Assembly (NCBI GenBank): GCA_043228905.1
Contig: JBHGNT010000006.1
Location: 1,550,001-1,614,000 of the forward strand
Reading direction: 5' to 3'
Source: Azolla caroliniana
Taxonomy: Eukaryota > Plantae > Polypodiophyta
Length of the DNA: 64,000 nucleotides
The notes beneath the pieces are model-generated. The model did no database searches. It had not been told where the DNA came from and worked only from the letters and a program-made list of their open reading frames with translations. Of the stretch, positions 1-64,000 are shown in pieces (within the stretch, counting starts at the first letter, position 1; the number at the start of each line of letters is the position of its first letter). The translations under genes were made by a program, and so were the position numbers.

Positions 1-230
1 AGGATAAGTCCTAGGACCTAGATCACTTGGGAGAAGAATTGAACACTCCTTCAACCTTGCGCAAATACAAGAACCAATAAATTTGGGAACTGGTTAAGGC
101 TTATGTCAAGATTCCTCAAGCACATCAGTACAATAATGATGAACATGTGTCATCGCCCTTTGGGATGGGATCTTACTTTTTTAAATTGATTTAACAATTC
201 TCTAACAACATAGAAGATGTACACCATTTA

Positions 231-703
231 TAACAATCGACAACGGTTCGGTTCGGTTTGAGAGGGCCAAAACCGAACCGTTTAAAGTTTTTGAAACCTG
301 AATTGAATCGAACCGAACCATGAAATCGTTAATAAAATTTCAAACCGTTAAACCGAACCGTTAATAATTTTTCAAATCGTTAAAACTGCGATTTTGTGGT
401 TCGGTTTCAGTTTTTAACTTAGGTCAAATTTTAAAATATTTCATTATTTTTTAAAATTTAAAGATGTTCCTAAAAATGTGAGAATATGGTCTAAAAATGC
501 AAAGATTGCTTAAAAACAAGTTTTAAATTTTTTAAAAATTTAAAAAATAAAATAAAATAATGTCTAAATCGTAGTTTCTAACTGTTGAAATCGAACCAAA
601 CCGTTAAAAAAAACCTGAACCTGAACCAAACCAAACTATTAAAACCATTAAGCCATGATTTTGCGGTTCGGTTAGGTTCAAACTGAACCATTGCCTATTG
701 TTA
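231..703. mobile_element. hAT-type MITE (non-autonomous DNA transposon) rich in AACCG/CGGTT motifs
   Basis: Imperfect TIRs: TAACAATCGACAACGGTTCGGTT at the left end, and the right end reverse-complements to TAACAATAGGCAATGGTTCAGTT. Exact 8-bp TSD ACCATTTA at 223-230 and 704-711. AT-rich core with many subterminal AACCG motifs. Confidence 0.9.
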
Positions 704-939
704 ACCATTTAACCTCATAGGCCACAATAACCTCCGTAGAGACATTAATAAACTTCTTCCTCTTTACTATCTTGAATAAACAATAACATATGCTTTGTCT
801 CATGATTATATTCATATAGTTTATAAAAAAGTGATTCCCAAAAAGAAAATACGGATCTCAATTATTTGTTACAGAAAATATATTACCAATTATGTCTCTT
901 TGATTTTTGACTCAATGTTTCATAATGTAGAGAACTTGG

Positions 940-1165
940 GCTTCTACAGTCAACATCCCCAAACGGGGTAAACATGACTTAAATGTTGGAGTGTTGTACT
1001 TCCAAAGGTCATTATTGAGACTTGAGGGGTTTCCTTCTTCATAGTGGACTAACCAAGAGATTAAGGGCATCACTCCCCATTAACAAAGACCATATCACAC
1101 TTCAACACATAAAAGTGCATGCTTCACCACTCCTTGCAGAAATGGAAACCTTGATGGGTTCTTAA
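940..1165. repeat. Degenerate dispersed repeat, homologous to ~20945-21150
   Basis: Shared blocks in the same order, e.g. TTGGAGTGTTG(T/A)ACTTCCAA, TATTGAG, AAAGACCAT..CA.ACTTCAAC.CATAAAA, GATGGG.TCTT. Boundaries approximate. Confidence 0.65.
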
Positions 1166-1722
1166 GTTAAACCAACGTTAATACACCTAATCACTACAAA
1201 ATAAGAAATAAAATTGCTTAATTAATAGATAATAACTACATGAGAAACACATGAGTTGTCTAGATCAAATAGATTATTGTTAATTAATTGTTGTAGAAAA
1301 TCTATATGGGGTAAAGTGGATCTTAGAAGAGGCATATTGAAGAGAACAATAACCAAAAAGTAGTCCATATGTAGGGGCACCGAAAGACCCTTTATGTGAG
1401 AGCTCTTACCTTTTATCCAAGTTAGAAACTTTATAGCATCCTCCTCACATTACAAGCCCATTGAGCATTGGCCATTGCCACCTAATAGTCTCTTATTTTT
1501 GACAAATTACAATATGAGCTTGTTTCTTCTACATATTTCACTTATGAACAACAATTGAATTTCGAAATATTGTGGTGTGCATGTGTTCCTTTGTGCCATC
1601 CTTTTAGCACACCCTTTTTAGCTAAGACAACCCAAATGGGTACCTTTGTATGAACTATAAATTGAGTAAGAAGTAAGAAGCTAACTAGACTGGTTTTGAT
1701 CTCTTATCTGCATTTCACATAT

Positions 1723-1740
1723 TGGTGGAGGTGCGGGGTA
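1723..1740 (+). promoter_or_regulatory. Primer-binding site complementary to the 3' end of tRNA-Ala
   Basis: TGGTGGAGGTGCGGGGTA lies 3 nt after the LTR CA. It pairs with the recalled plant tRNA-Ala 3' end ...UACCCCGCAUCUCCACCA with one G-U wobble. Confidence 0.8.
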
Positions 1741-1820
1741 CCAGTCCCCCACGTTCAAGCATTCACCTCTTCCCCCTCACCTTAGGTTGCCCACTAACAA
1801 GTTTCCTAGATCCCCCTCCT

Positions 1821-2083
1821 ACACGATAGCCCTCCTGTCCCCCACCTTAGCCAAGTCTAGGTGGCCCTTAGTCCACAAGAGCGATTGATCTCTATCCGCC
1901 TATAGCCCTCCTGTCCCCCACCTCAGCCAAGTCCAGGTGGCCCTTATTCCATAGGAGGAATTGATCTTTCTTTGCCAATTGATCTTTCCCCGAGCCCCCT
2001 CCGACACGATAGCCCTCATGTCCCCCACCTTAGCCAAGTTTAGGCGGCCCTCAATCCACATGAGCGATTGATCTTTATCCGCC
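1821..2083 (+). repeat. Three ~78-bp tandem units in the element leader
   Basis: ATAGCCCTC.TGTCCCCCACCT.AGCCAAGT..AGG.GGCCCT...ATTGATCT repeated at ~1821, ~1901 and ~2004. Confidence 0.85.
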
Positions 2084-2115
2084 GATTGCCAACTCGTTTT
2101 TCATCACTAGCCCCG

Positions 2116-2370
2116 TCCAACTATCAGGGCCGGCAGTTCTGCGGGGATGTCCTCAACGCCGTTGTAGCTCAACTTAGTGTCCAGTAGATGTTTACGTCCC
2201 CATGCCATCCTCAGACAAATGACCTCACCGAACGCCTCAACAAGACCCTCAAGATGGAGATTGCCGCTTACATCGATCCATGCCACAAAACCTGGGATCA
2301 AATCTTGCTTTTTGTCATCCATGCCTACAATACATCCGTACAAGCGTTGACATGGATCAACCCTTTTTGA
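2116..2370 (+). pseudogene. Ty3/Gypsy-type integrase core remnant
   Basis: Reads SNYQGRQF...LSVQ*MFTSPCHPQTNDLTERLNKTL...TWDQILLFVIHAYNTSV...PF. This matches the rve core SD.G.QF...YHPQTNG..ER.N.TL...W...AYN, with the second catalytic D lost and an in-frame stop. Confidence 0.8.
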
Positions 2371-2701
2371 GCACTCCATTGGTGTAACCCTCACCTCCCA
2401 CCAGAATTGTCCATTCGAAAACTGCCAACATGGATAATGCCACTTGGGAGCTCTATCTCCAACAGATGTTCCCACTCGTTCGACAAGCCACTACTTATGT
2501 TAATGTTCCTGTTCTTGCTCCTTGGTGTCTTGTTTCTCTCAAGGGGGGGAAAATATGTGAAATGCCAATAAGAGATCAAAACCAATCTAGTTAGCTTCTT
2601 ACTTCTTACTCAATTTATACTTCATACAAAGGTACCCATTTGGATTGGCTTAGCTAAAAAGGGTGTGCCAAAAGGGTCAGCTTAGGTACATGCATCCTAA
2701 A

Positions 2702-3138
2702 TGTTACCGACCGGCAAAGGAGTCCAGAGTGTGAAACGAAGGAGTTATTTAATTATTAGGAATGGTTGTATGTAAGCTATTAGTAGTGTGGACGGACGGA
2801 CCGGAATCGGTATGCCGTTCCGGATCCGGACCGATCCCGAATAGGTGTGGATGGCACCGTTTTGTACTACAGACCGGAAACCTATTTAAAGGCCCGGATA
2901 CAATGTAATGAAGAGTGGTTAATTAATAAAGCTTAGTGTTGTTATCTCTCTGTGTTAATTGCCGTTCTGCATTCATTGTTATATCTTACGCATGTGAATA
3001 TTAAGGACGATCTTGCTAAGTAACCTAATTAAGTCGAATTAATCGTTGAGTCTAATCCTGTTGCCGTAACACCCCTTTGGTGAAGTGTCTTCCGTAGACA
3101 CCCTGTGTTAGGCCATTGTCCGGCCCTAAGAGTTAACA
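2702..3138 (+). mobile_element. Solo LTR (437 bp) of an unrelated family inserted in the inverted LTR
   Basis: TGTTA...TAACA termini; 5-bp TSD CTAAA at 2697-2701 and 3139-3143; internal TATTTAA and AATAAA. Confidence 0.9.
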
Positions 3139-4259
3139 CTAAAAAGGGTGTGCTAAAAGGGTGGCACAAAGGAACATATGCACACCACAATATCACTCCT
3201 CAAAGGAATATTAAAACCAAAAAATATGACATTATCACCCTTAAAGTTCTTATGTCTTGTAAATGACCAATCAACCTCAATTGAAGAATCAAGAAAATGA
3301 GTGATTGACATAAACAATCCTTGAAACTTTGACCAAATAGGTTTATTACTGAAAAGCAATAATATAAAATGATGAGTACTTGAACACTGCAAAGTAAGCA
3401 ATTGCGTATTGCTAATCCCAAAGGAAAACCCCAATGAAATTCTTCCAAATCAAGATTATGATTAAAAGTGGGAATTTAGAACGCTAACTAGGTTTCAATG
3501 TACACACACACATTATTTTTTCCCGATATGTTTTCCCATAAAAATATCCTCCATTGGTATTAACAAAAAGTGGCCAAAGGCAATATACAAAATAGTCCAC
3601 TATTACAAAGAAAATTGCAACATAATTAACTAGAAAACTATTGAACACTCGTGTACCTTCAACAGTCTCAACAACACTAGGTTAAAAAAAACCCCTCTTT
3701 TTACAAGCTAAATATGGATTTTTGACCTTTATCACCAAAGTCTCTGCCACATATATTGCTCAACATTCCTTCTATTTTGATGCAATTTGATAGCATCATT
3801 TGTCATTCTACATCTCACATAATGCCTGCTAAAGGACAATGAATTACTGCTCATTTTGATTATCCTGCTTCTCCAAAGCATGCCTTAGCGCTGCTTCCAA
3901 GGTTCACAAAAACAGATTAAATCTCTCTAACATCCATACAAAATCAACCACCTATAGAACTCCTTGCAATGTGAACAAAAATTTGCTGATGAATTCCAAA
4001 GGTTGGTGTCAAAAAATGTATGCCGATGACAACAACATGTAGAGCCTTTCACTCCCTAGAAATGCTTCATCCTCCATTAACATCATCCATCTCTACCACA
4101 AATTTTGACTATATATATATATATTCGCTTTCCATCTGTAAGGACGGCTTCGCCAAGCAAAGTTGTCCTTATAACATCAGCCATGTCAACGACGGATATT
4201 GATACCCAAATGATGTACCTATGACAACAAAATGACATAGTAACCTCATCACCTGAAGA

Positions 4260-5060
4260 AAATATGCTTCGACCCCCACACCATCTTCAGTCATCCTTAT
4301 CACAAAAAATTTTTCATTCAGTCCACATAAACCATCTCACCGATTAGTGCCAAGTTCCTGTACAAACAACAAAATGAATCTAGACCATCATTACTCATCC
4401 TCTCGTCATGTTACTATGCTTCAATCCCCACCGCCACACCATCATCACTCATAGTAATGAGAAACCTAAAATCTTCTTCATTTAGTCCACATCAACATCT
4501 CGATCTCGTAGACCATCTTGCCATCTCGCCGATGCCCACCAATATCCTGTATTGATAGCAAAAAATGAGTCTAAAAGTTTCCTCACCTATTCATGATAGT
4601 CGGCTTCGACCCCCCCACCATCTTCACTCATCCTTATCATAGAAAAAAAATTCTTCCTTCAATCCACATCAACCATCTCGCCGATTACCACCAAATTCCT
4701 GTACAAATAACAACAAAATGAATGTAGAATGTTTCCTCCTCCCCTCATGATCTGCTTTGGCCTCCACACCATCATCACTCATCCTCTCATCATGGCAATA
4801 TGCTTCAATCTCTACCGTCAACATCACTCATCCTAAAGAACAACATAAAATCTTCTTCATTCAATCCACATTAACATCTGGCTGACCATTTTGCCATCTC
4901 GCCAATTATCATTAACATCTTGTACAGACAACAAAAAATGAGTCTAAAATGTTCCTCACCTTCTCAAGATATCAGCTTTAGCCCCTACAACATCATCACT
5001 CATCCTTACAAAAAAATAGAAAATGTACTTCCTCCAATCCACATCAATCATCTCGCTATC
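4260..5060. repeat. Degenerate tandem array, unit ~150-190 bp, about 5-6 copies
   Basis: Recurring GCTTC(G/A)...CACACCATC(T/A)TCACTCATCC, TTCA.TCCACAT, CCATCTCGCC and CCTGTACA.A.AACAAAATGA.T blocks. Confidence 0.75.
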
Positions 5061-6420
5061 GTATTTTTTCCCAATATATTATGTGACAGTTTGGTAACTT
5101 CATTCTCACACACGTTGTTTTCATAAATTTATTATATGCGGATGGTTGGAAATGCTTTGCATGAGTAATTCTTCCACATAGCTCATGCAAGCTTATTAAT
5201 AAACTCTCACCATAATATTCTTATGTTCCTTCGTCTTAATTACACATAAATCATTCATTTTAGAGAGAAATAGTAAATTATTGTGCACTTATACATCCAT
5301 TCAATTTCAATAAGGAGCATAATAATCTTAACACTAAAACACAAGAAGCCAAGGCTTACACATTGATATCAATATTGCTTGAATATTGCTCACAATATTG
5401 TTTTTCTTGAGAGATATGGAAGGGAAACTCTCACTTTGGGAGCTGGATTTTAATTATTCCTTACATGTTGGGAGTAATGGTGATGATTCACATGCACATG
5501 ATGCTTGGTATAAGAAGTATATTTTGTTTTGGAAATAAAAATAAAATAAAATTGTAAGCTTCTAGGCAGACAAGCTCAAGTTGTAGCCTTCGGGTGTTTT
5601 TCGTTAATACTATGTACTCAAGAAAATCTTTGAAGAAAAAAATAAATTTGCTTGAATATGTCCATTTAATAAGAACATTGCATTTACTAACTAATGTGAA
5701 GTAGTGTTTTTTTGGGGAAAAAAAGAACGTTGCCTCTTAACTCCTATAAAAGGTTTTGTAGGATGGGAAATTCAATAAATAATTGGAACAACTTCATGAA
5801 GATTTTTCGTTGGTTTTAAAGAGTCATTCAAAACTTAGATCTTTCCAAAATATTACTGTTGTATCCAAATGTTTGGACATCAATGCATGGTGAGACGGAA
5901 CTATCAAAACCAATCCTCCACACAAACAAGGCATCAAATTTGGTCACCAAATTGAGTTTGCAGAGAAGTAAATTTGGGCAACTTAATAAGAAAACCCATA
6001 ACATCTAAGCAGTTGACATTTCGGCTCTTTGGGACATCTTTTCCACGAAGCAATCTCAAGATACATTAAAGTATACTGCCAACAATAACAAAAATTAGAA
6101 CAAATTATATGCAAGGATGTGGTGTGCTAAGTCTTAGATTAGTTGTCAAAATATACAAAAAGTAGCACATAAAAAGCATTGTTTGTGAACATTGAAAAAG
6201 CCACCATGTGTTTTTCCTAATGAATTTGCAATTTATAATCTCTTTTCTTTTTTCGTAAATAATGGCTTTCATTACGAAAGAAAAAACACCACCATGACTA
6301 ACTTACTTCAAAGAATAGAACCCTTCTATCTAGGGATCTAAAGACAACTACGACTCCAAACTCAATGCCACCCTACACATCAATTCAAATGGAGAATATG
6401 ATGATATGCGGCCTTGCAAA

Positions 6421-6423
<3 letters not shown>

Positions 6424-6482
<59 letters not shown>
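6424..6482. repeat. Compound microsatellite (TC)n(CA)n
   Basis: Read directly from the sequence. Confidence 0.95.
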
Positions 6483-6485
<3 letters not shown>

Positions 6486-6676
6486 TACACAACTTTTTTA
6501 TTAAAAGGATCCTTAAATTTAGGCTTAAATAGCTTTTCTAACTAGGTTTCTCAAATGACCTCTTAATGCTAATAAAATTGCTCAAATTTCAGAAAGTAAA
6601 TTTCCCGAATTTCAAGCTGAAAGGTCAAAGATCATTTGAAAATAATCAATGCCCAATTAGTGTGGGAGTTAGGCTT

Positions 6677-7245
6677 GACACTGAACCCAATTAGAACCAC
6701 CCTTGGTCTTGCGTTAAAGTCCTAATCTTACCTTATAAAGTTATAGGAAGAACTTACAATGATCATTTTGATAGCTTCTTGAGGAACACAAATGTAATGC
6801 ATAGGCTTGAATGGAGTGATTATTCTAGGCAAGGCAAGGAGGGGACTTAGGTTCAAGACTAGGGAAGGTATGGGATATAACAATTTTAAGTGGAAGTTAC
6901 ACATGTGTCCATGACAATGAACCCAACTAGGACCACTCCTAGATCTCTCATTAATGTCATAATCTTACTTTATACTAAGAACTTGGAATTAACATATTAA
7001 TGGTTGCTAGAGGAAAACAAATGTAACAAATGATCATTAATGAAGTAGGCAAACTAGACAAGGAAAGGAGGTAACTTAGGTGTAAACCCAACTCAAGATT
7101 AGCCAAAAAATAAGAAGACTCCAGCGAAAGGAAACGTATTCAAAGTGGAACAAGTGTACAAGGAAAGAGAAGGTATTCAAGACAAGAAAATAGTATAAGG
7201 AAATGAAGCGAATTCAAGGCAAGGCAAGAGTACAAGGAAAGAAGA
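6677..7245. repeat. Degenerate ~236-bp tandem duplication followed by ~38-bp purine-rich repeats
   Basis: GACA.TGAACCCAA.TAG.ACCAC...TAATCTTAC at ~6677 and ~6913; ATTCAA...AGTA(C/T)AAGGAAA units three times at ~7130-7245. Confidence 0.6.
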
Positions 7246-7259
7246 TATATTTGCTATCC

Positions 7260-10200
7260 TTTTTTTTCCAAAAATAAATTCCTTCCACTAGTTATAGAAT
7301 TTTATAGATGAGAGTGTTATACAAAACCTTATAGGGACGTGATAGTTCCATCTCATGTGGATGCCCACTGACTCACGAAAGGGAGAGGATGACCATTGTT
7401 GGATAAAGGCTAGTCGTTGTCTTTCAACTCCATCGAAGTTGCCCTTGAGGCCAGCGTATTGGCTCTTTAGAGTGGCTACAACTTCACTCCATATCTCTTG
7501 CATTGACATTACTGGATGCGTGGTTTGGTTGGAGAAGGGTCATAAGGGATGACTTTGCTTCCTTGAACCCCATAAGGATCGCGCCACGTACATTGCAAAG
7601 GGTCCCAATTGACCTTGCCTAGCCATGTGTTTTCATGAGTACATATGTGCCATTCTCATTGTACTTTTATTGGAACAAGATCTACAATCCATTTATGACC
7701 AGTATATGCGAGTACTCGAATTGCCATATTCAATGTTGGTGTCTCATTGTCTCGCAATTCATGGCCTTCGATCCTATCCAGTGTTTCCCTACCTCTTGGG
7801 ATCAAAGAGCCCTCCTCCTCGTAGCCTATCCACTTCTCCATTGTTGTCAGTGGATTAATAACTTCCCTAAGCAATAGAGCATTAATCATTTTAGATCTCA
7901 TAGTCCATCCGTCCCTGCTTCTGTGGAGTATGTTGGCTTGATCTCGTATTGGCAATGACATAAACCATCTCCAACATTCTATACTCTTTTTTGGTCCGTC
8001 TGCAATGTATTCCCATAACAACCCCTTACTTGATCCAATTAGTTGACTAGATTCATCTCTGATACATGGGTTCCATAGGATGTGTTGATTGAGCTAGGCA
8101 TGTTCAGAATTAGGTTGATCGCACTTGAGCCCTCGTCTAATGTCACACCACACCTTCCACATGGATGCACTGAATCTATCCTCTAATTGGCCCCTTTTCG
8201 TGGCCTAAGTAAGTGAAGCGTAATCACAGTAGTATTTTCCACCAGTCATCCCCTCGTTTGAGTCCTTACACCACAAATTTGGTGAGTAGGGCTTTGGATT
8301 GTCAGAGGGGATCAATCAAACCCAATCCTCCTCTCGACTTAGGTGATGTGAGCATAGGCCATGCCACCTTGGCACAGGCTGCATGATCTTCTTTATAGAC
8401 CAAATGTAGTTGCATACTAGTTGCTGAATATGGTATATACTTTCCTTGGAGATTGTCCAACATGATAGGGTGTACCATGCTATTGCGAGCAATATCGGGT
8501 TTGCCACTATGATGTGACTTGCTAGCGAGAGTTTTTTCAAGCCCCAATGTATCAACATTTGTCGAATGGAGTGAATAACTGGTGGAATCATCGACTTTGG
8601 AGGAATGTTGAATCCAATTTAGAAACCCAAATATTTGGTGCTCACTCCCCGATTGATCCACTTGAAAACGGGATATGGGTGCCATGCAAGATGTGCTTCA
8701 TGAGAGAGCCATATTGCACAGGATTTGTGCCAATTGATCATGGCATTCGATCTCTTGCAAAATATAGTTAATCCACTTTCTGGCTAAATTTGTAGATTTT
8801 CCAAGGTCCCTTTCAAGTAGACTGCTGTGTCATCGGCAAATTCTATATCTAGGAGGCTTTGGTGAGGTTGCGTCACAAGAAGACCACATAGGTTTAGATG
8901 CCGGAGCTGAGAAAGCTAGAGAGTGCTTCGACGTATAATAGAAATAAGGATAGAGCTAGTAGGCATCCCTGTCGTATAGATCACGATATTCGGAAGAAGG
9001 GGCCCCTTTCACTTGTTAGTGAAACGCAACTGCTAGCATTCCTATAAAATCCTACAATGCCTTTGATCCATGACTCTTGAAAGCTGAGTTTCCTCATTAC
9101 ACTTTCTAGAAAACTCTAGCATAACCTGTCATATGCTTTCACAAAATCTAGGAGCACCACAACTACCTTGTTGTTGGTATGCTGTGCAAGCGCTACTACT
9201 TCCCAAAATGAGAAAAGGTTGTCTAGGATGCTTCGATTTTTGACGAACCTTGTTTGGGACGGATGAATGACTTGAGGGAGAAATGGTGCTAAGTGGCGTG
9301 CTATGATTTTTGTGAGCGGCTTGTAGATAGTATTGAGAAGAGTTATGGGCCGCCACTTACTAATGTTATTGGCACTCCCATCATTTTTAGGAATGAGATG
9401 TATCATCCCTTGTCCAAATTCCTTCAGCATGTTTCTAGAGGTGATGATCTCGTCATATGCCTGGAGGAGGTCTTCTTTAATAGTGTCCCAAAGGCTCATG
9501 AAGGAGTGAGGGGTGAGGTCATCAATTCCAGGGCAACTATCTGCATCCAAATCGGAGAGTGCCTCCCATATTTTGATGATTGATAGGGGACGTGTGAGCC
9601 ATGTATTCATTTCCTTCATGACTTTCTGGGGTATGCTCTAGAGGATAATATCTTCTCTTGTGTCTTCCCTTGTGGCCATACTATCTTCGGTAATAGTCGG
9701 TAGTGGTTCAGTTTAAACCGAACCAAACTATGAAACCGTTGCTTAATAGTTTAACGGTTAAAACTGTTCAGCTCGGTTTCGGTTTGGTTCCCACAGTTAG
9801 AAACCGCGCTTTAAACGATTTTTTTTAATTATTAAAAATAAAAATTAATTAATTAATTAATTAAAATTTTTTTTAAACATTCTTTTCATTTTCAGGCCTT
9901 ATTCTCACATTTTAGGAAAATCTTTAAATTTTTGAAAAATTTAAAATAATGAAATATTTTAAATTTTCAAAATTTAAAAATTTAAACGTTGAATTTTGAC
10001 CTAACTTGAAAACTGAAACCAAACCACGAAACTGTGGTTTTACTGGTTTCGTGGTTCGGTTCGGTTCAAGTTTCAGAAATTTTAAATGGTTTGGTTTTGA
10101 CCCTCTCAAACTAAACTAAACCGTTGCCGATTGTTAATCTTCGGTACGTAGTCGCTTATAGTAGGTTGTGGCGATATTCCTCATTTCTTCGCCATCCTGA

Positions 10201-10870
10201 GTTGTCGTTCCATTCTCTCAGTTGAGACTGCACATCATTGTTCTAACGTGCCTCGGTCCCTTAGATGGGAAGAACTTCGTGGTGGTCTTATCCACGACTT
10301 GAATCCAACGAGCCATGCTTCCATGAAACTCCATGTCATAGATTGTCTTTTCTGCCATGATGAGTTCTTGTTTGGCCATGGCAACTTGTCCCGCGATCCA
10401 ACTACATGACGGGTAACTTTGTTGGAGTCGTTGTAAGGCTATTAGTCCCCGTTTTGTCCTCTATCGCTTTCCTTAAGCATCCTTACTTCTAGCCTTGATG
10501 ATCTCGTGTAATAGATTTGAATCTCTTGTTAGTTTAATTAGAAGTTTGTCTGATGTTGATAAGTCATTTACGGGTAATGACCATTGGGTGGTGAGCTATT
10601 CCTTCACCTTTGTAACTATGTAAATAGTGTGCGGGATTCGAGGCTGGAATGAGCCACACTTTCAGTGCAATTGAAAATGACTGATTACCGGGTAGTGGTC
10701 GGATAAAGTTGTGCCTAGAGTTATGTGACACCATTCTCCCTTCTCTTCTAAGGCCTTGCCTACATAGAAACGATCGATGCGAGATAGGGTGGGTCCACTA
10801 TTCCACCCATCTGGTCGGGAGAATAAGAGAGAGTCCCTTTTTCGTTGGAAGTTGTCTGAATGCCATATAT
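7260..10870 (-). mobile_element. L1/Tx1-like LINE, 5'-truncated and degenerate (family A copy 1)
   Basis: Poly(A) end at ~7260. RT motifs WRPITLLNTIYK, LLDFVKAYDR, QGCLLA, EFADD and RGGLGLIDP. Endonuclease C-terminus LSRIDRFY and LSDHYPV at ~10690-10790. Many stops and frameshifts; interrupted by a MITE. Confidence 0.9.
9691..10136. mobile_element. hAT-type MITE, same family as 231-703, opposite orientation, inserted in a LINE
   Basis: TIRs TAATAGTCGGTAGTGGTTCAGTT and ...AACCGTTGCCGATTGTTA; exact 8-bp TSD ATCTTCGG at 9683-9690 and 10137-10144. Confidence 0.9.
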
Positions 10871-11293
10871 CTCGCAGGTTATGGTTTGTTGAAAGAAAAT
10901 CCCCTTTGACAACTCATTTTATATAAGTCCATTTATCCAATGACCGATTAGAACATTCTATCATCCCCCATGACTTTCGATAATTTTCCACAACACTCTA
11001 GAACCTTAAACTATCTCCCATGACATTCCATGAAGTTCCTTCTAGAACCTTTACTCTAGTATTTGTTTTCCATTTTATAAAATGTTTCACCTTAGTGTGA
11101 TAATGTTGCTCTAATGAGTAGAAATTCATAGATTTAAACCCTACTAACAATAACCACATTTTAGTGGTTCGTGACAACTCCCCTCCCCTCCTGTTTTCCC
11201 CCTTGAAGAATGCCCTCAAAGGGAATGACATTATCAAGGTAATGAGAGAGGAATTTGTTGCTATGTTCTTGAGCATGGCAAGATTCTATGTGC

Positions 11294-11577
11294 TTCCCAA
11301 GTGTTGGTACTAAGAAAGTATATTTGCCAAGAAACAAGGTATTGAAGTTTTCCACAAAATTAATTGGAGTAGAGGATGACCTTGACTTTAATTTCTTTGT
11401 TTACTTCAATTTCAATTGGAGACAATGGTGGTTCCCAAGTGTTGTTAGTGAGAAAGTAGCCTTGCCAAGAAACAAGGTATTGAAGTTTTCCTCAACATTT
11501 ATTCATTTATTAGAGAAGGATAACCTCGACTTTAAATTCTTTGTTTACTTCAATTTTGATTGGAGACAATGGTGGTG
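11294..11577. repeat. ~137-bp tandem duplication
   Basis: TTCCCAAGTGTT...TTGCCAAGAAACAAGGTATTGAAGTTTTCC...TTGGAGACAATGGTGG occurs twice. Confidence 0.85.
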
Positions 11578-13609
11578 GATGTAGTTTAGTGATGGTGGAT
11601 TGAAAGCGCTTAGGCATTAGGTGGATTCCAAATTCTGTCTTCAATTAACTTATGATAGACATCAAAGTTGTGCACAAGTACCAACTTTGTGATATTGAAT
11701 AACTAATCTTTCCACAATTCATTTGAATTGGAAATCAAATACTAATGATAAGCAATAAATATTAAGATTTAGAAAAAACTGGTTGAAGGGTTCTTAAACC
11801 ACAAAGACCAACTCTCATAAAAGGACAAGTGATAGAATATAAAATACCATTGGCATCCCATGCCAGCAAACATTTCCTTATGCTATACTTAGACATTGAG
11901 ATGAATTGATCCAAAAGACGACAATTTTGTCTCACCAATAGAGTCTTAACAACATCTCAAGATGTTGTAGTGATAGGGGTACCTAGTTTTATTTATATAG
12001 CCAAACTTTTTAGGCTCTTAGAATCACATGTGTTCCCATGTGTCAAAGTCTTAATGGATTTATCCCAAGTCTTAGGATAATTGATCTCCCACTTATCCCA
12101 TCTTTAAACCATAAAATATGGCCTTTAACCTTGGTCCATAAGGTTACACCTATAACAAACTTCTAGAAACTATGGAAAAGGCCACAATTATTGGCAATGT
12201 AAAAATTGATGGCTAAATATGCTCATATTGAGGTACACGAAATCAACTTCACATAGTTCTAAAGGTCACGATCTACTTATGTGGCACTAAAATAACATTT
12301 TTTTTTTCAAAACAAAATATCCTTCCATTAGTTGTATAAAAAGGGTCATGACGGCTACAACATACAAAGTGATTTCCCCCCCACCCATCTTATGTAAGAC
12401 ATTGGTTGAGGAAACAAATCCAAAGTAGCGAAAACAATCCACTAATTGCAAGTTATTCCTTAGACACAATGTAAGGTATCATATCCATAGACAACAACCA
12501 AAGTACTGATATTTGGAAACAAGCCCTCGCAGGTCATAGTTATGAACCTTTCAATACTTTTTCAACTTGCTCCTGTATAAAATAACATTTTTAATGGCTA
12601 CTAAGCCATGGTAAATTGTAATTGAATTCAATCATGTGACTTTCTATTCTATCCCAATGCAAGAGTTGTGAGGATGTGATCACTTCTACCCAACATCAAG
12701 TTCTTGTACATTTAGGTTCAAATTCATATGATCTTCCAAATTCATTTGGATGCTCTCCTTAAGCACTTTGGGATGCTTATTGTGTATTTTCATGAATGAG
12801 CAAATTGATCAAGTGATGTTAAGTATCCACTAGACATCTCACATTGGATGCTCTAGTCTAGGGATACATTTAATACTCCTTGCAGAGTGAAGACAATATT
12901 TTGCTTTTATGTGTCTTTAGGATCTTCGTCTTCTATCCTATGTGATTCAAGAAAGTCAATGTGAAGGACTTTTTTGAACCTTAAGCATGTATTTGACAAC
13001 CTTTTTCATAACCTTGATCTCAAGTTGGATTGAAGTTATGGAAAAAGGGTGTCGAAGATGGGATGCAATACACTTGTTTCATGATGCATAACTAGATTCC
13101 TCTATGAATGAGGCCTTTTTGCAATGCCAATGTATTATGTAGGAAAAATGTGGAGCCTCATGCCTTGCGCATTATATAACATGTGTTGCACCAAACTACA
13201 AAACCACATTCTCCATGAATGGGAAACCATACATATCAATCCATGTTAGAGCCCATATTGTTGTCCGTCACCCGTAACATTGATTACTAACGTTCACACT
13301 CACTACGATGTGAGATGGAGTGTTGGGAAACTAGTGATGAGAGTAGTTGACTATGCACACTTTGTTTCAAACAAGTTCGAGAGGTTGAGTGTTACACTTT
13401 GATTCAATGCTCCGCCTTTGATCACAATAGACGATGCTTTCTACACATCTTCGACCAAACCCAATCCTTGCAGGAATTTCTCTCATAGTCATATTGTGCA
13501 TTGTAGATTGCAACATTCATTAGTAAAGTTCTTGAACATAGAGAGTCGTTACTACATGAAATGTTGTAGTTTTGGTCTCATAGGTCACATTTGACCTCCA
13601 AATAGAACA

Positions 13610-13612
<3 letters not shown>

Positions 13613-13670
<58 letters not shown>
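13613..13670. repeat. (TC)n microsatellite at the 3' end of LINE B
   Basis: Read directly; a matching (TC)n at 20367-20405 abuts the other end of the LINE. Confidence 0.95.
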
Positions 13671-13674
<4 letters not shown>

Positions 13675-14877
13675 GGTGAAAACACACAATTATATTAATA
13701 AATGTGTGTGAAAAACACTACTTACAATACGTGTGACAATGGAGTATGGTCACACACTAACCACACTACACTACATGGGTAGTGGAACATGTTGAATTGC
13801 CAATAGGCAAGATGAACACTCCACCGAGGAAAGAATTTCCACTTGTTCCAATAAAGAAAATTGCCACATTAGTACTCCCTTCAACTTTCGTAGATATGCT
13901 TTCACTCCATGTCTATCATCGAATACAAAAGCGTTGCGCATGTTCCAATTATGACGCAATCCCTAATATCTCAGAAATAGGAAAACAATCTCCATCTCTG
14001 ATTTTGGTTCAGCATGTGTAAATTGTGCAAACACCCATTGTCTAGGTGTCAAATAACTCTGTGATAAAACTTGCCAAATTTGAGAAATGTAACTCCAAAT
14101 TTGACAAGCAATTGGACATTGTATAAATCGATGAGTACTATCTTCTATCTGAACTGTGCAAAAGAAGCAAGTACCCGTTGCTAGTCCACGACGCTTTAAA
14201 GCTAATCCCAAAGGCAATCCTCCGATCAAAACTCTCCAAATGAATACCTTTGCAACAAGTGGCAATTTAGAATGCCAACTACGTTGTAAGATCTGCCACC
14301 ACCCATGATTAGATTTGTGTATTTTCCATTCTTCTTCAGCCTTAGATGATAACCATCCAAGAGACTCAACGGAACAATGATACAAAAGATTAGTAGTCAC
14401 TTGTAACAATGGTGTTTGACCCCTTAAACTCCAATCAATCCATGGTTGTTCTCCTGTTTGTAGAGGTAAGGGACCTTGCATCAATGCAATATTCTGTAGT
14501 TGTTGCCAAATAAACCCATAATTAGGCAGGATGCGTAATAATTGTCGTGCTTTAGTAAACTCCAAAATTCTTTGAGATGGAACCTCAACTATATCTCCCA
14601 CCTCTTTGACCCCCAAACGAAACAAACGATTAAATTGAGAACGCAATCTCTCCTTTCCTGGCCAACATAATAACCGAGAAGACACAAGTAACTCTTTTTG
14701 CAAAGAGTTACAATGCTCTCTACTAGATGATGGTTTCCATACACATAACAAGAGTGCTTCTTGCCATGAGGTAACTAAGTGTTGAACACATGAAGAACCC
14801 GGAATCCTAAGTGAAATACATCCATTCAGTAATTGCCACCATGAAGCCTTAATCGTTGTCCTCCCATGTGTTAAACC

Positions 14878-15594
14878 TGACAGGAACTTCACGTTCCCAA
14901 TGAACAACGCTCGGCCACAACCAAGCTTAGAATCAAACACAGAAAACGGGAATGAATGCACGACACAAAGGAGAGAAGAGTACACAGGATGTTTAACGTG
15001 GAAAACCCTGAGAGGGAAAAACCACGGGAGTCCACAGACTCCAAACTATCACTATATCACAATGATTACAACAATGAGCTCACGAAGGCAACAACCTCTT
15101 CCTCTCTCTCTCTCTCTCTCTGTACACAGTTACGCGCTTTGATCTTGCACCAACAAGAATGACAACCACATACATACCTAAAGTTTGCCGTAAGTCATAT
15201 TTATACTAATATGACTTTTCGGCTATTTACAAATATAGCCCCCGATGGACTCTCAGAAACATATTAACGAATATGTCCCTTCATCCGGTGAACACTCCTC
15301 ACTGGGCCTGCATCATCTGGTTCTCACCGGGTCTTCCGTTTCCGGGTACTCCTCATCCGGTTCTCACCGGGTCTTCCGTAGCCGGGTACTTGTCATCCGG
15401 TTCTCACCGGGTCTTCCGTTGTCGGGTACTCGTTATCCGATTCTCACTGGGTCTTCCGTAGCCAGGTACTCGTCATCCGGTTCTCACCGGGTCTTCCGTA
15501 GCCGGGTACTCCACATCCGGTTTCGGCCTCGGCCAAGTTTGCTCATTAATACTATTCTTCTCACTTCCCATCCAGAGGGACCTGTTTCCTAACA
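14878..15594 (-). mobile_element. Solo LTR (717 bp, Copia-style) inserted in LINE B, copy 1
   Basis: TG...CA termini; 5-bp TSD AAACC at 14873-14877 and 15595-15599. Removing it restores the LINE frame IENKGLTHGRTT. Carries the U5-type motif GGGTTTTCCACGTTAAA on the minus strand. Confidence 0.9.
15314..15522. repeat. Five 40-bp tandem repeats inside the solo LTR (also at 17605-17813)
   Basis: Consensus CATCCGGTTCTCACCGGGTCTTCCGTAGCCGGGTACTCGT, five copies plus a partial one. Confidence 0.95.
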
Positions 15595-15727
15595 AAACCC
15601 TTGTTCTCAATGAAATATTGAATAATAGATATCCATGGTTGTGAGTTTGAACACATGTCTTGTAATAATGAAAATCTACGAGCCATCATATGCATAGATA
15701 AGTTCAATATTCCAACCCCCCCCCCCC

Positions 15728-17100
15728 TGTTGGAAACAAGGTCGTCAATGCGGAAGATCAAGAAGCATTCGATTCTTTCTGATTACCTGCGTATGACAGT
15801 TTCTAAGTCGTTGCACAGAGAGAGAGAGAGAGAGAGAGACACAAAAGACTTTCTATTTCTCAAAGAAACAATACAACACCCAACCTTACAAAAAGGTTAC
15901 AAGGTCACTATATATAGTGACTAACTTAGGGCAACTACCCTTTATGCTAATTACACAAATGGCCCAAAGGGATAGTGTGAATACGTCCATTATACACATG
16001 TATTCGACACTCCCCCGTAATGGGCGTATACATGGGTTATCTAAGATTACAGGTATAGACTTAGGTTCTCGGATGTATCAGCTTTGTTCGAGTCGGCAGG
16101 GTCCGAAGGCAGAAGACCGAACTGGTCGGGTCGGAACAGTTGAAGCCGATCATTAAGGAACTGATGTCGGTTGTCGGGAACCATCCTGCTCTGTGTCCGG
16201 CTCTAACCGGACTGGTTTGTCGTTACGCCCATCTGGTGCCGAAGAGACCGAAAACGGTCTGCCGAAAGACACTTGGTCATTCCATCTGCGACATTGTCGG
16301 TTGTGGATATTTTCTCTAGACCGATTTTCCCTGAAATGACGCAGTCCCGAACGAAGTGATATCGAACGTCGATATGTTTGGAGGCGTTGTGGTGAACCGG
16401 ATTTTTCGACAAGGCAACAGCACCTTGACTGTCGCTATAGACAACTGGAGCCGAGTCATGGTCGACTTGTCGAAACGTGTGCGCCAGCCGGCCGAGCCAC
16501 AAAGCTTCTTTTGTTGCGTCGGACGCAGCTACGTATTCTGCTTCGGTCGTTGAGGTCGCTGTGCACTCCTGAAGTTTCGACTTCCACGAGATTGCTCCAT
16601 TGCCGAATTTGAAGCAGTATCCGGTTGTTGATTTCCGACTGTCTATACAGCCGGCGAAATCCGAGTCGGTGTAACCGACTACGCCTGAGGTTCGGTTCGG
16701 ACCGAAAAGAATGCCGTGGTCTTTTGTGCCAGCTAGATATCTGAACACATGCTTGACTGCGTTCCAATGCGATCGGCCAGGATTGTGCATAAATCTGCTA
16801 ACGACTCCTACGGCATGAGAAATATCAGGCCGTGTCGCGACCATCAGGTACATAAGGGAGCCGACTGCCGGTGCATACGGTACCGACTTCATATCTTCCC
16901 CCTGTGGAGTGTCCACCCTCCCGAAGAAAAACCGGCACGAATGCCGTCTTCATCTAGTTGTCCGACTGAGATCAATGGCCTTGTGAGCTCGGGTACATGT
17001 CGGACATTGTGGAGTATAAGTGTAGAGCCACCTGCAAGGTTGAGCTCTACTGTGCCGATTCCGATGATGTCACAGTGTTGTGAGTTGCCGACTCGAACTG
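15728..17100 (-). mobile_element. Ty1/Copia fragment: 3' LTR (15728-16009), PPT, RT-end/RNase H and a protease-region piece; internally deleted, no 5' LTR
   Basis: Minus strand reads GGGGGAG then TGTCGAATA...CCAACA. ORF 16203-16916 has VPYAPAVGSLMY, TRPDI, GYTDSDFAG, RKSTTGY, STTEAEY, KHIDVRYHF and ADGMTK. It is fused directly to VRVGN...LHNVRHVPEL..LISVGQL. Confidence 0.92.
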
Positions 17101-18018
17101 AGTGAAATACATCCATTCAGTAATTGCCACCATGAAGCCTTAATCGTTGTCCTCCCATGTGTTAAACCTGACAGGAACTTCACGTTCCCAATGAACAACG
17201 CTCGGCCACAACCAAGCTTAGAATCAAACACAGAAAACGGGAATGAATGCACGACACAAAGGAGAGAAGAGTACACAGGATGTTTAACGTGGAAAACCCT
17301 GAGAGGGAAAAACCACGGGAGTCCACAGACTCCAAACTATCACTATATCACAATGATTACAACAATGAGCTCACGAAGGCAACAACCTCTTCCTCTCTCT
17401 CTCTCTCTCTCTGTACACAGTTACGCGCTTTGATCTTGCACCAACAAGAATGACAACCACATACATACCTAAAGTTTGCCGTAAGTCATATTTATACTAA
17501 TATGACTTTTCGGCTATTTACAAATATAGCCCCCGATGGACTCTCAGAAACATATTAACGAATATGTCCCTTCATCCGGTGAACACTCCTCACTGGGCCT
17601 ACATCATCTGGTTCTCACCGGGTCTTCCGTTTCCGGGTACTCCTCATCCGGTTCTCACCGGGTCTTCCGTAGCCGGGTACTTGTCATCCGGTTCTCACCG
17701 GGTCTTCCGTTGTCGGGTACTCGTTATCCGATTCTCACTGGGTCTTCCGTAGCCAGGTACTCGTCATCCGGTTCTCACCGGGTCTTCCGTAGCCGGGTAC
17801 TCCACATCCGGTTTCGGCCTCGGCCAAGTTTGCTCATTAATACTATTCTTCTCACTTCCCATCCAGAGGGACCTGTTTCCTAACAAAACCCTTGTTCTCA
17901 ATGAAATATTGAATAATAGATATCCATGGTTGTGAGTTTGAACACATGTCTTGTAATAATGAAAATCTACGAGCCATCATATGCATAGATAAGTTCAATA
18001 TTCCAACCCCCCCCCCCC
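17101..18018. repeat. Second copy of a ~918-bp direct duplication of 14810-15727 (includes solo LTR copy 2 at 17169-17885)
   Basis: Constant offset of 2291 bp. One substitution seen (GGGCCTGCAT vs GGGCCTACAT). Both copies end in a poly-C tract. Confidence 0.92.
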
Positions 18019-20363
18019 CCCCCCCCCAATCGCTTAGGGGTTGCTAGATGATTCCAAGCAATCCATGTGATTCCCATCTTATCCCTCTTCTTCCACAACA
18101 AATATCGAAGAGGTTGCAAAACAGAATTCAACGCCTTCTTTGTCCATGGCAATAATGGCAAGTAATATAATATCATGGGTTCCATAATACATTGTACAAC
18201 CTTCAAGCGAACATGAAATGGCCAAGATTATGACTTCCAATACATGAACTTATCTCTCAACTTACTAGACATCCATTCAATCAATTGACCATTTGTAACA
18301 TTCATTCCTAATGGATAGCCCAAGTGTCAAAAAATAGAACCTTTCTTCACCACGGATCCTTGCCATCCTAAACATTCCAAATCCCTTTCAGTGCATGATA
18401 TGAGACTAGACTTCCTCCAATTAATATGTAATCCGGAAGCCAATGCAAATTGATTCCATACAAGCATCCCCTTCTCAAGATTCTCCCATGAGGCTTGTAA
18501 AAACATGAAAGAATCATCCACCAAAGCTTGTGCTACTATTTGCCCTCTGGACGGAAGGTGTAAACCCATAATGTCACCATTTATTGCAAGTCTTGATAGC
18601 ATCACTAACAAAGGATGAGTAACAATAGCAAACAACAATGGGCTAAGAGGGCATCCTTGATGAACGGATCTTGTGAGGGCAATATCTGATGTAACTCCCC
18701 CATTAAGCATTACTCGAGACACTGCATCTTGTCCTAATAAAAATATGAGGCGAGACATATGAGGTCCAAAGCCCATTGTATGCATTAACCCAAAAACAAA
18801 AGACCAATTAACATGATCATAAGCTTTCTCCAAATCTAATTGCACCATAATCAATTCTTGATGAGTGTTCCGAGCATAATCCATGGCCATTTGAACATTC
18901 AACACATTATGCAATATATTTCTACCTACAATAAAACCATATTGGGCGGGGTGTATCAACTTTGGCAAATACTTTTGTAATCTATTTGTCAAGACCTTCG
19001 TAAATATCTTGTACAACCCCCCCATCAAAGAAACAGGCCTCCATTGATGAACTGACTCAAGAGATGCCACCTTTGGAACTAGTTTAATTAGACCAATCTT
19101 CCAAGCTTGAGGCATACAACCAGAATCCCAAGACTGTTGAAACATCAAAGTCAAGGGCCCCTTTAAAATGTTGGAATATCTCTTAAAAACTTCATTTGTC
19201 AAGCCATCCCAACTAGGGCTCTTACCACTAGGAAGATGCCTTAAAACTACATCCACCTCATCCTCAGTGAAATCCGCATCTAATTCATGACTAATGAGAT
19301 CATGCACAATACATCCAACCACATCATAAAACTCATGACGTGCTCTACTCACCTCATCTGTCATTAACAATTGTGGACCAATCAACTCTTTAAAGTAATG
19401 AAGACATATGTCAATTATTGTTGTAGGATCCACTATCAATTCATCCCCTTGCTTCACATGTACCACATTAGATCGAGCATAAGTAGGATGTAATCCTTGG
19501 AAAAACAAATGAGATTGACATTGATTATCAATGAGTCCTTCCCTGAGTTGTCGCATCTTAGCATAACGATAACTTTGGCATTGCAACTGAGAAATAATAA
19601 CATGCAATTGACTCTGAATATCCAAAAGCTCCTCATCTAATGGTGTACGTATCAATAATGCATTACACCTAGAGAGAACTTGTGAGAATTGTCGAATAAA
19701 ACCTCTTCTTCGTTGAGCATTGGTTACTCCATACATACAATGAATGATGTTAATGGATATCCCCATGCTTTAACTCCTTTAAGATTCACTTGTTGAGAAA
19801 AATTTACCAAAATTTGCTCCATGAGAGAATCAAAGTGAGGTTGAAGCAAAAGAGAAGAGTTAAAGCGTAGTGGAGGCTTTCCAAGTAAAGATTTATACAT
19901 GTCAATTGCATGATTACACACCTCCAAGCAAATAGGAAAGTGATATGAAGTTCCAACATCTTGTAGAACGTTCATACGAAGTGATGTTGGTAAAAAAGAA
20001 TCATCATGCATCACATACATTCTATCTAACCGACTCCATGTTTGTCTATGTTGAGCATATTGGAAGGTAAAACCTGGATCATTCCCTTCCAACCATGTCC
20101 AAACATCCAACTTCAGAACCTCCATAGCCAATGAGTTCCAAGCAAGTTGCTCAGGATCATCCATGATTGAATGTTTAGATGTGGATTGAAATGCATCAGC
20201 ACACATATTAAAATCGCCCATAAGTAATCCTGGACGTCCAATAGATAGGGTTTGAAGGAGTGAACCCCATAATGCAATATGTTGAGTGGCTTGGTTAGGG
20301 GCATAAATCCCAACCACCCACACAACCTCACCAAAAAAAGTGATTTCTAGAACCAAAAACCCA

Positions 20364-20406
<43 letters not shown>

Positions 20407-21359
20407 AGTATAATAGAAGCTTATGAGGGCATTGGAAGAGTTTAGCATACATACTAAGTCGAGTGTCAATAGCTCTAAAACAAAGATTGTGCTTGTGAAG
20501 AGCCAAAATAAGGATAAACTATGTATTATGTATAATAATGAGAATTTCGTGATGCAATTATTAGCCCATAGTTCAAACTCATAGAGAAGTGTTGGTGTCA
20601 CTAGAGAGCCAATGAGGTATTTCTTGAGAATATTCTATTGGAGATATTCCCAAATACATACTAAGCCCTCTTTCTGCTTTTAAGCAATGAGTATCACATT
20701 CATTCCATTTTTTTGTTGGCGAACAGACAAACGGGTGTGAAACAACCAAATGCCATCATTGTAATATGGGTAGAAAACATAGATAAAAGGAACCCACCCT
20801 TTACACTTATACTATCATTATCCATTGAAAATGAATATTTTTGTAATATAGAAAGGAATCACTATTGTTATCTACTCGGTCTCAATGTAATAGGAACTTG
20901 TGTTATTGCTTTGTAGTATTGTTATTTTGCACCTTGAATTGAGTTTCCCCAAAGGAGCAAACAAGACTCATACCTTGGAGTGTTGAACTTCCAAGGTTCA
21001 CTATTGAGTCCAAAGGGGCCACTTTTCTCATGCTATCCTAACTAAGGAATTGAAGGCAAATCTCCTAGTTTGAAAGACCATGCCATACTTCAACTCATAA
21101 AAACACTTACTTCTTGAGTCCATGTAACCATGGATGTCTCGATGGGCTCTTTATGTTAATCATTACACAAATTTAATTAATGTGTAATTGTCTTAATTAA
21201 ATAAATAATTCTTAGATTATAAATATATGGGTTGTTTCAATTAAATAGATAATTAATGAGTAAAAAAAACATGTATACCTCAATTAGTGTGGAAAAGCTA
21301 CATGGAAGAAAGTAGGTGTTAGTGGATGAGATTGAGAACTAAAAGGTAGCCCCAATTAG

Positions 21360-21640
21360 GAATAAGCAAGGGTCGGATTCACCTTAACTTGGTTTGGGAG
21401 TTTTAAAACTTGAATAGAATTAATCCCGAAATTGATTAATGTTTAACTGATTTAGACAAACAAGTTAAGCTTAAACCATTTTAGGAACCAGTTTGGCTTG
21501 AGTCTTGCCAAACCGAGCTCAAATCGGTTAAGGAAACTCAAGCCTGAACGAAGTTGAGCAAACCACCAAACCATTTTAAAATGTTTTAACGTTTCGGTTA
21601 AGGCGTGAGTTGAGCCGTCACTGACTCCTAGACCCAAAGC
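21360..21640. mobile_element. Old degenerate AACCG/GGTT-rich MITE-like remnant
   Basis: Clusters of AAACC(A/G) and CGGTT motifs like the MITEs above; no TSD recognised. Confidence 0.4.
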
Positions 21641-23325
21641 TCAGGCACCCAAAGGTCCTTTTTACATGACAACTCTCGCCCTTTAGTTATTGCCACCACA
21701 TTGAGGTTAGTTTCCCATATATTATAATATGGCCATGTTTCTCATCTATAATTGGCCTATGACCAATATTTTAGATTGAAAAGATTAAGCCTCATTATAT
21801 TGTTAAAACCAAGGAATTTAACATTATTTCCCTTGACACACCTTGACTTTTCTCTTTTAATCTTAGTTTCATGGAGGGTATGCACAAGAGCTTGTGGACT
21901 AGGACTCGAAACGAAAGTGCTCAATCTAGAGCATTGTTTTGATTTGGCGTGTCATCCTCAACAAAGAACACTAAGGGTGGAAAGATGTCATAGATGCCAT
22001 ATAGTATTGTTGTAGGATCTAACTCTCATGGAGTATACCATGTTTGTGCAGTTCGTGTTTAAGTACAAAATAGGATAGTCAAGAGTAGTGCATTGTAAGT
22101 ATACACAACAGAAACCCACCGTAGAGGAACCCAAGCTATTTGAGGCTTTCTACCATTTGGCATGGCTCATCATTATACACATTTGCAAAGTTTATTTAGT
22201 GAATCTCCAAAAGCACAACCTTTGTTTTCGAGCAATCAACACAAATAGAGAGCGAATCTCAAGATTTGCGAGACAGAAAGAGACAACGAGAGGAAATATT
22301 TTCTATTAAGCTAAGATGATGAAATTGAGAAATAGCTAGCGATGTGATGCATTTGACATCAACTATTCATGATACACAAAAATGACACCCACAATCGTGA
22401 TGAATGTAATTGTTTCAAGGGGGATTCTTTAACACAATACCCAAGTCTAAATATGTAGGCCCTCATGATGAAACTAGCAATTTTGTGATTTGTTTTTGAA
22501 ATAAAAATTATCACATTTTCAACATTGAATTGCATTTTCCACATCTTTGTTACTTGTTACACTTGTTTATTCTGCTCAACATTCACCATAAACTTGTTAA
22601 CATGTGGAATCACCTTATTCTCACATATGAGAGCCTAGATTCAATGTCAACTATGTCCTCTTACAAAGTTCATTAACAAATTGATTTATCTAAGTCAAAC
22701 TTAATTTTGTGACAAAAAAATCATGGAAATTAATCTAAAAATCAATGGCTAAACAAGCTACATACCTACCTTTAAATTGTGAAATGGATGACAAGATCTT
22801 CTCATGTCTTGATTTACATTGTAAAATGGATGGCAGGTGAATATTCAATGGTATGACTACACTCACAAATCAATAGCATCACTACACTCACAAATCAGGA
22901 TAGAATTGTATCGTTGAGCCACTAATAAAAGAAATATATGAAGTATACATCAATGTAGAATAAGATGCACAAATTTTTATATTATTTTCAAGTAGTGCTT
23001 CTTTTGGAATCTTACAACATCTTCAACCTTCACTGCCTCACATTAATATGACTTGCTAAAAAGGGCAAGTTTGGGTTGAAGCTTTAGTTCGTTGATGAGC
23101 TCTTAATCATTTGATTAATTCTTTCGTAGTCTTGACAAATTACTTACAGGATTATTGTCACATGATTATAAACAAAACCCAACTTACTGCCATGTAGTGC
23201 TCGAACATTTGTCGGCTACACTTTGGAGTCCTCATACTGCAAGTTCATGCTTGCAAAGACTCAACAAGAAGATGGAGTAAATGATAGTCCTTTGTAGTTA
23301 ACTTTCAAACTTTTTTACTATATTG

Positions 23326-24142
23326 TTATTCATCATCATCAAGCCAATCACCATATATTCTAGATATTTGATTTGATGGACCCTTCCAATTTTCTAGTAG
23401 CTTTGTTGGTTTTTCAATTTTTGAAGTTGGCAAGTATGTGCTTTTATGCCTGGATGTGGAATGTGCATCTACCATGTATGATGGTGTTGATACATATGAA
23501 GAGCTTGCATGATCTAGCTTGGGATTAGCTATCCGCGTGGTTTGCTTATTATCACTCAACAAACCATTCGACACAATTGTTGTAGTATCATAATCGATTT
23601 GTGCTCCAGAGTACATTTGCAACTCTGTGAGGGTAACACCAAACATATCCATAAATGGTATAAAGTCAGTAGAATGAAATCCCAAACCATCTTTGCACAA
23701 ACATATGAGCATATAAGCATAAGTAGGTGATTAGGTATTGTTGAAGGATATGGTAGGTCCACTAGGCCTCCTAACAATAGACCTTTTGGGTTTGCACACA
23801 CATTGAGATGGCCAACTACCCTTGTGTGCACACATCTTGGGGCAAACTTCTCACGTTCCAAATGCTCGGAGAACCAAGAGCTAAGTTTCTTCAAGTTATC
23901 ATCGAAGAAGTGCCTAATTCAATCGTACACTCTAATCATGGATGTCTTCGGGAGGAAGCAAAAGTGGCAAGGGAGAGTGCCTATAAAGGAATGCCCCCGA
24001 AGATAAGCCCAACACACAAGAAAAGGGGTCTCGCCCAACACGGAACCATGACACTAAAACAACAATTACAAACACGGACCATATTTTGGAAAAACCACAA
24101 AGGGAAGGGAGGTCATTAAGATAAAGAAGCCCAAAGAGGAAG

Positions 24143-24173
<31 letters not shown>

Positions 24174-25442
24174 ACCTTTGGCACCATGAGCAAAGTTGCA
24201 CTTCTGACCAAAGGGGCAATGTCCGGTCATCTCCCACTTGTTGCACATTCTGGTCTTCCAGTTGGACGGCCTTTCTCCGCCGCCATTGCCGCCGACGCCG
24301 CCATTAGAACCCCCGATGCTCGTTGTAGTAGTAGCAGCAGCAGCAGTAGTAGTAGTCAATACTCCTCCTCCGCTGCCCGACCCTGGCCCTAAGCTAATGG
24401 CATTGCTCTCCCTCGATTTCACTTGGTCGTCGTGCAAGAAATTGCACCTCTCGCCATACGGGCATCCTTCCTCGCTATAGAACTTCTTGCACCGGCGGGT
24501 GCGGCGGAACCGAAGGGACTCCGATCCCGACAGGACCAGCTGACCCGAAGAATTCTCCTTGATACTGCTATTGTTCCGGCCTCCTCCTCCTCCACCTCCC
24601 GATCCGGTCGACGCTTCCACACCCGATCCGGCCGTGGCCGCAGCCGCCGCCTCTTGGGCAGCCACCATGTCTTCCCATCCAGGGGGAGGCTTCCTTAGCT
24701 CTTCCATTCCATGTGCAAAGTTACAATTTGAGTTGTATGGGCATGTCCCTGCCCTGAATTTGATACAAAGCTTGGTCTTGAAGAAGAGGCTCCCTGTTCC
24801 GGAGCCTTTCCCTAATTTGGATGAATTATTATTATTATTAGATCCTACACCCGATGCTTGCATTATCGATGTCGGAGATCCGGCCAGTTGTGGCGAATTA
24901 GAGCTCGGATCAAAGAGAATTCCGGCATTATTCACATTATAGTCTGCGGAGATGCTCTCAGATGCCCGCTTCACACCTCGCCGGGGTGGGGTGGGGGTCT
25001 GAATGGGGATGGGAATCTGCTCAGGAATATTCTGACTACTAGAATCCACCCATTGATTTCCATTTAACTTAATATATCCATGAGTATGGACGCTATTATA
25101 GTTACTACTGCCTGCCATAACCTGATCATCACCATAGCCAATGTCATCCTCATCCTCGTGAAGGAAGCCCAAATTGTTATGATAACCGGCATATGCATCC
25201 ACAGGGGGATCCACGAAATCCTCCTCCTCATCAACAGCCCCCACATCAACGTGGTCATGATGAGATTGGTAATCAAGGAGTCCAGATCTATGAGCGCCAT
25301 CAAATCCTTCTGGGTGTCGGGAAGGATTATAATTGAGGAGATGAGATCCATCATCAGTATCTTCATCTTCCTCGTGATCGTGGTTATCATGCCAATGATC
25401 GCTTCGATGATGATCATGGCTTAAATGGAGACGGTTATCCAT
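23326..25442 (-). CDS. Three-finger CCCH zinc-finger protein (AtC3H12/C3H28-like family), 521 aa, 2 exons
   Basis: Exons 25442-24176 and 23624-23326; phase-1 intron with AAG|GTACAC donor and CACAG|AG acceptor; 1566 nt in total. Fingers FFKTKLC-x8-C-x5-C-x3-H, C..FYSEEGCPYGERCNFLH and WKTRMCNKWE..GHCPFG.KCNFAH. Family C-terminus WKGP..ISRIYGDW.DD. Confidence 0.92.
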
Positions 25443-27066
25443 GGGGTAAGGAATGGGGGCTTGTGTGGAATTGGAAGAAAAATATTGTGTGGCCAGGGGA
25501 GATCTGGGGATCTACTAGTTTATGGTGGTGTCCATGGCATGGCATGGCATGCTGCTGTTTTGTTGTTGGTATGAAGGAACAGTCTAGGAAAAAGGAAGAG
25601 ATATACATATGTACATACATACATATGGGGATATATGATGAGGGGAGTTAGTAGAAAGAAGAAAAGGCATAAGCAACGTGTCTCGCTTTACATATTAAAG
25701 GCCCATTTCATCCCTCTCTCTCTCTCTCTGCTCTCTGTTCTCTGTTCTCTGTTCTCTGTTCTCTGTTCTCTGCTTCTGTGTGTCTGTGTGTGTTTGGGAT
25801 GAGGATTCCTTCCTTCCTTCCTTCCTTTGTCGCCCACACAAACAAAACAAAACACAGACTCTGTGTCTCTGCTCCTTTTTCTCTTGTCGCCCACACAAAG
25901 ACTAATCGCTAAAACACTTCCATTCCATTATCTTTTCACACTCAATTCATCGTTATGTGCTCCATGACTCTCACTCACATTTTGTTCTTATAATACCCCC
26001 CCCCCCCCATACAATACATACAAAACCTTCCAGTTGTGTACAGGAAACATTAATCGAGCCATACAATGGATTGAATCACACTAAAATGCATTATTAATAA
26101 AGAAGACACTATGCCATAGATGTTGATTTCCAATATCAATGGAGACGTACAATACATGATTATGCTATGTGCATTGAGACAACCCATCCGATATCTCCAC
26201 ACTTGCCACATGTGTGGTTCACAGTTTCGTGTAAAACAAAACAAAACTCTACATCTTGGCATGTGATAATGGTCCATATAACCTTCACTTTGATTTGCTT
26301 TGCGGTTCTTAAATCACGTGGGTGAAGAGGTTGGATGACCATCACCATTCGCCATCGTATAACTATTTTCTCTTAAAAATAGGCACTCACAATTGTGTAT
26401 ACCATACATATTTTGTATGTCCATATTTATCGTGTACCCACATCTTCGTGTTTTCTTAGGAGAACTCTAGACTAGATTGTGTCCCCTCATATGATGATCT
26501 TCGAGATGCACACTTCATTGTAACTTCACTTTGATAGATATTATGGTAGCAGAGGTGAAGTTGGATAGCTCCCATTCCTTTGTCTCATTAATTTGTGGGA
26601 TGATCGTGTGTTCACCTAAGAACTCCTCTCCTTACTTGGATCCTTGAGTCTGTTAATTGCACGGCTCTGGAACACCTAAAGTTCATTTACAGCCTTGGGA
26701 GTTGGAAGGTTTTGAAGTGCTTGTTGATGAAGTACCGATATTCGTGGGTATTTGTTAGTTGAGCAAATATATAACATAAAGGGAGCACATGTGATAACAC
26801 TTAAAACATTAAAATCACAATGTGAAAGCATGAGCTTGACGTAAGGAACACGTTTAGTAATGCATAAAGCATAAAATATTAATAAGCAAAGAGGAAGCAT
26901 TCATTACCTTTATAATTCCCTGCCAACTAACATATCATCAAAATAAGCATTTTCTTTGCACCTTAAGTTTGCCATGCTCTTTCTTATCAAATGTCTACTT
27001 TGACATCATACATGGGAATAGTTTGCTCCTAAAATATGGCTTTACGAATCTACTCCTTTTTAGGTC

Positions 27067-27244
27067 AATGCTAACAAATTTGGTCATGTTAATCATGGGA
27101 TACAAAGCAAAGATGTACATAATATAAGCCATTTCTATTGTGGTTACATCCTTTTATGTGAATGCTAACAAATTTTGTCATTCTAATCATGGGATACAAA
27201 GTAAAGATGTACATAATATAAGCCCTTTCAATTGTGGTTACATC
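27067..27244. repeat. ~94-bp tandem duplication
   Basis: AATGCTAACAAATTT.GTCAT..TAATCATGGGATACAAAG.AAAGATGTACATAATATAAGCC...ATTGTGGTTACATC occurs twice. Confidence 0.85.
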
Positions 27245-29459
27245 GAGTGAATTTTTCTTCTAACATTAACATGTTTAGCCCTTGGCCAAATTTATGCCAT
27301 GTAGTGTGGGTCTTGATACACAGTATCCAAATGAATCACATTAAAGAAGCCTACTTATTTACTAACAATCATGTTCATGGTCACCATCTTTTATTAAAGG
27401 TATTGGATTCCTTTTTGTGCTATCCAATTTCTTCAATCTTTTCTTCATTTTGGTTGCTTTGGATGTTGTTCACTCCAATTCCACAAGATGGTTCCATCTC
27501 CTCATTCTCCATTTTCAACTTACATTGGGCCTTTGTTATACAAAATTTTGTAGTGCTAAGGTTACTAGAATTTTCCTTTCACATTCTTCATCTTGAAGAT
27601 TTCTTTCTATTTTACTCCCAAAATATATTTTTATCTTGATAGTGTTACAATCTAGTACTTCACCTTGGCTAGAACTTCTATTGGATATCTCTCCATCCTT
27701 GACTAGAACAAGTGGCAAGCCTTAATATTGAACAATCACTATCTAGCAATTGGATGTGTTGCAGCTTACCAACAAATTATCAAAATCACTGTGGTAGAAA
27801 AGAGAGAAATGTGCAACATTCATTAGACCATTGAAATCATTGTCTGACAACTTAAAACAAAAACCAGGCATGGGGGGGGGGGGGAGGGGGGGCATAAGAA
27901 TAATAGCTAAAGACCAGACGTGCTTCACAAATTTAAATTAATAAGATCAATTTAACTACTTGAACAATATCATGACAGTTATACAATTCACAATAATCTC
28001 TAGTTCTGATCTATGTTCTACTTCTCTTTGCCATTAACCCCCTTTGTTCTCAGGAGTATCATTACAAATTATGCCACCTAATTCTCTCATGAACAAAAAA
28101 TGCCAAACAAAAGAAGGTCAACATCTTGCTAATAAAGCAAAGTAATAAAAAAAAGCCAAAACTTGATCAGCATTGCAGACTCCAAAATGAAATCTTTTGT
28201 ATTAAAAATCTTATAAGACACAAGATTTTTGTCGAATAAGTTACATATGATTCTATGTTTTCCAATTGTTAACCTTTCCACCTCCATTTCTTTGAGTAAA
28301 CTTTTGTTTAGTTTTCCGACCGTCTCCAAGGTACTTTTCAGAGAATCAGATCCTTGGATTTTGATATGATCCTATTGATGTGACAATCTCTCTTATCACC
28401 ATTTTCAATAAACTTCCAATGAAATGGTCGCCAGTAATACTGGTGATCTGACTGAGAATACTGTCTCCCATATGCTGCAAAGCTTCAATGGAGTACTGCT
28501 ATGCAACGCTTGATTTAATGCCAAAAATAGTGTATGAGACATGTTCCCATCTTTATCAGCTATAAGAGTTTTAATAAGAGCATTACTATGTAATATCTAT
28601 GTACCATGTACACACCTCCAATTAATATATAACTCAACAAGTTTTCTTTCCTGTAAAATTAGTGTATGTATTAGAACAACATCACAATACAAAAACCTTG
28701 TTGTCCCTACATTACAATAGTGAGGATCTCATGATAAGGAAAACCCTCAAGAGGTGTTGTAAGATTAGCTTACAGAAAAGAAAACTTCTCCGAGGACAAG
28801 TTGCCCACAGATCTCAGTTGCAAAAGTTGCCAAATCAATTATGCACTTAATGGAGAGGATCAAACAAGAACCCATTTCTCATGCACCAATTGTACCATGG
28901 ACCCAAATATCTATGGTAGTAAAAACGAAACTACACTATGGGGATGGAACTGGCTCCTTGAGAGAAAAAACCCTGAAAAGGTGAAAAAAATATTCCTAGT
29001 TAACAATACCTAATATTATGACATAACAAACCCAAATGGCTTTTTATCAACTGGGCATACATACACAAATCTTTGTAGCGGTACAGTAGCTAAATAGACT
29101 TTTAACATCCATTACATATTGAAATTCAAGAGGTTATACTCAGAAAAACCTCCATTTCATTGTCTTTTGCATAATGGCCATGCAAACACTACTCAAACAG
29201 GAATATAATGTGAGGCAACCACAAGATTCGGAGCAAGTACCAAAGAATTCTCTACAGTGAAACAGTGTAGAACATAAATAACATATACTTATGTGGGCTC
29301 CATCTCAAGCCTTTAGTTAGAGAGAACTCACTCAATTTAGAGCAAAGGTCAAAAAGCATACACCAGATGGATATGATCACATGGATCAGCAAACTAGCTA
29401 TGTGTTAATCAACAAACATTATGTCTAAAATCGTAACAACAAGAGGTCAGATGCTTACT

Positions 29460-30311
29460 TCAATCTTCATCTTCATCAGAGCTCCCATCATCATCACTGT
29501 ACTCGCTACCATAGTCTTCTTCTAGTTCGGGATTCAAGTCGAGCTGAACAAAAGGCACTTGGATGATACCAGAAGTCGCCAGAGGAGGAGGAGCCACTGT
29601 TGATGGTGTTGGTTTCAAACCCCCCTGGAGGTCCGACGGTTTTGCCAAAGAAGACGAAGGCGGCAATACAACAGCATCACCCGGCTTCCATCCTTGAGGC
29701 AAAGTCGGTATTTCAAAACCGGGTGGTAACGGGATCGGATCACCAGGTTTCCATCCGGGTGGCATGGGAGGGAGTTCAGTTGGAATCAGGGATGATGAGA
29801 TTCGTTGCACCTTAGGACTGCTAAGTTCCTCATCATTTCTTAACTTAATGCTTTCCAACATGGTATCAGAGATGGGTGCCAGAGAGATAAGCGCAGGTTT
29901 AGGTATACCTATGTCCATGTGTATTGCTTGATAGAGCTGTGAAGCCCGGATTTGTTCTTCTTGAGGAGCCGGGGGAAGAGCTCCTCTTAGCGGTATCTGT
30001 CCTGATGCGTACTCTGGAGGTGCAAATGTTGTATAACTGATCTTATGTGCATATGAGACTAACTCCGTCATGTCGATCGATGTTCCCAGAGACTCCCTCG
30101 CTCTTTTCGAGCTTCTGACTCTGTGTTCTTCATGTTCTTCCAAAGTGTTTTCTAGAATCTGTTGTGCGTCTCTGAGCTTCTTTGCGAACTCTCTCATCAT
30201 CATGTCTCGTGCCGTGGTCATCGATGCTGCTGCATGCCTCTGTTCTGTTTCCTGCAACTGGATCGCTTCTCTGATGGTGGAGAAGAGCAGGTCACCGTCC
30301 TGAAGATCCAT
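29460..30311 (-). CDS. MED4: Mediator subunit 4, intronless, 283 aa from the ATG at 30311
   Basis: Plant MED4 signature YAHKISYTTFAPPE...PLRGALPPAPQEEQ.RASQLY, GWKPG proline-rich repeats, VPFVQLDL and an acidic tail. Start codon inferred. Confidence 0.88.
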   Translation of the reverse strand: MDLQDGDLLFSTIREAIQLQETEQRHAAASMTTARDMMMREFAKKLRDAQQILENTLEEHEEHRVRSSKRARESLGTSIDMTELVSYAHKISYTTFAPPEYASGQIPLRGALPPAPQEEQIRASQLYQAIHMDIGIPKPALISLAPISDTMLESIKLRNDEELSSPKVQRISSSLIPTELPPMPPGWKPGDPIPLPPGFEIPTLPQGWKPGDAVVLPPSSSLAKPSDLQGGLKPTPSTVAPPPLATSGIIQVPFVQLDLNPELEEDYGSEYSDDDGSSDEDED

Positions 30312-30502
30312 GGCACAACTCCTCGACCCTAATGGGCAACTACTTCGACTGCACTGTGTAATAATATGTAACTTATAAGCATATGTATTCATAACATATG
30401 TACATATGTATACGTATGCGTGTATGTACACGTATGATACTCTATGCAGGCTATATTGACTCAAGCAAACCTACTAGACAACCGGTTTGTGTATAACAAG
30501 CA

Positions 30503-30536
<34 letters not shown>

Positions 30537-31685
30537 AATTATAACTATATGCATATTGTATCATACAATTTGTATGTATATATATGTTTGTGGCCATAAT
30601 CATGAGGAAGTCCAATTCTCGTAAGGGATGGGATCATATATATGTATATGCATATTGTATGTATGTATGTTTGTGGCTATAATCATGAGGAAGTCCAATT
30701 CTCTTAAGGCATGGGATGGGAGTCAGGACCGGGTTCTCATTTGGTTCAAGAGTAGTGCACAACCATCTTTCAAGGGTAGTGGTGAAAATGGTTTAGAGTA
30801 AGTTAAGTAAAGACCAAACACACACAAGCCCTGGTGCTTTTCTATTTCTTAGGCGAGCCACTTCAACGATTGCAATATATTTGAATTACCAAATTATTTC
30901 ATATGCTTCAATTCGCAACGGTCTCAAACCTCCTAAATGAGCAACTAAGCATGTACCTTTTTATGACATTGAAATGTGTGCTCATGGAGGCACCTTAATA
31001 ATAATTCCTACTACAAGTTTGCCTTCACACACATCACATGGAAAAGGTATGTTAAGTTAGTTATGATAATTGTTGTCACCTTCCCCGTCACCTCTATGTA
31101 CTAATAACTATCCTAACACAAGTTTAGGTTAGGTTAGAGCTATATAAATGACACACATAGACATCCATTCACCAAGTCTATCCAAGTTTTTTGACCGTCT
31201 AGCAAATGTGACCATTATGCCATCAATACAAAACCTAAGTAATACTTAATTATGATTTATTACTCAAGAATGAAAAAGTCTCTTATTCACTTGGCCAATA
31301 GGTAAATAACTAAACCTTTATTGTAGGATAGAGACCCTTCATGTCAATAACCTTATACTAGGCTATGGGCTTTCTCTACTAATTGTTGAACTCATACAAC
31401 ATCGATCTCTTACTTTCACTAGTAGTTTCTCCACGAATGCTAACTCCACAAATAGGTTCATTTGCATTATAGTTTTCTCGCCAAGTGCATTGCAAATTGG
31501 TTTCACTATGATCATTTTCCATTAGGTACCTTGATCACCTGTGCAATTCTCACTCAATTAATCTAAGCTCAATGGTGACTTTCTCATTCTCATGTTTTAG
31601 GATTGTTACAATGTTCATGACTCTACCATATCTAGACAAGGTTGTGTTGGAATCGAGCTCAGACTCATGGCTACTAGCTAAGCCT

Positions 31686-31809
31686 TCGCTATTTTCATGC
31701 ATGTCACTATTATTTGTGCCTTGGTCTTTTGTCAAGTTTCACTCAACTCGCTATTTTCATGCATGTCACTATTATTTGTGCCTTGGTCTTTCGTCAAGTT
31801 TCACTCAAC
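31686..31809. repeat. 62-bp near-perfect tandem duplication
   Basis: TCGCTATTTTCATGCATGTCACTATTATTTGTGCCTTGGTCTTT(T/C)GTCAAGTTTCACTCAAC occurs twice. Confidence 0.95.
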
Positions 31810-33488
31810 ATGACAAGATGGGGTGCTAGGTTGGTAGATGGAGTACTCCTGATGAAAAGGAAACAAGACCATTTACTAGGGCAAAAAGTCAAATTCCTTA
31901 CTAGGGCCAAAGTGTGATTTATTCAAGATAGATGTGTACTTCGTAGGTAACTCGATTGAATCAATTGTAACTCGAACCAAGTCACAATAAGGTATTTTGA
32001 CTCAATTGAGTAACTTGATGATCACAAATGAGTATTCTGATTTGATTGATTCACAAATGCCTATTTTGTATTCTGACTCAATTGAGCCATATATGTGCAA
32101 GTGACTCAACTGAGTCATAGTTATCCATACTGAAATCACCATAGAAAAAGACACAAATAAGTTCGCCTAATCCATGATTGAGACAAATTATTTTTCATGA
32201 TTCCTTTGGGAAATGCATAGCCTGATTATTATCCTCAGCTAACTAGAATGATGAAGAACAATGTTCAAACTCGAGTATATCTCGCACTTGAGATGTACTT
32301 TGTGATTTGGATGTTAAAACGCCATGTAGTAGTTTCCCTCGCATGTTCTGAATGTTATAATAGGTGTAAATTTTCTACGTGACAATTTTATCCACCCAAA
32401 CCTGCACAAAACATAAACTCAAGAGAGTGTGAGAACTTGTCTTCAACGATAAACTTTACTTTATGTAATAATAGGCTTTCTACAGCCAAACATTAGTATG
32501 AATGTTTAAAGCCTAGCCATGATGAAAATATCAAAAATTAATATATCATACTGAAAATGCATATACAATATTCGTTGTACATCCATTTTCAATGATCATT
32601 GCAACTAATTTATTAGCATTTCCGGTTTTAAACCATGTACAATATACGTGACTTGGACATCATCCATTGTCCATAACAGTTGAGAGCTAGCATCAATAGT
32701 GACACCATATTGACAATCATTGGACCTGAATTAGGACACCGAGTTTTTGACCATCATTAAAACTAAATTAAGAAACTATCAAGTTCTTGGCGATAATTGG
32801 AAATGAATTAGGACACCACGAGTTTTTCGTCAAGCCATATGGATGAGTAATTTTTTATTATGTTTTCAATACACATGAAATGCCTACAATTACATTGGGA
32901 AATCATTGATGATTTTTGTGATTGCCAGTTCTGTTTATGGTTCTTATGGACACTTTCCAGAGATTGTAAAGACAATGTTATAGTTTCAACTTTCCCATAT
33001 ACAATAAACACTTCCTTTTGATTTTGTATACCGTTTCCCTACCCCAGCCCCTCATCCTTGTTTCATACCCAATCTTAATGCAAGAGAGGGAGGTAAGTTT
33101 TACTAATCTTTACACGACAAAATTGCTACATGCATCCTCAAGCAACGTAAGGAGAAAAAAATTGAAGAGTTCTGGATTCTATGGAGCAAAAGAAAATTGA
33201 ATTTTGTACAGGCAACCTGATGACTCCGAACGAAGTGCTTGACACACAAAAAAATCGGGAACAATCATTATTAAAATAAATACAACCTTCTTCATACCCC
33301 TGAATTAGTGAAAATGCAGATTAAACCATTGAACAAGAAATCACCTCTTGCTGCTTCCATAATATTTCCGCATATGCTGAAAACTGCTTGAAGCTTTACA
33401 AGCATGAGGTCTTTTGCACCAATCCCTCCAATAAACTCCACTTATTCAAGGTCGTTTAAATTGAATCCAGCTCTCTAGTGAAGTGGAT

Positions 33489-36400
33489 TCAACCTCTTGA
33501 AATTACAAAGCCGGCAGCAGCACCAAAAATTGCAAGAACACATGAAATTATATGGGCAACTGCAACAATAGTGGACTCTTTCATACCACCAAGCTCAAAA
33601 TGGTGATGGATAGGAGCCATTCTGAACAGTTTCTTAGTGGTTCCAGTACGCTTCTTTGTATACTTTTTGTACGAAATCTGCTCAAGAAAGGGGAGAATCT
33701 TAAACTGGTTATTGTATAGGTTCTGGAATAAAAATTTGACACAACTGACCTGAAGTATTACTGACACCGTTTCAATAAAGAAAACACCTGAACATATGAG
33801 AAGTGGCAAAAATAGACCCGTGCTCGATGCCATTGCTGCAAGTGCGCCTCCCAATGCCAAAGAGCCAGTATCCCCCATGAAAACCGTTGCCTTGTGGTGA
33901 TTATGAACCAGAAATCCAACACAAGCTCCAGCCATTGACACTCCAAATATGGTAACCACTGCATTGAATATCTGATTATCTTTAATAGATACCAATTGTA
34001 TAGGCATAATTCACTATAACAGTAATTATACAAAGAACAAAACTACAAAATATCCAAGCATTTCTCCTGTTTTCAGGGGCTGGACAAGGGCGTTTGGGGA
34101 AATAATAAAAAACTCAGAGCATTTAGAAAATAAAAATAAAACTAAAAGGTATTCTGGAGTTTCTCAATTGGAAGAAACATAATCTGGAAGAATAGGGTTC
34201 AACCGAATCCTATCATAGGTGTAAGGATGAGTCTCCACTCAGCTTGAGGCTGCCATAACTACAGAAAAGAAGTCAACATATACTGCTTCTACCTCATATT
34301 TGTATCGGATGATTAATTGCTCTATCATAATCAAGAAACTGATAGCAGCTAAATGCATGAGTATAATTCCTGCTTCCTATTCCTCACAGCTGGGAGGGGA
34401 GTACGTCAACATAATTGCAGCTAAATGCATGATATACCTAAACTAACTCCTGCTTCTCAGGCAGATTGATAACACTTGTTATATCATTTTGGACACAGTA
34501 ACCATGCAGACACTAGAAGCATTAAAATAATTTTGCAGAATAATAGCAATGCTTCTGAAGCCTGTAAACCTGTGAGCTTTGACAGAAAACGTTCTTATCC
34601 CGAAATTTTTCTGTATAAAGAATTCCCAACGCAAGAAGAAATAATTTTTCATGTAATGCCAATGATGTCCCAACTCGTCACTTCTTAATGATACTGTTAA
34701 CATACTAATAATTTTATTACTCAGCCCAATCAACAACATTCACGACAAATAATTTCATATCATAATCTAAACAACAATCCAGATTATTTACCTGGACAAA
34801 TATTTAAGGCAGCCATTGCCATTCCTGAAAAAGCTGCAGCTGCAGATCCAGCAGCTAATCCATCTAAACCATCTGTCAAATTCACACCATTGCTCATTGC
34901 CGCAAAGCAAAATGCAGTCAATGGTAGATACCAAGCACCGAGATTCCAATGTTTCAATGGTTCAGGCAAAAGCAACATAGTTTTCCTGTTGCACAAAACC
35001 AGCTGAATGATTTAAAATGTGCACAGTGACTACTTGAGAACATGACAAAACAGAAATAGTAAAATTCCAAGACCAACCATGAATGCATAAAGTAGTCTGC
35101 GGCAATGCTAAACATTCATGAGCTTCCGCATGTTAGAAATAGTCTACAGAAATGCTATACATACACAAGCTTCCGCATGTTAACATTCACATTCCAAGTG
35201 GATGGATTCTCACTTTTTTCCTCTAAACACTCATTGACCCATAAAGCATATATATTTAACGGTTTTATCCCTGTTCCCACATGTTCACCTGCATAATGCA
35301 TATGCCATAAACACTTAACTTAATATGCACACATATTTAATGTATTTTATATTGAAAATCGGACCACATCAGACAAGATTAAACAAAATAAAACAAAATA
35401 AACCTTTTAGCCATCATGACAGCATCATTCACAAGACAATTTAAGAACTGATAAATAAAAATGAGCTGTAGCAGAAAAATTACACTTCAACAGTAGTAGG
35501 TAAATCTGCTGACTTATTCCACCAAAAGAACCATACACCAAACATTACCTGTCAGAACCCCACAAAGGCACAAAACAGACAACAAAACCAATAGAAAAAA
35601 GCAGTTAATAGGAGAAAGATTAACTCTACACAACCGATAACATGTTTCAAAAAACATATAATGGGATAACAATGTAATTCCTCTACCTGTAAAAGAAGTT
35701 TGCACCAAGCAGGAAGTCCATAGTTATGTTTCCTAACAAGACTTAAAACATCATCAAGAAGCCCAATTCCTCCAAATAACAGTGTTGCGCAGATCAGTCC
35801 ATCAAGTTGTACTGATGCATAATTTGTGAAATATCCACAAATAGCTATTGCCGCTGGAATAAAAAATAGGCCTCCCATTGTTGGTGTACCACTCTTTGAA
35901 AAATGAGCAGCTGGTCCCTCTTTCCTAATTATTTGGTATGCCTTCAACTTCCTTAGAAAAGGTATACAAAGGAAACCAAGTAGAGTACTTGTGGCCATAG
36001 ATGCTATGAAAACAAAAGAATAGCTTCCCATAATCATTTCATAAAATTTCAATCCATCAATCTGTTGCCTCCAGTAAGGTGACTGTGCTGATTTCATAAA
36101 GTCCAAAAGAAGCACCATTCCAATCAGAAAAGGAGCTACAACGGATGTCCTGAATGTCTCTGTAACCTGCAGTAGTAGCAGAGAGATCTGTTGATTCTGA
36201 AATATGAATGAAATTTTTTTATTTTTTGTAAAATCTATATCCATGTTCCCCTTGGCCCCCGTCTGAAAGTAAGGTTGCAATTTTACCACACGCATGGACA
36301 ATTATGGTTACATTATTTTAAGCTCAATGTTCCCATGTTCGGGAAGAACTAACTCTACTTGATTTCATCATACAAATAACCTCCTGATATACATTACACC

Positions 36401-37118
36401 AGTAAAAATAATCTCTCAATAATCATTCTTCTGGTTTATGTCACCAAAAACATAAGCTCTAAGTATACATTCTTATATATTCTAATTGTTTTCATCATAT
36501 AAATAAGCTCTTACTCTATACTATACATTCATCCAGTTGATTTTGACATATAAATAAGAACTTAATAGACATTCTTCATGTAAGTACGCCCTCCTGTAGT
36601 TAATTTCAGCAAATAAATAAGCTCTTAATAAACAATCGACCAATTGGTTTCGCCATATAAGCTATATACCAATGAAGGAAGCCTACCCGCAGTAATGAAT
36701 CACAGTAATTTGACATCTCCTTTGCAATCTTTCTGAAAAACCGTTTGTCAAAATCTGAAAGAAATTTGTAGCAGATTCTCCGACCTCCTTCGTCCTCAAT
36801 AGAGTTCCCTTTACCATCACTGCTACATTTTATTCTTTTTCCAAAGTTCTTCCGAACCTGCAATAATTCTTATCGAAAATATCGATTAAGAACGATTACA
36901 TGAGATAAGAAAAACAAAAAGAAATCGCTGTTTCGGAAGAGAGAAAAATAAAAAAGAAACAAAAACAGGCCACGGACTTTGGGAGAAATGTTTCGAAGGT
37001 GCAAGGAGACTTGATATTCTCTGTGTTTCCATGTGGCAGGGGAAGGAAGAGGAGGAATTGAAGGAAAGCGCGATGGGGGGAACAAGCTAAGCAGCAGCGA
37101 CGGAGAACCAGCTCCCAT
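33489..37118 (-). CDS. MraY: Phospho-N-acetylmuramoyl-pentapeptide transferase (translocase I), probably plastid-targeted, ~482 aa, 7 exons
   Basis: Exons 37118-36978 (alternative ATG 37151), 36857-36687, 36166-35687, 35548-35484, 34985-34792, 33958-33750 and 33677-33489. All GT-AG with consistent phases; 1449 nt. Motifs [40 protein letters not shown] and [10 protein letters not shown]. Ser/Pro-rich N-terminus. The first two exons are less certain. Confidence 0.9.
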
Positions 37119-37429
37119 TCCACGTACAACTTGGATGACAGGAGATAACATACTCTCTCTACAACAATTTCTCTCTCTACATGCTTTGGTTTACATATTT
37201 CCTTTGATGCCCCTGCATTTCCGTTATTTCACGACATGCCCCTCTGTCCCTCAAAGATCAATTTAATTTTACATGCCCTCACTCAACCCCCGAAGAGGAA
37301 ATTCGCATGTTGTATTTGAACCATCATATGGTTGGTTCATCTGAACTATATTAGCCTCTATATGATCGAGTCATCGCCTTTCACTTTCTATATATTGGCC
37401 ATTCATGGGTTACAATTTGGTAAAGACCA

Positions 37430-38800
37430 AGAACATGATGGGTTGCTAGGTTAGCTCTTTACCTATGCCCATGACATCTTGCTCTTATTGCTAGAACACA
37501 TCTTTAATAGAACTATGTGTGACGGTTTCCCTACTATCTCAATATAACATACCAATCTTCAAGAGTAGAGCCAAATAATGCTAAGCCATTATGGGACAAT
37601 CATGATTGGCCATTACTTGGCCAAATTGTATGGAAGAGGGCAAAGCATGTACATTATAAGAGAATTATTGTTGCTTTGTGAATTTCCAAAAATCCTTCAA
37701 CACTACCACATGCTCTACGCATGCAACAATTAGAAGCCCTTGGTGTCCCTATAGATTATGCGATGCAGAATCTATGCATTGTATGAATATGTATCGAGAA
37801 ACCTAGGTACACTCTCCTAATGGGTTATCAAAGGTTGTATCTCCAACAAAATTACCACATGTTGATGGTATCATGTCGATCTAAGACACTCTAGAGATAC
37901 TAAAAAAGACATGTAAATGCCTTAAAATTAATTTATGAACAGTTTATGTTTGTCAATAGAAACTGATCAAACTAAAATGATGGTATTTAACACCACTTGA
38001 GCATGGCAACAAGTTTAAAACCCAAATTCTTCTTGGACGATCAAGAAAAGGTGGCATTCCCATTATCATACACATACTTAGGAGTGATATTGATAAGGTA
38101 TCGGTTCTCTGTATGAGAGGATACTTGTGCTTGAATTTCTCATGGACATGCGGAGGTTGCTACTCTTGAAAGGCAACATGCATGTTTGCAATTTCAAGAT
38201 CCACGAACTAAATTGCAACTATTTTATATACTTGTCACACCACCTTCTTCCAACTTCCAATATAACTTGGATTGTCACTATCTGAACATGAACAAAGCGG
38301 AAATGCATAGAGTGATCCAAAATGATATTATCAATGTGGAAAACAAAGTACCATTGATAAACTCCACAATATCTCTTGCTAGGAAGATGACCCCACTGTA
38401 AGAAACTTTTTACACACCAAAGGATGGATTCGTCATCAAGCCCTCTCATATGGATATACATCTAGCCTATGTGCTACATAATGTGATAGGGTAGCTACAA
38501 ACTTCTTCATGTCAGATAGAGATTGAAGGAGGCAAATATGCACAAATACCCCCAAAAGAAAGAATTTGTGAACTATGTTATTATGAAGTGGAATCTGAAG
38601 GACATTATGTTTGTCATTGTATTGATTTTTATGAAATAAGAGGGAGATACCATTGTCTTTTTAAGCAAGGCTTTGAAATCTGAGGACGAGTTTTTCTTGT
38701 TAGGACTCAAGAGATATAGGGAGAGGTTTTTGAAGGACAAATATACAACCACACAATATCATCAACAAAGAACAATCGCAACTTTCTTTAGCCCCATCAT
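37430..38800 (+). mobile_element. Highly degenerate RTE/RTEX-like LINE remnant
   Basis: Fragments translate to FVNFQKSFNT (FVDF.KAFD-like), TKMMVF and SCQIEIEGGKYAQIPPKERICELC..EVESEGHYVCHC. Many stops; boundaries approximate. Confidence 0.65.
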
Positions 38801-39899
38801 CCTACTTATGCTACAAATTAGTCAAGAGCTACACACATGGCCCAATGGGCTCTCAATTATTGCAAGGGGGTTTCAATAGACAAATCAATAGCAACTTGTC
38901 ATGAATATGGGCTCTCTTGGACCACAATCTCACCACCCTTGTCATTGACAAATAAAACCATTTTCTCCCATTGTCGCAAGTGTGTTCCTCACTTTGGAGA
39001 CCTCTCCTTTTCGAATTGACGTAGGCAAGAGAATTTTTTAAGACAATAATAATATTACAATATATTTCACTTGAGAAACTTACATGTATAGATTACAAGA
39101 TTATTAGTCATGTCCTATTCTATTTTATTTGCTTTTTTACTTAGTTACATCTATTTTGATTTGTTGTTCTCAAAGGAAGAGACAATATTTTAAGGTCGAA
39201 TCTCTTGTGTGGTCTTATAGACCATTTGGCCTGTTAAAAACGTGTTTATGTATATATCTTTCTTTCGTCTTTCTCTAAACCTGTCGAGGGTTTCTTGAGG
39301 GAAATAACAAAAACTTAGGGAATATCTAGGAAAATGAAGAAAAATGTAGGGGCTATTTCAATGTTTTTCCCTATCAACAACGTCGACCATATAAAGAGGT
39401 AATATTAACATTGTCTCGTCGATCATTTCAACATCAATTGTATAAATCCCTAGTTGTTTTAACGCTATCAATATTACAAGAAGGGGCACTACTAAAATAA
39501 GCTTCATTTATGGGGCATTGAATGTTATAATGCTTTAAATGAGGGAGCTTGATGGATAATTTTGTGATAATTTGGAAGGCGCACAATAGTACAATAGCCA
39601 ATGCTAAGATGGTGTTGTGGAAAAATACAAATAAATGGGAAGCTAAGAACAACCAATTGAAAGCTAAGTGAAGGCAACAAAAAAAAATGTTTAGGTGAGT
39701 TCAAGCTCTAGTCAAAGATTCTACACAACAACATTCTAGAAAATGTTCTACAAAGAGCTAAATAGAGCAAAGAGAGTTCAGGGGGTTGGAAAAATGAGAC
39801 AATTGAGTCAATTTTGAATGCAATGTTCCGTAAGGATACATGCATAAGTTTGATAATAGCAATGACGTCAACAATGGTGTTGCATCATTATTAACTGCA

Positions 39900-40320
39900 A
39901 GGTATCAACATGTGCAAAGTGATGGCATGCCAATGGGGATATGTAATTGGGTTCTGAGCACAAATATTTGGGGTGCTAGCTACTATCGAGTTAATAAAAA
40001 ATTCAAAACAAGAATTAAATGCTCCAATATTCTTTTGAATTTTGGATCCTCTAGAACATAAGATAGAGTTATATCAATATGTTTATAAGGTGGCCTAGCA
40101 CATTTTACATTATTTATGGTCTCTAGTATCTTATCAACATTTTTTTCTCGCATTGCATTAAACATTGTGTACCCTTGCATGTTGCATGTATGGTGGACCG
40201 TGCATGAGCTAAAACATTCATTGGGAATACTAAAGAAACGAGAAGAAATATTCATCCATGGACCATGACAAGTATATTAAACTATTTAGGATTGCTTGCA
40301 CCAAAGATCCATAATTATGT
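39900..40320 (-). pseudogene. Possible degenerate hAT transposase fragment
   Basis: CFSSCTVH resembles the hAT (W.PC..H) motif, followed by VLEDPKF. Weak. Confidence 0.25.
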
Positions 40321-42889
40321 TGTCCATATCACAATAAATCATAGGATCATTGTCATTAGCTAATCATGCATCTTATGGTACACCTTCTGATGTTGGAAGA
40401 CGTATTGGTTACGTGTGATGGTGAAGTGTATACAACAAAAAAAGGGCACATGAAAAATGTATCGTGGTCCCAACATAAAGGAGATCTATGAGGTACCTAT
40501 AATGGCACCACAGCCTAAATGTGTGCATGAAGTAATTTTACCCACACAAGGAAAATTTTGATAAAATAAAAGTAAACATGCTATATACTTTAGAAACTCA
40601 AATAATTTCATCAATGTGTCGTCCGACAAATATTTCTGCATGAGGACATCAATTAGAATTCAATATTAGTGTAATAATGATTTGTTTTTCTATCATCTTA
40701 GGATAATCATTTGTCCTTATTGTAGTGAAGCAACAGTAAAAATAAATCCAAATGATTACCAACAAGAAAGTGTGAGTTAAGGAAACTTATGCTCATGGAT
40801 ATCATAAGAAGTATAGCAAGCATGCAAAGGTAATCATAGTGACTTTTGGAAAGGAAAGTATGGATCTATTTTAGGTTGACCATAATGGTTGTGTGACATC
40901 CAAAGTGTCCATATAGCTCATTATCTAACAAAATTGAAAACAAGGGACATATGGTTGCAAAGTTTTGGTCATGGATCCAACTGCTGGTCTAAATTGGAAT
41001 TATGTCATACCTTCTTTTATGTTGCATAGCTGATAGTTATTGTTCTACTTTCTTTTTTTTCGCAAAAAAAAACTCCTTTCATTAGTTATAAAATTTTACG
41101 AATGAGATTATTGTGTACAAATCCCTGTAGGGATGCGATAGTTCCATCTTATGTGGATGCCCACTGACTCAAGAAAGGGAGAGGACGACCATTGTTCGAT
41201 GAAGGCTATTCGTTGTCTTTCAACTCCATCGGAGCCGCCCTTGAGGCCATCATATTGGCTCTTTAGAGTGGCTACAATTTCACTCCATATCTCTTGCAGT
41301 AACATTGTTGGATGTGCGGTTTGGTTGGAGAAGACCCGTCTACATCGTTGTTTCCATAGAATCCACAGAGTTATTGAGCTGACCAATTCCAACGCAACTT
41401 GAGCTTTGTCATTAAGAGGAGTTGAGTGGACATTGCCGATGGTGGAGAAAAAAACCTCTTGTGCTTTTATCACCAAAGTCATCCCCTCCTCCTGATGCTC
41501 GTATCTACCAACTGGGGTCTGCCATGATAGCCAACATATATTTCCCCACGTGATTGAGCCTTGCACCTGGCATAATTGCAAAAAGTGGCCAACCCCCCGC
41601 CATATTCGATGGGATGTTGGGCAGTCCCACAGAGCGCGTCGTATTGATTCTACTGCATTTGGGCACTCTACACAATTAGGTGAGCTAAGGTTCCCACGTT
41701 GCCATGCTCCCACTGGTAGTGCCTTATGTATTAACAACCATTGGAATGTGGTAATTCGCCTTGCGTGTTGTTGTTTCTAGATTTTCTGCCAAAACTTGGT
41801 GATAATTGTTTGAGAAACTTGATATGTGTGCCAGACCTTTGCAACAGCCGGCTCTCGGGCGGTTTGAGCAGCTAGAATGTGGCGACCCAATCTAGTTGTG
41901 AATTAGAAGAAAGGGATGGGTTTGCTTCCTTACCCCGCGTAAGGATCATGCCATGTCCATTGCAAAGGGTCCCAACTGACCTTACGTAGCCATGTGTTTT
42001 CATGAGCACATATGTGCCAATCGGGTTGGACTTTGATCGAATCAGGATCTACAATCCATTTATGACCAGTATAAGTGAGTACTCGAATTACATTATTATG
42101 TGTGTCTCGCAATTCAGAGCCTTTGGTCCTGTCTAGTGTTCCCCTACCTTTCGGGATCAAAGATCCCTCCTCTTCGTAGCCTATCCATTTCTCCATTGTC
42201 ATCCTTTGAGTAGCAGCTTCCCTAATCAGTAGAGCGTTAATGATTTTCGATCTCAAAGTCCATCTGCCCCTAATTCCATGGAGTATGTTGGCTTCATCTT
42301 GTAGTGGTAGTGATAGAAACCGTCTCCAACATTCTATACTTTTCCTGGACCTTCTGCAATGTATCCCCATGACAATCCCTTACTTGATCCAAGTAGTTGA
42401 TGAGATTCATCCTTGATACATGGGTTCCATAGGATACGTTGACTGAACCAAGCAGGTTTGGAACTCGGATGATTGCACTTGAGCCCTCGTCTAATGTCAC
42501 ATCATGCCTTCCACATGGATGCACTGAATCTATCTGTCAAGATTCGAACTCTTGACACAACCATGTTATAATCTAGTATTATGAGTTAACCAAGATATCT
42601 AGTACTAGTTATGTATGTAATTGGTCCTTCTTATTTTGCTAGCATCATGTGCATAATTGCTCCCTTGTAGTATTTACACTTGGCACGTGCATGCATACCT
42701 ACATGCTCTATTGTAGATTCACATGCGTGCAACAAGTATGCATGCCATGTAGTATAAATAGAGGAGTTCACCTTGAAGGAATTCAAGGTGAACAACACCA
42801 GTTATGGAGTCTTTCCTTTAATACTATCTTCTTTCTTGTCCATTTGGTTATCTTCTTGCTTGTCTCTTGAGTTTATGATCCGTGACAGT

Positions 42890-42900
42890 TTGTTCACCTT
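42890..42900 (+). promoter_or_regulatory. Self-priming PBS (no tRNA PBS)
   Basis: TTGTTCACCTT is the exact reverse complement of AAGGTGAACAA at 42785-42795, which starts 32 nt after TATAAATA at 42753. Confidence 0.8.
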
Positions 42901-42937
42901 CCCATCCTCATAGCTCTCCCTCTCATAAGCCATAGCT

Positions 42938-43951
42938 ATGTCCGACTCAACTAGTGATTTAGGCCAAATAATGGTAGCCTTACGACAACTACAGCTTGAA
43001 AATGAAGCTCTTCGAAATTCTTTAGAAGAACTTCAAGTTGGTACCTCCCTATCCTCACAACCCCCGAACCCTAGTCTCCCACAACAACCTAGCCTAGAGC
43101 CCGATCTTCTACCAACATCTAGCCTAGCTTCGTCACAGTTTCTTGAGCCTAAGGTTAGCCTCCTAGAAAAATTTGATGGAACGAGGTCACGTTTCCGAGG
43201 GTTCATCAACCAAGTTCGACTTATCATTCGGCTACAACCTCAACGTTATGGAGATGGTCTTCGACAAGTCGGCCTTGTGGGCACCCTTCTCTCTGGTCCG
43301 GCCCAAGCTTGGTTTGCACCATTGGTAGAAACCTCATCACCTTTATTGGAGGACTTTCCTACCTTCCTCGCCGAGTTAGAGGCCACATTTGGCGATACAG
43401 ACTGACGACGTACAACTCTTAACAAGATTTATGCACTCGAACAAGGTTCACGTGCAACTTCGGTCTATGCTTCCGAATTTCGACAACTAGCATGCGACGT
43501 CAATTGGGATGATCAAGCTTTAACTAATCACTTTCTGCGCGGTCTTCGAAGCAATGTCAAGAATCTTCTCTTAAACTTTCTGGAGCCCACCTCGTTATCC
43601 CAAGCGATTTCACAAGCAGACCATTGTGACAATCGTCTTTTCGAATTTCGCCAAGAAGAGCGCTGGACTTGGGTTCCACCTCATTCACTTCCACGCCATG
43701 CCCCGGTCATACAACCCCAAGCATCCTCACACTCGCCTACTTCGGCAGATGCTCCTGTCCCCATGGAAATTGATCAAGCCCGATTTCGGCCATTGACTGA
43801 TGTTGAACGACAATTTCGGCGGGCTAATGGCTTGTGCATGTATTGTGGCGCCTCCGGTCATGTCGTTCGCCATTGTCCTAGGAGTACTCGCCCACAATTC
43901 CATCGAGCTAACGGACCCCAACATCCGGAAAACAACATCGTTCGGTTGTAG
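42938..43951 (+). pseudogene. Chromovirus gag (PEG10/sushi-like capsid plus CCHC knuckle) with a premature stop
   Basis: EPKVSL.EKFDGTR..FRGF, PMEID and CMYCGASGH.VRHC; in-frame TGA at 43403-43405. Confidence 0.9.
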
Positions 43952-46900
43952 TAGGAGCCATGCAACTGGACATCTCCCGTCGCCCACATTCTCTTGGTTC
44001 CATTGCCGGACCATCAGGCAATTTCACATTGGAGGTATGGCTTTCGTTTAACTCTAGTTCCATTCAGTTTGTTGCTTTACTTGATTCTGGGGCATCTTCT
44101 TGCTTCATCGACGTCGCGTTTGCCCAAGCACATGGCGTACCTGTCGTTGGCCTCTCAAAACCCATTCTAGTTGAAGCTATCGACGGGTGCGTCCTCTCGT
44201 CAGGTGCAATTACTCAAGCTACAATCCCATTAGGGCTTCGGGTGGGCTCACACCAAGAGGAGCTCACCTTTTACCTCATCGCATCTCCTCGACATCCGAT
44301 CGTCTTAGGACTAACGTGGTTGGAGGCGCACAATCCAATAGTGGATTGGTGCAACCACTCGATCACATTTAGCAAGCCAAGATGCTCGTGCAAAAGTATG
44401 AAGGTAAATTAAGTTTCCTATCCTTCGGAGACAGTCGACTCCGAATTGACTACCTTATCATCGGTCCAGGATGGGTTTGTTTGTGGCGCCATTTCTAACA
44501 CACTCCATGTTATTCCCGAAAAATACCAACACTTCTCTGACGTATTTGAAAAATGCAATGTTGATCGTTTGCCTGAACACCGGCTCTACGATTGTCTGAT
44601 TGATCTTCAAGAAGGTGCGTGTCCACCCTTTGGTCCTCTATATGCGTTGTCTGCACCAGAGTTGAAGGCCCTTCGTGTGTATCTCGATGAGAACCTCGAG
44701 AAAGGCTTTATTCAACCTTCTAAGTAACCAGCCGGGGCCCCCATTTTATTTGTGAAGAAGAAGGACGGCTCTCTACGCTTATGCGTCGACTACCGAGGTC
44801 TCAACAAACTCACTGTGCGCAACCGTTATCCGCTACCTCTGATCCCCGAACTCCTTGATCAGCTCCGAGTTGCGCGTGTCTTCTCCAAAGTTGATCTGCG
44901 TGGAGCGTACAATCTAGTACGCATCAAGGGGGGGGATGAATGGAAAACCGCATTTCGAACCCGGTATGGGCATTTCGAATACAAGGTAATGCCTTTTGGT
45001 CTTACTAACGCTCCCGCAGTTTTTCAACATATGATGAACAATATTTTCCTGGAATATCTTGATCTTTTTGTTGTCATTTACCTCGATGATATTCTCATTT
45101 TCTCGCCAAACATGGAGGAGCACACTCGCCAAGTCCGATTAGTTCTTGCCAAACTTTGCGAGCATGGCCTTTATGCTAAAGGCGAGAAATGCGAGTTCGA
45201 TCGTACCTCGATCGAATTTCTGGGCTACATCATCTCGCCCACTGGCATCACCATGGATATGAAGAAGGTCTCTGTCATTCAGGCGTGGGCGACTCCCAGG
45301 CGACTTAAAGATGTGCAATCCTTCCTCGGCTTCGCGAATTTTTACCGTCGCTTCATCAAGGGGTTTTCCACCCTAGCACAACCTCTTATCGCTCTCACCC
45401 ATAAAGGCACTCCATTTTTATGGACCTCGGAGGCACAAAATGCGTTCGACTCACTCAAACACGCATTCATCACTGCCCCGGTGCTGCTACATGCCGACCC
45501 CACAAAACCCTTCCAAGTCGAAACCGATGCCTCTAACTTTGCCATTGGCGCCATCTTATCCCAGGCAGACGACAACAACCTAATGCACCCAATGGCTTAC
45601 TATTCCCAAAAATTTACGGCATCTGAAATCAATTATCCCATTTACGACAAGGAGCTTGCTGCTATCATTGCTGCCTTTGAAGAATGGCGACCCTACTTGG
45701 TCGACGCACAACATCGTGTCCAAGTAGTGACTGATCATAAAAATTTAGTTTATTTTTCCACCACTCGTACTTTGAATCGAAGGCAGGCCCATTGGTCGAC
45801 ATTTCTCTCTGACTACGATTTTGAGATCGTATTTCAACCTGGTGGCCAACATGGGAAGGCTGATGCCCTTTCTCGTCGAGCTGACCTTGCACTCCGCCCT
45901 AGGGATGCTGCTTATGCTCAACAATCTAGACGTTTGTTGAAACCCGACCAATTGCATCTTTTTGCCACTTGTATGTTGCAGGATGATTCTTTACTCCAAC
46001 AAATCACTGATGCATCCAAGACCGATGCGTTCGCCAACGAGATTCGAGATAGTCTGCAAAACCCCTCCAAGGAGACCAAAAGGAAGGATCTTATACGTCC
46101 CAGAGGGCCCATGTCGCACCCGGGTGTTGCGGGAATGCCACGATGACCCACTTGCAGGTCATTTCGGGGTTGCGAAAACCCTCGAGCTAATCTCTCGGGG
46201 GTATTGGTGGCCACAACCATGGAAGTTGGTCAAAGAATACATAAAGAGTTGTGAGGTTTGTGCTCGCTCCAAAGCCATTCATCATCGGCCATACGGCTTA
46301 CTACAACCGCTTCCATGTCCTCGTCGTCCTTGGGCCTCTATCTCTATGGACGTGATAACTGATCTACCCTTGGTCAATAGCTATGACTCGGTGTTGGTCG
46401 TTGTCGATCGGTTTACGAAGATGGCTCACTTCACTCCATGCTCCAAAACCATTTCCGGAGAAGGAATGGTGCATCTCCTACTCAACAATGTGGTACGCTT
46501 GCATGGACTCCCCAATGATGTCATCTCGGATCGTGGACCCCAGTTTGTCTCTCACTTCTGGCAGCGCCTGCTACAAACTTTAGGCATCTCTGTCAAGTTG
46601 TCCTCCGCTTATCACCCCCAAACTGACGGGCAAACGGAGCGTGTCAACCAAATCCTTGAGCAGTATCTTCGGTGCTCGGTTAGTTACCAACAAGATGATT
46701 GGGTCAACTTACTTTCGCTCGTGGAATTCGCCTACAATAATTCTCTCCATGCATCGAATGGCGTCACTCCCTTCTTTGCCAACAACGGTTTACATCCTCG
46801 CTTCAACATTTCCCTTCCTACCACTTCCGTGAACCCTTCGGCGGAGGATTGCGCCCGCATTTTGGAAGAACTACATCATGATTTATCCTTGGAGCTTAGT

Positions 46901-47461
46901 CTTGCTAGTGAACGATACAAGAAGCAGGCTGATCGCCATCGATCTTCCACTCCACACTTTGTCGTTGGAGACATGGTCTGGTTGTTACGTCGACACGTCT
47001 CTACTACTCGTCCATGTGCGAAACTTGATTACAAGAAGTTGGGACCATTCTGTATCATCGAGTGCATCAATCTCGTTGCCTTCCGGCTCGCCCTTCCATC
47101 CAACTTCCGGATTCACGATGTTTTTCATGTCTCCCTCCTCGAACCCCATTATGCTTCACAACTCCCAGGACGTCAAGACCCACCACCACCACCTGTGCAA
47201 TTGACGACAGGGGAGGAATACAAGGTCGACCAAATCCTTGACTTGCGTTGGCACCGTCGACACTTGCAATACCTCGTCCTATGGAGGGGTTACCCCATGT
47301 CTGAGGCCACATGGGAACCATCGGCAAATTTACAAAATGCCCCAGAGGTCGTCCAAGATTTTCATCACCGATATCCCCACAAACCAGCGGCCGATTTGGG
47401 AAGACGGCGTAAGAGGGGGGATAATGTCAAGATTCGAACTCTTGACACGACCATGTTATAA
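43927..47461 (+). pseudogene. Chromovirus pol (protease, RT, RNase H, integrase, chromodomain) in the -1 frame
   Basis: ALLDSGA, YLDD, ETDAS, YDKEL, H-H-C-C, SDRGPQF, YHPQTDGQTER and chromodomain EY.V.QIL...YLV.W.GY...TWEP. Stops at 44410 and 44725; frameshift near 46090. Confidence 0.93.
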
Positions 47462-49759
47462 TCTAGTATTATGAGTTAACCAAGATATCTAGTACTAGTT
47501 ATGTATATAATTGGTCCTTATTATTTTGCTAGCATCATGTGCATAATTGCTCCCTTGTAGTATTTACACTTGGCACGTGCATGCATACCTACATGCTCTA
47601 TTGTAGATTCACATGCGTGCAACAAGTATGCATGCCATGTAGTATAAATAGAGGAGTTCACCTTGAAGGAATTCAAGGTGAACAACACTAGTTATGGAGT
47701 CTTTCCTTTAATACTATCTTCTTTCTTGTCCATTTGGTTATCTTCTTGCTTGTCTCTTGAGTTTATGATCCGTGACACTATCCTCCAATTGGCGGGAGAA
47801 ACTAGGTTTGAGATCCATGTTTAGAATCCATCCCGTTTGGGGGGCCCAATTGACCCCTTTTCGTGGCCTAAAGTAAGCGAAACGTAATCGCAATAGCATT
47901 TTCCAATAGTCATTTCCTGGTTGGAGTCCTTGCACCACAATTTTGGCAAGTAAGGCTTTTGATTGTGAGAGGGGATCAATAAGACCCAATCCCCCTCTCG
48001 ACTTAGGTGTTGTGAGTATAGGCCACGTCACCTTGGTGCGAGTTATGTGATCTTCCTTACCAGACCAAATGTAGTTGCGTACCAGTCGTTGAATCTTATG
48101 TATACTTTCCTTGGAGATTGTCCAACATGATAGATTGTACCATGTTGTTGCGAGTAGTACCTGGTTTGCCACTATGATGCAAGCTGCTAGCGACAGTTTT
48201 TTCAAACTACAATGTATCAACTTGTGTTGAATGGAATGAATAACGGGTGTAATCATAGTTTCCGATGGTATGTTGAAACCAATTTGGAAACCCAAATATT
48301 TGGTGCTCGCTCCTTGAGTGATCCATTTGAAAGCAGGATGTGGGTGCCACGCAGGATGTGTTTCATTAGAAAGCCATATTGCACAAGATTTGTGCCAATT
48401 GATCATGGCATTGGATCTCTTGCAAAATATGGCTAACCCACTTTCTAGCTTTTGTAGGTTTTCCAAGTCCCCTTGCAGGTAGACCGTTGTGTCATCTACA
48501 AATTCTATATCCAGGACGCTTTGGTGAGAATGAGGCACAGGAAGACCACGTAGGTTGAGATGCCGCAAGTTGAGAAAGCAAGAGAGTGCATATATGACAT
48601 GTTTCAAGTAATATGTACAGTTTTCAAGTAATATACTAAGGTGCATCATTTCTTTTCTTTTTAAACAAGAAAAAAGTCTTGGTCAGGGAACCCACATCCA
48701 AAAGATCTTGCCAAAACTACAACCAATAGATGTTAGTTGTAAGAAATATTGTAGGTTTAGTACAAATTTGTTGATAGTGAGGTCCTTTTACAATGCATGT
48801 ATAATTCTTTTATTTGTGGTTCCACATCATTTATAGGTTCAAATTTCCAAGCTTGGAGCAATAATGCTACAAGTAATACTCTAAAAAAACATCTTCACAA
48901 GAAGAGATGTTCCTTGAGTTATTTATATGCCAATTGTTCCATATGGCATTGCAATGCATATCCACCTATGACGTTGGTTTTAGGCCAACGTAGATTTTAC
49001 TAGTTGAATGTCTAGAAACCTTTCAAATAACTTATTAAATACATTGGTTATATATACCCAAGGAAATCTTCTTTCAACTTTGAGGAAAGTCGATACAAAT
49101 TTGTATGACTTTGGAAAGGTCATACTCATGTGTGCTTTTAATTGTGTATTGTACCCAATGCTTTTAATTGTGTATTTTCAAACTGCAAGGCTAGGATTAC
49201 AAAATGGCCTCAACTATAACAAATACAACAATGCTTGGATTAAGCCAAAAAGCAAACACAATAGTTTAGAAGAAACAAGATAGAATGTTTTCTTGAATGT
49301 GCGTGAGGAATCTAACTATTAGACAAATTCATTATTCAAGCCACTTGTAGAATAAATGGTCATATGGGATGTTAATGGAGTCTCGTTTTTGCTCTTCCTT
49401 AGGGGCATGGTAGGTCATATGTGCATTTATTCACAATTGATTTCTATTTGAAAGGGTCTAATAATATGGTTTTGCACTTCTAATGTCATGGTTTACCATA
49501 GGTAAAGTAGTTTCCTTAGCTCTTCGAAGGAGAAGGCACAACTTCATGCCATATTGTCAAGATATTCAATTTCAATCATCATTTTTGTTTTGCATTAGTA
49601 TGCTAAAATTGAATACAGCCAATAACATGTGTGCATAAGCGGCAGACAAAAACTTCCTTTAAGTTGCTCACATTTGATGGTACCATATCGCCTCCCACAT
49701 AAATTGAGTTGTTTGTTTTTTAAGTTATCCATGCCCTTATTCTTTATTTATACACCAGA

Positions 49760-50070
49760 CTCATAGGTTACTCAATGTTACCTAGTAAGGGCCCAAATTG
49801 TCCGAAAACAACTTCAACATCAAAATAAATAAGGATGAGCTTTATATCTTATAAACAGGAACCATATCAATTGAAAGTATACTAAAATAATCATATGAAA
49901 TCATGAATCTCATAAAATCTCTATCTTTACTTTAGGAGTGTGGCCACTTACTTATGTGCATCAGTCACATAGGTTAACCAATTTTACCTAGTGAGGATCC
50001 AAATTGTCCGACAACAACATCAACATCAAAATAGATAATGATGCATTTTAGATCAAATAAATAAGAACCA
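49760..50070. repeat. Degenerate duplication with ~207-bp period
   Basis: CATAGGTTA..CAAT.TTACCTAGT..GG..CCAAATTGTCCGA.AACAAC.TCAACATCAAAATA occurs twice. Confidence 0.75.
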
Positions 50071-51555
50071 TCTTCTTTTATAGTAAAAGTTACTTGCAAT
50101 GTTATTCCCTTAGCAGACCTACCAACATAGAGAATGGGAAAGAATTATGAATATTGGCAAATCTCAATGTCTTTTTCCAAGACAAGAAGCTACACGTGCA
50201 AACAAATGTGTATGCTAGAATATTATAAAAAACTACCCTTTATTGAATCATTCTAGTCATAATTGGTTTAGATTAAATAGCCACGTCCAAAGCTTCTTCC
50301 ATGAGGTACAAGGATGTCCAAATCAACTCAAGTAACACTTCGGATCATCATGTCATGAAGTGCACAAATTTAGAGACGAAAACGACTAATCTTAAGACAC
50401 GTGAGTTCAAGAAAATAAGGTCTTAGCCTATTCAATTCAAACATTATTACATAGGTAAGGATGCCGATGCATGTCATGTTTACAAAGGACTGTTTGAATG
50501 TCTGGAATTCTATATGTTACTTAACATTAGGATATTTATATGTAATTTTGGGGATTTAAAAGCTTTTGATCATGTGTACGACACTAGAATGATTTAATGT
50601 CACATACTTAACTTGGACCTAGATTAACATTTCCTTTTACATGGTAAGCCTCCGTAATCTATACAAATTATATCATTGGTGTCTCTAAGGAAGACACGAT
50701 CTCATGACGACATGGGATGTTATGGGTTACACTTGTGTGAATGCTTTAAAAAAACGGGGGAAAAAATCAAAACATGCAAGCCAAGCTAAAAATGGGATTA
50801 CACGATTTGATTGAATTAAAATTGATATTGTTAAATCTTACAAGCCTATCGTGCCAGGGATGAGGAGATTATAAGATTTTCAACTTTTCAAAAATAGCCA
50901 CCAAGCTCTGACTAAATAAACATCCCCTTATCTAAAAGCGCGATCGAGGCATTGTGAAGAGTAAAACACATTAGTCACAATGTGAGACATACAACATGTC
51001 CTATGAAGTCTTGATAGAAATTAAGTAGACTAGTAGGTACATTGAGTATTGATAAAAGGTTTTCTATGAGCCCTATCGTTATTATCTATTATCATATTGA
51101 ATTCAGAGGGGAAGGAAGGCAAAAGAAAGCAATGGGGCTAGATGGGTGATGATGGCAAATTACGAGGGAGGGACATTAAAAGACCACCGTTTAAAGATGT
51201 GAAAGAAGCATGCTAGGATCTAGTGTGTCAACTTTCAAGGTACAATACATAGACAGTAACATAGAATGATGAGCATTTGTAATAAGTGACCAATGGTGGT
51301 ACATTAATGTGTTGTTTCTAAAGCTCATTGCTTAATATAAATAGGAAATATTCATAGCCACCTCTCTTAATCACACACATTGTGACCATTATTTCTTTAT
51401 GCTTATCTTGCCTAAGTATGGCCGCTATTTCTCTATGCTTATCTTGTCTTCGATCTCATTAACCTTCCATTAATGTTAATCATATCCATACCTAAGATTT
51501 ATTAGTAGGGTAAATTTGCTACTATTTTGAGCAATCCCTAACCTTAGCTTGCATT

Positions 51556-53226
51556 ATGGAGAAGATCAGCCCCTCCCCCCTTACCACCACCTCTTCCAAC
51601 AACTTCACACCTAGTCAATATTATGGAATGGACCCTTCATTTGGTGCATTGTTGTCGTATGATGATATTTATAGCATTGGTAATAATCATGAATTGAACT
51701 TTGATGGTGAGTTTCAAGATTATCAAAGTTCTTCATGGCAAATACATGATATTGGAGGTCCTATAACCACAATAAATAACCATAGCATCAACATTCCCAA
51801 TCCAAATGAAACCATAAAAAGATGTATTGATTCCTTTACGAATCAAAACAACAATGAAGAATGCATTCCTTCTCTCACACCATTAAGGCCTCCTCCTGGA
51901 TATCCTCATCAAAATAGTGATAATCTTGTCACTAGTGCAAGCTCACAATTGTCAACTAAAGCTGGTATAAAAAATTGCAGCACTATGAAAACAACCCTTC
52001 GCAAAGGTACATCTCTATACCGTGAAACACATATAAATTCAGAGCGGCAACGTCGTAAAACTATGTCTAACCTCTTCAACGCATTGCATTCCTTACTCCC
52101 ACCCCAATTAAACCTCAAGGTAAGAATATAAATAAACATAAATGTTCCTACTTTATATCTCTCATATGCTTCATTGAATTATAAAATTTGCTTGGCAATG
52201 AAGATTAATGCTACAATGTGAAACGATTGACTTCATATGTCACATAAAAAACTTTGATAGTTATAACTTATAACATAATATGTGTCTCACCACTCTACAC
52301 ATAAACTTTCTTCACCACGTGCATGTCTCAAAATATGATTTATGTGCTCGAATCAAAGAAATTGGATGATCATGAAAGGCTCTAAGACCTTTTGATGCAT
52401 CCATAGGAACGCAGTGGTTAGAGTATGAAAATAGCAATCAAGTGTCATAATTACGTTTCACTATCTTCTCATTGACTCTAAAATGCCAAATATAAATTTG
52501 ATCCTACAATCTTACCTATCAAATATCAGTAAAGAAATGCAATAAATAAGTAACATGTAGTTTTCTTTTTTTGCAGCAAGATAGGTGTACAATGGTTAAA
52601 TACGTCATCAACTATGTGGGACATTTACAAGAAAAAATTAATGATTTAGGAAAGGTGAAAGCTGAACTAGAATCACACGTTGACAAGAAACGGAGCAATG
52701 GTTATATGATCTCCAAGAAAACCATACTTCAATGTAACCAAAATGCCCACAAATATAATCAATATGAACCTGAAGTTATTGAGAGAAAATCGAGGTGTAC
52801 TACTAGATTTCAAAAACCACTTAGTGTGACAATAAGATTTTGGGGAACCATGGACATGTTCATAACTTTAAGTCATCCTAAACAAAGAGGTATTTGGTCA
52901 AATGTTCTTGGCTTCTTGGAAGAAACTTTTTCACTTGATGTGCAAAGTGTTACTTTCTCTGCCACCTCAACTCTCTATTTGCACTCCATTTATGCCAAGG
53001 TATGAACTCCATTAGTGACATATTTAACCTCTCTAATGTTGTGTCCTAGTTGAAGATTTGATCTCTCTTACAAATACAAAAACATTACATTTTCTGATCT
53101 TATTATTTTGAACTCAAGTTCCTACTTTATTGTACTTGCAACCAGGTTATCCACGCTCACCAAATGCTATCTACTGAAGAGCTGCAATCAACAATTATGG
53201 ACTTCTTACATGTATATTTCAAGTAG
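51556..53226 (+). CDS. bHLH transcription factor (group Ib / ZHOUPI-like basic region) with an ACT-like C-terminus, 355 aa, 3 exons
   Basis: Exons 51556-52119, 52577-52999 and 53146-53226, all phase 0 and GT-AG. Reads HINSERQRRKTMSNLFNALHSLLP..K|QDRCTMV..VINYV.HLQ. TATAAATA lies upstream at ~51336. Confidence 0.85.
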
Positions 53227-55230
53227 TAGTATGAAAACAACGCATCCACCTATCAAATTAGTTCAAGTAGCAATACATAAAGAAAGTATCTTCCGGAAGA
53301 AACTTGAGTTTTCTAGTATTGTCACCTTCTAGCCTAATGTAAGATAATTTGGCATTGGTGATGGAATATATTTTTTTGTCATGCTATAAGATAATGGTCG
53401 TATCTTTCAAACATGTGGATATAATCACTCAAATTTCAGAATTCCTGTTTCCCTTTAAACTTTGTCGATAGGAAATATGTGATCAAACTCTTTTTATTGA
53501 AAACAAATAGATATGTTGACGAAGCTTGATTTAACATTCCTACAATGGCATATGGTATATGCTAGCGTCAAACTAAAAAAATGAATGCTTCACCTACATT
53601 GACGGGATATCCTCCTTCGACCCTTGATGATCTCAAAATTTCCAATAATATCAAATGACATTGGCAATATCCGTCTGTCCATGAATTCCATTTCTATGGA
53701 TTGTGATATGTCTTGTTGTATTGCATATGTGCTAATAAAAATCCTTAGGTGTGAATATATATCCATGTGCTCGTTATTGTTGGTACTTTTGTGTTTATAT
53801 GAATCCTCATGCTCATGTTATATGGATATCTACGTGTCCACACATGCATACAAGTGTATATGTGTATGTGATGAGATCCATGGACTACATATGGAACATC
53901 ATGTGATGAGGTTGGATGTGATTGTTAAGAACAAGACCACATTTTCAAACCTCGTGTGTAAGTGTCTCTACCTATAAGACACATAATTTTAATTGTCTGA
54001 TCTACATCAACCTCTAGTTTCAGAATTTGAATCCTCATCTCATTGTTTGAATCAATCATTTTTCCATTCGGCAACGCTTTCTTCTGCAATAAAGGTACAA
54101 GTATTTTGTAGAATACTTAGAAGCTATTGTTCCCATTATAAAGTTTTCAAGTAGCAAGTTATAATTTCAACTAACATTCTAGTGAATGGAGGCACATTTT
54201 TCTGAACACCTATTGACACCGAGGAAGTTATTACTATAAAAGTACTCAACAATTTTACCCTGGCTACAAGTTTTGAAATAAGTTTCCAACCTAGCAAAGT
54301 GGTTGTGTTCAACACAATGGTTTGTTGTGTGTAGGTGTTAATAACCAAAAGATTGCGCTATTGTTTATTCTATTACTCATATACATATATGATATTTCAT
54401 AATACTCTACTTTATATACTTTACTAATGGGTAATTCTTGTGTTGCTATGTGTGAAGTCCCGAGTCACAAGACCAATCTTTTTTGCATAAAAATACTACA
54501 TATAGTTATGTCCAAGATGATTCTACATGCATAGATCACACATATCTATAACCTATAAATTAACAATAGCATGTGGTTCCATCTTTTTCTTGCATTTATT
54601 TGTCTTTAGAAACTACTCATGGTATAAATATTAAAAATGGCATAATCACTCTCATATGCTCCTAGAAAGTTTAATAAGTTGAAAGCATTTAACTCATTCT
54701 TGTTCGTGATGATCAAGGTTTTTTCCCTTCTTTTGCCACACAATTTATATACTAATGTTTGAGTCATTGTCTCGTCATCCATACATATCCCGTTTGTCCT
54801 TCTAAACACATAGTAGTCTTGTATTTTGCGATAATGTTCCATACTTTAGTTAGTGTGCTCTTAGTGTATATATGTGCATCCAACATATTTTTAGTTATGT
54901 CAAATACATCCATCATGCTATTTATATACTAGTCTATCAATTCGTGTCTCATCATCCATGCATTTATCTTTTGTCCTTGTAAACCAATTGTTTCTTGTAG
55001 TGTTTTAGTGATTTCTCCTACTCAAGCACAAACTATATGTATCACAATATACTTGAAGTGTGGCTATCATTCCATAGAAAGAGTTTGATATGGCTCTCTT
55101 AGCTATTGTGTTCTCCTTGCCATGCCCTTTCAAATCTATATTTGAACTACTTTCATGCATTAACATTGATTATCAAAATATTTTTGGTTTGCATAGGGTT
55201 ATTATAATAAATTCCGAATGTGTTATTTTG

Positions 55231-55758
55231 GAGTAATCAACAATGGTTCCTTTCTATTTGGAAGTCTCAAACTCAAGCCATGTACGAGTACCAAAACTTA
55301 AATGAAAACAAACTCTAAAACCTTTAAACTAAAATCATTCAAACAAAACCCTTTGAAGGATTTTCAAGCTCAAACTCAACAATTCAAGAGATCTAAAAAC
55401 CAGTAAGCTAGTTTCACTGTTCAATTTTAGATTTTCTCTTGAACTAAATAATTGTCAACGGTAAACTTAAATTGCTTTTTTTAAATATGTATATAAACTA
55501 AAACTTAAAAATAATTGTTAGGGTTCAAAGTCAAAACTTCAAAATACATTTTTTGTATTACATATTACATGATCTATAATATGTAATCAGTATTTAAAAA
55601 ATGCACCCAAATTGTTAAGCCATGGTTTGAAGTCAAATAAACCACAAATTATTAAGCGATAAAGGCTCAAACCAAACCAAATTGGTTAAGCCATTAAGGA
55701 TCAAGTTACACTTTCGCAGTTTGGTTTGGGGCTCAAACCGAAGTGTTGTAGATTATTA
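55231..55758. mobile_element. Old degenerate copy of the AACCG MITE family
   Basis: Ends GAGTAATCAACAATGGTT and AACCGAAGTGTTGTAGATTATTA resemble the family TIRs; similar length; no TSD. Confidence 0.5.
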
Positions 55759-57152
55759 TTGATATGTTGGGAATGACCATTTGGATAATTGGGGATTGCT
55801 CTATATATTCTAGAAAAAGAAATCTTATTAATTGGATTTCAAAATCAGTTTTAGAGGGAATATCACATAAAATGAGCTCGTTAAGGATGAAAGTAGTTCA
55901 AAAGGATTATGGTTTCATTATAATATTCATTTGTCATTTGTTGGCTTGGATGAGGGATAATAAGCATAGCGTCAATCAGGTCAAATAAAGTATACATACC
56001 AAAACATAAATCTTGACATCTTCAACTGTGGATCCTTTTTAAAGTATGTCCATGAGTCATTAGGTCCTTCTAAATACTTCCATTCATGTTATGGATAATG
56101 GTACGTTATGCTTTAATATATTACATAGATGTCACTTTCTCTAAGGACCGCTCACTCTTGATTTATGTGACCTAAGTTTCAATATTAGTCCAAAGTTCAA
56201 ACCTTACATACCATATGCCTAGTAGATGGGGCATGTATAAATAATGCAAAGCTCTTGATGGCATAATAATAGAAAGAGGGGACAAAAAGGATTCTACTTT
56301 ATTCTAGTGAGATGAAAATACACATAATTGATCGTACACAATTGTGGCACTCGAACTAAATTAAATGAGTTCCAAATCCTTATTCCTAATAAGTCACTTA
56401 GTTTGGGGATCAACCTAGATAAACACGAACATATCCATAAACTAGAAGTAGTCCCACGTTTAAATACATAATACTCTTGGCCTAGTAGCTTGCATAAGGC
56501 TGATCACTCTAGTGAGGAGCATTCTTTTGACCAATACAAGTAGTACTAAATACCAAGTTTCTCAAAATACATATTGCAAAATCGACACCTGTGTCATTCG
56601 ATGACTAAAGCTTTACATGCTCGTAATGATATCCAATGCCTGAGTTATTAACCATACATAAGGAGTTCAAATCGTCTATTTAGAGGAAGAGTAACATTCA
56701 AAATTGCCACGTACATGTCTTCTTGGCAATAATGAGCCCCCAAAGAAAATGATTTGTGCCAAGTTCTTAGGCCGCATTCAGGGCAAATAATGTAGCAACT
56801 TCCAAAAAAATAGAAACTTTTTTCATGAATTTGGACTTTTCGGTTATGTTATATGCTCAGATTCTCTGGGTGCATTTTATAATACAGTTGTTTCCATAGT
56901 CAAGATCAATCTCAGTAATCACATATTTTTTTACATATGATTGCTTTTAATGCAATTACTTCCATCATGGAGATTTGTCTTGGATGGGTGATTTCCAGCA
57001 ATTTTACCCTATGTCATACTAAGACATTGAGAGTCACGTCTATAAATAGGAGTGTCTCAAATTATAGAACCCGGTGGCATTAATGGACGCGTCCATCTCT
57101 TCAGAGAGGCCAAATCTACCCTCTGTATCATGATTTGTACCTATCACTCATA

Positions 57153-60100
57153 TCATTGTGTGTTTCTTATCGGTATTACATCACAAGTTTCCTTTTGGAA
57201 TTCCGAACTTGCATAAATATGAGATATTAAAACATAAGCTGACGCATCTCCTCCATCCAGGGTAACTACATTGTCAAAGGCCTCTTTCCCGATCTTCACA
57301 TTACCTGAGCTTCGACAAGCATCCAGCAAAGTATGCCAAACAACGAGGTTTGGAACTGAAGGAATCTTTTTAATCATCAAAATTGCCTCGTTAAATTGAC
57401 CTGATCGACAAAGGAGATCTATAACCCATGTCAGGTGTTTCACATTGGGAACAATGCCATAATCTTTGCTCATTGCCTCAAGATACATCTGGCTCTTATC
57501 AAATAAACCTGCCCGGTTACATACTCTGAGAACAATCAGAAAAGTTACTGGGTTTGGCTTAATACCATCTTCAACCATTCTATCAAGGATATGGAAAACA
57601 TTATCACCCTCTCCACACTGAGCATATCCTGCCATTAGTGCAGTCCATGACACAACGCTCCTGAGAGGAAGTTTATTGAACACATCATTTGCTTTTGCAA
57701 GGCAGCTGCATTTAGCATACATATCAACCAAGGCATTTCCAATGACATAATCTCCTTCTAGCAACCCTCGTCTTTCCATCTCAAGATGTATATCTTGCCC
57801 CTTTTCTGTGGCTCCTACATTACCACAAGCTTTCAGACTACAAATAAACGTCACATAATTTGGTGAGAAACCTTCGAGTCGCATTTTATCCAAACACTTA
57901 AGTGCATCATGACCATCCCCATAGTCTGCATAAGCAGCAATCAGAGCAGTCCATAGGACCACGTTTCGAACAGAGAGTTTGTCAAACACTTGCTGTGCCA
58001 TAGCCAGCAAACCACATTTGGCGTACATATCAACCAAGCTACTTCCAACAAAAACATTTTCAAGAAACCCTTGTCTCTCAATATCAGCATGCATTTCTTG
58101 GCCCCAATTTACATCTCCGATACTACCACAAGCCTTCAAACCATATATAAATGTCTCGGCATTTGGGGATACACATTCTAGTTGCATCTGTTCAAAAGAC
58201 CGAAGCGCTTTTTCACCGTACCCATGTTCTGCATATCCTGCTATTAATGTTGTCCACAACACTACATCACGAACTTGAACACTGTCAAATACTTCTTGTG
58301 CGAGATCAAGGGATCCACATTTAGCATATATATCCACTAATGTGCTTCCAACAACAAGGTTTCTTTCTAAAAGCCCCCATTTTTTAACCTCAGCATGGAT
58401 TTCTTGTACTCTTTCAATGGTTCCTATACTCCCACATGCTTTCAGGCTACACAACAACGTGATAGGATCTGCAGAGACACCTTCAAGTTCCATTTCTTCA
58501 AAGCATTTGAGTGCTTTTTCCCCATGCCCATGTTCTGCATATCCCAAAATAAGTGCAGTCCATGAGACCACATCACGTTCTGGAAGCTCATTATGAATCT
58601 GTTGTGCAATGGCAAAGAATCCACACCTAGCATAGAAATCAACCAACATATTGCCCAGGGCAACATTCTCTTCCAATAGTTTCTGTCTTATGATCTCTGA
58701 ATGTATTTCTTTACCTTTGCTCACATACTTTGTGTTGCTAGAAGCTTTCAATATGGCAACAAATGTTGCAGCATTTGGAAGAACATTTTCAAGTCTCATT
58801 TGTTCAAATAGTTGGAGAGCTTCCTCGCAATGCCCATACTCTACATAACCCATGATCAATGTTGTCCAGCTAATCACATCGTGAATAGGAAGTCGCTCAA
58901 GCACTTCTTTTGCCATGGAAATCAGTTCACATTTGACATACATATCAAGTAAGCTATTTCCAACAATAATGTCTCCTTCCAGAAGTTTTCTTCTTTCAAT
59001 CTCAGCATGTATGTTTTGCCCCTTGATACCCGCTTCTGTCTTTCCACAAACTTTTAAACTACAAGCATATGTTGAGGAATCCGGGTAGACACCTTCATAT
59101 TGCATTTTTTCAACACACTCGAGTGCTATTTCATCATGCCCACTTTCAGCATACCCTGTAATTAAAGCATTCCACAATTCTATGTTTCTAATAGGAAGCT
59201 TGTCAAAGACTTGCTGTGCCATAGTCATCAAGCCACACTTACTATACATATCAACCAAGCTATACCCAACAAAATCTCTTTCCAGCCAACCCTGTTTTTC
59301 TATCTCCATGTGAATTATTTCCCCCTTGTCTAATGCTTTAATGTTCCCACAAGCTTTCAGGCAACAAACTAGTGTAACAACATTTGGTACAATTCCCTCA
59401 TAGTGCATTTGTTCAAAGAAACTAAGGGCTTCACCACTATACCCATATTCATAATAACCTGCAATCATCGAAGTCCACGAGACTACATCCCGAACATAAA
59501 GTTTCTCAAAAACTTGGTGTGCAATAGTTAAGCAGCCACACTTTGCATACATATCTATCAAGGTGTTAGCAAGAACAAGGTTTCTTTCCAATAAACCTTG
59601 TCTTTCAATTTCAGCATGTATATCTCTTCCCTTGGAGGTTGCTTGTATACCACCACAAGCCTTCAAGCTTGCCATGAATGTAATGGAATTCGGTGACACA
59701 CCCTCAGCTTGCATCTGATCAAAATATTCTAGTGCTTTTTCACCTTGACCATACTCGGAATACCCTATAATCAATGCTGTCCACGAGACTACATCTCGAA
59801 CACGAATATTGTCAAACGCTTGCTTTGCAAGAGTTAATGCACCACATTTGGCATACATATCAACCAATGTATTACCAACAAGTTCCCTTTCCAGTAACCC
59901 ATGTCTCTCAATTTCTCTATGTAATTCGCGACCCTTGTCTAGTGCCTGTATCATGCCACAAGCTCTTAAGAGGCAAACAAGTGTTACAATATTTGGGTGG
60001 ACACCCTCAAGATGCATTTGCTCCAGATATAGAAGGGCTCTATCAGCATGCCCATGATCAACATAACCGGATATTAATGCTGTCCATGAAACAACATTCT

Positions 60101-60686
60101 GGACTGGAAGTAGATCAAAAACCATATTGGCTTTAGAAAGCTGACCACATTTTGCATACATATCCACTAAAGCGCTACCAATAAACACATTTATTCTCAG
60201 TAAACCAGTTGTGTCAAGTTCCTCATGTACCTTGACACCTGTTTGAAGATCTTTAATTTTTGAACATGCCTTGAGCACTGCCACAAAGGTATGTTCATTG
60301 GGACAGATATTCGGATCCTCTTGCATACTTTCATATACAAAGATAGCATATTGTGGATTGCCACATCTGATATACCCAATGATAAGCGAGTTCCACGACA
60401 AATTGTTTCGATATTCCAATTTATCAAAAACCTGTCGAGCATTATCAATGTATCCAATTTCAACTAACATGGATACGAGATTGTTTCCGAGAGAGCTATG
60501 CCCTTCCATCCCATAGCTATGCACATACAAATGCATCCATAATGCATTTACTCTGTCCTTCTCCTTTCTACATTTCTCCAAGATACATACAATATCATCG
60601 ATACAAATTTGGGGAAAGAAAAGCAATGGTTTATCCAATGCATGGATCTTCACGTATCCATAATTAATAACGCTCTTTGCGGTCAT
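57153..60686 (-). CDS. PLS-class pentatricopeptide repeat protein, ~10 P-L-S triplets, ending in an E-type domain with no DYW
   Basis: Intronless 1177-aa ORF with repeated LVDMYAKCG, DVVSWTALI.GY and TF...LKACG motifs. Terminal VIDLLCRSG, VVWHTLLDACR and SAYVLISHIYA. True start uncertain. Confidence 0.93.
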   Translation of the reverse strand: MTAKSVINYGYVKIHALDKPLLFFPQICIDDIVCILEKCRKEKDRVNALWMHLYVHSYGMEGHSSLGNNLVSMLVEIGYIDNARQVFDKLEYRNNLSWNSLIIGYIRCGNPQYAIFVYESMQEDPNICPNEHTFVAVLKACSKIKDLQTGVKVHEELDTTGLLRINVFIGSALVDMYAKCGQLSKANMVFDLLPVQNVVSWTALISGYVDHGHADRALLYLEQMHLEGVHPNIVTLVCLLRACGMIQALDKGRELHREIERHGLLERELVGNTLVDMYAKCGALTLAKQAFDNIRVRDVVSWTALIIGYSEYGQGEKALEYFDQMQAEGVSPNSITFMASLKACGGIQATSKGRDIHAEIERQGLLERNLVLANTLIDMYAKCGCLTIAHQVFEKLYVRDVVSWTSMIAGYYEYGYSGEALSFFEQMHYEGIVPNVVTLVCCLKACGNIKALDKGEIIHMEIEKQGWLERDFVGYSLVDMYSKCGLMTMAQQVFDKLPIRNIELWNALITGYAESGHDEIALECVEKMQYEGVYPDSSTYACSLKVCGKTEAGIKGQNIHAEIERRKLLEGDIIVGNSLLDMYVKCELISMAKEVLERLPIHDVISWTTLIMGYVEYGHCEEALQLFEQMRLENVLPNAATFVAILKASSNTKYVSKGKEIHSEIIRQKLLEENVALGNMLVDFYARCGFFAIAQQIHNELPERDVVSWTALILGYAEHGHGEKALKCFEEMELEGVSADPITLLCSLKACGSIGTIERVQEIHAEVKKWGLLERNLVVGSTLVDIYAKCGSLDLAQEVFDSVQVRDVVLWTTLIAGYAEHGYGEKALRSFEQMQLECVSPNAETFIYGLKACGSIGDVNWGQEMHADIERQGFLENVFVGSSLVDMYAKCGLLAMAQQVFDKLSVRNVVLWTALIAAYADYGDGHDALKCLDKMRLEGFSPNYVTFICSLKACGNVGATEKGQDIHLEMERRGLLEGDYVIGNALVDMYAKCSCLAKANDVFNKLPLRSVVSWTALMAGYAQCGEGDNVFHILDRMVEDGIKPNPVTFLIVLRVCNRAGLFDKSQMYLEAMSKDYGIVPNVKHLTWVIDLLCRSGQFNEAILMIKKIPSVPNLVVWHTLLDACRSSGNVKIGKEAFDNVVTLDGGDASAYVLISHIYASSEFQKETCDVIPIRNTQ

Positions 60687-62525
60687 CCCTTCAGCATATT
60701 TGATTGTTCATCTCTCCTTAGGTATCAACTGACAATACCTCATAGGGTTCAAATGACTGGAAGCCGACAAATAAAATATTATATATATTATCATGTTTTT
60801 TGTTGTAGTGCCGAAATATCTTTGATAACCTCATCTGAGCAAAAAAAGGAAGCCATGACTATTTTGGCTGTGTCCATTTGTATCAAAACAAAACAGAGGG
60901 TAAATCCATTCAGTATTATCAAATGCTCCCAGGTGTGTACTAGGAAGTAAGCCAGAAACCAGAGGGCTCTGTAGCTTAGCTGGGGTCTCCTGAAAGATAT
61001 ACGTTTCTATTTTCTTGTTTTTCTTGTGTGGATCAAGGAGCCATGATGTTCCAATGTCATGTCATGAGAACAGCTTCACATGAGACAGGCCCCACTACCA
61101 ACAACTCGTTGACAAACTTCTCTAGCTAGAAGCATTTGTTATGAAGCAGCTCATTTGGTACTCACCTCAGCCATCAGCCCGTCGAGGTCAAGTCTATTTC
61201 ACGGGCGGGACTCCTCGTACCATCTCCAAGAACCTTGCACAATGTGTGTGCGTACATGTTCTTGCTCTCGGGGATCAAGGGTAAAGGTTTCGGTACAAAT
61301 ATGTTCTGTAAATGGTCTTCCCCTCAAGGAGAAATGATACTTTGTTGACATAAAATTGGGGCTCGATGCTTTTGTAGGCAAAGGTTAAAGTGTGTGGGAG
61401 CAAATTTGAACCTTGTTGAGAAATCTATAACATAAGGTTCTAACCAAACCATACACTTCTAACCACTACACCAAGTCTATTGGTTAGATTGCAATAGAAA
61501 TTATTTCATTAAGACTTTCATCTAGATATAATACACTCACCTTGAGGGGGCTAAGGCGAGGTTGATTGCCTAATCTTCACTAGGGGAATGTGATATTTTG
61601 CCAAGTGGCACTTGAATGTGGCTACATCTGACATGACCAAAGTGGTCTAGCATTAATGAATTTGATCCTTGTTTTGACCAAATGAACATTTTGGTGGGTT
61701 CTTAGTGGGGCCCCTTCATCCCTAAGTTTCATGGAGCTTACAAAATGCAAGGTGTTGATGCCATGTAAGTGTGAGAATGGTGATATTAAAGAACTTTATG
61801 AAGTAACAAAAAGAATGGTAAATAGAAACATGGGCATGTACAAGTAGTTGTCTTTGTGTTTATTCAATAAAGAGGACAAAGAAAGCTAGATATACATATT
61901 GGTGGCGATGATAAATTAAAAGATAGACTTGCTACGAGAGTTAGGATTACAACTACTACTAGAACCTCTAAAGTTGCTTCAAATCTTATCTAGTTGGATC
62001 TATTGAAGGTGGGATGTGCTACATTCATCAACCAATTTGTTACATGGGTCCAATCTAAAGTGTGTGAACAAATAAGTTTATAATGGGAGTTATTTAAAGG
62101 TCGAGACTTTCTTGGTCATGAGTTAATTCATCTATTATACGAGTGTTTCTTGGCACCATAAGGTCAACGTGCTTTTACGTTAGTGGGAAAATACTTTTAC
62201 AATATTTTACAATGTGAGTAACATAAACACGCATAGAGACCAATAAGTATATCATTGAAGGAAGGTAATGTTATAATGATAGGCAACATGTCAACAATAG
62301 AGCACAATTGCATGTGACCATATACATGTATATATTATCTACAAGCTAATCATGATCTCCGTTAACAACAACATGTATAGCTAAAGGGGTCACTGATGAT
62401 GTTGTTTCGTAAAATTTGGACATTATCAAATTTGCCCAATTCTTGAAAGCTATGTTTCCCAATGTCCTTTGGTCAATGTAGCCTTCACACAGAAACAATG
62501 TCAACAAAAAATATATAAAGAGATA

Positions 62526-62593
62526 GATATAGTTGAGTTGGTAAGGTTTTCCGATGGAGATCAGAAGGTCATGTGTTCAACCCTCCACATTCC
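62526..62593 (+). pseudogene. tRNA-derived (SINE-head-like) degenerate sequence
   Basis: A-box-like TAGTTGAGTTGG and B-box-like TGTTCAACCC with tRNA-like spacing; partial arm pairing TTCCGAT/ATCAGAA and ATGTG/CACAT; no acceptor stem. Confidence 0.3.
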
Positions 62594-64000
62594 AAAGTGG
62601 CTTCTAGTAATATGTATGGTGTGAAAAATGACATTTGTCAAAGGGCACTAAGCTCTACAAACATATGACTTTGAATCATGTTGAACTTGTGAAGGTTCAC
62701 ACCACTTGCAAGAGGAGAAGTGGGTTGCCTACTACATGTAAGGGGCAAAACACTAAAAGAAGTTTTTAATCCAAGGCAAGAATTTAATTCTATATGATTG
62801 TTTTCATAAGCATTCACATAAAAACAATATTTACACTTTACTATCATCAGATTTTTTTTTTGTTGCCTTTCTTAGCCTGTGTGCATGTAAATAGGGTCAT
62901 TTTTTATGTTTTGTTCTTCTTGTGTCAAGTTAATTGAAATGAAAGGGATGAGCTCCTACTGGTCATGGATTTGCCATGCAGGATTGTGCATGGGTATGTT
63001 TTGGGCCATGGACATTGGATACTCCTTGGATATGGCATATGTACATTATCTCGCAACCCCTCACTTTAATTGTGCTTAAATAGCTAGGATTTCTTATAAG
63101 GGATTGTAGTAAACCAACTAATCAAATAAGCCCATTTTGTCCTAAAGCTATGGACCTCAATACTTTCGAAAAAAAATTAAATTTTTTTAATGAGCCTTAT
63201 TTTGATGCGGAGCTACAACTTGTTTTCATTTTTACGGTTTTCTTTCTACTAGTGTAGTGAAAATATATTTGGAGATAGTTGATAGTGGTTGCCTTCTTTA
63301 GTAGATAGCTTGTACATAAAAAAAAGGAAGCTCACCAAACTACAAGGAGCACAAAAACCTCACCAATAGGTACTTTAACATGTTCGTGAATGTCTAAGGA
63401 GCACAAACAACTTGCCAACAAAACTCATAAAATTGTTCTCTCATGTGAAATAAGGTTAATATTTAATCTCTAATTCACATCGTTCAAACACTAACACACA
63501 CATGCTTGCAATTACATACGTATATGTGTGTGCATGTTTATAATGGCGAAGGTATTCAAATGCCAATAGTTACCTACATATACATATGTAATTCCATATA
63601 GTGAGTTGTAAGCATCTCTAAGAGCTTGTGACCTTGGAGCTTGGGTACATACGTGAATTTCAGTTTAGATAGACACAATGGATATTTCCATGTGGATAAC
63701 TACTATAAATCCTTCATTGGCATAACCACTTCACAAAAAAGATGTCTGTTTTGAAGAATATGTTGTTTATTGTGATTCAACTATACATAAACCAATTCAC
63801 ATAGACTAAAAGAAGATGATTCCAATTTTGCCATAAATATATGTTGGAATAACCGTTGGAGTTTTGAATTGTGCGTATTCCAACACAAAAGAAGACATTG
63901 ATATGTTCTTCTTCCATTGATTATATATTCTAATGAGATGTTCTAACTTTTCCATTTTCGTTTACGCCCCAATAGAATGACAATATGTGTTCTCAAATAG

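Follow-up and report, generated by a model that had tools for sequence, protein, structure and literature searches.

A copy of a non-autonomous LTR family with a reversed 3' LTR in Azolla caroliniana and its probable origin from an aberrant cDNA

Elements with abnormal or inverted terminal repeats

Complex LTR insertions which arise from one round of reverse transcription have been described and consist of three direct LTRs and two internal regions (Sabot and Schulman 2007, PMC1950507); the word "inverted" has 0 occurrences in that paper. Inverted repeats at the termini are found in Ginger1 and Ginger2, which are characterized by TGTNR termini, TIRs measuring tens to hundreds of bp, homology to gypsy-type integrases and 4-bp duplications, in Ginger2 at AT-rich targets (PMC2836005). 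DIRS elements such as DIRS-1 also have inverted terminal repeats, and use a tyrosine recombinase in place of a DDE integrase (PMC7192593, PMC3950715). Literature searches for LTR elements of the integrase type with inverted LTRs gave DIRS papers only.

The window analysed here is a stretch of 64,000 nucleotides from Azolla caroliniana, and all positions refer to it. At 1571-3189 it contains a composite element in the order LTR (forward), TAT spacer, tRNA-Ala-type PBS, tandem array, integrase remnant, PPT and reversed LTR. This order of parts and the presence of ATAT on both flanks had been given in a preliminary description of the locus, and both were confirmed by sequence and repeat analysis. 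The element is an aberrant member of an LTR family and not a different family or a new kind of transposon, because the other copies of the family that were examined have direct LTRs. It has in common with the ordinary copies (nine metagenome loci, L001-L009) the LTR, TAT, PBS, array, integrase remnant, PPT and ATAT duplication, but its 3' LTR is reversed and has carried the spacer along.

The comparison with the described systems is as follows. The insertions of Sabot and Schulman resemble this copy in an abnormal LTR arrangement inside a proper target duplication, in integration as one unit by the integrase of the element itself and in the template-choice error which would explain both, whereas the present copy has two LTRs, one of them reversed, a single internal region and U3 at both outer ends. 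The TGTGG termini and the ATAT duplication are like those of Ginger, but do not discriminate, since the parent LTR family has them as well. Ginger families move by cut and paste, are defined by their transposase and lack PBS, PPT and an LTR parent, while in this case a PBS, a PPT and a family with direct LTRs are all present; the Ginger likeness follows from the same kind of integrase. DIRS elements are likewise retroelements with inverted terminal repeats, but the element at 1571-3189 has a DDE-integrase remnant, TG..CA ends and a 4-bp duplication. DIRS elements are not known to make a target duplication.

Structure of the copy and of its parent family

The features of the copy are given in Table 1. 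Its LTRs form a pair in opposite, not direct, orientation, and the inverted repeat is far above chance, with 124 nt at 94% (blastn E 1e-50) and 55 nt at 96% (E 4e-18); its arms reach 1720-1723 and 2552-2555. A search of the window found no second copy of the element, and an Rfam search of 1400-3400 gave a match at chance level only.

Table 1. Positions of the features of the composite element and its target site in the window
Feature	Position	Strand	Evidence or remark
Target-site duplication, left copy, ATAT	1567..1570		Sequence; single AATAT at the empty site (X10)
5' LTR, 149 bp, TGTGG..CACA, 43-bp internal deletion relative to the family	1571..1719	+	Alignment, contigs
TAT spacer separating LTR from PBS; copied first in minus-strand DNA synthesis	1720..1722	+	9/9 metagenome copies
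PBS, complement of the tRNA-Ala 3' end	1723..1740	+	G at 1731, A in the family
Internal tandem array, units of ~76 and ~106 bp	1802..2090	+	Repeat comparison, joints, blast
Integrase core remnant (C-terminal part), ..HPQTNDLTERLNKTL..	2092..2400 (approx.)	+	Frame translation, Pfam
PPT AAGGGGGGGAAAA, plus-strand primer site	2541..2553	+	Homologous to the family PPT ending in ttgtttctctcaGGGGGGAAA
ATA, reverse complement of the TAT spacer; first A common to the A-run	2553..2555	-	Inverted-repeat arms
Reversed LTR, U5-proximal part; pairs with 1600-1719	2556..2701	-	Inverted repeat, family alignment
Nested solo LTR, 437 bp, TGTTA..TAACA, unrelated family	2702..3138		Ends and CTAAA duplication read directly
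Reversed LTR, U3 end, outer end ..CCACA; pairs with 1571-1621	3139..3189	-	Inverted repeat, contigs
Target-site duplication, right copy, ATAT	3190..3193		Sequence, read contigs

Members of the parent family carry LTRs of about 195 bp and a PBS for tRNA-Ala, and on insertion they duplicate 4 bp at ATAT-like targets. The LTR ends TGTGG..CACA are found in both LTRs of the window and in L001, L004, L008 and L009, and L003 starts with TGTCG. The context CACA/TAT/TGGTGG of LTR, spacer and PBS is identical in all nine metagenome copies (9/9). In the metagenome contigs L004, L007 and L008 the normal PPT/LTR junction reads GGGGGGAAA/TGTGG, that is, the family PPT ending in ttgtttctctcaGGGGGGAAA stands directly before the TGTGG of a direct 3' LTR. 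L007 has direct LTRs and shows CACA/ATAT twice, the same 4-bp habit as the ATAT duplication of the copy in the window. Furthermore, joints from 2547 to 1571 with AAA between them, derived from other copies of the family, are present in all four runs, whereas the inverted junction is found in none of the nine related loci (0/9). The direct 3' LTR at the PPT in L004, L007 and L008 and the joints of the four runs lend no support to the alternative that the preliminary description had also considered, a family standing between LTR retrotransposons and Ginger-like elements. In summed contig depth the family exceeds the flanks by a factor of hundreds to thousands.

The family PBS TGGTGGAGATGCGGGGTA occurs in 9/9 metagenome loci and in all read contigs, and the copy in the window has 1 mismatch to it, at 1731 (G; A in the family, 1731 G>A in the read contigs). 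The family PBS was identified by comparison with an antisense probe for tRNA-Ala from the literature (PMC4506996), which begins with the same 18 nt; ARAGORN found no tRNA gene for this comparison within the window. The tandem array matches L002, L004, L007 and L009 by blast, and its copy number differs among the members of the family, the joints in other copies skipping or repeating units. The ORF at 2188-2367 matches Pfam rve_3 with E 4e-4, which is below the gathering score, PDB integrase matches are weak (E 0.3) and the integrase core remnant is interrupted by stop codons. No gag, protease or RT is present in the element, so it has no gag-pol coding capacity and, with only a broken integrase remnant, is non-autonomous. 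A scan of viral contigs with the LTR-end/PBS pattern gave 0 matches.

The reversed LTR spans 634 bp (2556-3189) because a solo LTR is nested in it, and without this insert it has 192 bp, the norm of the family. The length of about 150 bp proposed earlier for the TIRs holds for the 5' LTR and not for the reversed LTR. Alignment of the family LTRs (L001, L003, L004, L008 and L009; length 192-207 bp) shows the 5' LTR to be the deviant one, since it has lost 43 bp which the reversed LTR retains within 2556-2701. The same alignment led to the rejection of a reading in which a 24-bp direct repeat encloses 461 additional bp of the reversed LTR, as a long-LTR variant or as the counterpart of a between-repeat deletion: the 461 bp are 22 nt of normal LTR plus the nested 437-bp solo LTR with its CTAAA duplication. 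This 5-bp duplication lies at 2697-2701 and 3139-3143, and in read contigs the other LTR copies skip 441-442 bp at the insert site, with 2-5 letters common at the joint. The nested solo-LTR family is very abundant, its summed contig depth reaching about 12,000 times that of the flanks.

Target site and junctions

The preliminary description had called for a search for the empty orthologous site, and this was found in run X10, from a related organism, as a 604-nt contig which covers 1199-1565 and 3189-3300 contiguously with no letters between. The empty site has AATAT once and the filled site reads ..AATAT/TGTGG...CCACA/ATAT.., so the ATAT is a true 4-bp target duplication and the whole composite is one insertion. 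The left junction of flank and LTR is covered by contigs of 1000-1594 (X1 and X2) and 1224-1594 (X3), and on the right, contigs of 3166-3596 (X1 and X2) join the U3 end of the reversed LTR to single-copy flank. Both flanks, which are at single-copy depth, therefore abut U3 (TGTGG) ends in independent short-read contigs, and the earlier statement that the two outer ends are the same is borne out. A separate joint from 1719 to 3200 is present at single-copy depth in both X1 and X2, and a blast comparison of the flanks with the window and with the loci found nothing that would account for it.

While the outer junctions were read both from the assembly and from short-read contigs, the inner junction (about 2540-2560) was read from the assembly alone. 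It reads GGGGGGG-AAA-ATA-TGTGAAATG. The reversed LTR had been described as starting exactly where a normal 3' LTR would start, but ATA, or TA if the first A is counted to the A-run, intervenes as compared with the family junction GGGGGGAAA/TGTGG. Similarly, the microhomology AATATGTG, which had been put forward as permitting a template switch, was derived from the 1571-3189 copy itself; the PPT/LTR junction of the family is without TA, so that any overlap is 0-2 nt (A/T).

In reverse complement, the context of the 5' LTR is CCACCAATA/TGTGAAATG in every copy and that of an integrated 3' LTR is ..ATAT/TGTGAAATG; the ATA of the junction fits the spacer after 5' LTRs and not the ATAT after integrated 3' LTRs. 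Chance alone would give a match of 2-3 junction bases to the spacer a few percent of the time. The flipped block thus begins with the first base of U3 and ends with the TAT after U5; in terms of DNA synthesis, it lies between the plus-strand start site (the PPT/U3 border) and the minus-strand start site (the spacer/PBS border). Because the spacer is retained, the inner joint was not made by integrase. Autointegration, or any other inner joint made by integrase, was rejected for this reason, as integrase would remove the TAT.

Origin of the reversed LTR

The copy is probably an aberrant cDNA of a normal family of small non-autonomous, Ty3/gypsy-derived LTR elements which was integrated through two U3 ends, and it is now a single, old and dead copy. 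Integration of a one-off aberrant cDNA had been proposed before, and the proposal is supported by the empty site with a single ATAT, the U3 ends at both flanks and the inner junction at the priming borders. We infer that the flip was already in the cDNA before integration, the terminal LTR block having been reversed from the PPT/U3 border to the spacer/PBS border, and two routes may be envisaged. In one of them, a plus strand which had stopped at the PPT would pair through its 3' end (0-2 nt, A:T) with that of a plus-strand strong-stop DNA, and each would then serve as template for the other. In the other, the cDNA would break where the plus strand is discontinuous, at the PPT, and end joining would attach the LTR fragment in reverse. 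By either route both ends of the resulting duplex would be natural U3 termini (..CCACA-3'), and the family integrase could insert this duplex by its normal concerted reaction, giving the usual 4-bp duplication. Later events would be the 43-bp deletion in the 5' LTR, a point divergence of about 5%, and the nesting of another element in the reversed LTR, followed by its collapse to a solo LTR.

The two LTRs are identical at 141 of 149 positions (94.6%) and have one private base and one subgroup state in common. The flank divergence to the empty-site organism is about 8%, above that between the LTRs, so these may have been identical at insertion. The 5' LTR is, however, at least as close to some other copies (L008, 95.3%; L001, 94.6%) as to its own partner (94.6%). 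Since the partner is no closer than some other copies, an origin from a single cDNA is not demonstrated by these figures, and two cDNA molecules are possible.

That a normal element, or two opposite elements at one ATAT, was altered by inversion or deletion after integration is unlikely. The copy is old and otherwise altered by the 43-bp deletion and the nested solo LTR, its two LTRs are not demonstrably sisters and, with the strong preference of the family for ATAT-like targets, a second insertion in the duplicated ATAT is conceivable. Recombination between inverted LTRs, however, was rejected on logic, because it keeps the orientation of the outermost repeats and cannot place a U3 end at the right flank. 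Double insertion at ATAT followed by deletion was also rejected: a single deletion could give the observed junction only with one end at the PPT/U3 border of the first element and the other end at the PBS/spacer border of the second, and precise loss of the 3' LTR predicts AAA-ATAT-TGTG, one base off the observed AAA-ATA-TGTG. Any such rearrangement would need breakpoints within 1-2 nt of the two priming borders, and this is very unlikely to occur by chance.

An assembly artefact, in which the outer junctions are real and the interior was collapsed or mis-joined, for example from a larger tail-to-tail pair, is quite improbable. The high depth of the family relative to the flanks and the reading of the inner junction from the assembly alone speak for it. 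However, repeat collapse joins homologous sequence and creates no new adjacency of a PPT with a reverse-complement spacer and LTR, and the anomaly itself, U3 ends at both flanks, is confirmed in independent runs. Moreover, private substitutions across the interior (e.g. at 1731, 1755, 2045, 2204 and 2255) point to one specific old copy and not to a consensus-like collapse. Least probable of all is that the copy belongs to a mobile family with LTR-derived TIRs, either Ginger-like or transitional in form, which a gypsy-type integrase moves as DNA. The TGTGG termini fit TGTNR, and Ginger2 has TIRs of 50-180 bp and 4-bp duplications in AT-rich targets (PMC2836005), but all the other copies examined have a direct LTR at the PPT, the element retains its PBS and PPT, no second copy is found in the window nor the inverted junction in any of the nine related loci, and the termini and the 4-bp duplication are those of the parent LTR family.

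If the copy did arise as an aberrant cDNA, it would be a base-for-base fossil of an error in retrotransposon DNA synthesis, with the affected block bounded by two priming sites. It would also be natural, in-genome evidence that a gypsy-type integrase is capable of concerted integration with two U3 ends, and LTR elements would be able to gain TIR-like ends in one step. It is very doubtful that several LTR families of this genome repeatedly produce and integrate reversed-LTR cDNAs with two U3 or two like ends and that some of the products might be remobilised as DNA by integrase; if this were true, it would be a living step from an LTR retrotransposon to a Ginger-like DNA transposon. In addition, annotation tools for LTR elements demand direct repeats, so such copies escape them and can be mistaken for TIR transposons. 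A read-through transcript of the copy is predicted to fold as a long hairpin which matches the family LTR and which could feed silencing.

Structure of the element and its nested insert

The order proposed in the preliminary description, that is, LTR, TAT spacer, PBS, repeats, integrase remnant, PPT and reversed LTR, was borne out by reading of positions 1300-3500 and by repeat and BLAST analysis. The LTRs form an inverted repeat of two arms, 1600-1723 with 2552-2675 (124 nt, 94% identity, E 1e-50) and 1567-1621 with 3139-3193 (55 nt, 96% identity, E 4e-18), which far exceeds chance. The integrase remnant is matched weakly by integrases in the PDB (E 0.3), and its ORF 2188-2367 matches Pfam rve_3 at E 4e-4, under the curated cut-off. 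The copy is decayed: its PBS carries a mismatch, stop codons interrupt the integrase remnant, part of an LTR is deleted and a solo LTR has been inserted; a TATAAAT motif is retained in both LTRs, from which convergent or hairpin transcripts are conceivable.

Features of the inverted-LTR copy (window positions)
Feature	Position	Strand	Remarks
5' LTR	1571-1719	+	149 bp, TGTGG..CACA
TAT spacer	directly after 5' LTR	+	read in sequence
PBS	starts 1723	+	read in sequence
Tandem array	1802-2090		repeat analysis
Integrase remnant, broken	frame 2092		translation contains ..HPQTNDLTERLNKTL..
PPT	2541-2553	+	AAGGGGGGGAAAA
LTR, reverse orientation	after PPT	-
Nested insert	2702-3138		437 bp, starts TGTTA, finishes TAACA; 5-bp duplication CTAAA on both sides

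In the reversed LTR the two arms are separated by 461 bp, with a 24-bp direct repeat at their borders. Nine contigs carrying other copies of the family were obtained by scanning metagenomes for the LTR end joined to the PBS; their LTRs are 157-207 bp long, mostly 192-207 bp, and hold two copies of the 24-bp motif about 22 nt apart. The 461 bp are therefore 22 nt of normal LTR plus the insert, which is a solo LTR of a family other than that of the host element. At the insert, other LTR copies in the read tables jump 441-442 bp, with 2-5 letters common at the joint. In summed contig depth it reaches up to about 12,000-fold the flank value, and blocks 2786-2879 and 3068-3161 lie at roughly 10,000 times the flanks in all four sequencing runs; it ranks among the most abundant repeats in this genome and in related ones. 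Once the insert is left out, the reversed LTR measures 192 bp, the family norm. The deviant LTR is the 5' one, with a 43-bp deletion between repeated motifs; the two are identical at 141 of 149 positions.

A single insertion with a 4-bp target duplication

In Logan contigs of the four runs (X1, X2, X3 and, from a related organism, X10), the flanks are covered as single-copy sequence, and the depth of the element exceeds theirs by a factor of hundreds to thousands. The left flank is joined to the U3 start by contigs 1000-1594 (X1, X2) and 1224-1594 (X3), and the reverse-complement U3 end is joined to the right flank by contigs 3166-3596 (X1, X2); both outer junctions are real and are seen in independent contigs. 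In X10, a single 604-nt contig covers 1199-1565 and 3189-3300 with nothing in between. The empty site reads ..TTTCGA-AATAT-CACTCC.. and the filled site ..AATAT/TGTGG...CCACA/ATAT-CACTCC... Therefore the flanks were contiguous before insertion, which removes the scenario that they come from different loci, and the 4 bp ATAT are a genuine target duplication, which would read AATAT if the LTR's final A were assigned to the target.

X3 (organism B) has two versions of the left flank at 1224-1565. The first hardly differs from the window sequence and is attached to the LTR; the other, about 10% diverged and carrying the variants of organism C, ends at the insertion point, 1565, and is probably an empty homeologous or allelic site. 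The two versions suggest hybrid origin, polyploidy or mixing in the sample. In X1 and X2, single-copy-depth contigs link an LTR U5 end (..CACA, 1719) straight to 3200-like sequence, omitting ATATCACTCC; this joint, not seen in X3 or X10, is possibly a paralogous locus. The right flank is repetitive again at 3444-3800 (summed depth 950-22,000, against about 40 at 3256-3443), so the insertion is located in a short single-copy island amid repeats. Further on, 4200-5060 contains diverged direct repeats (families D2-D8), C-rich on the + strand, that recur at intervals of about 150-220 and 340-380 bp.

The parent family and the origin of the inverted form

The family is an ordinary LTR family. CACA-TAT-TGGTGGAGATGCGGGGTACC occurs in all nine metagenome loci, and 18 bases of the family PBS equal the beginning of a published tRNA-Ala antisense probe (PMC4506996). 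L004, L007 and L008 show a normal PPT adjoining a direct 3' LTR (..ctcaGGGGGGAAA-TGTGG..); in L007 the internal region lies between two LTRs in direct orientation. Joints from 2547 to 1571 with AAA between, present in contigs of all four runs, are direct 3' LTRs of other genomic copies. ATAT follows integrated U5 ends, with two cases in L007, and the inverted junction was found at none of the nine metagenome loci. Variation within the family includes the unit number of the internal tandem array, with which skip and go-back joints in the read contigs agree, and a subfamily (L002, L005, L007; e.g. L007 minus strand 931-1172) having about 36 additional LTR bases after TGTGGTGT, its LTR being about 242 bp. 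L004:1-1615 and L008:1-1084 have the order internal region, PPT, LTR, PBS, internal region, either from tandem elements with a common LTR or from a short-read assembly path closing through the LTR.

The inner junction, as read from the assembly, is GGGGGGG-AAA-ATA-TGTGAAATG.. In every copy the reverse-complement 5' LTR context is CCACCA-ATA-TGTGAAATG, while in that of a 3' LTR the flank supplies ..ATAT-TGTGAAATG. The ATA is that of the 5' context; therefore the TAT spacer travelled with the reversed LTR, and because it was kept, the integrase was not the maker of this joint. The flipped block is TGTGG..CACA plus TAT; it extends from the base at which synthesis from the PPT primer starts to those at which synthesis from the tRNA primer starts. 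The AATATGTG microhomology formerly invoked for a template switch fails, as normal copies have no TA ahead of TGTGG and any overlap amounts to 0-2 nt.

Recombination between inverted LTRs cannot give the present form, since it preserves the orientation of the outer repeats and hence cannot bring a U3 end to the right flank. If ATAT had been hit twice and a deletion had followed, precise LTR loss would predict AAA-ATAT-TGTG; any other deletion would need both its ends on the two priming borders. As for a collapsed assembly, collapse would not by itself place a reversed LTR next to the PPT, and the anomaly at the outer ends is independently confirmed; the inner junction, for its part, stands on the assembly and not on reads. 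Ginger elements have TIRs of 40-270 bp, TGTNR ends and 4-bp duplications (PMC2836005); every feature that the window copy shares with them is already present in its parent LTR family. Inverted LTRs are also found in DIRS elements, but these use a tyrosine recombinase. Among described cases, the closest are the complex insertions made in a single event that Sabot and Schulman reported (PMC1950507), which have three direct LTRs in contrast to the reversed 3' LTR here. The observation made earlier is real and is here refined. Of the two readings offered in the preliminary description, the one-off aberrant integration stands as the likely one, given the empty site and U3 ends at both flanks; a family intermediate between LTR retrotransposons and Ginger-like elements is not supported, every other copy examined having a direct 3' LTR at the PPT. 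The copy represents no new class of element.

The bottom strand of the locus has the form of a plus-strand strong-stop DNA, without the PBS copy, to which minus-strand sequence of the ordinary kind is attached from the PPT on. A plus strand halted at PPT-AAA could pair by its 3' end with that of a strong-stop plus strand whose last bases are ..CACATAT(T), and the two could copy each other into a blunt duplex, both ends of which would be 5' ends set by PPT-primer removal. Alternatively, the cDNA might break at the PPT, where the plus strand is discontinuous, and end joining might restore the LTR fragment in reverse. Both routes are compatible with the locus, and either would yield two natural U3 termini (..CCACA-3'), inserted by the integrase with the usual 4-bp stagger. 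The two LTRs have one private base and one subgroup state in common and differ from each other as much as from certain further copies of the family, so they may come from one cDNA or from two. Their divergence, 5.4%, is below the roughly 8% between the flanks and the empty-site organism (39 differences in 479 nt), which permits LTRs identical at an insertion after the split.
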